DNA from: Octopus sinensis | Lineage: Eukaryota | DNA length: 64,000 nucleotides | Direction: 5' to 3' | NCBI RefSeq assembly: GCF_006345805.1 | Contig: NC_043019.1 | Coordinates: forward strand, 17,173,360-17,237,359 | Shown here: positions 1 through 64,000 of the stretch, one piece after another | Numbering within the stretch: position 1 is the stretch's first letter | How the letters are laid out: every line of letters begins with the position of its first letter | Program-made: the position numbers and the translations under genes | Notes under the pieces: model-generated | What the model was told of the DNA's origin: nothing | Seen by the model: the letters and a program-made list of their open reading frames with translations, nothing else | The model's database searches: none

Positions 1-739
1 TCAGGTACATAAATCTTCAAGACTACCACCATCATCATCATCATCATCAAGGTTAACATGATGTAAGGTAGGTCTGGAGAGATTGTAAAAATGTTAAAAC
101 TTTAGATGTGTGCTGTACAGGAGAGGGGGGTGGGGGTCTCCAGCCAGGTACCCCATGAACAGAGAGCATAGGTGCTGGGGTGAGTAGGTAGGCATGTTAT
201 TGGCAGAGAAATAGCTAGATAAATAAGTCAAGGGGCCAGGGTATATGACAGTGACCGCTTCATAAACATCAGTATCAAGACGGACACTTCAGCAAAAGGA
301 TTGTTTCTATGAAAATGCTTTGCAGAAGACCGTAATAACAAACGAGAGTGACACCATTATCATGGCCCGTGGTTTTAATGGCTACTTTAATGGTACAAGG
401 AATAAAGAGGAATCTAAGGTCTTGGGGGTTCTGTTACAGAAATGGGCTAAACATTTGCAACACTAACTTCAAGAAGCCAGCCAGCCAGCCAACTGACCAT
501 TAACAAATCAAGTAAACATGTAAACCAAATAGACTTTATATATATATACCAGGAAACAGGATAAACTGACAGTTGGCTGTGACCTGCTAAGTCTCTCTCA
601 CTGGTGAAGAAAGAACCAACCAACATAGATTACAGTGATTAGTGACACCAAAGTAAAGAGTCAGAGAGACTCAGAGATACAAATCAATCCAGAGAAGTAA
701 GGTACATAAGTGAAAAGATGTCTTGATAGAGGTTGGTTC

Positions 740-1830
740 AAAGAAGTGCTACACGAGCCACATCAAAAGAAGGTAGAAGAGATAAAGACAACTGGGAGTT
801 AGTATGAAGCAACAGATTACGAACCACATCAGTGGATGGAGAAAGATTCCAGCCAGATAAAAGGTAGCATAGGGGTGGCTTGGTACAGTTGATAGAGCTA
901 TAAATGTTGAGAGACAGGCCAGGAAAACTGGAAGAAAGATTGGAGCAAGGAACATTATCAGGTAACAAGTAGAGAAGCCGAAAAAGATTTGTCAATGTCC
1001 TGTGACAAAAGGATCAGAGACAGAAACTGCAGCAGATGGATCCTAAATAAGGATCATCTGATGAAGTCAACAGGTAAAAAAGTGAGGGCAGTAAAAGCAG
1101 TTGAAACATCAGAGATAACCATTGAGATACTGAAAGTATATCTGGCAAGGTCATTTAGCAAAGACAAATAAGTTGTGAGAGCTCTTTGCAAGTCATGTAA
1201 GAGATGCTGTGAGCACAGTGGAAGTTAGCAAGGAATTCAACATGCAGGTAGGTTTCCATCAAGAGACTCATTTCTCAACTCCTGTTTATTACAGTACTTC
1301 AAGCCATAACAGAATAGTTTAAGATCAGGTGCCTGTGGGATCTTCAGTATGCTGATAACTAGTTCTTGTAGGTGAATTTGTCAAAAATTTACAGAAGAAA
1401 TTCCAAAATGTAGAAGCAAAAGGTCAGAAATTAAGCCTAGGAAAAAAAATAAAAGTTTTAGTAAGAAAGAAGAGAGGATACAAGAGCTGTGTGGGAAGCA
1501 GCCAAGTTGAATACAGGTAAAAGAAATAGGTAAGAATACTATCTGGTGTACACAATATAAACTGTGAATGTGACAGGTGTAGTGGAATCGTAAGTAATTT
1601 AAGAGAGAGCAAGGACTTTGGAGTAATGAACAGTAACAGCATCACATTAAATGTATAATGGCAGTGTAAGTGTATGATGGAAGATGAAGGAACTGAGAGA
1701 AGAGAGAAACTAGGTTTTAAGAGGGATTTGTTGTAGTAAGAACAGATGAGACTGCACTGGTATGGATATGTGGATCATATGGAGGATGAGAATTGAGTAA
1801 AGAAGTGTCAAGTAATCTATATGGAAGGAT
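740..1830 (+). mobile_element. Degenerate RTE-clade LINE (RT and C-terminus)
   Basis: VLQAITE*FKIRCLWDLQYADN (YADD-like) near 1290-1360 and RLHWYGYVDHMED near 1750; many stops. Confidence 0.8.
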
Positions 1831-3559
1831 TGATATAATAGTCAATGACACCAACCAGAGTACTTGACTGGTACTTTCTATCGACCCTGGAAGAAGAAGG
1901 GCAAATCTGACCTAGGTAGGATTTGAACTCTGAAACTAAAGAGCCACAACAAGGTGTTGTGCCTGATGCTTTAAGAATTCTACCAACGCACTACCTTCCA
2001 AGTTTCTAAAAGTATCTTCTCTGACCAAACCAACAGGCTTTCCTGACTAGATAACACAAATATACATTCATATTGGCTAGGAGTTTGATCTTTCTATGCC
2101 TGTGTATCATTTATTACTTGTAAATCTCTTCACTAGATTTAAACATGTTCAATTTAAAATCAATAGCATCCAAGATCCACTGTGCCAGTTCAATACTCCT
2201 AATTTCATTTGACTTCTAGTCTAAAATATCTACATTTGCTTCACCATAGCACTGAGATAGTGAACTTAGCAGAGTTCCTTCAAAACTTAACTTTAAGCAT
2301 AAAATCAATTTCTTAGCAATGTGTCTCATCAGAAGTGCCTGACTTTTGTAGCCAGGAACATTTCACAAACACATGTACTGCATCATCAAATTTAGGGACC
2401 ATTCAGCTTCAGAGTAGGCTTGCTCTGTGTCTACCATGCTGTAACATGAAAAGAAACTAGGGGGAATTTTGCAGAGTGTTCTAGCTTCATATAAACACAT
2501 TTTCGAATGTAGCAACTACACAAGAATATCATCACATTGCTGAAATATTCCAATATCAGTGTCTGCTTCACAGATGGTATTATCATAACCTGAAATACAT
2601 ACATACACACACATATATATATGAAATATAACCAGTGTCACAATAAACTCTGACTGATCGGGAGACTACCTACTCAATACGCTTGTTTGATCTGCTATAA
2701 ACAGCAGCCAAATATCCTTCAAATCAGACCCTACAGTTGAAGGACATATTGGATAATGTAGTCCAGGATACACAAAACCTGAAAAAAAACCAGACAGGAT
2801 GTTGGGCTGGCATGCCTTTGATCATAGGTCTGCTCAATCAGGACTTACCTGGGGCTAAATATGTCTTAAAAACAGAGACATATTGAATAATATAATCCTA
2901 GATACACTATGCCTGAAAAAAAAAAGGTGATGGATGGTGAGGGCTGAAATGCCACTGATCATAAATCTGCAGAATCGTGACTGGCTTGAGACTAAACAAC
3001 AACAACAACAACAACAACCACTGATAATTAGCAAAGTCAGGTGAATGATGAGAAAAATAAAAAAATAACAATGACAAAAGAATCAGGTTTAGTTTTAAAA
3101 ATGAAGGAATTGAATCACAAAGTAATGCAGTTCTAAAGATGACAGCAGTGACTGAGAAAAAGAAATTTTCAACAGAGAAACAAAATAGAAGAGCGAGGTG
3201 GCAGGTGAATGTTACCTGTAGATTTTGATAAGAATGAAAATAGACACAAGAGATAGGACAAAACAAGATCAGATATAAAATGGTATGGATTCAAACACTT
3301 TGCAAAAGTTCCATACCAATGATTTGACAGATGATAACTGACTCAGTAGAAACGGGGGGGCGGGGGACAAACCATAATAATGGATAGGAAAACAGCCAAT
3401 TGCAAAAATATCAAAATGCAAAAATCATCCATCTTCACATTCTTCGTTACAGCTTCCAGGAAATTTAGGATTTGGTTCTTAAGTTACAGTTTATACGTTC
3501 TAAATAACCAATATACCTCAACACATTTGTACTCAGTCGTTCATATACACTGATATTGC

Positions 3560-3775
3560 ATTTATGGTGGAGCAGAGGAATGAGATGCTGAAGAGAGAAG
3601 ACAGGATGGGGATGGACAAGTGATGCGTAATCTAATAAGAAGTACAAATCACTGATGTGGATGGAACCTGTGAAAGAGGGAGAGAACCAGGAAGATGTGG
3701 GAGGAAGAAGTAAAGGCCAATCTGAGGATGTTGAGCCTCATAGACCAGCTGACAAGACCTGTTCATCACACCAAA
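3560..3775 (+). mobile_element. RTE LINE 3' fragment
   Basis: Decayed ...VDGTCERG/PGRxWEEEVKANLRMLSL, resembling the RTE GRPRKTW tail. Confidence 0.65.
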
Positions 3776-4949
3776 ACTGAGCTTCTAAAAGCATTTTGCA
3801 TTACACACAACTGGGCCCCACATCCAACTGTCAAACCTTTCTCACCTTCTCATTCCTCCACCTACTGCATTATTCTGCTGGTGTAATTCAACAGAAGCTG
3901 AACTACATAGTTCACCCCCGTTTTTTTATACCACTAGTTATCTCTTCCCAGAACCACTTCCTTTTAACATCTACTTTCAGTCATATTTGCCACTGATCAC
4001 CCTTTCCCTCTTACCACCTTCCCTCCCACTCTGACCAACGACATCTCATTTCTACTATTGATCACCTCCACCTCCACCTTCACAATATTCACCCATATCC
4101 ACTCCTATTACTACATGCCCCTCGTTCTTACAACCTTTACTAACCCACCCCCACTTGCCATACCTATCTCTCATCCTTATCCTATCTACAGTTATATTAT
4201 TATCATTATTCTGCTGCCCTTCATCACCTCTGTATCACCCACCCTTTATTTTTATCATTTTCACTTGTGCCAGCATCGAAGACAGACATTAAATTTATGA
4301 TGATAATGATGATGCTATATATTGTTGAAGCAAGTTTCCTAACAAGTGTCAGCCACAGCTTCATTTAAAATACAGTTCTTCTTATTTTGCATTTATACTT
4401 AAAAATCAATTCTTTTCCTTTCTCTTAATTACCAATGAATAAAAACTATGTTCCTGTGTATTTAAGTCCACAGTTTCCTAAGTTATGACTCCCCAATGGT
4501 CAACATGGTTTCACTTAGCATAGACTGAACTTCATTCTTTTCTTCCAGCATATTAACCTAACGACTGGTGCCACATTGAAAGCACCCAGTACACTCTGTA
4601 AAGTGGTTGGTATTAAGAAGGGCATCCAGATGGAGAAACTATGCCAAAACAGACAAAACAATGCCCAGGCTGCTTTTTAGCTCCTATCAAACTGTCCAAC
4701 CCTTGCCAGCATGGAGAACAGACATTAAATGATGAGGAGGAGGAAGATGACCATACTTTTCCTTTTGATTTGTGGTCAGTGTGGTCACTCTCCTCTTCTA
4801 CATATTCATTTTATACTCATCTGAGTTTTCAACCCCGTCTTTTGAACAAGCAACAGCGTCACTAACTTCTGCCTTATTATATATTTCATCCTCTCTTTCT
4901 TCTTGATCCAGGACTTCACTTTTCTCATTAGATAAATTTCAATACACAA

Positions 4950-6900
4950 TATCAACCTTCCACACAGGTTCCAGGTTCTCTAATCACAACTTCCTTATTT
5001 GACTCATTTTGTCCTTGTGCACCTTGCAGAAAGTGTCCCCATACCAAATTGATATCAACTGACCTTCTCTACTAGGACTCTACCATTATTTGAAGTTTTA
5101 TTTTTATATAATTTATCTGTCGCTAGAAACAAAACTTTCATGCCCTCCTACCTCAGCTTTTTTCAAACTCTTTCATGTTGTGCAGAGAATGTTAAAATTT
5201 ATTCCAACCTTGTCACTTACTCCAGAGCAGGTATATGATCAATCACGACGGAATGAAATGCATGTCCCTTCACGCAAGGTATAATGAATATGTGATTCTG
5301 GAATACATTTTTCACCCTAATAGACTGTCAGCGCCATCTCCAACTTCTCATGATTTCTATATTGCTTCTGATGCTATCAAGTTGTGACATTCCACAGAGC
5401 TATTACTAGCTAAATAGGCTTTCTGTAGTAGTAATATGGGTTTCCAATACTCGGTCTATCCTTCATCTGTCTAGACTAATTATTATTAAAATTATTCTCA
5501 GTGTCACTTAAGGCAACCATGAGTCCCAAAATATGATGCCCGTATCAAAACTATATTCATCATGAACCTTTTCATATTGTTTGTTTGAGATAATCTTCCA
5601 ATATTTTGTGGCTTTAATAGGAGTATTACGCTTTTTCAAATCAAGACAAACTTTGACATCAACCTTATTACTAAGAATCAACCCCAACCACTGGGTCCTG
5701 TGGAGGCCTTTTGAATTAGTAATAAATCTGACAAGAGTCACAGATGTTTTCAATGAGTTCAAGGAATTCACCATTTAGAAATTGGTGTTCCACTCTTTCA
5801 AAGAAAAGCAACCAGAATCTACTTTGAAGCATCATCAATTTGGCAGTGGAATTTTTTTTTCTCTCGACCTTTTCCCCCCTTCTTAGCTCTGGAGCATTGT
5901 GTGTCAGTGTGCCCACATTGAAGACAATGGAATATTGCAATGTCAGTTGGAAGGAAGGGAAAGTAGCAGAAGACATAATTTTCCGTTTTGCAGATTTACC
6001 TCACAGCCATGATCATTTTAAAGTCTAGCACCATTCCATTAGTTTTTCACTTGATTCATGGCTTAAGAACAGAGGCTGCTTTGATATAAATTCTGACGGC
6101 TATCTTGACCACTTTATTACTATTTCATTACCAAAACTGAAACTACAGACATTCCCTATCAATCTTGACCAGTTTCTGAAGAAAAACTGCTAATCAGAGT
6201 TTGCCAGCAACTGTACATGAACAGGCAGAGTCTAATACTGCCATAACAACCCCCCCTCTCTCTCTTACCAGAGTAGACATTTGCCAGAGCGATTCATCAT
6301 AATATCTTCAGTTATAAACAGTCTTTGATAAAATGGTTTAACATTCTGAGCACACAGAATTAATAGCCTTTTTTTATGTCAGTTTGTGGCAAAATGCTAA
6401 GTGTACACACACTTATAACACTGCATGATTTTTACCTTCACTATCTCTTAAGATTTGGTTTACCTCCATAATAACATCAATAATTGCCTCTGTAAAATCA
6501 TTTACCTCCTCTCTTGGACAAGTAGAAGTGAGTTTACAGTCACTGGTTCAGATTTCACAAATGGTATTATATACACCCGCGTTTGATGAAGTTTTTCTAG
6601 ATACCTTCTTAATGGTATCCTTAGATTACTACAAGTAATATGTACCAATTTTTTCTTTGAAATGTTGACATTTAGTACAAAAAAAAAAGTCTTGAACACT
6701 TCCAGTTAAACAATTCCAGATTCCAATAAATTTTGATGGAGAAATTGATAACAAAAAAGTTATTGATACTAGTATCTGAAGGTCTTTTTGTTGGGATTCC
6801 TGAAAAATCATGGCAGTTCTCATATTTTCATCATGAAGGTAAATTTTATTAAGCTTATGTTATAACTTTGAGACTGGTACCTATAGCAATATCTGCATGT
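4950..6900 (-). mobile_element. Degenerate copia-like LTR retrotransposon (gag, protease, integrase)
   Basis: In order on the minus strand: knuckle-like QCYKC...HFA; protease AVLDSACSCTVAGK; FSFGN and GMVLDFK; integrase CDSCQI..KRPPQDPVVG...VCLDLK; SNSSVECHN. Integrase directly after protease is the copia order. No LTRs seen. Confidence 0.72.
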
Positions 6901-8077
6901 GCTAGGCTACCGATACCTGAGTATGCTAGAAAGTACTGATAAGAACAGAGGAGGATCTTGTTTCGTTTTTAGCAAAACTGTTTAAAGAACCCAAATATCT
7001 AAATCTTGTAACTATTCTGCATAGCCAGAGGCTGTGGTTGCTTCCTAAAATTCCCCTTCAAATCCAAATCCCACTACAATAACTGTACAAGAAAAGAATA
7101 CTTCTTGTCATGTATCGTACTCAACCGTGTGTTCTACTACCAATGTGAAGTATTCAATCGATTAGTTAGTCAGATATTTAACTGATTCCCTAATAATAAA
7201 GGAGCGGAATTGAACCAGTGCATGTGTGAATAATATAAACATAATGACTCTCCCTAGACACAACAAGATCTCGCTAAACTTAGCCATGTTAAGAGGCTTC
7301 TTGTGTTAACTACCACCTTAGGTCTTCTGTGTAAACAAAGAGAAGATAACTCAAACACCAACAGCTGGACTTATCTGTTAGCAACACAATTACAAAGTAA
7401 ACAGATTTTATCAAACCAGTAAACAAAATCCCAAACGAACCCAGTGTGTATTGACATAAAACATGTACCATGTAGATGACACATGTGACCCACTCCATGT
7501 TGTTCAGATATTAAAGTTCACTTCAACTGCCTCAAGTATTGATACACAACTCTGTTTTCATTATTTTTTGAAGTCTACAATCCTGGGGGGCATGACTTCA
7601 GCTCGCTTTTGCTCCCTGAGTCAACACTACACATCCGCTGAAGCATGCTCACCTCATTTGACTCTTATCTCTGCACACCCCCATGTTCAATGCAATGTTT
7701 TGGTACTTTATGGCATCACATCACTTCATTACAGCACTCCCATTACTAATTAAATCACCTCAAAAACAGAACCCATCAAACACATTAATGAGTTCAAGGA
7801 CTTCATAATTGCTTCTAATTATTCCTCTGTATTTATTATATTTAAAGTTAATGACTAATACTACTAACCTATCACAGATCCGACTGTATTGTTATATACA
7901 AACATTGCTGCAGCTGCTGCCACAGAGTAGGCCATATTAAGTTCCTAATTCTTACTAATTCACTTCCTACATACCAAGCAGGATCAGTTTTCAAATTGTT
8001 CCAGGATTTTATATCCACTTATCAACATTTCGGTCGTTATTCTAACTTTTAAGTCTTAATTCTCTCTTTTTTTTTTT

Positions 8078-8432
8078 TTTACTCTTTACTTGTTTCAGTC
8101 ATTTGACTGTAGCCATGCTGGAGCACCACATTTAGTCGAACGAATTGACCCCAGGTCTTATTCTTTGTAAGCCTAGTACTTATTCTATCGGTCTCTTTAC
8201 GGGGACGTAAACACACCAGTATTGGTTGTCAAGCAATGGTGGGAGGACAAAGACACGTACACACACACACACATATATGACGGGCTTCTTTCAGTTTCCA
8301 TCAACCAAATCCACTCAGAAGGCTTTGGTCGGCCTGAGGCTATAGCAGAAGACACCTGCTCATGTTGCCACATAGCGGAACTGAACTTGGAACCATGTGG
8401 TTGGGGAGCAAGCTTCTTACCACACAGCCACG
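8078..8432 (-). mobile_element. SINE family A (octopus tRNA-related SINE with central (TA/CA)n)
   Basis: Same consensus as copies at 22489, 24522, 42608, 46888, 56116 and 61149. Confidence 0.9.
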
Positions 8433-9888
8433 CCTTGCTAAAGGCTCTCAAGGATCAAGTGGGCTTTTAAGTTTACCACCTAAGAACACAAAGAGTCCAA
8501 ACAAACACCACAAGGCATTCTGCTAGACACAAACAATTCCATAAACCCACTGTCCTGGACTGTTACTTTATTAATCCCTGAAAAACAAAGCTGACTTTAA
8601 AAGGATTTGATCTCAGGGTGCAGTGAGCCAGAACAAATATTGCAACTTCCCTCTTCATCATCATTAATGTCCATTGATACAATACTACATGGATTGGATG
8701 GGTCTAACATACAGCACTCCTCATCATCATTCTTTCATCCATCACCCTAAGAGATGATCCCACTAATTCTCCTACCATCCTCGCCTTCCACTTGGGACAC
8801 ACAGCCATTCCATCACCACCACCACCACCCCCCATACCAACAGTCATTTCCAGTATTCAATACTTAATACCTCTAATGCCCAGTGGTTCAATATCTGTCC
8901 ACCTGCCTGCTTGCCACCACAAATTAGCAATTTATGGCCAACAGGTCATACTCTATGTATTTCTCCTTCACAATCTACAGACTCTCCACATTCAGGTTAC
9001 ATTATTATGTTTCTTACACACACACACACACACACACACAAAGTGAAACTTTATCGGAGCATCTTCACTGTTCTATCTCTGTATTAGCTCCTTTCAATAC
9101 AAAGACCCTTATTATTGATTATGCTATCTAGATAACATCCAGCAAGCTGTCGCCCGACCAAGCCAAGGGGCTTCTACTGGTGACTCCTGAATACCGCTAA
9201 CGCATCTGAATTACTCTCCAAGAGATTCTACTTTTGTGCATCTTCTGCTAAGTGCACACTATCAAATTCATATACATTTATCAACATCATCACCACCACC
9301 ACCACCACACCACCACCACCACCATCATCATTATCATCATCATTTAAGGTCTGTTTTCCATATTGGTAAAGTAATGGCTTATCATTTAACATACAACCCT
9401 AGTCACAGAAAAAGATCTTCTTCTACGTTTACATTCCAACATTATGCTCAATTTATGTCCCAATTTATAAATATAATCATGTCATTAGGATATATGTAAG
9501 CAAAAAGTCAGCTTTATGATTGGTGCTTTATTAGAAATGATTACATTGCCACTTGAAATAGATTTACTCATTAAAACTGTAAATTAATAAGGAGATATGA
9601 AGGAAATTTCAAAAACAATAACAAATGCAATTCCATCAAGATAACTTCCTCAAAACTAGACATAATTTCTGAGATTATAATTCTTAATAACAATAATAAT
9701 AATATTAATAATACCGTTTTCAATGACAATAATATTAACTGATTTTTTTTATTACAACACTATGTAAATGGTAAATAATATTCGACTGAGCTATTTTATG
9801 AAATATCAAATCCCTATTTTGTAGAACAATATTCCTCTTGCTGCTTTGGGTCTCGCATATTTTACTAGCTGACCCCACCAACAATTAG

Positions 9889-10314
9889 CAAGTCATCGTC
9901 AACTTACGACTGATCAACTTTACAAGGATTGGTGCACCAGCTCCTGGCAGCAATAATAAATAGACCATTTGAAATCAAATGGGTTCAATTTCTTTGAAAT
10001 TAACCCATCTACGGATGATGTCAGCTAACAAACGCTTCCCCAAGGTTTGGTTATTAATAGCCACTGTGTTGGAAGACTGTCCTCTTGTGGAGACATCGAG
10101 GCAACTTCGTATTTGTTTATAAGACAACTGCTTGAGACTCTGAAATTTTTAACTAACGTCAGTATAATAGTATAATACAGAATGTTGTGTGTGATTTTTA
10201 CCTGAGGATGTACCTTAAGAATGTGAAAATATAAAACAAATCTATGTAGGCCTATAGGCCAACTTATGAATAGTCAGTCTGAACCAACTGTGGTTGTAAG
10301 TTGACGACGACCTG
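9889..10314. mobile_element. Tigger/pogo-like non-autonomous DNA transposon
   Basis: Imperfect ~23-bp TIRs CAAGTCATCGTCAACTTACGACT and GGTTGTAAGTTGACGACGACCTG, with TA at the right flank; resembles Tigger CAGG..CGACTTACGAC termini. Confidence 0.75.
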
Positions 10315-10972
10315 TATTTGGCACTTAACTATTATCAACCAGTTACCCCACTTCCCTCAAAATAAGAGGACCTAAAATGACTTGGCTACATTCCCACTTT
10401 CATAGACTAACAAAGAAAAAAAAGTTCAAAGTAAACTATGTTTCTTTTAAATGTAACAACTACAATAGTAACCACCATCATATCTTTTGGTTAAGCACAA
10501 ATGTAAACTTGATTCCACTCTTGGAGACTTAGTCTATTGGACTAGAAAAATGAAAGGCATGCTACCATTATTAGTAGCATGTTTTTCGTGTTACTCTAAA
10601 ATAGATTTTTGAACATCTTCCTGCAAACTGATCGAATGCAAAGAAAGATTAGAACCTGTTGCCCATGAGGCAAGACTTAGACGTACTTCCCTGAGTGACT
10701 GAAAATAAGTTTCAAACATCAGTGAAATATTCAATTGTTCTCTTTGCTGATCATTCAATAAAACAGCTAACAACAATGGGGACAAATGAATTTCCCACTC
10801 ATCAAATTTATACACCATTCAACCACATAATATCTCCAATCTTCACAACATATAACACTATCAAGTTCCCATTACCAGACCAGATATAAAAGTGCTTAAC
10901 GGCTTCAGCAATACATAATCACACCCTGGTTTCAGTAGCACCCATTAAATAAATCCAACAATATAATATTAA

Positions 10973-11193
10973 CCCTTTCGTTACCAACCCGGCTGAAACC
11001 GCCTCTGGCTCTTTAGTACAAATGTCTTGGTACCATAAGTTTTGAATTAAAATCTTCCACCAAACCTTAGTCGCAATTTATGTTCCTAAAACTAGCTGAA
11101 TGATAACTAAGTTATTTTACTAAATTCTTTGATATATTTAAAATAATTGAAAGAAACAAAGAGCATCTCACAATAAATACAGTAACAAAAGGG
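10973..11193. mobile_element. piggyBac-type MITE, family 1
   Basis: TTAA|CCCTTT...AAAGGG|TTAA; a second copy is at 59894-60114. Confidence 0.92.
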
Positions 11194-12470
11194 TTAAAGA
11201 ACAAACTTCACTCTACACAAAAAATGGCATTGCTTTACGGACACTGTCAGGTTTTCCACCAAGAACTACAGCACTTTGTTACGAATAATAAGCTTTAAAA
11301 CAACACTGTCTGGTTCATGTCAAGCCATACACAAATACTGATAACCCAACACTAAACAAAGTAAGTAAAAATCCCCTAAACACGCATGTTACAACTTAGT
11401 GACCATCTGCTAGAAACATATCGGTCACCTGCCTAATTGCCCACAATGACATAGAATTAACCAGCATCAGAACAGTCCTAGAACTTCTGCTTAACCCAAG
11501 GGGATACACAACACATAATTACGAAAATATGCAACATCAATTGTATCACCTTAATTAAATACTGGTTTGATAAGCCTTCTTTAAAAAAACTTTCAGATCA
11601 AAGCTACCGTGCAATGCCCAAGCACAGTTAGCTTGTTTCAGTTGTTGTCATTACCAAACACACAGACATAACAAAATAATTTGGTCAACTAAACTTATTC
11701 AGCTTCACAAAGAGAACGCCAAAAACCCAACTCCATTACATAATATTCCGTGACACACAGCAACACTGAAGTATGACTTATTCTCATATGCTACAGATCA
11801 CTCTGAAATGCTCACCTCTGTACCATATTATAATACATCTGCACTGCCCAAACACACTGGGATAATTCAATAAATTGCAAAAGCAATTTACAAACCAAGC
11901 AAATACAAAAAAACAAGTATACAGCACTTTTCTAATGATTGAATCATTAATTAAATGGAATCAATAGCTCTCCAAAATGAATCGATTCAACTCCTGACAT
12001 GGAAAAATAACTTTTGTTTCCAAAAAGAAAAAAAAAAAAATCATTAAAATGGGATAAGACAAACATACAGAAAATAAACTGTAAGGATAACATTGTGGCC
12101 CATTGGTTGTGGTACTAATTTTGAAAGGACTGAGAAAGATGTTTAGTGTTTCACTATAGTTTGAACTGCATATAGCTGCCTGCCATATGGAATATCAAGT
12201 AATAAGTCCTGAATCCATGACTCAAGTTTTAGGTCAATGATATCAAGAAGTGGCACACACAAAAATATTTTTTCAAAGTTTTTTGAAAAATCATTTTTTT
12301 TTCAATTGAAAGAAATAAAAAGTTTGTTAGTTGTAAACACTGGAAGCTTATTGAAATTATTATTATTATAATTATCATTATCATTATTATTATGAATAGA
12401 TATGAAAGTTGTGTAAATAATATTGGAAAATATAATTCTGAGAATGGGTTGGGGTTAGAAGAACCAATAC

Positions 12471-12596
12471 CAAGGACAGCATGAAATTATTTCTATCAGG
12501 AGTTTTGCTTACCAGAGCTTGGTGAATACTCATTAAATGGTATTTGAGTGAAGGAGCACTGACAAGTGTAGCTTCACATCTTGGACACTTGAGGTT
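12471..12596 (-). CDS. C2H2 zinc-finger exon, ZNF512/ZNF512B-like
   Basis: ttttttcag acceptor, phase 0 entry matching the preceding exon, GTATTG donor. NLKCPRCEATLVSAPSLKYHLMSIH is C-x2-C-x12-H-x4-H; KYHxMxxH resembles my recall of ZNF512 (SLAGMKYHVMANH). Exon secure, family call moderate. Confidence 0.8.
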
Positions 12597-13180
12597 CTGA
12601 AAAAAATGTAAATAAAAAAGGACAACCAAGTTCAATTAGCAACTATTATAATGCTGCAAGGACTTGAAGAGGATTTGGTTTAGCTTGGTTTAGCTCGGGA
12701 ACAGTTTATGTTTTATTAGGAAGTTATCACTAACTCTGGGCATGTCCGCAGTCATCAGCTTTAAAATGTAATTGATTATTAGTTGAGCACATCAAATCTA
12801 GGACAATAGTAGTAGTGGGATTGTTTGGGGTACCACAAAATACACAAGAGTCATGTATTCAGTTCCTCTGCCAGCAGCTGGAACTTTGAAATTAGGCAAT
12901 CAGGAAATATGTCCACTCTGCCAATTATATTTTGTTTCATGCTTTCCTTTAAGGAATTGAATTTAAAAGAAAAGAAAAGAAAATACCTAATTTCTGGTAG
13001 GAAATATAACTATTTAGCATTTTAATTGAAATAAAGTTTAGCAAAGCAGGGGAGCCACTTCATAATAAACTTTTAATAAATGGTGTACCACAATAGGAAA
13101 TCCATACAAAAGGCTTTGAAAAAAAAAAAAAATCAACAACAACAAAGCTGAAAAGGAAAAGAAAAGTGAAAGTGACTTAC

Positions 13181-14882
13181 CTCAGACTTCTTGTTGCTAG
13201 TTTTATCTTCTGTATGGCCATCTGTATCCTCTAATGCTTCATCCCCTACATCATAGTTAGAATCTATCTCATTGTCATACATGCTGTTCTGATCAACATT
13301 TACAATGATTCTGCGTGGGGATTTTTGCTTACGACGAGGAGTGGCAGCATCATAATGTTTAAATCCTGACTGCTTCTTTCTGGAGCGTTTTGAAGAAGCA
13401 CTTTCAGAATCAACTGATTGTTTGGGCCATATAAGATTAGCATCATCTAAAAGCTCTAAAGGGGTGAGACTAATCTGGGGGACTCTTTTGGTTCTCCCAG
13501 GTTTTCGTTTCTGTGAGGAATTCTGAAGATCAGAATCTATTAAGTCAGTTTCCTCTTTCACTGAAGGAACAGAAGAATACCCATCTACTGATTTACTACC
13601 TTCATTATCACTTGCTTTTGAAGTCTTGTCGTCTCCGCCTTTACGAGACGACTTTTCAACATTCAGACGACTCTTCTGAGAAGAACTTTTGACACTGTCA
13701 GTTTTTTTAGTGATTTCATTATCATTTAAACTAACCGGTTTGTGCAAAGGACTGCTGTCCCCAGGGTCAACGGCTATGTCATTGTATTCTTCAATTTCTG
13801 TACTCTCACCACTAGAAACATTTTCATATTTTTTCTGCTTATCAGAAGCACTAGAAGGGCTAAACCTTGATCCCTTTTCAGTAATTAAAGACATGTCAGT
13901 TTTTTTAATCCTGACACTGAGCTTTAACGGTGTTTTCCCTTTTTCAGTAAACAATTTCTCTTTGGAATTCTGACCAATTGGTTTGGACACATAGTTACTT
14001 TTGACTCTGTCGTCTTTAGTTTGATTGTCATGATTAGAAACGGAATCGTCTTCACTACCACTGCTACAATCTGACTGATTTACTTCCATGTTTGGGACAT
14101 TTTCAATGGTATCATCTGAAGTATTTGAAGTAGAAGGACTGCTTGGGCTGTATTCTCGGCCACCACTTTTATTTTTTTTTAAGTGCTTCAATTTTACGCT
14201 GCTCTTGCTGTTGTCATGAGAAGCAGCAGAGTCTTTGCCTTCGTTTATTAAATCACTCTTTCGTAGCCATTTTTCAGGTTGTAATTTCGACAGTCTTAGA
14301 GTCAGAGCAGGAGTGGCAGGAAAGGAACGTGTATCATTGTTTTGCTGAACGGATTTCAGATTATCAAATTCTGAACCTTGTTCAAGTTTTATACTTGACA
14401 CACAGTAGGTAACTTTCTTGGACTTTTTCTTGTGTTTCTTTTCTTCAACAGAAGTAAAACTGGATGAGCTTTCTCGAGAAGCCTTGCTAGATTTTCGGCT
14501 CTTCGGCTGACGTTTTGTATATAAATCAGAACCTTCCATCATTCTAGCCTGAAGCAGCTGCATACGCAAACTGCGAGATGTGTCTTCCTCAGGTTGATCT
14601 GAGGTTTCCGACTGCTTACTGAAATCATCTTCTTCACTATCCTCAAAGATATTTTGTTCTTCGCTTTTTCTCAGAACCGAACTGCTGTTTTTTAAAGCAC
14701 TATTTGTTGTACTTTTTCTGTAGCAATTTCTAGTTCTTGTTCCTAAAATGGATTCCTCTTTATTGATATCACTGTAATCAGTGTTGGCTGACAGCTTCTT
14801 GGAAGACCGCCCTCGTCTAATATTGCTTTCCGATACAATCAGCGCTCTTGTTTGGCGTTGAGATCTTCGAACATTATTACTC
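13181..14882 (-). CDS. Large low-complexity (S/K/E/D-rich) exon of a ZNF512-like nuclear protein
   Basis: Inside the 602-aa ORF. tttttag acceptor at 14883-4 and GAG|GTAAGT donor at 13179-80; 1702 nt, phase 2 to 0, 567 stop-free codons. Contains basic NLS-like clusters and acidic tracts. Confidence 0.9.
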
Positions 14883-15224
14883 CTAAAAATAATATAAGAA
14901 ATCCTGTTATTAATCAATAATTTTGCAAATGTAACATACAAATATTTTAAAGTACCTTAAAATAATTTAAAAGCTTTAGTCAAAACTGAATTCAAACCAA
15001 TCTTTAAAATAAAATCCTGCCTATACCAGAATACCAGATACTTGATCTAGCACCTAATTTTAACAACTAAATTCCAGTATGACTAGTCCAAGGGTTTGTC
15101 TTATTTAGGGGCCAAGCTTCTAACAACATTGCATGCGATGGAACAAAACCAATTCTATGTTAGCAAGAATCATATATAAAAAGGAGAGGAGGTTAGTGGC
15201 AAAATCAATTTAAAATATACTTAC

Positions 15225-15323
15225 CCAAACTGAGATACAAAATTATAAGTTGAATTCTGATCAATCAGGGTAGACAGGGAGAAGGCCGTATGAATGAGTG
15301 TACATTGTAACAAACCCTCAATT
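15225..15323 (-). CDS. Candidate upstream exon of the ZNF512-like gene
   Basis: Very T-rich acceptor and GG|GTAAGT donor; 99 nt, open only in phase 2 to 2 (IEGLLQCTLIHTAFSLSTLIDQNSTYNFVSQFG), which fits the phase-2 entry of the big exon. Confidence 0.5.
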
Positions 15324-16289
15324 CTAGTTGAAACAAAAATGTCAAATGAAAAATAAAAAATAAAAAACAAACCATTCAATAAATCTAAATGTAGCTTTTC
15401 TTAAATTTTTACGAGGAAATGTTCCAGGAAAAGCACCAGTAACATGTTTATTAGGGAAAGGAATACACATTATATTTCAATGTTTATGATATAAATAGGT
15501 TATTATAAAGCAAATACACACACATGTAAGTTTATGCCTGTGTGTGTGTGTGCATGCGTGTGCATGCATGTGTGTGTTGATGCTGATGCTGATGCTGGCT
15601 GTGTGGTTAAAAAGTTTACTTCACAATCACAAAATGTCAAATGCAGTCAGTCCCCACAACATGGCACCTTGCACAAGTGCACCAAGATTCTTTCTTTGCC
15701 ATGTTGCACTTTGCTGTACACATCTTTCTCTGTTGTTTGTCAGCTTAACAGCCATATGCATAGGGACAGGGGGGAAAAGAGCATATTGCAAATGTAACAA
15801 AAGCATCTGAAATGGGGAAGCAGTGGAGATTATGGGGGGAGAGAGAGAGAGAGAAGGGGGCAAGAGAAGAAAACAGTAGGTGGATGCAGCAAAGGAAAGA
15901 AAGGCTAGAGGGCATTGTAGAGGTGTAAGGACAGGTATGGAAAGGAAATAAAGGTAAGGAGAGTGTTGGGTGTTAATGGAGATAAACCAGGAGAGAATAT
16001 GCTGTGATGAAGAGATGGAAGTCCTGCCAAGAGGGGAGAGGTAAAGTAATGGAGTGGTAAGGTGGGATTGGAAGAGAGCAGCATAAACATACATATTAGA
16101 TGCATACATACCACAGGCTTCTTACAGTTTCTGTCAACCAAATCTACTCACAAAGTTGTGGTCAACCTAAGGCTGTAGTAGGAGACACTTTCCCAGGTGC
16201 TATGCAGTGAGACTGAACCCAAAACTACTTAATCATACAATATGCTTTGTACAAGGAGACAGAAAATAGCAGACAGAACAAAATTAGTA

Positions 16290-17990
16290 TTTTTTGAAAG
16301 AAGAGACAGTAAGGGCAAGGAAGCCATCGGAGAAGCATTATGGTGGAGGGCAAGCTAAACAGTCACGAAGAGATGACAGGCTGAAGTGGACTGCATGTAT
16401 GAGTATGCCTCTGTGCATGCATGTGTGCGTGCGTGTGTGTGCATGGCAAAGCTGATAGTTAAATAGTTAGAAAACGTGAGGAGATGAATTCAGAAATTTA
16501 GATGAAAGGTTGTGTGTGTTGAGAAAGAAGATGAGCTCCTGTTTCCTCTGAAACCAAGTGGTGGTGGTGGTGGGGGGGATCTGGTGCTGAAGGCCACATC
16601 AAAGACTGAGATGTCGTATGGGGTAATCAACCAAGTAGAACTGTTGAGAGACAAGGGACCCTATCAGCTGGTTTGTCTAAAGTAAATCAAATTGCAGAAG
16701 AAACATTGGAAAGCATATATGAGGTTGTTGGAAATACAGCAGAAAGACATCACAAATAGCAGTGTGGATGGGAGCAGGAAGGCATGTAGGAGTGGGATGA
16801 GATGTGGGAAAGGAGAAGCTGTGGACCCACATAAAGGAAGGAATGGATGAGTGAAGAAATGAGAGGTGATGGGGCCAGATTGGCAGTAGAAGAAGCAAAG
16901 GATGGTGCATTGTTTTTAGGGGAAGAGTAGGAGATGATAGATGGGGAGGGAATGCAGTGCATCAGGTTCTGAATGTGGAGGGTAAAGGTGAGGTGTGAGC
17001 AATGGCATGGATACGAAAAGGATAAGGGTGGGTGAATAACTGTTGAATTAGGGACAGGTGTTGAGGTTGCATCTTAAAGTCACGGGTCTGATTGCAGAAG
17101 TGATAGAGAGACAGAGAGGAACTGGGAATAAGGAATGACATGCTTGGTAAGGGTGGGTTGGAAGGAAATTGAGGAAAGTTGGAGGAGATGAAATGGGGTG
17201 GAACCTGTGAACTGGGAAAAGATTTGGGACCAATGTAACTTAGAAATATTTTGGCATAGCTGGGACCAATTCTTGTGTCATTGGCCACTACAGCAAAGGA
17301 GAAACAGCTAAGAGTGAGAACAAGTTCTGCTAGACAGAGGAAAGTGAGTGGTGCAGAAGTGAAGAAAGTTCCAGAGAGCACAGAGGCCCTCCTCATGAAG
17401 CATGACAATATATAAAGCATTAGTTTCTATGGTGAAAATGAGTCAGGCAAAGAAGCAATGAAAGGTGCAAAAGTGTTGAAGCAGGCAGAGACAACAGCAT
17501 GGTTGATGTTGTCAGGTTTATAGACCTTGGGGAGAAGTATATGAAGATGTGGGGGGTGGTGGTGCAGATGATGAAATTGGCGGCTGTAGGGAGTAGAAAG
17601 GTGGAAGGGATGAATTAACAGGTGGTGGAGGGAGAGTGTTGTTGGAAGCAAAATGGGGTAAGAAGGACACAGTAAAAGAGAATGTTCCAGAATTATTGCA
17701 GTATTTCAGTCCTATAGAGGTCAGCCGGACACATCACCATGCCTCCACTTCACCCCACCCCGCTTCGTATGATGTCCAAAGAAGCAGAGAGTAAAGAGTT
17801 CAGCCAAGGAGAGATGAGTCGTGGATAGTTCTAGAAGTCAAAGTGGCCCAATGTATGAAGACAAACAACAATAAACAGAGCCAGGGTGCAGGAGTGACCT
17901 GGGCTGTGATGCAATCAGGAATGTTCAGTGCAGGAGATATGCCACTAAAAATGGTACAAAAACCATTCCAACCCTTATACAAGCCTGAGA
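16290..17990 (-). mobile_element. Degenerate Penelope-like element (RT region)
   Basis: LCLAELVLTLSCFSF and NDTRIGPSYAKIFLSY resemble PLE RT LAELVLTLNCFSF and AMGTRMGPSYANLF; frameshifted. Confidence 0.8.
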
Positions 17991-18436
17991 CTCTTTGCTT
18001 GTAGGTCATCACCATCACCATCCAGCATCCGTTTTCCATGCTGGCAAGGATCGGATGGTTTGACAGGAACTCGCAAGTCAGATGACTGCTCCAAACTCAA
18101 CTAAGTATTAGTGGTAAGAATCACAGACCCCTACTAGGTTTCAGAAAAAGGTTACGTTCTCAGAATTTGTTACTGAACCCTCAATTAAATCCACAGGGGT
18201 TGGATTGTTCTCATTCCTTTGTCCACATCATGGACATCCTAAGTATTAGCCGCTCCTCTATGTATGATGTGGTTAGTCAGTCATATTTCAATGCGTGTAT
18301 TAGCTTGACAAACATAAGTAGGCTACTTAAGCAGCCTATAAGTTCTACTACAAACAATGCTTATATTCAGAATACCATTGTCCCATAGGACACTACTGTC
18401 ATGGAAATTAAGATGTTTAGATATTTTTTTTTTCTT

Positions 18437-18840
18437 TTACAGTTGTAGATTTAGTGTTCTTTTCCCTGAATTTGAGGTTTCCTTGCGGTGCTTATCTCTA
18501 TGTCCAGCCTCCTGAGAAGCTTCCTGAAGCCCTGCACATCTGTAGATTCTTTTAGTCATTTTATCTTCATAACTGTTATTTTGACTTTGCCCCATTTCCC
18601 TCCAGAGATGATCAGTCATGCCTGAATTTTCTGTCTCCTCTCAGATTACAGTTTTACAATGTTCTGCTCATCTTATTTTTAGAGATTTTATGGTATTCTG
18701 CTAGTCTTACTTTTAGAGGGTGTCTTGTCTCACTTTCATATTCATGGCTACAACTGTATGGAACAGTTCTTGGTCTGATCAATTTTAATTGGAGACTATG
18801 TTCAGAAGAGATGGCCCAAACTGTAGACCTGCTGCACATT
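18437..18840 (-). mobile_element. Penelope-like GIY-YIG remnant
   Basis: CSHEYESETRHPLKVRLAEYHK resembles C...YIGETxRPLKxRLxEH, followed by MTDHLWRE. Confidence 0.7.
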
Positions 18841-21025
18841 TAGGACCCTTATATCTTTGTTTCTGGAAGCTGATGTTAGGATTCATTTAAAATCTTTTTA
18901 ATCAAGAGGGAGGGAGGTCTCCTCAAACTGGAGACTTGACCTGAATACTTACAAATGAGTGGATTCCTCTGCTAAAGGCAACTAAGGTGCCAGATGGTGG
19001 TGTGCAACTAAGCAAAGGGTTAAATCTAGCACCCTGGTAAGGTCATGGTGACATTAACTATTCCACTGCCCTTGGTATGTACTTATTTTATTGACCTCAG
19101 ATGGACGAAAGACAAAACTGATCTCATTAGGATACAAACTCAGAGTCAGAACTAACACAACAAGGCATTCTATCCCACCCTCTAATTCACTGCTTGCAGG
19201 GCAGCTTCACCTTGTCACTGGTTCTTGATTCCACGTTAGCCAGTGGTACCTCAATAACTCAGCCTGTTTTATTTAATCTTTCTTATATTTAACCTAAGAT
19301 TACCAAAATATATTTAAACAGACTAATTTCAATGTGTTTTGCAATTAACAACTGAAATACATAAACAAAGAGTTGATGTAAGATTAAAACAAAAACACAA
19401 ACAAAAATTTCTGTCTCTAAATATTATTATACATAAAATTAGTTCACTAAAATTATTGTACAATTTAATGAATTTTACTGTAAAACTAACAATAGTTTTA
19501 AGAATCCTATGAGGTAAAATATTTACAGCATTCCTATTTATAAATTGAGTAATTATAAAGCAGGCAATTAATGGATATGGCTCTGATATAGAGGCATCAA
19601 ATTCTAAAAATAAACATCTTGTAAGAATTGATGAGGAGCTGTTAATAGCTATTAGCGGCCGAGACTTATTCAAATTGGGGAATTACAAGGTGGGTCACCT
19701 CGATTAGAATTTTAAAACATCAGAAATGAGTTGATTGAGAGTAGTGTCTAATCTATGCCAAATTTTAATGATAATTCTCATAACTTGATTCATACATTTA
19801 CTCTAAAGTCAAAATAATTTCAGTTTTCAACAAAAAAAGCAAGATGTAATACCTAAGAATGGTGGATATAATCATGTTTACTTGCTACAATGTATGTATG
19901 TATGTGTGTGTGTAGTGTGTGTGTGTATATAGTTACAGAACGAAAAGGACATTTTGTAAGACTCACCAAATTTCAAAAAAACTTATATACTAAGTCACAT
20001 GGAACGAAGTAAAACTGCTGAAAAGCAATTACATAAACAGGTCCTGAAAAGTACATAAAAATGCTGGTTTCAGTTAACTTAGAATTTCATTTCTTAACTT
20101 CTAATGTAGAGTGATATTCCAATATCTAAAAATTTGCTGAACTGAAAATTCAAATGGTAACAGTTCATAGTAAACTATAATTTTTAAGAAATAATTATGG
20201 CTTCTAAGTAATTTATTATTAAGGTAGTATTGTCATAAATACAACAAATAATGGTAATTAAAGATAACTAAGAATTACATGTTATTTTAGTCTTAAACAG
20301 TTTTAAGAACATCTAAAATAATCTACATATATAAAATTAAAATGGCCAGTTTTTAATGTTCTGGTGTGTGACAAAGACTAAACTCCTATATAATTATCGA
20401 TTTGGTTTGATTTAGATTAATTATCACATACTGTGGCTGCATAAACTAATTTTATAATTAAATAATATTTCATATATTTCAAATATTCACATAGAGAATT
20501 AAACATCTTTACATTAATTAGCATTTATTCTATGTGGTTGATGCAAAGACAGCTACTCATTAAATAATGATTATAAATAACATTCAATATACTATCAAAC
20601 AAAAAATATGTGATCTTAGAAAAACTGTTAAAATAAATAATTAAAAACATAACAAACAAAAAATATAAACAAAGTAGAAAACATATCTAAAAAGTGGTAT
20701 CTGGTTTCAATTCTAGCCTATCCACAGATACCACAAATTGTAATAAGAGTTTTAGAGTGAACAGAAAGTAATTTGTAGCTACCAATTGTGTCAGGGGCTC
20801 AGAGGAAATAGGAACTCTGCAGTGTGATACAGCAGGGAAGGATAAGACAATAATGTGGCAATGATAACAGTTTGTCATTAATTAGAGACTTAAAATGAAA
20901 TACCCACAATCAAAATGTGCATTTATATTTATTCATTTTGGCCAGGAACCATCACAGGAGAACTAAACTGCAACAAGATCGTTTTAAACTCTGCACCAAC
21001 TGAAACGTAATCTCTGTCAGCTTAA

Positions 21026-21242
21026 CCCTTTAGCACTGAGATTAATCTGTCAAATGAAATACTTATTTAAGATCATAGTTTTGAGTTAATCATGCATTAT
21101 CTTGTAGCTTTCAGATTTCAAGGGGACAGTTGATTTTTAGAATGACAGTGTAGGGTAGGTGTGAGAAGTTGTATCTGGGCAGTTTGAACACACAACATGT
21201 AGAATATTTGGGCTGGATATGGTCAATTTAAATGCTAAAGGA
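21026..21242. mobile_element. piggyBac-type MITE, family 2
   Basis: TTAA|CCCTTTAGCA...TGCTAAAGGA|TTAA; related copies at 41810-42030 and a partial copy near 57560-57690. Confidence 0.88.
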
Positions 21243-22081
21243 TTAAAATTCTTTGCAAACATTCAGATTTTTAATATAAGCAATCTATAATAATAACTAT
21301 AAAAAAAAAAAGAATGGCTTCGTATATGATACCAAAAATATTTAATTTTAATAAAATAAATTATTGAAATGAATAATACACAAACTGTATTAATTTTCCT
21401 TCTATGTTTACACCTATTTGTTACATAAAGAACAAAACAGTGTAAGTGTAAAGGATATAAAGATCAGCACGAATAATAGGACCAAAATTACGGAGACAAA
21501 AGCAGGAAAAGCTGCAGAACAATCAGGACAGTTGTTGAAATGTTGAAAACATCATGCAATGTAGGTACCATGCTAATTACCTGCTTAGTTAATCAACTAG
21601 AAAGAGCAGCAATTATAGAAATCTGAAACTTCTGTTGAAAACAGCTGAGAAAGTCTTCACAAAATTATACAGCAGAGTAAAGAATAGTGGAATCCAAGGA
21701 ATGCTTCGTTTCAAGAAATGGTAACATTTCAAACAGTGGAACAATTTTTATGCCATGAAGAGGGAAAGCAATCTTTCGATCTAGACAGAACCTTATATGA
21801 GACTTAAAATGTACATTTGTGGATATATACAAATATGTGTGTGTGTGTGTGTGTAATTATTGATGTACATTTCCCCCCTCAAAAAAAAAAACACTTTTAA
21901 GGTAAAACACACAAAGCAGTGATGAATGGATTTATTTAAAAAATAATGACTTATACAAGACTAGTTTTATTTCTCTCTTTAAATAATTCATCAAAGACTT
22001 TCTGACACATCTTGTCAGGACCAAGACAAATCATTGCTTTTCAAATGTACATACATGCATATTATATACACACACACACAC

Positions 22082-22263
22082 ACAAGAGTTAAGGAATGGA
22101 GTAGATAAGATCTTGATTAAAAGTCTTGATTTTTAATCAAGATATCCTTGGCCTGAAGAGTAGTCTTCGGTATACACCTCACATATTTACCACTTCTGAG
22201 GTTCCGCTTGCTATGAAACATATGTAGCTCGGATCTTATCTACTCCATTCCAATAACTCTTGT
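22082..22263. mobile_element. MITE with ~31-bp TIRs
   Basis: ACAAGAGTTAAGGAATGGAGTAGATAAGATC ... GATCTTATCTACTCCATTCCAATAACTCTTGT. Confidence 0.85.
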
Positions 22264-22488
22264 CTTCTTATTCGCACTCCCGGAAACCCTAGTCACCTAC
22301 CGTGAAATATAAGAACTTTTTTCAGTTTATCGTACTTTGATATGAAAAAAGTTCACAACCTTCCATCTCAATAAACCACTATTGTCCCTGAAAGTTGTTC
22401 TTTTATATTTACTACGGATTGCTTGAAGCTACCTTTCTTCCTACACCTCAATCCCTGGATCATACACACACACACATACATGTATATA

Positions 22489-22853
22489 GGCGCAGGAGTG
22501 GCCACAAGGTTCCAGGTTCAGTCCCACAGCGTGGCACCTTGGGCAAGTGTCTTCTACTATAGCCTCAGGCTGACCAAAGCCTTGTGAGTGGATTTGATAG
22601 ATGGAAACTGAAAAAAGCCCATTGTATGTATGTATGTGTATATATATATGTGTATGTTTGTCCCCCCACAACATCGCTTGACAACCAATGCAGGTGTGTT
22701 TATGCCCCTATAACTTAGTGGTTTGGCAAAAGAGACCGATAGAATAAGTACTAGGCTTACAAAGAATAAGTCCTGGGGTCGATTTGCTCAACTACAGGCA
22801 GTGCTTCAGTATGGCCGCAGTCAAATGACAGAAACAAGTAAAAGAATAAAAGA
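22489..22853 (+). mobile_element. SINE family A (internally deleted head)
   Basis: GGCGCAGGAGTGGC head and AAACAAGTAAAAGA tail. Confidence 0.9.
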
Positions 22854-22934
22854 ATATTAAAAAATCATTGCTGTTTTTATGATCCCTTTTCCTCTGTTAG
22901 CAAGAGTTGGACGAGACATTGCAGATATAGTATT

Positions 22935-23445
22935 CTAGAGAAGGATGCCCTACCTGTTCCCTTGGTCCTTTGTATAATGAACTGACAAGTTTTTATAAAT
23001 GCAGATACTGCCTAAACTGCGACTTTGCCCATTACTTTAAGCATGTAAAGTCAAGAAGACACAAGAACACTCACACGCACTGTAGCACATTACTCCACCC
23101 GTCTAACACCCGTGGACATGTTTACAAAGTCAGAAAACAGCACACCTCCCATGACTTTCGGAAACATTTTTTCACAATAAGAGTTGCTGAAGCATGGAAC
23201 AAACTGCTGGCATCAGTTGTTAGTTGTCAGAGCACTGCATCCTTCAAAACTTCCATGCTTCCTGAGATTCGCCAACACTACAGCTGATTTTCTCCCCTCC
23301 ATACACACGTAAGCATGTATGTGACTCATACACTATTCGCTTTCCAGACATTTGTACATTACTGCATATGCTTTATATGCACTTTCTGACAAGTTGTGGT
23401 GCACCTGAGCACTGTATACAAAAATTTCATTATTATTATTATATA
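22935..23445 (+). mobile_element. CR1-clade LINE 3' end
   Basis: TRGHVYKVRKQHTSHDFRKHFFTIRVAEAWNKL is the CR1 TRGH...FF..RV...WN.L motif; (ATT)n tail. Confidence 0.85.
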
Positions 23446-24521
23446 AAAACAACTGTTCATCAAACAAATTTAATATTAAATTTACCTCTTACTTTAAGTT
23501 TTCTATACAATATTTTTATAAATGTATTATTTTGTAGAGTATTTTATCTAGAAAATTATTCTAAATAAAGAATAACTTTTAATATAAAATAATTGCTGCA
23601 GATGAGATTTTTTTATTTTTACATATGACATTTTGTTAAGAAGTTTCTAATCTAAGGGAGAAAACTTTAATCCTTTCTCCTATCATGTTTACATTTTATA
23701 ACATTTACTATTAAAATTGACAGGTGGTACTGAAATATTGCAATTTATTTTCAGTTTTGTTGGGGTTTTTTTTTTGTCTTCCAATTTTATGTTGTTTCAG
23801 AAAGGAGTAACTAAGTTTACCAGTAAATTTCATAATCAAAATGCTACAAAAAGACCAAGGAAATTAACAATCACACATGGACATTATTTTTAGCACAAAT
23901 GACTATTTACATACAATAATGTAAAAGAAAAAAAAAAAGAAACTAAATCTTTTTTTGTTTTGGCAATATTAGCAATTTTAAAAATAATTTGACTATAAAT
24001 AAATACACTACAAGCAACTGAATAATAAAACTAATCTTTAGGCATCACCCACTCAGTCATAACAATCACTTAAATTTCCCAGGGTTCTTCACATTTTTGT
24101 AACATGAGCATAAAATTATTACATAAGAAAAACACGTTCCAGATGTTCAGAGTACCAACGTCTGAATTTCATATAAACCTTACATTGGTAATGAAAGTTC
24201 ACTACAAACCAGTCAGACGTATGTAGTTCACTCAGACATGTGTACTCAAAACCAATCGCTTTCGGATGTACTCTGTGTGTGTTAAGAAGAAGAGAAAAAC
24301 CCCAAGTTTACTCCTAATGGTTTTTCACACATTAACTACAAGATCGTCAACAATGTAATAAACACATGTAAACACCTATTGGATGTAAACAAAATCAAAA
24401 ACCAACCAACCGACTGACTGACCAATCACATACCTGATCTAGCATGCAATGAAGCAGAAAAAGGCAATATCTAGAAGAATGTGGTAAAGGACTGTTATCT
24501 TGGACAAATAGATGGACAATC

Positions 24522-24943
24522 GGCGCAGGAGTGGCTGTGTGGTAAGTAGCTTGCTAACCAACCACATGGTTCCGGTTTCAGTCCCACTGCGTGGCATCTT
24601 GGGCAAGTGTCTTCTGCTATAGCTCCGGGCCGACCAATGCCTTGTGAGTGGATTTGGTAGGTGGAAACTGAAAGAAGCCTGTCGTATATGTATATATATA
24701 TATGTGTGTGTGTTTGTCCCCCTAGCATTGCTTGACAACCGATGCTGGTGTGTTTATGTCCCCGTCACTTAGCGGTTCAGCAAAAGAGACCGATAGAATA
24801 AGTACTGGGCTTACAAAGAATGAGACCGATAGAATAAGTACTGGGCTTACAAAGAATAAGTCCCGGGGTCGATTTGCTCGACTAAAGGTGGTGCTCCAGC
24901 ATGGCCGCAGTCAAATGACTGAAACAAGTAAAAGAGTAAAAGA
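24522..24943 (+). mobile_element. SINE family A with a 36-bp internal tandem duplication
   Basis: GAGACCGATAGAATAAGTACTGGGCTTACAAAGAAT twice at 24786-24857. Confidence 0.92.
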
Positions 24944-25773
24944 ATCAACTGTCATCAAAAGTGTGAGAGCCAACTTCCCCCCAGCAGCTGTTGGAAGTCT
25001 TCCCTCCTAAAACAGCCATGATGCAGGGGATTCAATGGAAGCATTAAGATGAAGAAGGTGGGGGTCTTGTTTACAAGCTTTCATCGTTCATATTTCACTT
25101 GTTTCAGTCATTGGTCTGTAGTCATGCTGGAGCACCACCTCCCAGTACTTATTCTATTGGTCACTTTTGCCAAACTGATAAGTTTCAGGGACATAAACAA
25201 ACTAACACCAGTTTTCAAGTCGTGGGTGGAGTAGAGGAGAAACACAAACACACGATACACTTCCACAGTTTCCATCTACCAACTCTACTGCCAAGGTATT
25301 GGCCAGTCCAGGGCTACAGCAGGAGACACTTACCAAAGGTACCATGCATTGGGACTGAACCCAAACCCACATGGTTGCAAATTGAACTTCTTAACCACCA
25401 CCTGTGCCTAAATATAACTGTGACAACCAGGAAAAGAATCTGTACAGTAAGAGGAAGATGAAAATGGTTGTTCTGAACTTAGCACCCCAAAGAAATCAAG
25501 ACTTGTCTGCTCAGATTTGTGACTGGTTCAGCAATGGAACATTAAATGTTGCTCCAGCTGGTAATCAGTGATGTATCACCTGTATTCAGGTAAATGGATC
25601 TCACACTGCCCCTTTCTTCTATATTGTTGCCTGTGGTAAATTCAAAGCAACTTGCAATGAAATCTTTGGCTTTAATTTCGTTCCATAGTGTGGAGCATGA
25701 CACAATAGCTAGCAAGGTATCAATACACACACAAGACACACACATATATATCGCCTGCTTACGTATGCCTGAT

Positions 25774-26103
25774 GAAGGTGCATGGCTCAGTGGTTAGAGC
25801 TTTGGGCTCACAATCATGAGGTAGTGAGTTCGATTCCTGGATAGGGCTGCATGTTGTGTTCTTGAGCAAGACACTTTATTTCACATTGCTCCACTTCACT
25901 CAGCTGTAGAAATGAGTTGTGATGTCACTGGTGCCAAGCTGTATCAGCCTTTGCCTTTCCCTTGGATAACATTGGTGGCATGGAGAGAGGAGGTAACCAC
26001 TGGTCTTCCATAAACAACCTTGCCCAAACTTGTGCCTCAGAGGGTAACTTTCAAGGTGCAATCCTATGGTCATTCATGACCAAGAGGACTCTTTACCCTT
26101 TAC
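25774..26103 (+). mobile_element. SINE family B
   Basis: A-box TGGCTCAGTGG, B-box GTTCGATTCC and CTTTACCCTTTAC tail; copies at 35857-36192, 39019-39367 and a variant at 62003-62300. Confidence 0.9.
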
Positions 26104-26432
26104 ATATACTTACCTTCAGAACTTAAAATTCCTAACAATTAGCTTATACAAATTTTGAAGTTGACTCAATGTCTTTTCCTTTGATTAAATGTTTGTATGG
26201 AAATTCTACATTTTATAATAAAAAATGCTTAAAATTGGTCAACTCTGCAATACTTTATATTAAAAATTATTCTACTGTGACAATTATTTCACAAATTTAT
26301 TCTATGAACAGTTACTTTGACGAAAGATCTTTCTGATAAAAAGTTGTGTAAAGTTGTTTGGTGAAGTGTTGCCCCCAAAAAGTTATTTGCTAAAGTGTCA
26401 GTTGACAAAAGTCATCCTAAAAAAGGTTGCAG

Positions 26433-26468
<36 letters not shown>

Positions 26469-26603
26469 TATTCTATAGAGCTTCCATTTACCACTTTCAC
26501 TCATATGGCATTGGCCAGCCCAAGGTAATAGAAAACATATTTCCAGAGTAACACAATAAGAATTGTGAACCATAGTCATGCTCGCGTTTACATATATATA
26601 TCT

Positions 26604-26907
26604 AAAACAATTGCAGCATGGAAGGTGTTTATAATCCATTTAAAAACACACAAAAACCATTAGATTCACTTCAACATTTAAATTTTATTTGCCAAAATAT
26701 TTTCTTCGCTCTGAGACCGCGACCTGTTCACTGACAAAATTACGTGCTGAAAGTGGTAAAATTCCGTGCAGCATGGAATTTTGTCAACAGGTCATGGTCT
26801 CAAAGTGATGAAAATATTTTGGCAAATTAAATTTAAATGTTGAAGTGAATCTAATGGTTTTGTGTTTTTAAATGGCTTATAAACACCTTCCACACTGCAA
26901 TTGTTTT
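26604..26907. mobile_element. Foldback (palindromic) MITE
   Basis: AAAACAATTGCAG...ACCTGTT and AACAGGT...CTGCAATTGTTTT; arms over 120 bp. Confidence 0.88.
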
Positions 26908-27106
26908 CATTCTAGCACACGATCTCAGATAAGGTCACTTGCTATGCAAGTACATCTCCGTAATATATATATATATAAATGTTTTGTTAAGATATTAAGA
27001 TATATTTCTCAACATGAAACCAATGGTAGCCTTAATACATAAATAAAGAAATTTTATCCACTAATGCGATGTTGAGCACTCATTCTTGTTGTTTAACATT
27101 TACATA

Positions 27107-27141
<35 letters not shown>

Positions 27142-27266
27142 CTCTATATATATATAATATAAATATTTTTAAGTGAAAAAATTTACAGATTTTTTCTCAT
27201 ATGAGGTTTTTCACGCTAACTACTTGATAATTTCTTATGAAGATTTTATCCTATTTTTAAATTTTA

Positions 27267-27298
<32 letters not shown>

Positions 27299-27454
27299 AA
27301 GAGAGAAAGAGAGTAAGAGAGAAGAGAGAGAGTAAGAGAGAAGAGGGAAAGAGAGGAGAGCATGGTGGGAGGAAGTAGGAGGGAGGGGGAGAGAGGCAAG
27401 GGGAGGAGGTTAGATGAAGAGGGGAGGAGAGTTGAGCCCAAATGGCGTAAAGGA

Positions 27455-28230
27455 GTGAAGAGAGAAGATTAATCCCTGTTCATGGCGCAAACGGGAGTCA
27501 GGATGGCCTCTGTGCAAGGACAATCCGAACATGGACAGGTGTTACAAAGAGTAACAGGGAGAGCGGAAATGGTGTGAGACCAGAGTGTCATTGCTGAGGC
27601 GGATGTCTCGGAGGTGTTCCGCACAACGGTCAGCCAAGCGGCATCCCGTTTGTCCGATGAACAGAGAATGGCAGAGAGAGCAGGAGATGCAATAGATGAT
27701 ATTGGTGGAGGTGCAAGTGAAGGAGTCGGTGATGCGATAGGGTCGATGATGGGTGCCTGTGAGGAGGGTGGTGTTGGAGAGGTAAGGGTAAGTGTGGCAG
27801 CGTGGGCAGGAGCAGAGGAACGAGCCAGGTTGGGAGGTAGGTTGGGGAAGAAGCTGTGGACCAAGAGGTCTCGTAGGTTGTGGGCTCGTTTGAAGGAGGG
27901 GAGAGGTCAGTTAGGGAAGATGTGTGAAGTGGACAGGTTGGACTGGAGATGCCGGAAAGCTCGGAGAATAATGCATTGGAGAGGCAGGGTGGTAAGTGAG
28001 AGGAAAAGAGGCGCGGGAGACTGCAGGGCGAGTTCAGGGGAGAGAGCAGATGCACAGTCCATGGAACGTGCTCTGGCAAGGGCGGTGTGGATAGTGGTGA
28101 GGGGATATCCACGTAGGATGAAGTGGTGAGCCATGAGTTGAGACTGAGTCTCAAAGTCATGGTCGTAACTACAGAGCCTGCGTAGACGGAGGAATTGGGA
28201 ACAGGGGATGGAAAGCTTGGTGTGTTTGGG
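27455..28230 (-). mobile_element. Penelope-like element, well-preserved 3' half (linker plus GIY-YIG endonuclease)
   Basis: SQFLRLRRLCS..DF....LMAHHFILRGYP; IILRAFRHLQSNLSTSHIFP; NIIYCISCSLCHSLFIGQTGCRLADRCAEHLRDI. Confidence 0.9.
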
Positions 28231-28959
28231 GTGAGAGTAGAAGTTGAGGTATGAGTGTGAGTCTGTGTGTGTGTAGTGGATGGAGGTGGTGAGAGTGGAG
28301 TGATGAATGCTGACCGAAATGTCAAGAAAGGAGACAGAGGTGTCAGAGATAGTGCAGAAGTGGAGACACACACACGAGTATGTGGCTTTACATATATGTA
28401 CCTTGCATGAATACTTATGTGTATGTTTGAATAACTGTGATTGTATAATTGCTTGTAAATAGATACAACACACATGTATGTGTTGCATATATTTGTATAT
28501 ATATATATGTATGCGCAGCTGTATATTTCTGTGTGGTGAGTGTGTTTGTATGCCTTTATAATGTTTCTCCACCAATATTTTTCAAATCTGCTGCAGCTCC
28601 ATCTGCTTTCTCTCCCGACTACTGCTAGACTCATTTCCAACCAAATTTCTAACCTCACTCTCCTCTAACCTTACCCCAACTACATACACACACACACACA
28701 CACACACCCTGGTCTTACAGTCATTCTTATAATAATGTTTCCTTAGTCTCTAACTGCTAATTCATTTTTTCTGCAACCCCAATAAACATCTCATCTCTCT
28801 CATAGCTTTTCAACTTTTTGGATAAGAGCAAACTGCAGCATTTCTGTGATGAATTGCCCACCCGCCCACCTGCTAATAAAGATAGTCTTCTGTCCCACAT
28901 GACAACACAACACCCATTTCACTGTTTGAACTCTGTACAGCATAAAGTTTGTTTGGATG

Positions 28960-29480
28960 GAGCACAGGACCTGTACCAAGGTGTAGAATCATAAATGCAA
29001 TTTCTTTAGTGAAATGCAAAACAAGTTCTTTGGTTACTTAGCACTTCTCAGTTTGGAGAAAGTCTTTGATAAGGTCCCATGTTAGTGAGTGCTATGAAAA
29101 TTAAGGCATAGCAAATGATAGGGTAAAAACAGCTTTTGAAACTGAGTACATATGTGCAGTAAACAATGTTAGGGTCAACAGCAATGCTTACCAGGGCATT
29201 ACACTCAGCACACTTCTATTTAAGGAAGAGTCAATGTTCCTGGGAACTATTAAATGCCGATGATCTAGTTACTATGCAGAACTTGTGAAAGAGTAGCAAA
29301 GTGCTAAACCTGGGAAAACAATCTTCAGATCAGAGAAGCCAACAGGACAAAAAGTTAAACACAGAATTTCCAAACCATCTGGGAAGAGAATAAGCTTGGT
29401 ATGTAGACAACTGATACACATTGAGACTGAACCAAGACTTTCAATGCACAAACTAGTTGGAAAGTTTAGGGGTAGGAGCA
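28960..29480 (+). mobile_element. Degenerate RTE LINE RT fragment
   Basis: Decayed AFDKVP and CSWELL-ADDLV motifs. Confidence 0.65.
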
Positions 29481-30329
29481 GACAATGGTCAATACAGGCA
29501 GATCACTAGTTGTAGATTAACTTAGATAATAACCTAATTTATGGAAGATCTGTGGGGACGGGAAAGAAATGGGCCAAGTGTGATCTATTAGAAGTGTAAT
29601 ATCCTCCTGTGTGCAAAGCAAAGAATAAAGGACTACAAATTGATGTGTTTAGATGGGGGGGGGGGTCACTGAACAGGTACAGATTTGATACGAACATTGG
29701 GTGAAAGTGTCTTGGTTTAACAAAGGAAGATACCCAGACAGAGAAGTACATGGAAAATAGAGACCAGATCTCAGAATTTGGAGTCTCCCAGTGGAAATGA
29801 CAAAATGAATGGCAATATGCTCAAGGCTCATCCAATCAGATAAACAAACAGAGATTAAAAGTATGGGATGATGAGAACTCCACAGCTGATCAAATACATT
29901 CAGATTAAATGAATTACCTTAACAGTCCTCATTATCTCTCTTCTGCACCACTACCCGTGCACTACCTCATAAGCTTTTGCAGCAAGTGTAAATATATGAT
30001 GTTTGAGATCTTCTGCTAATGTCTCTATTATGATCACTGACTATACTCACTACGGCTTGCACATATATATATATATATTTACCTCTACCTTTAAGATTGT
30101 TCAACTTCTTTCCAAGCAATGTTCTGCTTGGAAAGGATTAAGAAAACATTCTTTCACAACTTTGCCTCCAACAATGTCAAGGAAATGTCAATGCATCCAG
30201 ATCCTACCTGCATCTAAAATAAGTACCAACAACATACTAGGGTTGAAAAAAACTAGCATTACAGAGTCATGATGGTATTGTTGAAAGAAAAGCAGAGAAG
30301 ATATTTATTATGGTTGGGTTTCAACCCAG

Positions 30330-30720
30330 GCCGCAGCAACAAAGTCCACTCAAAACACACATCTCAGTCCATCATCACTGCCTCAAGGTCCTCGATGCAT
30401 TCTAGGTCAGTGCCTGCAATCAATTGCCTCTTCTTGCATCACCATGAAGTGGGTTCCACAAGACTTAATTTGGATGCTTGGCACATGCAATGACCCGACA
30501 GTCGCACCCATCTTTGCCTGATCTTCTCACTTACTTTCAGCAGGTCTCCATAAAGACATTCATTTGTCATATGTTGCTGCCATTTTACATTAAGGGCCGT
30601 TTGTAACATCCTTGTGTGGCAGCCATTTAACCTGTTTGATATAGCAAATTAGTTGTTGACTAATTCTTCTAGGATCAATCAAGAACTGGAATTGATTCAA
30701 AGCACTATGCTCTCTCTCCA
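30330..30720 (-). mobile_element. RTE-like LINE 3' fragment
   Basis: KIRQRWVRLSGHCM...LWNPLHG; related to the copy at 45961. Confidence 0.6.
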
Positions 30721-30999
30721 AAAGGTTGCCTTATACTAATGAGATATTAATTAAAGCAGTAGTGTAGGACAGTAAAAATCATTAGACTAACTCTTTCACT
30801 GCAAATTTAGGACAGTCTAAGAAATCCTTATTAAAACAATATTTCCTAACACTACCTTTGCTTCTAATCTTGCTAAGGTGAGCTTTGTTGTCATTTCTCT
30901 ATGGTAAATAAGAATCAGTAATATACTAGGCATATTTCAGTCAGCAGTGTGTCCCCCGTTCCCACTTAAATTGGATTTGTGTCGATATTTAGTGAAAAT

Positions 31000-32397
31000 A
31001 GAATATTATATGTAAACGGTAGAGAAGATCCATCAAATGTGCCAACTTGCATGAAATACAGATACTAACGGGCTGCACAAATAATTGAAGGTATTAGCCA
31101 ACAGGTATAGAAGAAGAGTTTATTACTGGATGATGGATGAAAATACCCTCATGCGCTGAGAGTGGCGAGTACTAGGAGCCGAGGAAAGACAAAACGATGT
31201 TGTTTAGCCCAAGATCAATCAGATCGAACATAGCTAATTTCAAGATATTCCCGCCATGACCGTCCCATCTTTTGCATATCAGGAACTACATTGTCCAATG
31301 TGTCGTTCCAGGATATGTGATTTTATGGAAATTAAGTTGTTATTTCTAGCAGGTCGAACAACGACGTAGAGGCTCCCTAGTTTCATCGTAAAAAGGGGTG
31401 GATGATGCCAGACTTAAGTAACGAAGCCTCACAGAATGGATGGTACAGGATCCAGACGAGGCAAGATTCGCAGACCCGGCTAACTCATACCAACGTGGGG
31501 AATAATTTTTAATGCGATGCTAATATAAGGATTGATTTTACACCTTCATTTTCCAAGATAATAAACCTTAATAAGATAATCAAATCAACTATAAGCTTCT
31601 TTTTTTTCTCTCATAAAAAGATTTTGTGTTTACGTAAGACATTATTTCACTTTAATTTCTGTAAATTTTAAAAGCCTTATAAAAATAACATGAATCACTT
31701 TAACAGAAGGAAAGCTATTTTTCACTTTTATTGCAAAATTATATTTCACACACAACTTCCTGTCATTACTCCTGCCGTAAAATTTCGTTTCGTACCAGCA
31801 AAAATTATGATTGCTCTCAGTTCAAGTTCAAATCCCGACAGATTCCGATAAAATAAATGCCATTATTACACAAAAGCGAATTCAATTAATAACACCATTG
31901 CTAAACAAAAACCTTCTCTATAATTAAAAATCATTAAATACATTAATTCAGAGACCATTTATTAAGAAATACATCCGAACAGTTGTTGATACCTTTAAGG
32001 TAGTAACAACGGTGCTTCAGTTCTTGGCGAAACTAGTTATGGTGCCACGAACTGTCCATTTCTCGTTGGACCTGTTTTATTTACGTGTCTCTAATGATGT
32101 TTTGGAAAAACCTAAGCACTTTATAACTTCACACTGCATCTATCTTATAATTCCGAGTTTACATGCCTCACAAGTAGTCTCTATAAATCCTAGCTCCTGG
32201 GTTTCTCCAACTAAATAAACTCCAATGACAAAACGGAATGTGTATTTTGAAAAGAAGTAACTTTTATTTATTAAAGTAAGCTATTTTAGTATTGGAGTAG
32301 GAGGCTAAACCACCTGAAAGGTAAAAATAGGAGATGAAAGAAACAAAATTTAAATACAACTGAAAATCGAGTGAAATACCCGTAGACACCAATATAT

Positions 32398-32440
<43 letters not shown>

Positions 32441-35200
32441 TATATACATAACACCTGTACTTTGTGTGAGAAGTCACCAGCCAATTCTATGAGAATTCGC
32501 TTCCTGAAGAGGAAAATAACTGCTAAACTTCCAATTTCGTTCATGGAACTATATACAATCGATTCCTAAAATCTTAATTCCTATAAATGAGATATTCTTA
32601 GCAGGAAAACATGTCAAGTGCTCTCAATGAGGTCTTCAATTATTTCACAAAATATTCTTTTTTTTTTTTTCTAAGTTTTCAAGGATGCGATCTGGTCAGG
32701 AATGCCTTGGCTTATTTGATATTTTTTAAATAATTAGGGGTTAATAAACCTCGGTGAGAATCTAATCATTTATTTGTTCCTTGTTTTTAAAAAATAAACA
32801 AACTGAAAAAAGAATCTAAGTTGCGTGGATAATGAAAGAGAGAAAATACACGGCAAATGGTAATAAGGAATAATAAACACTTCCCAGGAGATTGTAAATA
32901 ATAATAATAATGAAAACAAAATAGAAAATATTGTTGAAAAAGCAGAAAAGGCAAAAACCCGATGGAATCAATAGAAACGATCAAATGTAATTATTTTGAT
33001 ACAACATAAATAAATATTCTGTTGAAGAAGTTCAAAATATTTCAGAGATCGAAAGAAGTAAAACTAAAGAAGCAAAGAATAATTATGAATTTTATTAAAA
33101 GTGGATTAGGAACTGATTGCTTAAAACTTAAGAATTGATTGCTTTAATTGCGGTTAATTGAATTAATTGGCGAGAAAAGAGGTGTTTTGTGAAGGATCCT
33201 GTGATGTGATGCTCGTCCACATCGTCTCATCAAAGTTATCAATGCTTTCCTAATGAAGCAAATAGTAGCACTCAGGTGCCAATAACTGACTAATGAGGAG
33301 CGATACGAGCAGAGGAAAATATCTGGAATTTTACATTCGACAAACAGTGAAACGTCTCCCTTAAAATGGTGAATGTTGCACGGAAAAGGGAGGGGATTTG
33401 CCATTTACAAAGTGAAGAAGAAGAACAATAAACAGGGTCTGGCTGGATATTGTAAAAGGAAGAGTTGAAGGGGGGAAAAAAAGTGGAATGATGTTACAAG
33501 AATATGATTTACATCGACTGTAGGAGATAAATGAAATGGTAAAAAGAAAATAATGCTGTGGCGAGGAGGAAGAAAGTTTAGAAAGAAATGCCGAGCGAGA
33601 GGGAAGGAAGGAAAGTCCATACTGGTGTAATGGAGCAACATCCATCCCGACTGGAACGTAACAAATTGGACGAGAATTAAACGTTCAAAGAGAGATACAA
33701 TAAATGAAGAATAGGCATCGCAAAAATTTAGTCATAAATAATTAATTTTAATTACGATGTGTTTTATTTTTTAAACTAAAACCGAAACCGGTGACCAAGG
33801 AGCTTCCATGATAAGGGCTGACAGTTCGAATCCTAGCTCGGCCAACGTAAACCCTCACAGGCTGTAATATAGATTAACACGTGCCTTTTAATTCGTTTAT
33901 GGCTAAAGTTGAGAAATAAATACCATTGAAAAATAAACACAAGCAAATGGTGGTGTGAAGATTATTATATTGTACGTACATGATTACTGGGCGATGATTC
34001 GAAAGTGGTCAGTTCAACATGGTCGACATGTTTATTTGAGTCACGTGGTACATGTGCATAATAAATGGCGCGGCTGCTGAGCTGTCGTCTTTCACTGTCG
34101 GATGCCGTCGTTTCCGTTACACACTCTACAGTAATAATAATATCTCGATGCTTAAAAGCTAGTCTACATAATTGAAAGTAGCGATTAATTATTCGACTTG
34201 TTTCGTTTTATTTTTTTTCTTTCACCTATTTATCTTCTCAGACAAATACTTTTTGTTTAGGAAGATAAAAAAAAAATGCTACTTTCATATCGCGAACCTA
34301 TAATTGTAAATTTCAGGTAAAATAACTGAGAAAATTAGAAAATTTTCAATGAAATATGTTCTTTTTAGTATTACTGTTTTACAAAGAAATAAACTTGAAA
34401 CAAAGTAATTTTCGGCAATAATTTTTAGTTTGTTTGGCGGCCGGCGGAAGAATTTCTATTTTGCGGCTGTGCTGCGGCCAGCTTAGTTTTGAGTTGAGTG
34501 GGATTTTTTTTTAGTTAAAAATACGAGATTTTGTTTTTATGCCGAGGTATATCGTTCAGTGTTTCATCGACCAGCGTTAAGTAACAGAAAATTACTTAAA
34601 AGAGGAGAAATTGAATAATTTCTCATATTAAATAATAGAAACGGGGTCACTCACACTTAAAACTCTCACTAAGTGACTGGGCAAATTTCAGTAGCGACTT
34701 CACAGAGAGGCTCGGACCTTTTCTCTCAGTCTATCATTATGAGTGTTTTATGAGGTGGCCCTTAAAAAATACTTCCTTGTTTTGAGTCAACCTTGTCCTC
34801 ATTCTTTTCCCTCTCTCGCTCCACGTTTGGAAAGTGAGATCCAGTTACATATTTAACAAAATACTGACAGTACGAAGTCGAAGCCCATTACCGCTAACTC
34901 GGCCGTCTGCAGCCAATGATCTAACAAAACCAAATTATTAGATGCGTTATAGAGTCAAATTATCAGCATCCTGCTGACGAACCCACTTATAATGAGTTCT
35001 AGCATTCATTGCCACCTTTTGAAGTACACGTTCCCTACCCATGGTCCAAAAGAACTCACAGTCCAATTTTACTCCATTCTGCTGCTAAGCTGGCGATTTT
35101 CAGTGGATCATTGATCTCTGAGAAGCATCCTTCTTCGATTGTATTTCCTCTTTCCATTCACAAACCTGAACAATCTAAAATAAAATAAAACAAGATGTTT
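31000..35200. promoter_or_regulatory. CpG-retaining zone, probable promoter region of the ZNF512-like gene
   Basis: CpG visibly more frequent than in the flanking gene bodies. TCACGTG E-box at about 34041, YY1-like AAATGGCG at about 34063, GGCGGCCGGCGGAAG at about 34436. Confidence 0.55.
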
Positions 35201-35854
35201 TTAGGCTGCTGCAACCCGAATTTATAAGTCAAAGAAATCAAACTTTTTCATACAGAATTTCTTTATGGTTGAACTGATCTATCATACACTTGTTGAAAAT
35301 GTCGATGTTTACCACACTCTTCTTATATGAGTGCTTGGTGATTGACACATGAAATACTGTACCTACCAAGGAGAGAGAGGGCTTTGATATGTTGGTATCG
35401 TCATAAAACAACAAAAGCTTTTGTCATTTTCAAGTCAAGAAGAGACTCTTGTCTATCAACTTATCAAATGTTTGGTTTTGAATCCAGGTACAAGCAGAGT
35501 TTCAGGGCAAAGACAATACAGATATTAGCATTGGAAATCCATAATGTTAATCAGGTTGGAAAATATTGTAAGACCAGTTCCTCCAGCCATTGAAAACAAT
35601 TCAATTATTCTTTATTTTTTATGTTCAAAATTGTTATTTAGCTTTATCAGAACAGGAAAAACTATGAGGCCAGTTCTGATATGATCAATTTAGGACACAA
35701 ACTAAAAATAATTGCTGAAAATTACTTTGTTTTAAGTTTATTTTCTTGTAAAACAGCACTACCAAAAATAACATGCTTTGAGGAAAATTTTCTAATTTTT
35801 TCAGTTATTTTACCTGAAATTTACCATTATAGGTTTGTGATATGAAAGTAGCAT
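34276..35854. mobile_element. Putative DNA element bounded by ~157-bp imperfect inverted repeats
   Basis: 34276-34432 (ATGCTACTTTCATATC...) is the reverse complement of 35698-35854 (...GATATGAAAGTAGCAT). Superfamily not recognised. Confidence 0.7.
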
Positions 35855-35856
35855 AT

Positions 35857-36192
35857 GAAGGCACATGACTCAGTGGTTACAGTATCAGGCTCATAATCAT
35901 AAGGTAGTGAGTTCGATTCTCAGACTGGGCTGTGAGTTGAGTTCTTGAGCAAGACACTTTATTTCACATTGCTCCAGGTCACTCAGCTGTAGAAATGAGT
36001 TGCAATGTCACTGGTGCCGAGCTGTATCAGCCTTTGCCTTTCTTTTGGATAACATCAATAGATTGGAGAGGGAGAGGCTAGTATGCATGGGTGACTGCTG
36101 GTCTTCCATAAATAACCTTGCCTGGACTTGTGCCTTAGAGAACTTTCTTGGTGCAATCCCATGACAGAAGGAGTGGGGTCTTTATCCTTTAC
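35857..36192 (+). mobile_element. SINE family B
   Basis: Homologous to 25774-26103; begins 2 nt after the right inverted repeat. Confidence 0.9.
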
Positions 36193-37761
36193 CCTTTTTA
36201 ATGAAAGTAACATTTAAAAAGAATTTTCCCAAGTTTATTGGTGATTAAAAGATAAATATTTTTCATCTTTTTACAATCAACATTTCCAACAGTTCTCCTG
36301 CCAATGTCAAACAAGAAATTCTCTGCTAAGATTTGCCAATATACAGTTTTTCTGTGATTGTTAAAAAATATTAAATATTCTTATTTTACCTCTGTTTCTA
36401 TTATCAAATCTCCAGTATCCAAAGATATGGAGTCATTTCTCTTATTTTACATCTTTTCAGTTAAGTTGGTGCTGTTTAAAAAGTAAGAATTTTTAATCCC
36501 ACTCCCCTGCCAACATCCATATCAGATTATATGGACAAATACTGAGCGGGTGTGCTGTGGGTAACAAATGAAGTGAATTGTGAACAAATGATTTTAGCAT
36601 TAGAAAACAATGTGTTTGTGATTTTTCTCATTTACTTAAAGCATCATTCTCATCGTTGTTGCTTTTTTTTCATGATTGGTCTAATGAAAATTTTTGAAAC
36701 CCTCGTCTTTCAAAAAAGATCAAATTTTGAAATAAAATTTGTCTTTAAAATTAGTTCAGTCACTCAAAGCAAATAATGTTACAAAAATAAACAATCGACA
36801 TGCCTGAAGTATTAAAACTAAAATTATTCAGTGGTGCAATAGTTGTATGTCTGACGCCAGGTCAGAAGGCTATGGGTTTGAATTAGATTGGGGCCAAATT
36901 ATTATAGGCACAGGCATGGCTGTGTGGTATGGAGTTTGCTTCATAACCACCGGGTTTTGGGTTCAGTCCTACTGTGGGACACCTTGCGCAAGTGTCTTCT
37001 ATTATATCCCCAGATCAACCAATGCCTTATGAGTGGTTCTGGCAGACGGAAACTGAAAAAAACCCATCATATATATATATATGTGTGTATCTTTGTGTCT
37101 GCCCCACCCCCTGCTTGACATTTCTGATAGGATCTCTACATGTGCATATATGTATGTGTGGATGTGCATATATATCCGAGGTAGTCATGTACCTTCTCCA
37201 CTGCATGACACCTCTTTCTGTCCCTTTATTCATACACTAACCTCTCACCAACTAGCACAAAGCCCCCTCCCTCAATACCACTCCCCAGCCTCAGTTGAGG
37301 GGTCCTGTCTTGCAAGTTACTTGGTGACTTCACCGCTGAGGGCATCAAGTGCTCTGTACACAGTGTAAAGTATTTGGGATTAGGAAGGGCATCCAGCCAT
37401 AGAAACCATGCCAAGGTAGAGGTTGGTGCAGTCTTCTGACTTAGCTCTTCTCATCAAACTGTCCAACCCATGACAGCGTGGAAGGCGGCTGTTAAATGAT
37501 GATGATGATGACATACAAGTGTATCTCTGTTAGCCTGCTTGAGATTTCACCTCTGGTTACATGCAAATTTCCTACCTATTCTTCTTCTGCAGATCAAGTA
37601 AAGCCATTTCCTTGATGACACTAAGATCCTGTCGTCTTTCCTACGTTTTACTTTGAGGACAGTGAATTCTATGTTTTGCTTCCATGCCAGGAATTTTGTC
37701 CTTAATTCCACTATAGATCCAACCGTAAGAACTAAACCATGAACATGTAGTTGCTTGTAGG

Positions 37762-37823
37762 TCAATGATGAATTGGAGAGAGCTGAAGACTCAATGATGA
37801 ATTGGAGAGAGCTGAAGACTCAA
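37762..37823. repeat. 29-bp perfect tandem duplication
   Basis: TCAATGATGAATTGGAGAGAGCTGAAGAC twice, plus TCAA. Confidence 0.9.
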
Positions 37824-38199
37824 CCATGATGGACCCTATCATCACCTCTTAATGTCTGCTTTCCATGCTGGCATGGGTTGGACTAGGCTCCAATCTGATC
37901 TGGCAAGGTTTCTACAGCTTGATGCCCTTCCTAATGCCGACCACTCTGAGAGTGTAGTGGGTGCTTTTTATGTGCCACTGGTATGGGGGCCAGACAGGTG
38001 GGACTGGCATCGACCACACTTGAATGGTGCTTTTTATGTGCCACCAGCATCGACCATGCTGAAATGGTGCTTTTTACAGGCATTGGCCATGACAATGATT
38101 TCACTTGACTCAACAAGTCTTCTCAGCACAGTATATTGTCCAATGATTGACGGGGACTCTTAAATGGGCTGGTTATGCAACTCAAACTCATTATTTACT

Positions 38200-38610
38200 T
38201 TCACTTTACTTACAACACTTTTGTACATGGCTTGTACGGCCCTCACAAGCCGTTCACCTACACTTAGTTTCCTTAGAAACAACTAAATTATAAAGCATTC
38301 CCCAACCAAACAAATACGAGACAGAGTGGCTCACTCTTAGCTGAGTATTGCCTCATTAGGAAAATTGCATCTGTGAAACCATTTTGGGGTACAAAGTCAA
38401 ACAGCATTTCATCTAGACTAACTCTGTTCCTGATCAATTGGGTTATGACTCCTTCCTTGGCCTTCATTACCTGATCCAATAATTTCCTCTTACTAAAACA
38501 TTTCCTTTGCTCTTCTATCAGTTTGCAATGACACTGCTATGCCACTCTTTGGGCGTGTCACCTTTCTGTATAACACAATTAACTATTTGGCTGGCTATCA
38601 TGTCCCCTAC
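38200..38610 (-). mobile_element. RTE LINE RT fragment
   Basis: LDEMLFDFVPQNGFTDAIFLMRQ resembles LDEMQFGFVPGRGTTDAIFxVRQ. Confidence 0.8.
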
Positions 38611-38639
38611 TTCACAATACATACGCACACACATATATT

Positions 38640-39017
38640 ATAGATACCCTGTGCTTGAGGAGACCTATTGAGTCTAGTACATCAAAAATCAATGGAAATT
38701 GTAGTTGTGATCCCTGTGCTGGTGGCACTTGAAAAGCACCATCCGAACGTGGCCAGTGCCAGTGCCGCCTTGACTGGCTTCTGTGCCAGTGGCACGTAAA
38801 AAGCACCAACCAATCGTGGCTGTTGCCAGCCTCGCCTGGCACCTGTGCCGGTGGCACGCAAAAAGCACCCACTACACTCACAGAGTGGTTGGCATGAGGA
38901 AGGGCATCCAGCTGTAGAAACACTGCCAGATCAGACTGGAGCCTGGTGCAGCCTTCTGGCTTCCCAGTCAAACCGTCCAACCCATGCTAGCATGGAAAAC
39001 AGACGTTAAACGATGAT
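38640..39017 (+). mobile_element. Family C non-autonomous retroposon (internal GGCACGTAAAAAGCACC units, (GAT)n tail)
   Basis: Shared core CACCCACTACACTC..GAGTGGTTGGCGTTAGGAAGGGCATCCAG and tail AAACGATGAT. Other copies at about 4565, 37835 (-), 39945, 44436, 44740, 53525, 57690, 58950 (-), 60315 and 63870. Confidence 0.85.
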
Positions 39018-39018
39018 T

Positions 39019-39367
39019 GAAGGCACATGGCTCAGAGGTTATTACAGCATTAGGCTCATAATCATGAAGTAGTGAGCTCAATCCCTGGACCGGGCTATGT
39101 GTTGTGCTCTTGAGCAAGACACTTTATTTCATATTGCTCCAGTTCACTCAGCTGTAGAAATGAGTAGCGATGTCACTTGTGCCAAGCTGTATCGGCCCCT
39201 TTGCCATTCCCTTGGATAACATCGATGGCTTGGAGAGGGGGAGGCTGGTATGCATGGGCAATTGCTGGTCTTCCATAAACAACCTTGCCCAGACTTGTGC
39301 CTGAGAGGGTAACTTTCTTGGTGCAATCCTGTGGTCATTCATGACCAAAGTGGGTCTTTACCCTTTA
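39019..39367 (+). mobile_element. SINE family B
   Basis: Homologous to 25774-26103. Confidence 0.9.
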
Positions 39368-39399
39368 CACAAACACACACATTATCATTATTAGTCTAA

Positions 39400-39760
39400 T
39401 GTCTACTTGTCCATGTTTGTCTGATTCAGACAGCTGCTGGTCTCCATACGTCCACAGCAGCACAGTCTTCTTTCTTCTCCACTGCATCTCCTTCCTATTA
39501 TACACACTTAATTTCTTTTTTCTAGTCTTTACAAATCCTTTCCACTCAGGGCCTGCGTCTCACAACCTGAAACTTTGCAATACTTAAACAAGAATCATAC
39601 AATCTGCTTTTCACCTTGAGAGAAACCATTTGTAGCTCCCTGAATTTCTTCAACCTCTTCATATTCTGGCGACCAGGCTTTTGGGACATTTTCCCTCACT
39701 GCTAATTAGGTTACCGAAGTAACAGAATCTATCAACTCCTTCTTAGGAGCCGTCCAGGCA
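39400..39760 (-). mobile_element. RTE LINE fragment
   Basis: FGNLISSEG and KKFREL..VSLKVKSRLYDSC are typical of the RTE post-RT region. Confidence 0.75.
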
Positions 39761-39944
39761 TCTGAAAGAATCTATTTTAGGAAGATTTTAAAATAAATTT
39801 ATTTAGTAAATAAAATTGTAGTTGCTTTAGAAATTTCTACATACATTAAAGAAAAACTTACAAAAATAAATATATGATGATGATGATGATGACATACATA
39901 TTTCTTTTTGTAAACATAATGAAAATACAGAAATTTATTTTAAC

Positions 39945-40490
39945 AAATCAAAATCAAAGTGAAATTCGATGACGGGCACGAGCACCATACAAGCGTGATC
40001 GTTGACAGAGCAGCTAACCGGCTTCCGTGCCAGTGGCACATAAAAGGCACCGTTTGAGTGTGATCGTTACCAGCGTCGCCTTGCTGGCACTTGTGCCCCG
40101 TGCTAGTAGGGTGCTAAGAGCACCATCCGAGCGTGATCGTTGCCAGAGTGGCTAACTGGCTTCTGTGCCGGTGGCATGTAAGAGGCACCATTCGAGCGGG
40201 ATTGTTACCAGCATCGCCTTACTCGCACCCTGTGCCGCTGGCATGTGTAAAAAGTTCGAGCGAGGTCGTCGCCAGTACTGCCTGACTGGCCCCCGTGCCG
40301 GTGGCACGTAAAAAGTACCCACTACACACTCGGAGTGATTGGCGTTAGGAAGGGCATCCAGCTGTAGAAACTCTGCCAGATCAAGACTGGAGCCTGGTGC
40401 AACCATCTGGTTCGCCAGCCCTCAGTCAAAATCGTCCAACCCATGCTAGCCTGGAAAGTAGACGCTAAATGATGATGATGATGATGATGA
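39945..40490 (+). mobile_element. Family C retroposon
   Basis: Internal ~55-60-bp tandem units, conserved core, (GAT)n tail. Confidence 0.85.
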
Positions 40491-40596
40491 TTTATTGGTA
40501 ATTTTAACATTTATTGAAAACACAAAAATTGATTTTAACATTTATTGATAATTTTTTCCAGGGTTGTGTTAGTAAAAATGTCATCAATACTTTCCA

Positions 40597-40602
40597 TTTA
40601 TT
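40597..40602 (-). terminator. Candidate poly(A) signal for TUBGCP5
   Basis: AATAAA on the minus strand about 500 nt after the stop. Alternatives are ATTAAA near 41025 and AATAAA near 40512. Confidence 0.35.
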
Positions 40603-41104
40603 TTGCACGTGTCAACTCTCACCTTGCACAACTGCAAGCAATGGTACAACATTATTTTAGACATATCCCAAGCATTCTGAATATAAATTAGATAACAATA
40701 AACTTATTTTTTGCCACCTTGCTTTCTTTTTTGTCATTTATAACTTTGGGAGGTCACAGAAGCATCCTGGACATTGTGGAAAAGTTATTCAAATGACAAG
40801 GTGAACGTGCCATTATGGCGGCTGCATCTTCACAGCTTGTGTAATTACATTCCCAGAGTTGTAGCAGCTCAAGTCGCTAGGTTCTGGATGACTTTCCATA
40901 AGACAGGCAATCTGTATCTTCTTATAAGGCACTTTGCGACATCCATGCACTTTCCACCGGCTCAGTCCACCTGACTGCAAAGAGGTTGTATAGCCATCTA
41001 GTACTTATTTTAAGGATGTTTCTTTAATCAGGTCAACACATCTAATATATTAAAGAAGATGTCTGACATAAATAAGACTTGCCACCTTCTTCTTAAGGTA
41101 ACGA

Positions 41105-41148
41105 CTATACACTGCAAGACATCGTTAAAGATGACAAAAGGTGCTCCA
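41105..41148 (-). CDS. TUBGCP5: GCP5 terminal coding exon
   Basis: ttgtttctttccag acceptor, phase 1 entry; LEHLLSSLTMSCSV-TAG resembles the GCP5 C-terminus LESLALSL. Confidence 0.88.
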
Positions 41149-41236
41149 CTGGAAAGAAACAAAAACAAACATTAGAAATAATTAGAAAATTACTATTCGT
41201 AAATCTCACAAGCAGAGATATTCAGCAACAGTACTT

Positions 41237-41478
41237 TGGAGTAGAGATTATTTACTAACATAACATGGCAGTCCTGGTTTAGGACGAATGTTGCTGTAAT
41301 TTAGCCCCAGGAGACATCGTCTCCAGCTGGTTATACAACACAGTCTGTGTCCTTATATTTTCGAACACAGACCATGTTGTATAGCCAGCTGGAGACGATG
41401 TCTCCTGGGGCTAAATTACAGCAACATTCGTCCTAAACCAGGACTGTCATGTTATGTTGGCAAATGATCTTTACTCCA
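41237..41478. mobile_element. Near-perfect foldback MITE in the last TUBGCP5 intron
   Basis: Arms ...CAGTCCTGGTTTAGGACGAATGTTGCTGTAATTTAGCCCCAGGAGACATCGTCTCCAGCTGG and its reverse complement. Confidence 0.9.
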
Positions 41479-41809
41479 CTAGAAATAATATTAAAATATA
41501 AAAAGCAAAAGAAATGAATATGAAGTGAATAAAGACACTTTAATTACAACATTGCAATACATTAACACAATAATAATTGTTATTTCATGAAATAAATCCA
41601 AAAGTGTACAATTTAGTTGTTTTAGAGATTTCTTTGTTGGTTCTTCAGTATTAAGAGAAAACTGTACTGCAGACAAAGACTTACAAAAACAAGTAATATT
41701 TGTCTGATGAAAATGTTTGATGAAAATAAAATTTGTCAGATGCAAATAACATTAATCTGATGAAATAATATTTGTTTAATGAAAGTAATATTAGCCATTG
41801 ACTTATTAA

Positions 41810-42030
41810 CCCTTTAGTGTTTGCATTATTCTGACAAAATTAATGCTTCTTTATCCGTATTGCTTTGAACTAATCATGCATTATCTTGTAGCCATGAGAT
41901 TTTGATGAGGTAGCTGTTAATTTTTAAAATGATATTGTAGGGTTGGTGTGAGAGACCAGATATGGCCAGTTTGAACATAAAACAGGCAGAATACTTTTGG
42001 CCGGATATGGCCGGTTTAAATGCTAAAGGG
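41810..42030. mobile_element. piggyBac-type MITE, family 2
   Basis: TTAA|CCCTTTAG...GCTAAAGGG|TCAA. Confidence 0.85.
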
Positions 42031-42259
42031 TCAACTTTCCTTTCCCTGCAAATGTTGTTATATGTTAGCTGTTTAATTATTTACTCATTAAATATGCTTC
42101 CACCTACATAACTCACAATAATTAGTGGATTCTAAATATTCATAAGGTGTAAATTATTTTGAGTGAATTTTTGTTTGAAGAATTCAAATTTTGTAGAACA
42201 AATGATTTAGTACTGGGGCGCCAGGAGAAATATGGTAAAAGAAAAGACTGATTTCTTAC

Positions 42260-42360
42260 AATGAGAATCTCGTTCAACTGTGATCTTTACAGCAGAACAA
42301 CACTGTAAAAATGGTATCCATTTAGTAAAATTCTCTTCCATTGCTGCCAAAGTTTCCAAA
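42260..42360 (-). CDS. TUBGCP5: GCP5 penultimate exon
   Basis: tttcag acceptor, GTAAGA donor; 101 nt, phase 2 to 1. LETLAAMEENFTKWIPFL resembles MESIEKMESDFKNCHMFL. Confidence 0.88.
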
Positions 42361-42607
42361 CTGAAATTAATCCAATTTTCAAAATATAAAAATTTGATGA
42401 CAAAATTAGATCAGTTCACATCATGAATATAATGGCGGTGCCCCAGCATGGCCACAGCTCATAAGCTGAAACTAGAATCAATCAATCAATCAATCATAAT
42501 ATTTGCATACTTCTTCATAATAGCTGTAGAGTCCTCATTACCTTCCTACATAGCAATAACTCCAAGAATGTGTAGTAATAATAGTGAACATACTGATCAT
42601 TAAACAT

Positions 42608-42989
42608 ACTCTTTTACTCGTTTCAGTCATTTGACTGTGGCCATGCTGGAGCACCGCCTTTAGTCGAACAAATCGACCCTGGGACTTATTCTTTGTAAGC
42701 CCAGTACTTATTCTATCGGTCTCTTTTGCCGAACCGCTAAGTAACGGGGACGTAAACACACCAGCATCGGTTGTCAAGCAATGCTAGGGGGACAAACACA
42801 GACACACAAACACATACATATATATACGACGGGCTTCTTTCAGTTTCCGTCTACCAAATCCACTCACAAGGCATTGGTCGGCCCGGGGCTATAGCAGAAG
42901 ACACTTGCCCAAGATGCCACGCAGTGGGACTGAACCCGGAACCATGTGGCTGGTTAGCAAGCTACTTACCACACAGCCACTCCTGCGCC
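42608..42989 (-). mobile_element. SINE family A
   Basis: Full-length copy, close to consensus. Confidence 0.92.
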
Positions 42990-43401
42990 TATGTTCATTC
43001 ATTATATATATATTATGTTTAATTTGCAGTCTAGATCTCTTGTTGGTAGTTTCACAAATCAGAAGGCTGGACGTGTACATGTGTGTGTGTGGATGTGCAG
43101 GCATGACTGTATGGTTAAGAAGCTTGCTTCCCAACAGAATGTTTCAGGTTCAGTCCCATTGTGTGGTATTTTGAACAAGTATAACCCTAGGCTGAGCTGA
43201 CTAAAACCTTGAGTAGATTTGGGAGACAAAAACTAAAGAAGCCCATTGTGTGCGTGCATGTGTGTGTGTACATATATATATATATATATCTCTAATGTAG
43301 GATAAATTTTTTTTTTTTTTTGAAAAAAAAAATTTTTATCAAATTTTTTAAAGGTATTTTAAATACCTTTAAAAAATACCTTTAAAGGTTAAATTATAAA
43401 C

Positions 43402-43705
43402 AACTTATAAATAAGGGCAAATTAAAAAATTTCTAATGCCGAAAATTGGACATATTGTCCATTTACCATATAATTTTTTTCCCAGTACACACGCTACTCG
43501 AAAAAAGTTCGACAGAAATCTCTAAAAAATTCCATTATTACCATATCGGACCAATTTCAGGGTTATTTCAAAAAGAACCCTCCCTTCGTCAGTGATACAT
43601 GTGGCAAAGAAGTAAATGAGATACTTACTCATACCCATGGAAGAAGCAAACACTAAGTCAATTTTCGGCATTAGAAATTTTTTCGTTTGCCCTTATTTAT
43701 AAGTT
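43402..43705. mobile_element. MITE with ~47-bp TIRs
   Basis: AACTTATAAATAAGGGCAAA..AAAAAATTTCTAATGCCGAAAATTG at both ends, inverted; right end in (TA)n. Confidence 0.85.
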
Positions 43706-43710
43706 ATATA

Positions 43711-43742
<32 letters not shown>

Positions 43743-43832
43743 AATATCAAAGGGTAATCTGAAATATTCAGCATTTCTATTACCAGTGGCCTAGCGTGTA
43801 AAAAATTTAGTCAATGGTTTATATATCATTCA

Positions 43833-43961
43833 TATAAATACAGTGTACATTTAAACACAAAAGAGGTATCCATCAAGGCATTACCTGCACTGTCCTCTCT
43901 AATGTGCAGGTAATCCTATGATAGATTCCTCTTTTGTGCTTAAATGTTCACTGTATTTATA
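43833..43961. mobile_element. Small foldback MITE
   Basis: TATAAATACAGTG..CATTTAA..CACAAAAGAGG...ATTACCTGCAC arms, about 58 bp each. Confidence 0.8.
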
Positions 43962-45960
43962 TATATATATGTTCTGTGCGTGAAAGTGAGTGTGTCTCCT
44001 TGTCTTGACATTGTGAGATATTCGTAAACAAGCATCATACAAGTATTGTCCTTCATTTGCAACCTTCAAAGAAAACATGGGGAAATACTACTGTTACCTT
44101 ACTTGGATATATGTAAGGGTTAGTGACAGGAAAGGTATCCAGCTGCAGAAAATTTGCTTCAACAAATTCTGTTTGATCCATACAAGCATGGAAAAGTGGA
44201 TGTTATGATGATGATGATGATGATGTATGCATGTTTAAAATAAGCCAAAAAGGATGACAATCACTCTTTTAACTATAATCAGAATTCTGTCCCCTTAGCA
44301 AAGAACAAGATGCATTTTTATAAATTTATAAGCTTAGAAAAATTTTCTACCCACACACATGTCCAGTTTCTGGTGAAAATGGAAATTATCTTCAAGATGT
44401 GATATTTGATTTATTTAAAAAAAAAATACCCAGTCTATTCTGTAAAGTGGTTGGCATTAGGAAAGACATCCAGCCATAAAAACCAAGCTGAGACAGAGAG
44501 TAGAGCCCAGGGCTTTGGCTCGCCAGTTCCTGTCAAATTGTCTGACTCGTGCTAGCATAAAAGACAGTCGTTAAATGATGATGAAAATCCATAGGTGAAG
44601 ACCAGTCAGATGAGTATCCAACGTTTTCACACTTTGTAGAAAGTTTGGCTCATAAAATAACCAGTAAAATTGCAAGACCTTTGGCATTATGTCGTGCTTG
44701 AGAAAAAGACCGATCAAGCCAAGTAAAATTGCAGTTGTGGCAGATACTGGTGTCACACAAATGGCACCCATACACTCTTGGAGTGGTTGGCATTAGGAAG
44801 AGCATCCAGCTGTAGAAAACCATACCAAATCAGACTGGAGTCCGGTGCAGCTTTCCAGCTTGCCAGCCCTGGTCAAACTGTTCAACCCATGTCAGCAAAG
44901 ACAGAGGACGTTAAATGATGATGATGACCATTTAACATTTGGCTTCAATGCCAACATGGCTTGGAATGAATCAATAATTCATGTGTTTAGTTGTTTTTAC
45001 GTCCATTTTCCCATGCCAGCATGGGTCATATGAATCTATTTTCGAGGCGTTGTTTGCACAATCAGGTGCTCTTTCTATTGCTGATCCTTCCAGTTTCACA
45101 AGTAAGGGGTCTCTTATTCCCTTTGAAAGTACGAAGTCAGCAAATGATTTGTTGACAGGGTAAATGACAACAACAACAACACCACCACCATCAACAGCTC
45201 AGTGATTTTTGGAGAAGCATAAATGTAAATCAGCAGACAGACTGACAGACAAATGGTGAGTTTTGTATGGCTTCTGTCGACCAAGTCTTCTAGTTGAAGA
45301 CACTTGCTTAAGGTGCTACACAGTAGGACTGAACCTGAAACCGCATGGTGGGGAAGCACACTTCTCAACCACACAGCCATGCATGCATCATGGCACCTTA
45401 TCCCCGCCATCTTTACCTTCCTCCCAGCTACTCTCACCACCCTTATATAAAGCAGGGTAGCCTCTATAGCAAAACACTTATACCTGCTCCTCTATCATAC
45501 TTTGACCGCTCAACACCTGGCAAAGAGCCACCTTCCCACATCAAATACACCTGAACACACACACACTCTCTCTCTGTCTTACTTGAGGGTTTTTTTTCTT
45601 GTCTTGCAAAATACTTGGCAACCTCACTAGTGCTGGCGCCATGCAAAAATGCACCCTAAACATGCTGTAAAGTGTGGTCAGCAGTGTAAACCATGCAAAT
45701 GCTGACACTGGAGCTTGACACAGTCCTGTGGACCAATGGATTCTTGTCAAACTGTCCCCACCCATGTCAGCATGAAAAATGGACATTAGATGATGATGAG
45801 GGTGTGTGTGTTGAGTTAGCAGGTTAATCAGGGATGCATATTTAAAGCAATTACTTCTTCACCCTTCAGTGGCTGACTCAGAGCTGATAAAGTAAACTGA
45901 AGGGGAGAAAAGTTTTGTCGGGAAACTAACGAGAGAATTACAATCAACTGTTTCTGTTTC

Positions 45961-46461
45961 TGGTCAGCCTGTAATGACATGCATAAGAGCTGGTCATCAA
46001 ATCTAAGTAGAGACTTCAAACTTAAAATCTTCAAAGTCACAGTCGAACCAATTCTACTATATGGCTCAGAAACCTGGACTTTATCAAAGAAGCTTGAGAG
46101 GCAGTTGGATGGAACCTACACTCGCCTCCTTATGAGAGCTCAAAATCTCTCGTGGAAGCGTCATCCAACCAAAATGCAAATATATGGGAAACTACCACCT
46201 GTGTCATCTCTTGTGAAAGGTAGGAGAGTCCAGTTTGCTGGACATTGTTGTAGAGCTGAAAACGAGGCAATTTCTACTCTTCTCCTCTGGAAGCCATCTA
46301 CTTGCGATATCAGAGGGCACACACTCTCCTACCCTGATGTAATCTCCAGGGATACAGGCATCCAGCAACAGGACCTCCGTAATGCTATGATGGACCGTGA
46401 AGTCTGGCATAGCATGGTAAATTCCATTGTCTCGACCACAGTCGAACAATGATGATGATGT
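45961..46461 (+). mobile_element. 5'-truncated RTE-like LINE with an intact C-terminal ORF
   Basis: 157-aa ORF with LLYGSETWTL and RRVQFAGHC, a (TGA)n tail, and a candidate TSD TGTTTCT at 45955 and 46459. Confidence 0.88.
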
Positions 46462-46579
46462 TTCTAATTAAAAGAACTTACACACACTCACAGGATTAAC
46501 TTAAACTGGTTGAGTAGAAAGAAAGAAACGCAGTAAAAAAAAAAGCTGGAATAAATTTGTGTGATGTTTTAGACTTGAC

Positions 46580-46788
46580 CTGATTTTATCAACTCCTTTC
46601 TTCCAGTGATTGCTGAGACGAAGGGCTATTGACAATATCTGCTCAAGCAAACCGCTGAAAACAGAACTCTTTTTCACCAGGAAACAATACTGAAGAATTT
46701 GTTCCAGATATTCTTCATGGCAAGTTAACATCTCATCCAGATCAACTGACGTGTTCAGTGAATTGAGGAATTCTCTACTATGAACTAT
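46580..46788 (-). CDS. TUBGCP5: GCP5 exon
   Basis: cttgcag acceptor, weak AG|GTCAAG donor; 209 nt, phase 0 to 2. SVDLDEMLTCHEEYLEQILQYCFL resembles DLDQLIKIHYRYLSTIHDRCLL. Confidence 0.92.
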
Positions 46789-46887
46789 CTGCAAGAACAA
46801 AAGAAAAATTCTTTAAATTTCTTTTAATGTTACCATATTCTTAGAGAAATAAATCAAAAATTAAAAGTAAGTTTTTAAAGGTTCAGT

Positions 46888-47056
46888 GGCGCAGGAGTGG
46901 CTGTGTGGTAAGTAAGTAGCTTGCTAACCAACCACATGGTTCCAGGTTCAGTCCCACTGCATGGCACCTTGGGCAAGTGTCTTCTACTGTAGCCTCGGGC
47001 CGACCAAAGCCTTGTGAGTGGATTTGGTAGACGGAAACTGAAAGAAGCCAGTCGTA

Positions 47057-47096
<40 letters not shown>

Positions 47097-47332
47097 TATA
47101 CATGTATGTGTGTGTGTGTGTGTTTGTGTGTCTGTGTTTGTCCCCCCTAGCATTGCTTGACAACCGATGTTGGTGTGTTTACGTCCCCGTCACTTAGTGG
47201 TTCGACAAAAGAGACTGATAGAATAAGTACTGGGCTTACAAAGAATAAGTCCCGGGGTCGATTTGCTCGACTAAAGGCAGTGCTCCAGCATGGCTGCAGT
47301 CAAATGACTGAAACAAGTAAAAGAGTAAAAGA
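46888..47332 (+). mobile_element. SINE family A
   Basis: Full-length copy with an expanded central (TA)n(TG)n. Confidence 0.92.
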
Positions 47333-47404
47333 GTCAAACATATCTCTCTGGAAACTCATAAATTTCCATTATTTGTAACTAAAAAAAGGTGAAGAAAAAA
47401 AATC

Positions 47405-48372
47405 ATCATCTTTTCTAAAGGAAGCCTGAAATTCTGTGGTGAAGGAGCGAGATGGTTATATCAACACCAGTATGCAACTGGTACTTATTTTGTTAACCTT
47501 GAAAGGCAGAATTTGGACTCAGAATGTAAAACAGGCTAAATGCTACTAAGAATTTTGTCTGGAATGTTAACGATTCTGCCAGCTTGCTGCCTTAACATCA
47601 ACAACAACAACAACAAATAGTAATAGTAATAATAATTGTGCTTGGATATGTACAAAGAGCGAGGGAATCAAGAAAGTATTAGCTGAAAAGAATGGATAGC
47701 ATGGTACCATAGGCTGCAGGTAGTAAGCCTGCTATGCATGCAAGACTCCAGGGGCTCCAACAGAACCTGTTTGAAAGAGAAAATAATAATAATAATAATA
47801 ATCCTTTCTACTATAGGCATAAGGCCTGAAATTTTGGAGAAAGGGCTAGTTGGTTACATTGACCCCAGTGCATAACTGGTACTTATTTAATCGTCCCCGA
47901 AAGGGTGAAAGATAAAGTCAACCTTGGCAGAATTTGAACACAGAACGTAAGGACGGACGAAATGCCGCTAAGCGTTTTCGCCAGGCATGCTAACAATTCT
48001 GCCAGTTTGAACAATAATAACAACAATAAGCACAGGTCGTCTGCTTCTCCCTCTTTCTGGAACCCAAACACAATTGCTGTTGCTGTTTCAATATTTGATT
48101 TTTCATGATGGCACAAGTGAACAAGATTGATCACCAACCTATATCTTTACTACCCACAAGGGGCTAAACACAGAGAGGACAAACAAGGACAGACAAACGA
48201 ATGAAGTCGATTATATTGACCCCAGTGAGTTACTGGTACTTATTTAATTGACCCCGAAAGGATGAAAGGCGAAGTCGACCTCGTCAGAATTTGAACTCAG
48301 AACGTAACGGCAGACGAAATACCGCAAAGCATTTCGCCCGGTGTGCTAACGTTTCTGCTGGATCACCGCCTT
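47405..48372 (-). mobile_element. Three tandem copies of SINE family D
   Basis: Repeated ...ACTGGTACTTATTT..CGACCCCGAAAGG..AAAG..GAATTTGAACTCAGAACGTAA at about 47405, 47800 and 48140; other copies near 1845, 19060, 50380 and 53070. Confidence 0.8.
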
Positions 48373-48498
48373 TTCATGTGCGGGGCAGGTTTTCAATTCT
48401 CTTCTAATAAATGCTTGGCAATGCTTGATTTAATGAATGAACATAAAACTGGAAAATGGTAGAGACTATGTGGGTACAAGACAGCATTATATAAACAA

Positions 48499-48865
48499 CT
48501 AGCAGTATCGCCCGGCATTGCTCGGGTTTTTAAGGGAAATAACTATATAAGCATTTTTAGAGATGTAAAGTATAATAGCCATCTCAATATGGCTAACCAC
48601 AAAGGGGGCGGGTTACTGTAGCTTTTTACGTTCTGAGATTTAATAATAAATTTTTAGAGAGTTACATATATGCCAAAAATGGGAAAAATTGATGGTAAAT
48701 TTTTTTTTAAATCGTAGACTCGCGCTAATACCCAGAAGGGCTCGATATGAATCACGACTATAAGATACCCGGTTTTGGTTAAACTGCACCACAAAATGTG
48801 GGAGTAGTTAGGAATCTAAATCGTAGGAGACAGACAGCACACAACTTCACTTTTATATATAAAGA
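48499..48865 (-). mobile_element. Non-autonomous Helitron, copy 1
   Basis: On the minus strand: A|TC start, 3' hairpin CCCGAGCAATGCCGGG, CTAG|T end, no TSD. Confidence 0.9.
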
Positions 48866-48917
48866 TATCAGAAATGGAGAATTGTAATTAACGAAAAAGT
48901 GAAAAACAAAAGTTTAC

Positions 48918-49060
48918 CTGATGCATTATATGAGAGTTAAGTGTATTTGTGAAATACAGTAAACGCATACGCAAAATGTGAAATCTGTGAATTGTTTCTT
49001 TTCGTAAGGCTTCTTGACTTGAAGTTAACTCTTTCCTATTTCCTTGAACCTTTTCCAGTT
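48918..49060 (-). CDS. TUBGCP5: GCP5 exon
   Basis: tttatag acceptor, CAG|GTAAAC donor; 143 nt, phase 1 to 0. IHRFHILRMRLLYFTNTLNSHIMHQ resembles IHRMFLLRVKLMHFVNSLHNYIM. Confidence 0.94.
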
Positions 49061-49769
49061 CTATAAATAAACATAGATGAAAAGCAGTGACATTGTATGA
49101 AATAATCATCATCATCATTTAACACCTGCCTTCGATGCTGGCATGGGTTGGACAGGTTGACAGGAGCTGGCAAGGATGGAAAGCTGCCCAGGCTACAGAT
49201 GTATGTTTTGACATGGTTTCTACAGTTTGATCCATACGATTTCCTTACATTCATTAATCTACTGATGCCAGTAAAACACAGAATTTCAATATAATCCGCC
49301 CCCCCACTCCACACACAAAGTGCATCATTAAGGACTTCCACATTAGACTTTTAATGAACAAAACTATAAAAGATAATTCTCAGTCTTTTAAAGACCAGAA
49401 ATACCGTTTTTAAATCAACAACACCTTTTCTTAGAAGTCAGCGATAAATTTTTAAAAATCAGCGAGAATTTATGTAAATCAATAGTACCATTTCTTTGAA
49501 ATCAATGATACCTTCTTCCTTATATATCCTCCATTATTCTGCAGATGAGTCATTTTATTTTCTTTAGCTTTTGCTTTTGTAGATACTTTATGTATTCCTT
49601 CAAACACAGGTTCACAATATTAGTTGCATCACATCAAAACTATTAACTTACTTTGGGTATTGCATAGAGTAGGAAAAAAGTTCTCATCAAAGAGAATTGG
49701 TAATTCAAAATATGATCCAAAAGAAAAAGTCTGTTCTGTTTGTGTTATAGAGAAAGACAACATGCTTAC

Positions 49770-49890
49770 CATCAAAGCGTAGAGTATCCAGGGAGAATTT
49801 TACACGTTTGATCTTCAGTAACATCTTAAATATCTGATTATATTTTGTAACACTTTTGGAGTTAATAATCATATTGACAGGCCATGGGAT
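49770..49890 (-). CDS. TUBGCP5: GCP5 exon
   Basis: cttcttcag acceptor, GTAAGC donor; 121 nt, phase 0 to 1. IPWPVNMIINSKSVTKYNQIFKMLLKIKRVKFSLD carries the GCP-family PWP...YNQ(I/V)F motif. Confidence 0.95.
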
Positions 49891-50080
49891 CTGAAGAAGA
49901 AACAATTTGTTTCATTATTTCCCCCTTATATGTCAGTGGCTTGATAGTAAGAAAAGGGTATGAAAAATAATTATTAAATATTTAATGATATAACGAAGAT
50001 CCACTACAATGAAGTCATTTGAATTACAAAAATTACAAAGAATGTAATGTTAAAAGATAGACTGAGTCGTGAATACTTAC

Positions 50081-50174
50081 AGCATATGCTAAGTTGATGC
50101 AATCTGTATCGTTCAACTGCATATCAGCATCGATGGTTGGTGGACGAGGGAGTTTCTGTACAAATACTGAAAGC
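50081..50174 (-). CDS. TUBGCP5: GCP5 exon
   Basis: T-rich acceptor, GTAAGT donor; 94 nt, phase 2 to 0. Encodes LSVFVQKLPRPPTIDADMQLNDTDCINLAYA. Confidence 0.9.
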
Positions 50175-50862
50175 CTAAACATAGTGAGAAAAAAAAAAAG
50201 ATAAATTTATCTGAAATAAAAGAAGAAAAACATCTAGTTGCAAGATTTAGCAACAGAACACAAGAATAGTGCCAACATCATACAACAATCGGCTGGTAGA
50301 GGGACTGATTTGACAAGAGCTGATTCTTGGGTTAAAAGGTTATAACTACAAACCTTGTCATAATAAATATTGGTTTCAAAATCAGGCAAAAGGTCAGCAA
50401 TTTTGGCTGAAAAGAGATAAGCCAGTTACATTGACACCAATGCCCAACTGGTACTTATTTTATTGACCCCGCCAAAAAATGAAAGGCAAAGGTGACCCTG
50501 GCATCATTTGAACTCAAAATGAAAAGCAGGAATGAACAGCCACTAAGTATTTTGTCTGGCATTCTAATAATTCTGTCAGCTCAACACTTGAATTCCTACC
50601 AAAGTAATTTCATTGGTTTTGAATTCTGGTTAAAAAAAAAACAGCAAATAATTTTTTGGTGAGTAGCAGTGGGGGGGGGGGGTGTATAATTAATTAAATC
50701 AACTCCAGTCCATGACAAGTAATTTATCATTTTATCAACACCAGCAGGATGAACATTAATGCTGACCTTGGCACAATTCAAACTCAGGCAGGAAAGAGTC
50801 ATAAGCAAATAACTGGAAAATATTTTGTCCAACCAAAACACTTTTGCCAATCCTTAGCTTAA

Positions 50863-51446
50863 CCCCTTACCCAACAATTATTTTGAAAATAAATGTATTT
50901 TTTCAGACATATTTTTTAATTGTTTTATTTTACTATGTTTTGAATGGTGATTTCGAGGTATATTTCAAACCTTATTTATTATGAATTTTAATTCAATAAT
51001 ATTGATTTTAAATTACCGCTTTGGGCAGAAACGAGTTAACCCGTTTTTTTCATAAATCATATTACTTTTACAAAAAATCATGTTATCTTATTTGGTTATT
51101 GACATGGTGGGGTTATAATATAAAGGTATAAAAAAAACAACGTAAAAACAAAGTGAATACTTCTATTCACAAAATGTGCCTTCCAACCCTTCAACTGTCT
51201 CCAGGTGACTAAATCATACACGGTCTTCAATGCCTTACTCAAGCGAAAGGTGGCAGAAATCGTCACTGCCAGATGTATAAAGTGAGCGAATATACTCGTA
51301 TATGTCAAAAAGGAGTTTATAATAGACAAAGGAACTCGTTTGCTGTCGATTTTGGCGAATCTATCTTTTGACGAGTTAACTCGCCAGAGATAGAAAAAAA
51401 ACGATTTCGGTCAAAACGCATATATTCGTTTCTGCCGGGTAAGGGG
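50863..51446. mobile_element. piggyBac-type non-autonomous element
   Basis: TTAA|CCCCTTACCC...GGGTAAGGGG|TTAA. Confidence 0.9.
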
Positions 51447-51610
51447 TTAATATTAATTAGTAATTTATGGTAATTAATATCAAAATAACTGTTCCAAGAG
51501 CAAGAGATAATGGTAGAACAATTTGATGATTAATTATCTGTTTGTCAAAGGATATGAAGATGGGGAAAGCAGCTAGCTTATTAGGGATAGTTGTTGAGAT
51601 GCTGTATATA

Positions 51611-51988
51611 TCTTTATATATAAAAGTGTGGTTGTGTGCTGTCTGTCTCCTACGATTTAGATTCCTAACTACTCCCACATTTTGCGGTGCAGTTTAACCA
51701 AAACCGAGTATCTTATAGTCATGATTCATATCGAGCCCTTCTGGGTATTAGCGCGAGTCTACGATTTAAAAAAAAATTTACCATCAATTTTTCCCATTTT
51801 TGGCATATATAAGGGAAGTAACTCTCTAAAAATTTATTATTAAATCTCAGAACGTAAAAAGCTACAGTAACACGCCCCCCCCCCTTGTTGTTAGCCATAT
51901 TGAGATGGCTATTATACTTTACATCTCTAAAAATGCTTATATAGTTATTTCCCTTACAAACCCGAGCAAAGCCGGGCGATACTGCTAG
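51611..51988 (+). mobile_element. Non-autonomous Helitron, copy 2
   Basis: A|TCTTTATATATAAAAG start, CCCGAGCAAAGCCGGG hairpin, CTAG|T end; inverted relative to copy 1. Confidence 0.92.
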
Positions 51989-52029
51989 TATTTGATGAAA
52001 GAAGGGTCAGGAAAGTCACCTACAAAGTC

Positions 52030-52830
52030 AACCAGTTAATAATAGGGAGATGCCATGTCCAATGACTAGTACAGTGCTGTTACAAGGGTGAAGGATATGC
52101 CCTAAAATGAAGCAGTAACAGAAGTTATGAAACTGACGAAGAATCAAGCTATGAGTCACAAATGATTAGGAAGAGAATCCCCTTTGACGAGATGCAATTC
52201 TGCTCTCTTCATAGTGAGACAGCTGCAAGAGAAGTTCCTAGCCAAGAGTAAGGCTCTCTAATTAACACTTGTTCATCTGGAAAAAGACTTTGACGGGATA
52301 CTACGACCTGTAGTCTGGTAGTCCCTAAGTAAACTAGGGATAGACGAACGGCTTGCAAGCAGATACATAATGCAAAGGCATAATGAACAATGTGTTCAGC
52401 GAGGGTTTGGTGTGGAAGGAGGTAGGTGTGCACCAATTGTTGGTGGTTCTTAGCCCTCCCCATTATTTGTAAATTTCCCCAAACCATAACAGAGGAGTTG
52501 AAGACTGATTGTGAAAGGGAACACCTCAGAGGCTGAGGAGGATTTAGAGAAATTCCAGATGCGGAAATAAAACCGAGAATTAAGAGGTTTTAAAGTAAAC
52601 TTGAAAAGACTGCAGTTAACTTGGAAATGGTTGTGCTTGACATGCACTAAAAAATTAAGCAGAAATTTCACGCAGTGTACTCAATATGGGTGCACAGGAG
52701 GAGTGTAGAGGAATCAATAATTGGTTGATGGCAAAAAATACTTTGTTTGTGGTGGATACACAGAAATAGGGAGTAGGTAGAGCACCAGAAAAGTAAACTT
52801 GTTGCAATGTTGTATGAAAATTAAGGGTAA
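52030..52830 (+). mobile_element. Degenerate RTE LINE RT
   Basis: FIVRQLQEKFLAKSK...LEKDFDGI...VW*SLSKLGIDERL. Confidence 0.8.
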
Positions 52831-52902
52831 ATATCATCCCAAGGAAGTGAGGTTTGCAAAATACAACAAAAATAATTTACTGGAAAGAAATGTGAGACTC
52901 AC

Positions 52903-52997
52903 TTGCCAATTTCATCAGGAAAGTTTTTCTCAAGAGCTTGTCTTAATGCTCGATTCAAGAACGCAACATTTACATGAGATTCTAGCTGATGCTGCAT
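52903..52997 (-). CDS. TUBGCP5: GCP5 exon
   Basis: ttttgtag acceptor, GTGAGT donor; 95 nt, phase 0 to 2. MQHQLESHVNVAFLNRALRQALEKNFPDEIG resembles NVSFLNVQLQEAVGQRYPED. Confidence 0.92.
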
Positions 52998-53310
52998 CTA
53001 CAAAAGCAATAAAGTTGATTCAGAAGGTAACTTAATTCTAGTTCACAGGGATTCTGTTGAAGTAACGGTTTCTAATTTCGGTAGGAAGCTGATAATTTTG
53101 AGGGGAAGGGATTAGTCAGTACTGTCAACCCCAGTTCTTGATTAGTATTTTATTTTGTTGACCCCCACCCACAAAGTAAAGTTGACGTTACTAAGATTTT
53201 TACTCAGAATCTCAAGAGCTGGAAGAAATGCTGAAAGACTCCAACCAATCTCCCATCTTGCCACCTGAGGATTTTGTAGAAGATAATAAACCTACAAATG
53301 ATCTTCAGAA

Positions 53311-53418
53311 AGATTTTGGTTACTGAGTTCCTTTCGAGAGTAGGGCCTCATGGAGGTGAGATGGCTGAGTTCCTTTCAAGCAGGCCTCATAGAAATGTGG
53401 TGGCTGAGTTCCTTTGGA
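53311..53418. repeat. Three-unit ~38-bp degenerate tandem repeat
   Basis: CTGAGTTCCTTT recurs three times with related spacers. Confidence 0.75.
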
Positions 53419-55719
53419 GCGTTGGGCATGACCAAGACCTTTGGCATTATGTCATGCTTGAGAAGAAGACTTATCATTGGTATCTGCCACAGTCATGGCA
53501 GATACTGATGTCATGCAAATTGGCATCAGTGCTGGTGGCACGTAAAAGCATTCATTACACTCTTGGAGTGGTTGGCATTAAAAAGGGCATCTAGCCAAAG
53601 AAAACCATACCAAATTAGACTGGATCCTGGCACAGCCTTCCAGCGTGCCAGCCCAGTCAAACATCCAACCCATGCCAACATGGACAATGGATATTAAATG
53701 ATAATGATGATGATATAAGATATGATTTTGACCCTTTAGTACACTGCATTTTTTCTAGAATTATTTTCCCTGTCACTACAGGGAAGAGAACTCATATGAT
53801 GAATTGATGCACCTTCAGTGGGCTAAAGGTTAAGATTACATCAACATAATGTTTTAATAATCAGCTTTCATACTGGAATGGGTTGGATAGGTTTGCAATA
53901 TAACAAGTCATGACTTGTTTTGATTCTTCATCATCTCATCAGTGAAGAGAAACCTCCTGAAGTCTGACTGCACCACTTCATCTGATATCTTCCACTGCTC
54001 ATAAAACATGGTACTGTTTTTTTGTTTTTTTTACCAAGCACCACTGTATTACATGTCAATATTAGTGTAGCTATATCCTACAGTTCTTTTGTGCTTTGCC
54101 TGCTTTGGAAGATAACTTGACACATCCAATGGATCACGTGTGAATTATTTTCAACACACTCCATACATCTTCAGTTCAATTTGTTTATTTCAACCACAAA
54201 ATTACAGTAATTAACAATGTATAAACTGACAAAGGAATGAATAAAATATTTATGGTGGAAAGTTTGTAACGAAGGCCAAAACTGGTGGCAAGGCATCAAA
54301 GACTCCTCCTTACTGTTATAACTAAAACAAAACACTTTAGGAAAATAGTGATTTACAAAGTGGTCGTTTCCCCAAAACAAGAGCTATAAAGGAATTGATA
54401 ATTTGTGTTTTGAAGTGAAATTCTTTTCTAATTGTGCAACATTGCATGGGCTTTATTCACTATTTCTAAGCTTCTTGATAACATTTGAGATGCTATTGGG
54501 AATAATTTTTGCAAGGGATTGCAGCTGGGCCCGAGTTTTTGTGAATGCTGTTTTCATTACACAGACACAGAGGATCCACTTACGCCAGCATCACTTCTGT
54601 GAACCTGCAACTTTCCTTATTAGGAAGAGAAAAAAAAAGGTAAAAAAAAAAAGAAAAACATCTAAAAACTCAACATCATTAATCATTCTTGTCTTCATTA
54701 CCATGGAAACCACATGAAACACTTACCAAACCAAATTATACACTCACTGATGTGAAAAAAAACTATCCTCCCTACAGACATAAATTGATAGAGAGAGTGC
54801 TGGACAAAGCCTTGGTGACATACACTCGAATGAAGATCTTAAGATTTTTCTATTAAAAGTGTAAATCATACAATTGGCAGGTAGTTTCACCAAACTATCT
54901 CTCTTTGAACTTTTATACCCAGGGCTATATTTAAGGATCTCTTTATAGTTAGAGAGTTTACTTGATGATCTACCAGTTGTGTCATCTCATCTGTGAGACT
55001 CAGTAAGGTTTCAAGTTGATAATACTTGCAATTAAAAAGAGAAAAGATCATCTTAGCACATCAATGCTTTGGGGTTGAAAGGAAACTAAATTATGGAAGA
55101 CCAGACATTTTAAATTCTTTGAGTAGTAATCCCATATTTTCTGTTTCTATGTTCCACAACAATGCTTTCATTTGCATATTTCATATTCCTAAATATATAC
55201 ATTCTACATTCTCTTGATCAATGTCAAACTCAGAGTTGCAGAGACTGTAGCAACAACATTGAAATTGTGTCTTAAAATAAAAGTTCAGTGTTTGAACTGA
55301 TAGCATATAAGACCAGGGTGGACTGATCAAACAATCTAGAATACAAAAACAAAGATGAGAAACACAGAATATTGTTTAATTTCATCTTTGAAATACGTGC
55401 TAGGCTCACTTTCAATTTCAAATCAAATTTACGTTTGTTCGTATTAATTTTCATTTAGTATTGTAAATAAGTTAAAGGTTTTGGTACAGGTTCTGAAATA
55501 GATAAATATCTTAAGAAATATAGATTATTCTAGGGATATATTCTTAAGAATTAAATACTAAAGGATATTAAAAGAAAGACAATGAACATTTTACCATAAA
55601 GATAAAGCCATGGATAGTGAGAATGAAACAAAAAAAACCCCACTGTTTTGAAGAAATAGCTTTTGAAGAGAATTTTAAGTAGGAGAAAAATTAAATCCTT
55701 ATTGAATTTATTTACTTAC

Positions 55720-55782
55720 ACTATAAAATAGCTTTGTATAAAATTCAAACATTGTTTCTCCAGCTTCCATTAGAAAGAAATT
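55720..55782 (-). CDS. TUBGCP5: GCP5 exon
   Basis: tttcag acceptor, GTAAGT donor; 63 nt, phase 0 to 0. NFFLMEAGETMFEFYTKLFYS resembles GCP5 NFFLMEGGDTMYDFYTSIF. Too short for the ORF track. Confidence 0.95.
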
Positions 55783-56115
55783 CTGAAATATTAATAAAAG
55801 AATGATGAAAAGAAAGAAACTTTTATTTCAACAATAACACATTCATTTGACAATATCCTATTTCCATTTAGGGCAAAGATCTGTCTCCTTTCGGCAATGA
55901 TCAACTAGTTGTTGGACCAAGATGTCTTTTCCAAGACATTTAAGGTTTGTTGATAGTTTCATTTTCATGAAGTACCTCCACAAAGCATTGTACTCTGAGA
56001 ACAACTGTCAATTCACTTGAGGTGGTTTTAACCATTGAAAAAATCTGCAGGAAACCCCCATCAACCTCAACAACTTTGCCATCAAATAATTGGTACATTT
56101 TTTCAACATTATGTT

Positions 56116-56285
56116 GCAGGAGTGGCTGTGTGGTAAGTAGCTTGCTAACCAACCACATGGTTCCGGGTTCAGTCCCACTGCGTGGCATCTTGGGCAAGTG
56201 TCTTCTGCTATAGCCCTGGCCAACCAATGCCTTGTGAGTGGATTTGGTAGATGGAAACTGAAAGAAGCCTATCGTATATATGTAT

Positions 56286-56325
<40 letters not shown>

Positions 56326-56480
56326 TTACGTTCCCGTCACTTAGCGGTTCGGCAAAAGAGACCGATAGAATAAGTACTGGGCTTACAAAGAATAAGTCCC
56401 GGGGTCGATTTGCTCGACTAAAGGTGGTGCTCCAGCATGGCCGCAGTCAAATGACTGAAACAAGTAAAAGAGTAAAGAGA
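56116..56480 (+). mobile_element. SINE family A (internal deletion)
   Basis: Consensus head and tail present. Confidence 0.9.
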
Positions 56481-57349
56481 GTATGTCTTGAGAACACACA
56501 CACACACACACATCCATATATTTCTATACTAATGTATGTATATGAATATATCCTAGGTGGAATAATTACTTCGGAGTGTTCCAGTGATAAGTGTCATCTT
56601 TGATATCCTCCCATCTGTCTTCCATTCATCTTCCCATCACTTATGCTCCCTCCACTCATGTAGTTAGGAATGGTACTGGGTCTGTTGGCCCTTTCAGCTG
56701 ACACCCTTCCTCCATATCACACATGTAGCAAGGGATGATTAATACTGGAACTGTGTGTATTCCACCACCCACTTCCCCCTACCTCTCACTCTGATCAAGA
56801 CGTATGAAAGAATATTACATTAGTTTGTATCTGATAAACTCTACCCTTCCTTTGCTGCTAGCCATCACCCCACCCCTCAGGCCATCTGTCACTGACACCC
56901 ATCACTCTCTCTTACCATTACCTACCTCTTACACCATCAACATGTTGTTGCCATTAATAGCCTTCCATTACCCCACCCTCCCCAGCACTGTCACACTTCC
57001 ATCAACCCACCCTCACTCCAACCCCTCTCATTTTATCATCATACCCTTGATCCTTTCACCCACTCACTCTGGCCCCACTATCATAGTTCTGTTTTCAATT
57101 CATTCCCCCTTGCTCACACTGAACAGAAACACCACATGGCCGAGAGGGCTCTTTAGTCTTGTCGAGGACACAATAACCTCTCTAATGCTGGCATCATGTT
57201 AATACACACATTATAAAATAATGTTAGTGTTAGGGAGGGCATTCAGTCATTGCAACCATACCAAATTGCAATGCACAAGTGTAAGGTGGTCCACTGACCC
57301 ATCTGCCCTGGTAGTAACTCTGAACAAGAATGCATATCAAAATAGAAAG

Positions 57350-57560
57350 CAACGTGTTGAAATAAAATAAGTCAAAAATGGAGTGGAATGAACGATGTTG
57401 AATGATGTGGTCTCAGAATACCGAAAGCACAAGTTCCACTGGGCTAGACATGTTGCAAGGTCTACAGACAACAGATTGACCTGTGCAGATGCTGAGTGGT
57501 AGCCAAGGGATTGGAAAAGGACAGTCAGAAGGCCTCTACGGTGATGGGAAGATGATTCAG
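57350..57560 (+). mobile_element. LINE 3' fragment (RTE-like)
   Basis: KFHWARHVARSTDNRLT...W*PRDWKR...WEDD. Confidence 0.75.
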
Positions 57561-57689
57561 TTAAACCCTTTAGCATTTAAACTGGCCATATCCGGCCCTA
57601 ATATTTTGTCTGTGTTATGATCAAAATGACCAGATCCAGCCTCTCATACCTACCTTACAATGTCATTCTAAACGATGTGAATATAAATC

Positions 57690-58298
57690 AAAATCAAACC
57701 AAATCAAATCATATCAGAAAGCAGAACCAAAATCGAAGTCGATCAACATCAATGGAAATTGCAGCTGTGATACCAGTGCCAGTGACAAGTAAGCGAACCA
57801 TCCGATCGTGGCTGTTGCCAGCGCTGCCCCGACTGGCCTCTGTGCCGGTGGCATGTAAAAAGGACCATCCGTTTGTGGCCGTTGCCAGCCTCGCCTGGCG
57901 CCCGTGCCGGTGGCATGTAAAAAGCACCATCCAATCGTGGCCGTTGCCAGCCCCGCCTGGCCCCCGTGCCGGTGGCACGGAAAATGCACCATCTGATCAT
58001 GGCCGTGGCCAGCCTCGCCTGGCCCCCATGCTGGTGGAACGTAAAAAGCACCATCCGTCCGTGGCCGTTTGCCAGCCCCGTCTGGCACCTGTGCGGGTGG
58101 CACGTAAAAAGCACCCACTACACTCACGGAGTGGTTGGCGTTAGGAAGGGCATCCAGCCGTAGAAACACTGCCAGATCTGACTGGGCCTGATGCAGCCTT
58201 CTGGCTTCACAGACCCCAGTTGAACCATCCAACCCATGTCTTATGAAAGAATATTACATGGAAAGCGGACGCTAAATGATGATGATGATGATGATGAT
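57690..58298 (+). mobile_element. Family C retroposon with an expanded internal minisatellite
   Basis: About six units of ~58 bp (GGTGGCACGTAAAAAGCACCATCC..CGTGGCCGTTGCCAGCC), conserved core, (GAT)n tail. Confidence 0.88.
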
Positions 58299-58566
58299 TA
58301 CATTTTACAAAATAATCTGAAGGTTAAAGGGTTAAAGGATTTGGGCCAAGGTGGAAAAGAAGGGTGCGATCAAGAAAGAATTACAAACGTATTCTGACCA
58401 ACAGTGTATAAAACCATCCAATAGTCTGGATGATACAGGCAGCAGAGGTCATAAGTTCTGAATTAAATAAGTGACAAAAATATAAATTTTTGTCTTTGAA
58501 CCCCCCCCCCGCCCCACAAAAAAAGCACCCTTTCAAAAATGAAAACTTGAAGAATTCTTAACTTAC

Positions 58567-58732
58567 CCTCATAGCTGTTAAGTAATCCCAGACATGATGG
58601 TCAGTGATTATGGATTGTACAACTTGTCGGCATATCCATAAACACTTATCTCTGATGAGAGGATACAGACAGTGTTCCATAACATGTTCGATTGGCTGAA
58701 TCGATTTCCAGCTGGACATCAGGCATTTGGTT
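58567..58732 (-). CDS. TUBGCP5: GCP5 exon (start of C-terminal GRIP2/Spc97-98 region)
   Basis: AG acceptor, GTAAGT donor; 166 nt, phase 2 to 0. HCLYPLIRDKCLWICRQVVQSIITDHHVWDYLTAMR resembles GCP5 CLYPHIDKQY...VEYLQAMR. Confidence 0.93.
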
Positions 58733-58778
58733 CTAATTAAACAAAACACAATAAAGATATAAGGAGAAAAACAAATTC

Positions 58779-58779
<1 letters not shown>

Positions 58780-58812
<33 letters not shown>
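58780..58812. repeat. (TCAA)n microsatellite
   Basis: About eight units. The window also has many (TA)n, (CA)n, (CAT)n, (AAT)n and (CAA)n tracts not listed individually. Confidence 0.95.
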
Positions 58813-58949
58813 TACACTCATATATATTTATGTATGTCACCTATATAGTAGATTTATAAACTGGACAAATTTGGCTATTTCTCCGTAGATTGAAAAAATG
58901 GAAAAAGCCTTAATTAATGTTCTCATCAGAGGTCTGTATGTAAATTTGA

Positions 58950-59313
58950 TTATCATCATCATCGTTTAACGTCCGTTTTCCATGCCAACATGGGTTGGAC
59001 GGTTCAACTGGGATCTGGGAAGCCAGAAGGCTGCGCCAGGTCCAGTCTGATCTGGCAGTGTTTCTACAGCTGGATGCCCTTCCCAACGCCAACCACTCCG
59101 TGAGTGAAGTGGGTGCTTTTTACATGCCACCTGCACGGGGACCAGACGAGGCTGGCAAACAGCCATGATTGGATGGTGCTATTTACGTGCCACCAGCACG
59201 GAAGCCAGTCGGGGCAGCGCTGGCAACAGCCACGTTCGGATGGTTCTCTTACGTGCCACCGGCACTGGTATCACAGCTACAATTTCCATTGATGTTGATC
59301 GATTTTGATTTTC
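58950..59313 (-). mobile_element. Family C retroposon
   Basis: Reverse-oriented homologue of 57690-58298 with fewer internal units. Confidence 0.88.
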
Positions 59314-59394
59314 GATCAATCTTATGTATATTTATATATATAATTGCTTTAAATGTGTGTGTGTGTGCAAATATATATATGTACAGATACACAT

Positions 59395-59820
59395 GCCAAT
59401 CAGCTGAGAAATTCATGATGAATGCTTTTGGGGATGGCAATGGTATTGCTCTCCTTCAATTTCTGGAATGTGGTTGTACAGTGAACACTGAGACACTTAA
59501 AAAGCTTAGAGAATCCATGGGGAGGAAGAGACCAAAGAAGGATCAGGAAACAATCCACATTCACCATGACAACGTGAGACCACACACATCTTTGGTAACT
59601 AATGATGTAGCCAGAAAATCTGATTGGTCAGTGGTCTCCATCCACTACACAGTCCCGATCTGGCACCCTCTGATTTCCGCCTGTTCAGTCCAATGAAGTA
59701 CAATCTTTGAGGACAACAATTTTATGAGACAGATGAGGTGAAGGGAGTACAATAGAGGACATCTGGAATTTTTCAAAGAGGATTCAAGAATCAGGTTCAA
59801 TAATTTTGTCCAGCATTTTG
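59395..59820 (+). mobile_element. Degenerate mariner transposase fragment
   Basis: HHDNVRPHTS and a frameshifted (Y)SPDLAPSDF.LF.PMK, the mariner DD34D motifs. Confidence 0.88.
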
Positions 59821-59893
59821 CCTGGTCTGCTAACAATTCTGCCAGCACTGTCTTAGGAATTTGTCACTTGAAATCCAGGTTTTTCAGGTTTAA

Positions 59894-60114
59894 CCCTTTT
59901 GCTACCAACTCAGCTGTAACTGCCTCTGGCTCTGTAGTACAAATGTCTTGTTTCCATAAGTTTTGAATTAAAATCTTCCACCAAACCTTAGTCACAATTT
60001 ATGTTCCTAACACTAGCTTAAAGATAACTAAGTTTTTTTACTAAATTCTTTGTTATATTTAAAATAATTGAAAGAAACACAGAACATCTCAAAATAAATA
60101 CAGTAACAAAAGGG
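59894..60114. mobile_element. piggyBac-type MITE, family 1
   Basis: TTAA|CCCTTT...AAAGGG|TTAA; homologous to 10973-11193. Confidence 0.92.
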
Positions 60115-60655
60115 TTAATACAGAAGGATAGAAACCCACTGGATCAAACTGGGTGAATCTGTAAAAGACTTTGTTCTCATTACAATGGAACCATTTGATA
60201 ATGGTAGGGCTGCAGTTCAACTGGATTAACCCAGGAGCCCTTACCTATGACAAAGAATTATTAAAATATTTAGGATGAAGATCATATCTTCCCTTGTAAT
60301 TTAATTCTAACTGGTTCCCATGCTGGTGGCACGTAAAAAGCACCATTCAAGTGTTGCCAATGCCAGTGGCATGTAAAAAGCACCGTTCAAGCATGGTTGA
60401 TGCCAGTACTGCCTCACTGGCCCTCGCGCCGGTGACACGTAAGAAGTACCCACTACACTCTCGGAGTGGTTGGTTTTAGGGAGGCCATCCAGCTGTAAAA
60501 ACATTGCCAGATCTGATTGGAGCCTGGTGCAGCCTTCTGGCTTGCCAGCCCTCAGTCAAACTGTCGAACCCATGCCAGCATGGAAAGCGGACGTTAAACG
60601 ATGACAATGATGATAAACAACCATGTTGACTTCAAAGCAATACTCTTTTACTTAC

Positions 60656-60899
60656 GTCTCTCTTACATCAAACTGAGGTGAAGAAGTTTTAAGCCCCTTT
60701 TTGAAAAGAGAATCCAGATTTATTTGTAGTAAAGGGTTGCACTGATCATCCAATACCTTCTTGATGGGAAATTCTAAATGAATAGTATCATTGGTATTAA
60801 TTAAAGGAAGGACATCTTGACTGCCACAATTTGATTCTTTATCAAGATAGTCGTTAAGACAGGTGAGAAACATTTCAAACAATGACTTGGAATTCTGAT
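60656..60899 (-). CDS. TUBGCP5: GCP5 exon
   Basis: tttttttcag acceptor, GTAAGT donor; 244 nt, phase 1 to 2. KSLFEMFL...DDQCNPLLQINL resembles GCP5 KSLYTLFL...DVHDPLLAINF. Confidence 0.92.
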
Positions 60900-61148
60900 C
60901 TGAAAAAAGAAAAAAAAAGTCATTTAGTCTTTCAACATATTAGAAATACTAAAATATTTTCATTGCTTTGCTTTAAACAAACAAAAACTCTACAAGAAAA
61001 GATAAATTGTAACAATTATGAAATTAAAATTTAGCAGGTAGGAATTGAAAATAAAATGTAACAACCAAAGTGAAAATGAATTATTACACAAAAAATGATC
61101 AGTAAACATTGTCCTTCCATTTTAACAAAGAGAAATAAATTTTAAAAC

Positions 61149-61549
61149 TTTACTCTTTACTCTTTTTACTTGTTTCAGTCATTTGACTGCGGCCATGCTG
61201 GAGCACCGCCTTTAGTCGAGCAAATCGACCCCGGGACTTATTCTTTGTAAGCCCAGTACTTATTCTATCAGTCTCTTTTGCCGAACCGCTAAGTGACGGG
61301 GACGTAAACACACCAGCATCGGTTGTCAAGCAATGCTAGGGGAACAAACACAGGGGAACACACACTTATATATATATACATATATATACGACAGGCTTCT
61401 TTCATTTTCCGTCTACCAAATTCACTCACAAGGTATTGGTCGGCCCGGGGCTATAGCAGAAGACACTTGCCCAAGATGCCATGCAGTGGGACTGAACCCG
61501 GAACCATGTGGTTGGTTAGCAAGCTACTTACCAAACAGCCACTCCTGCA
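61149..61549 (-). mobile_element. SINE family A
   Basis: Full-length copy. Confidence 0.92.
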
Positions 61550-62002
61550 CCTATATATTTTTTTTTTACATCTGACATTATTCGTTACTGATTTCTAACC
61601 ATTTAGAATAAACATTTACTAATTTTTAATGAGTTTTAATCAACTTTAGAACCACATATCTTATTAAAGAAAGGAGCAGATTGGTGGAACTAGTAAAGGG
61701 GTGAACAAAATGTATCATGTCTGTATTTAGATCCCTTTATGTTCTGAGTTGAAATATTGCTGAGGGCAAATATCTCCCTTCCTCCTTTAGAGGTTGATAA
61801 AATAAGTAGGATTTTTATGCTCTGCAGTTGGTTCAGTCAGCCACAGCCCTCGCCTTGTGTCAATTTGAGAAACCAGTATTTTATTCAAAGTATTTTCCCC
61901 ATTTCTTGCATAGGAGGAATTAATCCCTTCGAGACCATCCCTCAAATGAAATTCACTGTCCATGTGGTTCAATTATGAATTTGGAAAACAGAGAAAATAC
62001 AT

Positions 62003-62300
62003 AGCTTAGTGGTTAGGGGTTTCAGCTCACAATCACAAGGTCGTGAGTTCAATTCCTGGTGGCATGTTGTGTCCTTGAGCAAGACACTTTATTTCACGTT
62101 GCTTCAGTTTACTCAGCTGACAAAAATGAGTTGTACCTTGTATTTCAAAGGACCAGACTTGTCACATTCAGTCTGACACTAAATCTCCTTAAGAACTACA
62201 TTAAGCATGTCTGTGGAGTACTCAGCCACTTGCACATTAATTTCACAAGCAGGCTGTTCTATTGATTGGATCAACTAGAACACTCATTGTAACTGACAGA
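62003..62300 (+). mobile_element. SINE (family B head, distinct 3' body)
   Basis: GCTTAGTGG A-box and GTTCAATTCC B-box; 62072-62247 forms one arm of the inverted repeat. Confidence 0.85.
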
Positions 62301-62533
62301 GTGCCAGATTTTTTTTAATTTGGAAAATGATAAAATAAATTGAAGGATTTTGTCAAGTAACTTACTTTTTCATTATCAAGTTGGTGTGGGAACATAACTT
62401 AGCAAAAAGTTCTTTCACAGAATTATAATAGGTTCCATTTTACGCAAAGACACTTTAAAATGATGGGTTTAAATGATGTACTTTCATGTGGACTGGTATG
62501 AAAATGTGAAAAGAACTGGAACCACAGACTTAC

Positions 62534-62808
62534 ATTGTAAAGGATTTTGTTTGATTAACAAAGTATTCAAACAGTCAAGGGTGTTGAAAACATCCATTGA
62601 TTTTCCTGCTCTGATAATTGGTTCTAGAATAGTGTTCAAGAAATGGGGTGTCCAGTCATGAATGACATAAGCAACCTCACTGAAGGAACTCGTAGCATCA
62701 TCTTTAACTTCGCTCTCAGGAACAGGACTCTGTGAGTTAGTATTAGAAAATTTTATGACAAGTGACTGTTCCCAGGATGTTTCATCAAGGGTCAACGGTA
62801 TTTGACTT
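62534..62808 (-). CDS. TUBGCP5: Gamma-tubulin complex component 5, internal exon (most 5' one in window)
   Basis: Long polypyrimidine acceptor (ttctctttttctttctag) and GTAAGT donor; 275 nt, phase 2 to 1. Encodes ...FLNTILEPIIRAGKSMDVF..., matching my recall of GCP5 FLKPVLKQIIMAGKSMQLL. Confidence 0.93.
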
Positions 62809-62853
62809 CTAGAAAGAAAAAGAGAAAAACAGAGAAATCAGTGTATTTTTAAG

Positions 62854-63029
62854 TGTGAAATTAATGTGCAAGTGGCTGAGTACTCCACAGACATGCTTAA
62901 TGTAGTTCTTAAGGAGATTTAGTGTCAGACTGAATGTGACAAGTCTGGTCCTTTGAAATACAAGGTACAACTCATTTTTGTCAGATGAGTAAACTGAAGC
63001 AACATGAAATAAAGTGTCTTGCTCAAGGA
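62854..63029 (-). repeat. 176-bp inverted copy of 62072-62247
   Basis: My base-by-base comparison shows 2 mismatches in 176 nt. Confidence 0.95.
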
Positions 63030-63379
63030 TACAATTATCCAGTATTTAGCAATGTGTTTATTTTCCGGTATTCTGTGAGATAGCTGGCCTTGGAGAAATA
63101 TCTTGCCTGGAAACAGGCGAGGACTGGCACAAGGAAGGGCATTTGGCTACAGAAAATCTGCCTTAATAAGCTTCCATGCAAGCATGGAAAGGCAGTTGTT
63201 GAAAACAATGATGATCATGATCTACACACACAGAGGTTAAATAGAGTGAGACAACAAAGCCAAAGCAGCATGAAATTTCTAGGACATTTATAAAGAGAAG
63301 GGTAGCCTTACAGCTGTTTTGGGTATTTCATCAGAGTCGATGTGAGAGAGTTAAATAGAAGGAAATTGTAGAATTCATT

Positions 63380-63756
63380 ATAAGAAGTTATTTTGGAAAG
63401 GGTGAGATACAGGAAGTACAAAGGGAAATATAAGAATAGAAATAAATATATATGTTGGATGTTAAACTTGGTGTTCCATTATCCAAAGAATGTCTTGTAC
63501 AGAATGGGTAAAAAGGCTTCTTGTCCCTGGTGTGTCGGTTCCAATAGGAGTTCACTATCCATTTGTAATAACAAAATATGAACTCTTATCGGAACCTACA
63601 TACCATGGACAAGAAGCCTTTTTATCCATTCTATACAACACATTCTTTGGATAATGGAACAAGTTTAACATCCAACATATATTTTGATTTTTTACTCTCA
63701 GATTTTCTTTTGTACTTCCTGTATCATATCTCACCCTTTCCAAAATAACTTCTTAT
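63380..63756. mobile_element. Foldback MITE
   Basis: ATAAGAAGTTATTTTGGAAAGGGTGAGATA...TCTCACCCTTTCCAAAATAACTTCTTAT; arms about 175 bp. Confidence 0.88.
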
Positions 63757-64000
63757 TTTGAGTTGTGTCTGGGAGAGTCATTTTCTTTTTGTGCCTTATA
63801 ATGTAACACACTCACCAGTAAAATTTCCACTGATTTCTTATTTTCCTAAAATTTTTGTTGCGTCTTGCAACCGTCTGGCACCTATGCCGGTGGCACATTA
63901 AAAAGCACCCACTACACTCACGGAGTGGTTGGCGTTAGGAAGGGCATCCAGCCGTAGAAACATTGCCAGATCAGACTGGAGCCTGGTGCAGCCTTTTGGC

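Follow-up and report, generated by a model that had tools for sequence, protein, structure and literature searches.

In a 64,000-nt stretch of the Octopus sinensis genome (the window, in whose coordinates all positions are given), one coding exon of a putative GCP5 (TUBGCP5) gene lies between two nearly identical SINE segments in opposite orientation. This locus raises the question of how the two segments came to stand on either side of a single exon, and of what such a pair may do in the transcript that contains it.

The inverted repeat and the exon that it encloses

The repeat finder placed two arms of 181 nt each at 62067-62247 on the plus strand (arm A) and at 62854-63034 on the minus strand (arm B), with 98% complementarity and a spacing of 606 nt. 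Arm A covers approximately SINE positions 75-255 of a larger element, copy A, which is antisense in the pre-mRNA. Arm B, which is in gene orientation, consists of an internal SINE fragment only and is referred to as copy B. An inverted repeat identical at 174 of 176 positions had been reported in the initial annotation of this DNA, and direct base comparison of 62072-62247 with the reverse complement of 62854-63029 gave the same 174/176, with two mismatches in those arms. For the extended arms, 62067-62247 and 62854-63034, 178 of 181 bases were identical as reverse complements. The differences were three substitutions without any indel: C versus T at 62097, G versus T at 62116 and a third at 62071, which is present only in the 181-nt version. 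All three fell in the 50 nt nearest the SINE-5' end of the arm, and the 131 nt that follow (62117-62247) were perfectly matched. Under uniform scatter, with either end counted, the probability of such clustering was about 0.04, a value calculated by hand from three mismatches, which is a small sample. In the alignment, copy A had the state of the other family members at 62071, 62097 and 62116, and copy B had the derived state. The expected number of chance occurrences of a 26-nt piece of the arm in the window was 0. Homology stopped abruptly at both arm ends; ungapped identity past them was 18/60 (30%) and 14/60 (23%), which is the random level.

The loop of 606 nt contains a 275-nt exon on the minus strand (62808..62534), in agreement with the loop of about 606 nt and the enclosed exon of 275 nt claimed before. 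TTTCTAG stands directly before the exon, the donor GTAAGT (62528..62533, minus strand) was read directly after it, and one frame is open. The acceptor AG (62810-62809) and a 43-nt polypyrimidine and branch-point stretch, with CTGAT as a candidate branch point, together occupy 62809..62853 on the minus strand, between arm B and the exon and outside the repeat. The upstream arm, meaning upstream in the transcript and thus 62854-63034 in window coordinates, had been said to end 44 nt before the AG; its placement was correct, but the measured distance was 43 nt. In transcript sense, arm A lies 286 nt downstream of the exon donor. Since 275 = 3 x 91 + 2, skipping of the exon would shift the frame.

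A joint search against solved structures was made with seven open stretches of the minus strand from 46.5 to 62.8 kb, the exon included, and these matched GCP5 chains in colinear order. The top five matches were GCP5 chains of vertebrate gamma-tubulin ring complexes, with E values from 4e-17 to 3e-16 and five to six colinear segments, whereas GCP6, GCP2 and GCP4 chains were far behind in the same search (E 1e-3 or weaker). When the exon was searched by itself, only GCP5 chains were retrieved, at residues 520-578 and weakly (E ~1). The exon aligned to approximately residues 520-580 of vertebrate GCP5 and carried the motif FL..IL.PII.AGKSM. A Pfam search of the exon returned no family, and neither the exon peptide nor the conserved GCP5 segments joined into 213 aa matched any entry in a protein-database search. 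As the best and colinear structure matches were to GCP5 rather than to GCP2, GCP4 or GCP6, the earlier naming of the gene as TUBGCP5 is supported at the level of sequence, and the host gene is taken to be a GCP5 homologue.

Anatomy of the two SINE copies

Copy A lies on the plus strand at 61992..62316, its 5' limit being approximate, and is composed of a head, a central domain, a subfamily-specific body and a T8 end. The tRNA-like head contains an A box motif, TAGCTTAGTGG, at 62002-62012 and a B box motif, GAGTTCAATTCC, at 62045-62056. The T8 end (62309-62316) directly precedes the 3' target-site duplication, AATTTGGAAAA, at 62317..62327, a perfect 11-nt repeat of the 5' flank at 61978..61988 and longer than any other direct repeat that the two flanks of copy A share. 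A direct repeat of this length was reached in 6 of 2000 flank shuffles, and the best non-self match of the tail region (62312-62340) was the 5' flank at 61973-62002. The central domain is common to three other copies in the window, placed at 25772, 35854 and 39020 in the alignment and at 25781, 35863 and 39054 in the identity comparison, with 78-82% identity; these copies share the head as well, and their 3' body differs. The head was recognized by its A and B box motifs and its homology to the three copies; ARAGORN called no tRNA gene in it and Rfam gave no match, so the label "tRNA-type" rests on the box motifs and on homology to the other copies. Rfam applied to 61000-64000 returned only a sub-threshold miRNA-like match, located in a neighbouring palindrome. 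By these features, copy A is a complete SINE, probably of tRNA type, with a target-site duplication.

Like tRNA-derived SINEs with a conserved central domain, copy A combines A and B box motifs, a central domain common to other subfamilies, a subfamily-specific body and a target-site duplication. It differs from tRNA-derived SINEs with a poly(A) or short-repeat tail, as its T8 end is neither poly(A) nor a short tandem tail. The other three copies in the window end in CTTTACCCTTTAC, so that 3' ends, and perhaps LINE partners as well, seem to differ between the two subfamilies. A 24-nt pattern from the body had no matches in metagenome and prokaryote-genome collections, and a central-domain pattern had none in viral contigs. 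The central-domain pattern did retrieve one unrelated metagenome contig, L001 (Ga0126338_10020221), in which a tRNA-derived SINE at 2440-2477 has the first 28 nt of the central domain, GTGTTCTTGAGCAAGACACTTTATTTCA, without any difference. Only these first 28 nt of the domain are in common with copy A, and head and body are different. The comparison suggests that the central domain is that of a SINE superfamily with a wide distribution.

Copy B corresponds to positions ~75-255 of copy A only, without the head, without the last ~69 nt and without a tail. The longest direct repeat between its flanks was 6 nt, a length reached in 271 of 2000 shuffles, so that no target-site duplication was recognized. 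In a classical target-primed retrocopy the 3' end is retained, a target-site duplication is present and any truncation is confined to the 5' end. Since copy B has neither a 3' end nor a target-site duplication, it departs from this scheme on both counts. The head and 3' end previously described as missing are indeed absent from the minus-strand copy B, while the plus-strand copy A is complete. The description of copy B as unlike a normal 5'-truncated retrocopy also fits, as head, 3' end and target-site duplication are all lacking and homology ends abruptly.

The identity of the two arms was compared with that of other repeats by self-comparison of the window. Among 134 repeat pairs with a length of 100 bp or more, the median identity was 77% and the 95th percentile 88%, and the A/B pair ranked first. 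The arms had been claimed to be closer than other same-family pairs in the window, and the 78-82% identity of the other three copies bears this out. The body part of the arm (~62135-62247) was found in only two copies in 64 kb, 606 nt apart. Second in identity was another inverted pair, also inside this GCP5 gene but unrelated to A/B (48498-48868 / 51608-51989), with 94.5% over 382 aligned bases including two indels. Its substitutions numbered 10 in 371 aligned bases, and this divergence of 2.7% was not distinguishable from that of the A/B pair (3/181 = 1.7%; Fisher p = 0.56). Once this pair is counted, the A/B pair is no outlier, and the exceptional identity attributed to it was overstated. 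As the second pair is nearly as alike, young mobile DNA exists in the genome, and high identity alone is not proof of local copying. The case for local copying rests on the structure of copy B and on proximity.

Both copies of the second inverted pair have the same termini, ACTAGCAGTATCGCCCGG ... TATATAAAGATAT. They showed no long target-site duplication, and no other copy was present in the window. The spacer of ~2.7 kb holds at least two GCP5 exons, which makes this a second candidate exon-looping pair. The whole window is very repeat-dense, with 233 self-matching pairs. An abundant repeat family of ~400 bp, with 79-93% identity, in both orientations and also inside GCP5 introns, occurs at 61127-61555 and in at least six other places, for example 42607-42992, 24519-24940, 46888-47337 and 56115-56479. 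In the intron just upstream of arm B in transcript sense lies an imperfect palindrome of 393 nt (63372-63764), with arms of ~190 nt that are ~84% complementary and a centre near 63566; it has no other copy in the window. The sub-threshold Rfam match mentioned above falls on the centre of this palindrome (63521-63612) and is to mir-2006, at 31 bits versus a gathering score of 90. It probably only mirrors the hairpin shape of the palindrome.

Origin of copy B

We lean, by somewhat more than an even chance, towards copy B being a local inverted copy of part of copy A that was made at the DNA level by template switching or break repair. This reading is favoured by sequence anatomy, since head, 3' end and target-site duplication are absent, the ends are abrupt and the only relative of the body in 64 kb is 606 nt away. 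Proximity separates it from independent insertion: closeness is expected for local templating, while the chance of an independent insertion so near, at the density of body copies in the 64 kb, was estimated at ~3%.

The proposed history has two steps. The first, which is established, is the retrotransposition of copy A in antisense orientation into the intron downstream of the GCP5 exon, leaving the 11-nt target-site duplication. In the second, which we infer from the anatomy of copy B, 181 bp internal to copy A would have been copied at the DNA level, as the reverse complement, into the upstream intron at 43 nt from the acceptor. This would probably have happened by a replication template switch and return, or by break repair in which the nearby SINE served as template for filler DNA. 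For template switching there are documented cases in which a single event gave an inverted copy and a perfect hairpin (PMC5453318, PMC8794818), and repair filler copied from nearby sequence has been documented (PMC1920257). Copy B resembles the template-switch mutations of the four-point model, which create RNA hairpins and new miRNA stems, in being a reverse-complement copy of nearby sequence and in yielding an instant stem; its source, the sole other body copy in the window, is 606 nt away. However, the described events are mostly of tens of bases and very near their source, while 181 bp and a 606-bp spacer are involved here. This is long for the short-range switches of primates and argues against a template switch. 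Microhomology at the junctions was 0-1 nt, which gave no positive signature of template switching. The clustering of the substitutions near one junction fits error-prone synthesis beside the switch point in a very recent event. It fits equally an older pair that was partly re-homogenised by conversion.

A rather unlikely alternative, though the most serious one, is that copy B is an independent, endonuclease-independent and RNA-mediated capture, at a break, of a truncated cDNA from a young, active SINE subfamily. The closeness of copies A and B would then be a coincidence, or copy A itself would have been transcribed nearby. LINE and SINE insertions of this type at double-strand breaks are truncated at both ends and have no tail or target-site duplication (PMC1920257), and copy B, which is truncated at its 3' end and lacks both, carries these described hallmarks. 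A possible active source exists in copy A, with its intact-looking A and B boxes and T8 terminator, and young repeats do occur in the locus, as seen from the second inverted pair. But insertions of this kind come from RNA and can land at any genomic position, whereas here the nearest relative in the 64 kb is at 606 nt, which speaks for local DNA as the template. In the whole 64 kb there are just two copies of the subfamily body, 606 nt apart. Endonuclease-independent insertions are moreover rare relative to classical ones, and no extra nucleotides were found in the flanks of copy B.

It is improbable that copies A and B are an older pair kept alike by gene conversion, with copy B as an old fragment homogenised through non-crossover conversion or template switching. 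The three mismatches in the first 50 nt followed by 131 identical nt would fit a conversion tract over an older pair of ~6% divergence, and PMC8604942 documents that arms of inverted repeats are homogenised by template switching. Three mismatches are however a small sample. With no diverged homology outside the arms, conversion leaves the missing head, tail and target-site duplication of copy B unexplained, and it may account for maintenance only, not for origin. Where a local inverted duplication or ongoing gene conversion had been proposed, the local DNA-level copy is therefore favoured by the anatomy of copy B and by proximity, while conversion as an origin is not supported, as diverged homology is lacking past the arms (18/60 and 14/60). 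Conversion could still keep part of the arms identical.

An assembly artefact, in which the inverted copy arose from a chimeric read or a polishing error, is very improbable. Fold-back reads can yield short inverted duplications, but all three differences between the arms are substitutions, with no indels, and the unique loop contains an intact, correctly oriented conserved exon with consensus splice sites, both of which make misassembly unlikely. The window also contains no runs of N.

Gene conversion between two pre-existing full SINE copies is likewise not supported: it should leave recognisable homology, though diverged, past the converted tract, and the flanks were at the random level (18/60, 14/60). 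Three further origins were considered and rejected. Twin priming or a Penelope-type inverted 5' copy does not apply, as the arms are separated by 606 nt of host sequence, conserved exon included, which do not form one insertion unit. A foldback element or MITE with 181-bp terminal repeats that captured the exon is contradicted by arm A, which forms part of a complete SINE that has a target-site duplication of its own. If a full-length copy B had been trimmed instead, two deletions would have had to occur without scars, one of them leaving the polypyrimidine tract intact, in the short time set by the 1.7% divergence.

Predicted RNA structure and possible meaning for the host gene

The predicted duplex of the two arms has an energy of -325 kcal/mol and comprises 67 G-C, 111 A-U and 1 G-U pairs (179 bp) with 2 mismatches; the difference at 62097/63004 becomes a wobble pair in the transcript. 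When a pre-mRNA segment of 1021 nt was folded, the stem was dominant, and the mean pairing probability was ~0.985 in the arms versus 0.34 in the branch-point and polypyrimidine stretch, which is predicted to stay mostly unpaired. The very stable pre-mRNA stem that had been claimed is thus reproduced by the folding model.

The pre-mRNA could close this 179-bp, near-perfect stem round a 606-nt loop that holds the exon, both splice sites and the branch-point stretch. Such a stem would bring the donor and the acceptor of the exon together, so that some back-splicing or skipping would be favoured, and ADAR or Dicer would find in it a long double-stranded substrate. Stems as long as 179 bp are classic targets of Dicer and of promiscuous editing by ADAR. 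By analogy, formation of a circRNA, frame-shifting skipping and ADAR editing of the exon are hypotheses for this locus.

By analogy too, the layout would work like that of the inverted-repeat-flanked circRNA exons of mammals and flies. Repeat-driven circRNAs are described as having canonical splice sites and, in the introns on either side, complementary repeats 30-40 nt or more in length (PMC4201285), an arrangement that is present here. As with inverted Alu pairs and mouse Sry, complementary repeats are located in both adjacent introns and the splice sites are canonical. The complementarity is far above the 30-40 nt that suffice for circularization in minigenes (PMC4201285), and 275 nt is a single-exon size. 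Typical SINE pairs at circRNA exons are diverged, while the arms here are 98% identical. In contrast to the Alu and Sry type, one arm consists of an internal fragment not derived from ordinary retrotransposition, the upstream arm ends just 43 nt from the acceptor, and circularization is predicted from the layout. The outcome is also set by more than thermodynamics, and longer repeats can inhibit circularization and give no guarantee of it (PMC4201285). In its origin, the locus resembles the creation of hairpins by template switching, at a larger scale.

The feature is of an ordinary kind, a neat example that combines known kinds and adds no new one. That the inverted copy is a very recent, possibly polymorphic variant which measurably alters GCP5 output, through a single-exon circle or a frame-shifted skip, heavy editing, or dicing into small RNAs against the SINE subfamily, is a long shot. 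Since the exon is frame-breaking and the gene essential, a strong effect should be under selection. If such an effect were true, the locus would be a natural before-and-after experiment in which one template-switch event created a circRNA or hairpin-RNA locus.

Most known stem-flanked exons depend on two chance retrotranspositions. If the origin proposed here is confirmed, the locus would show cleanly, and in a form that can be dated, how a single inverted copy of a SINE fragment, made at the DNA level, gave a long stem round one exon. Its appeal lies in being a clean single-event case in which the exon breaks the frame and the gene, which acts in microtubule nucleation, is essential. Sister species, or different alleles, could then be used to compare the exon with and without the stem for splicing, circularization and editing.
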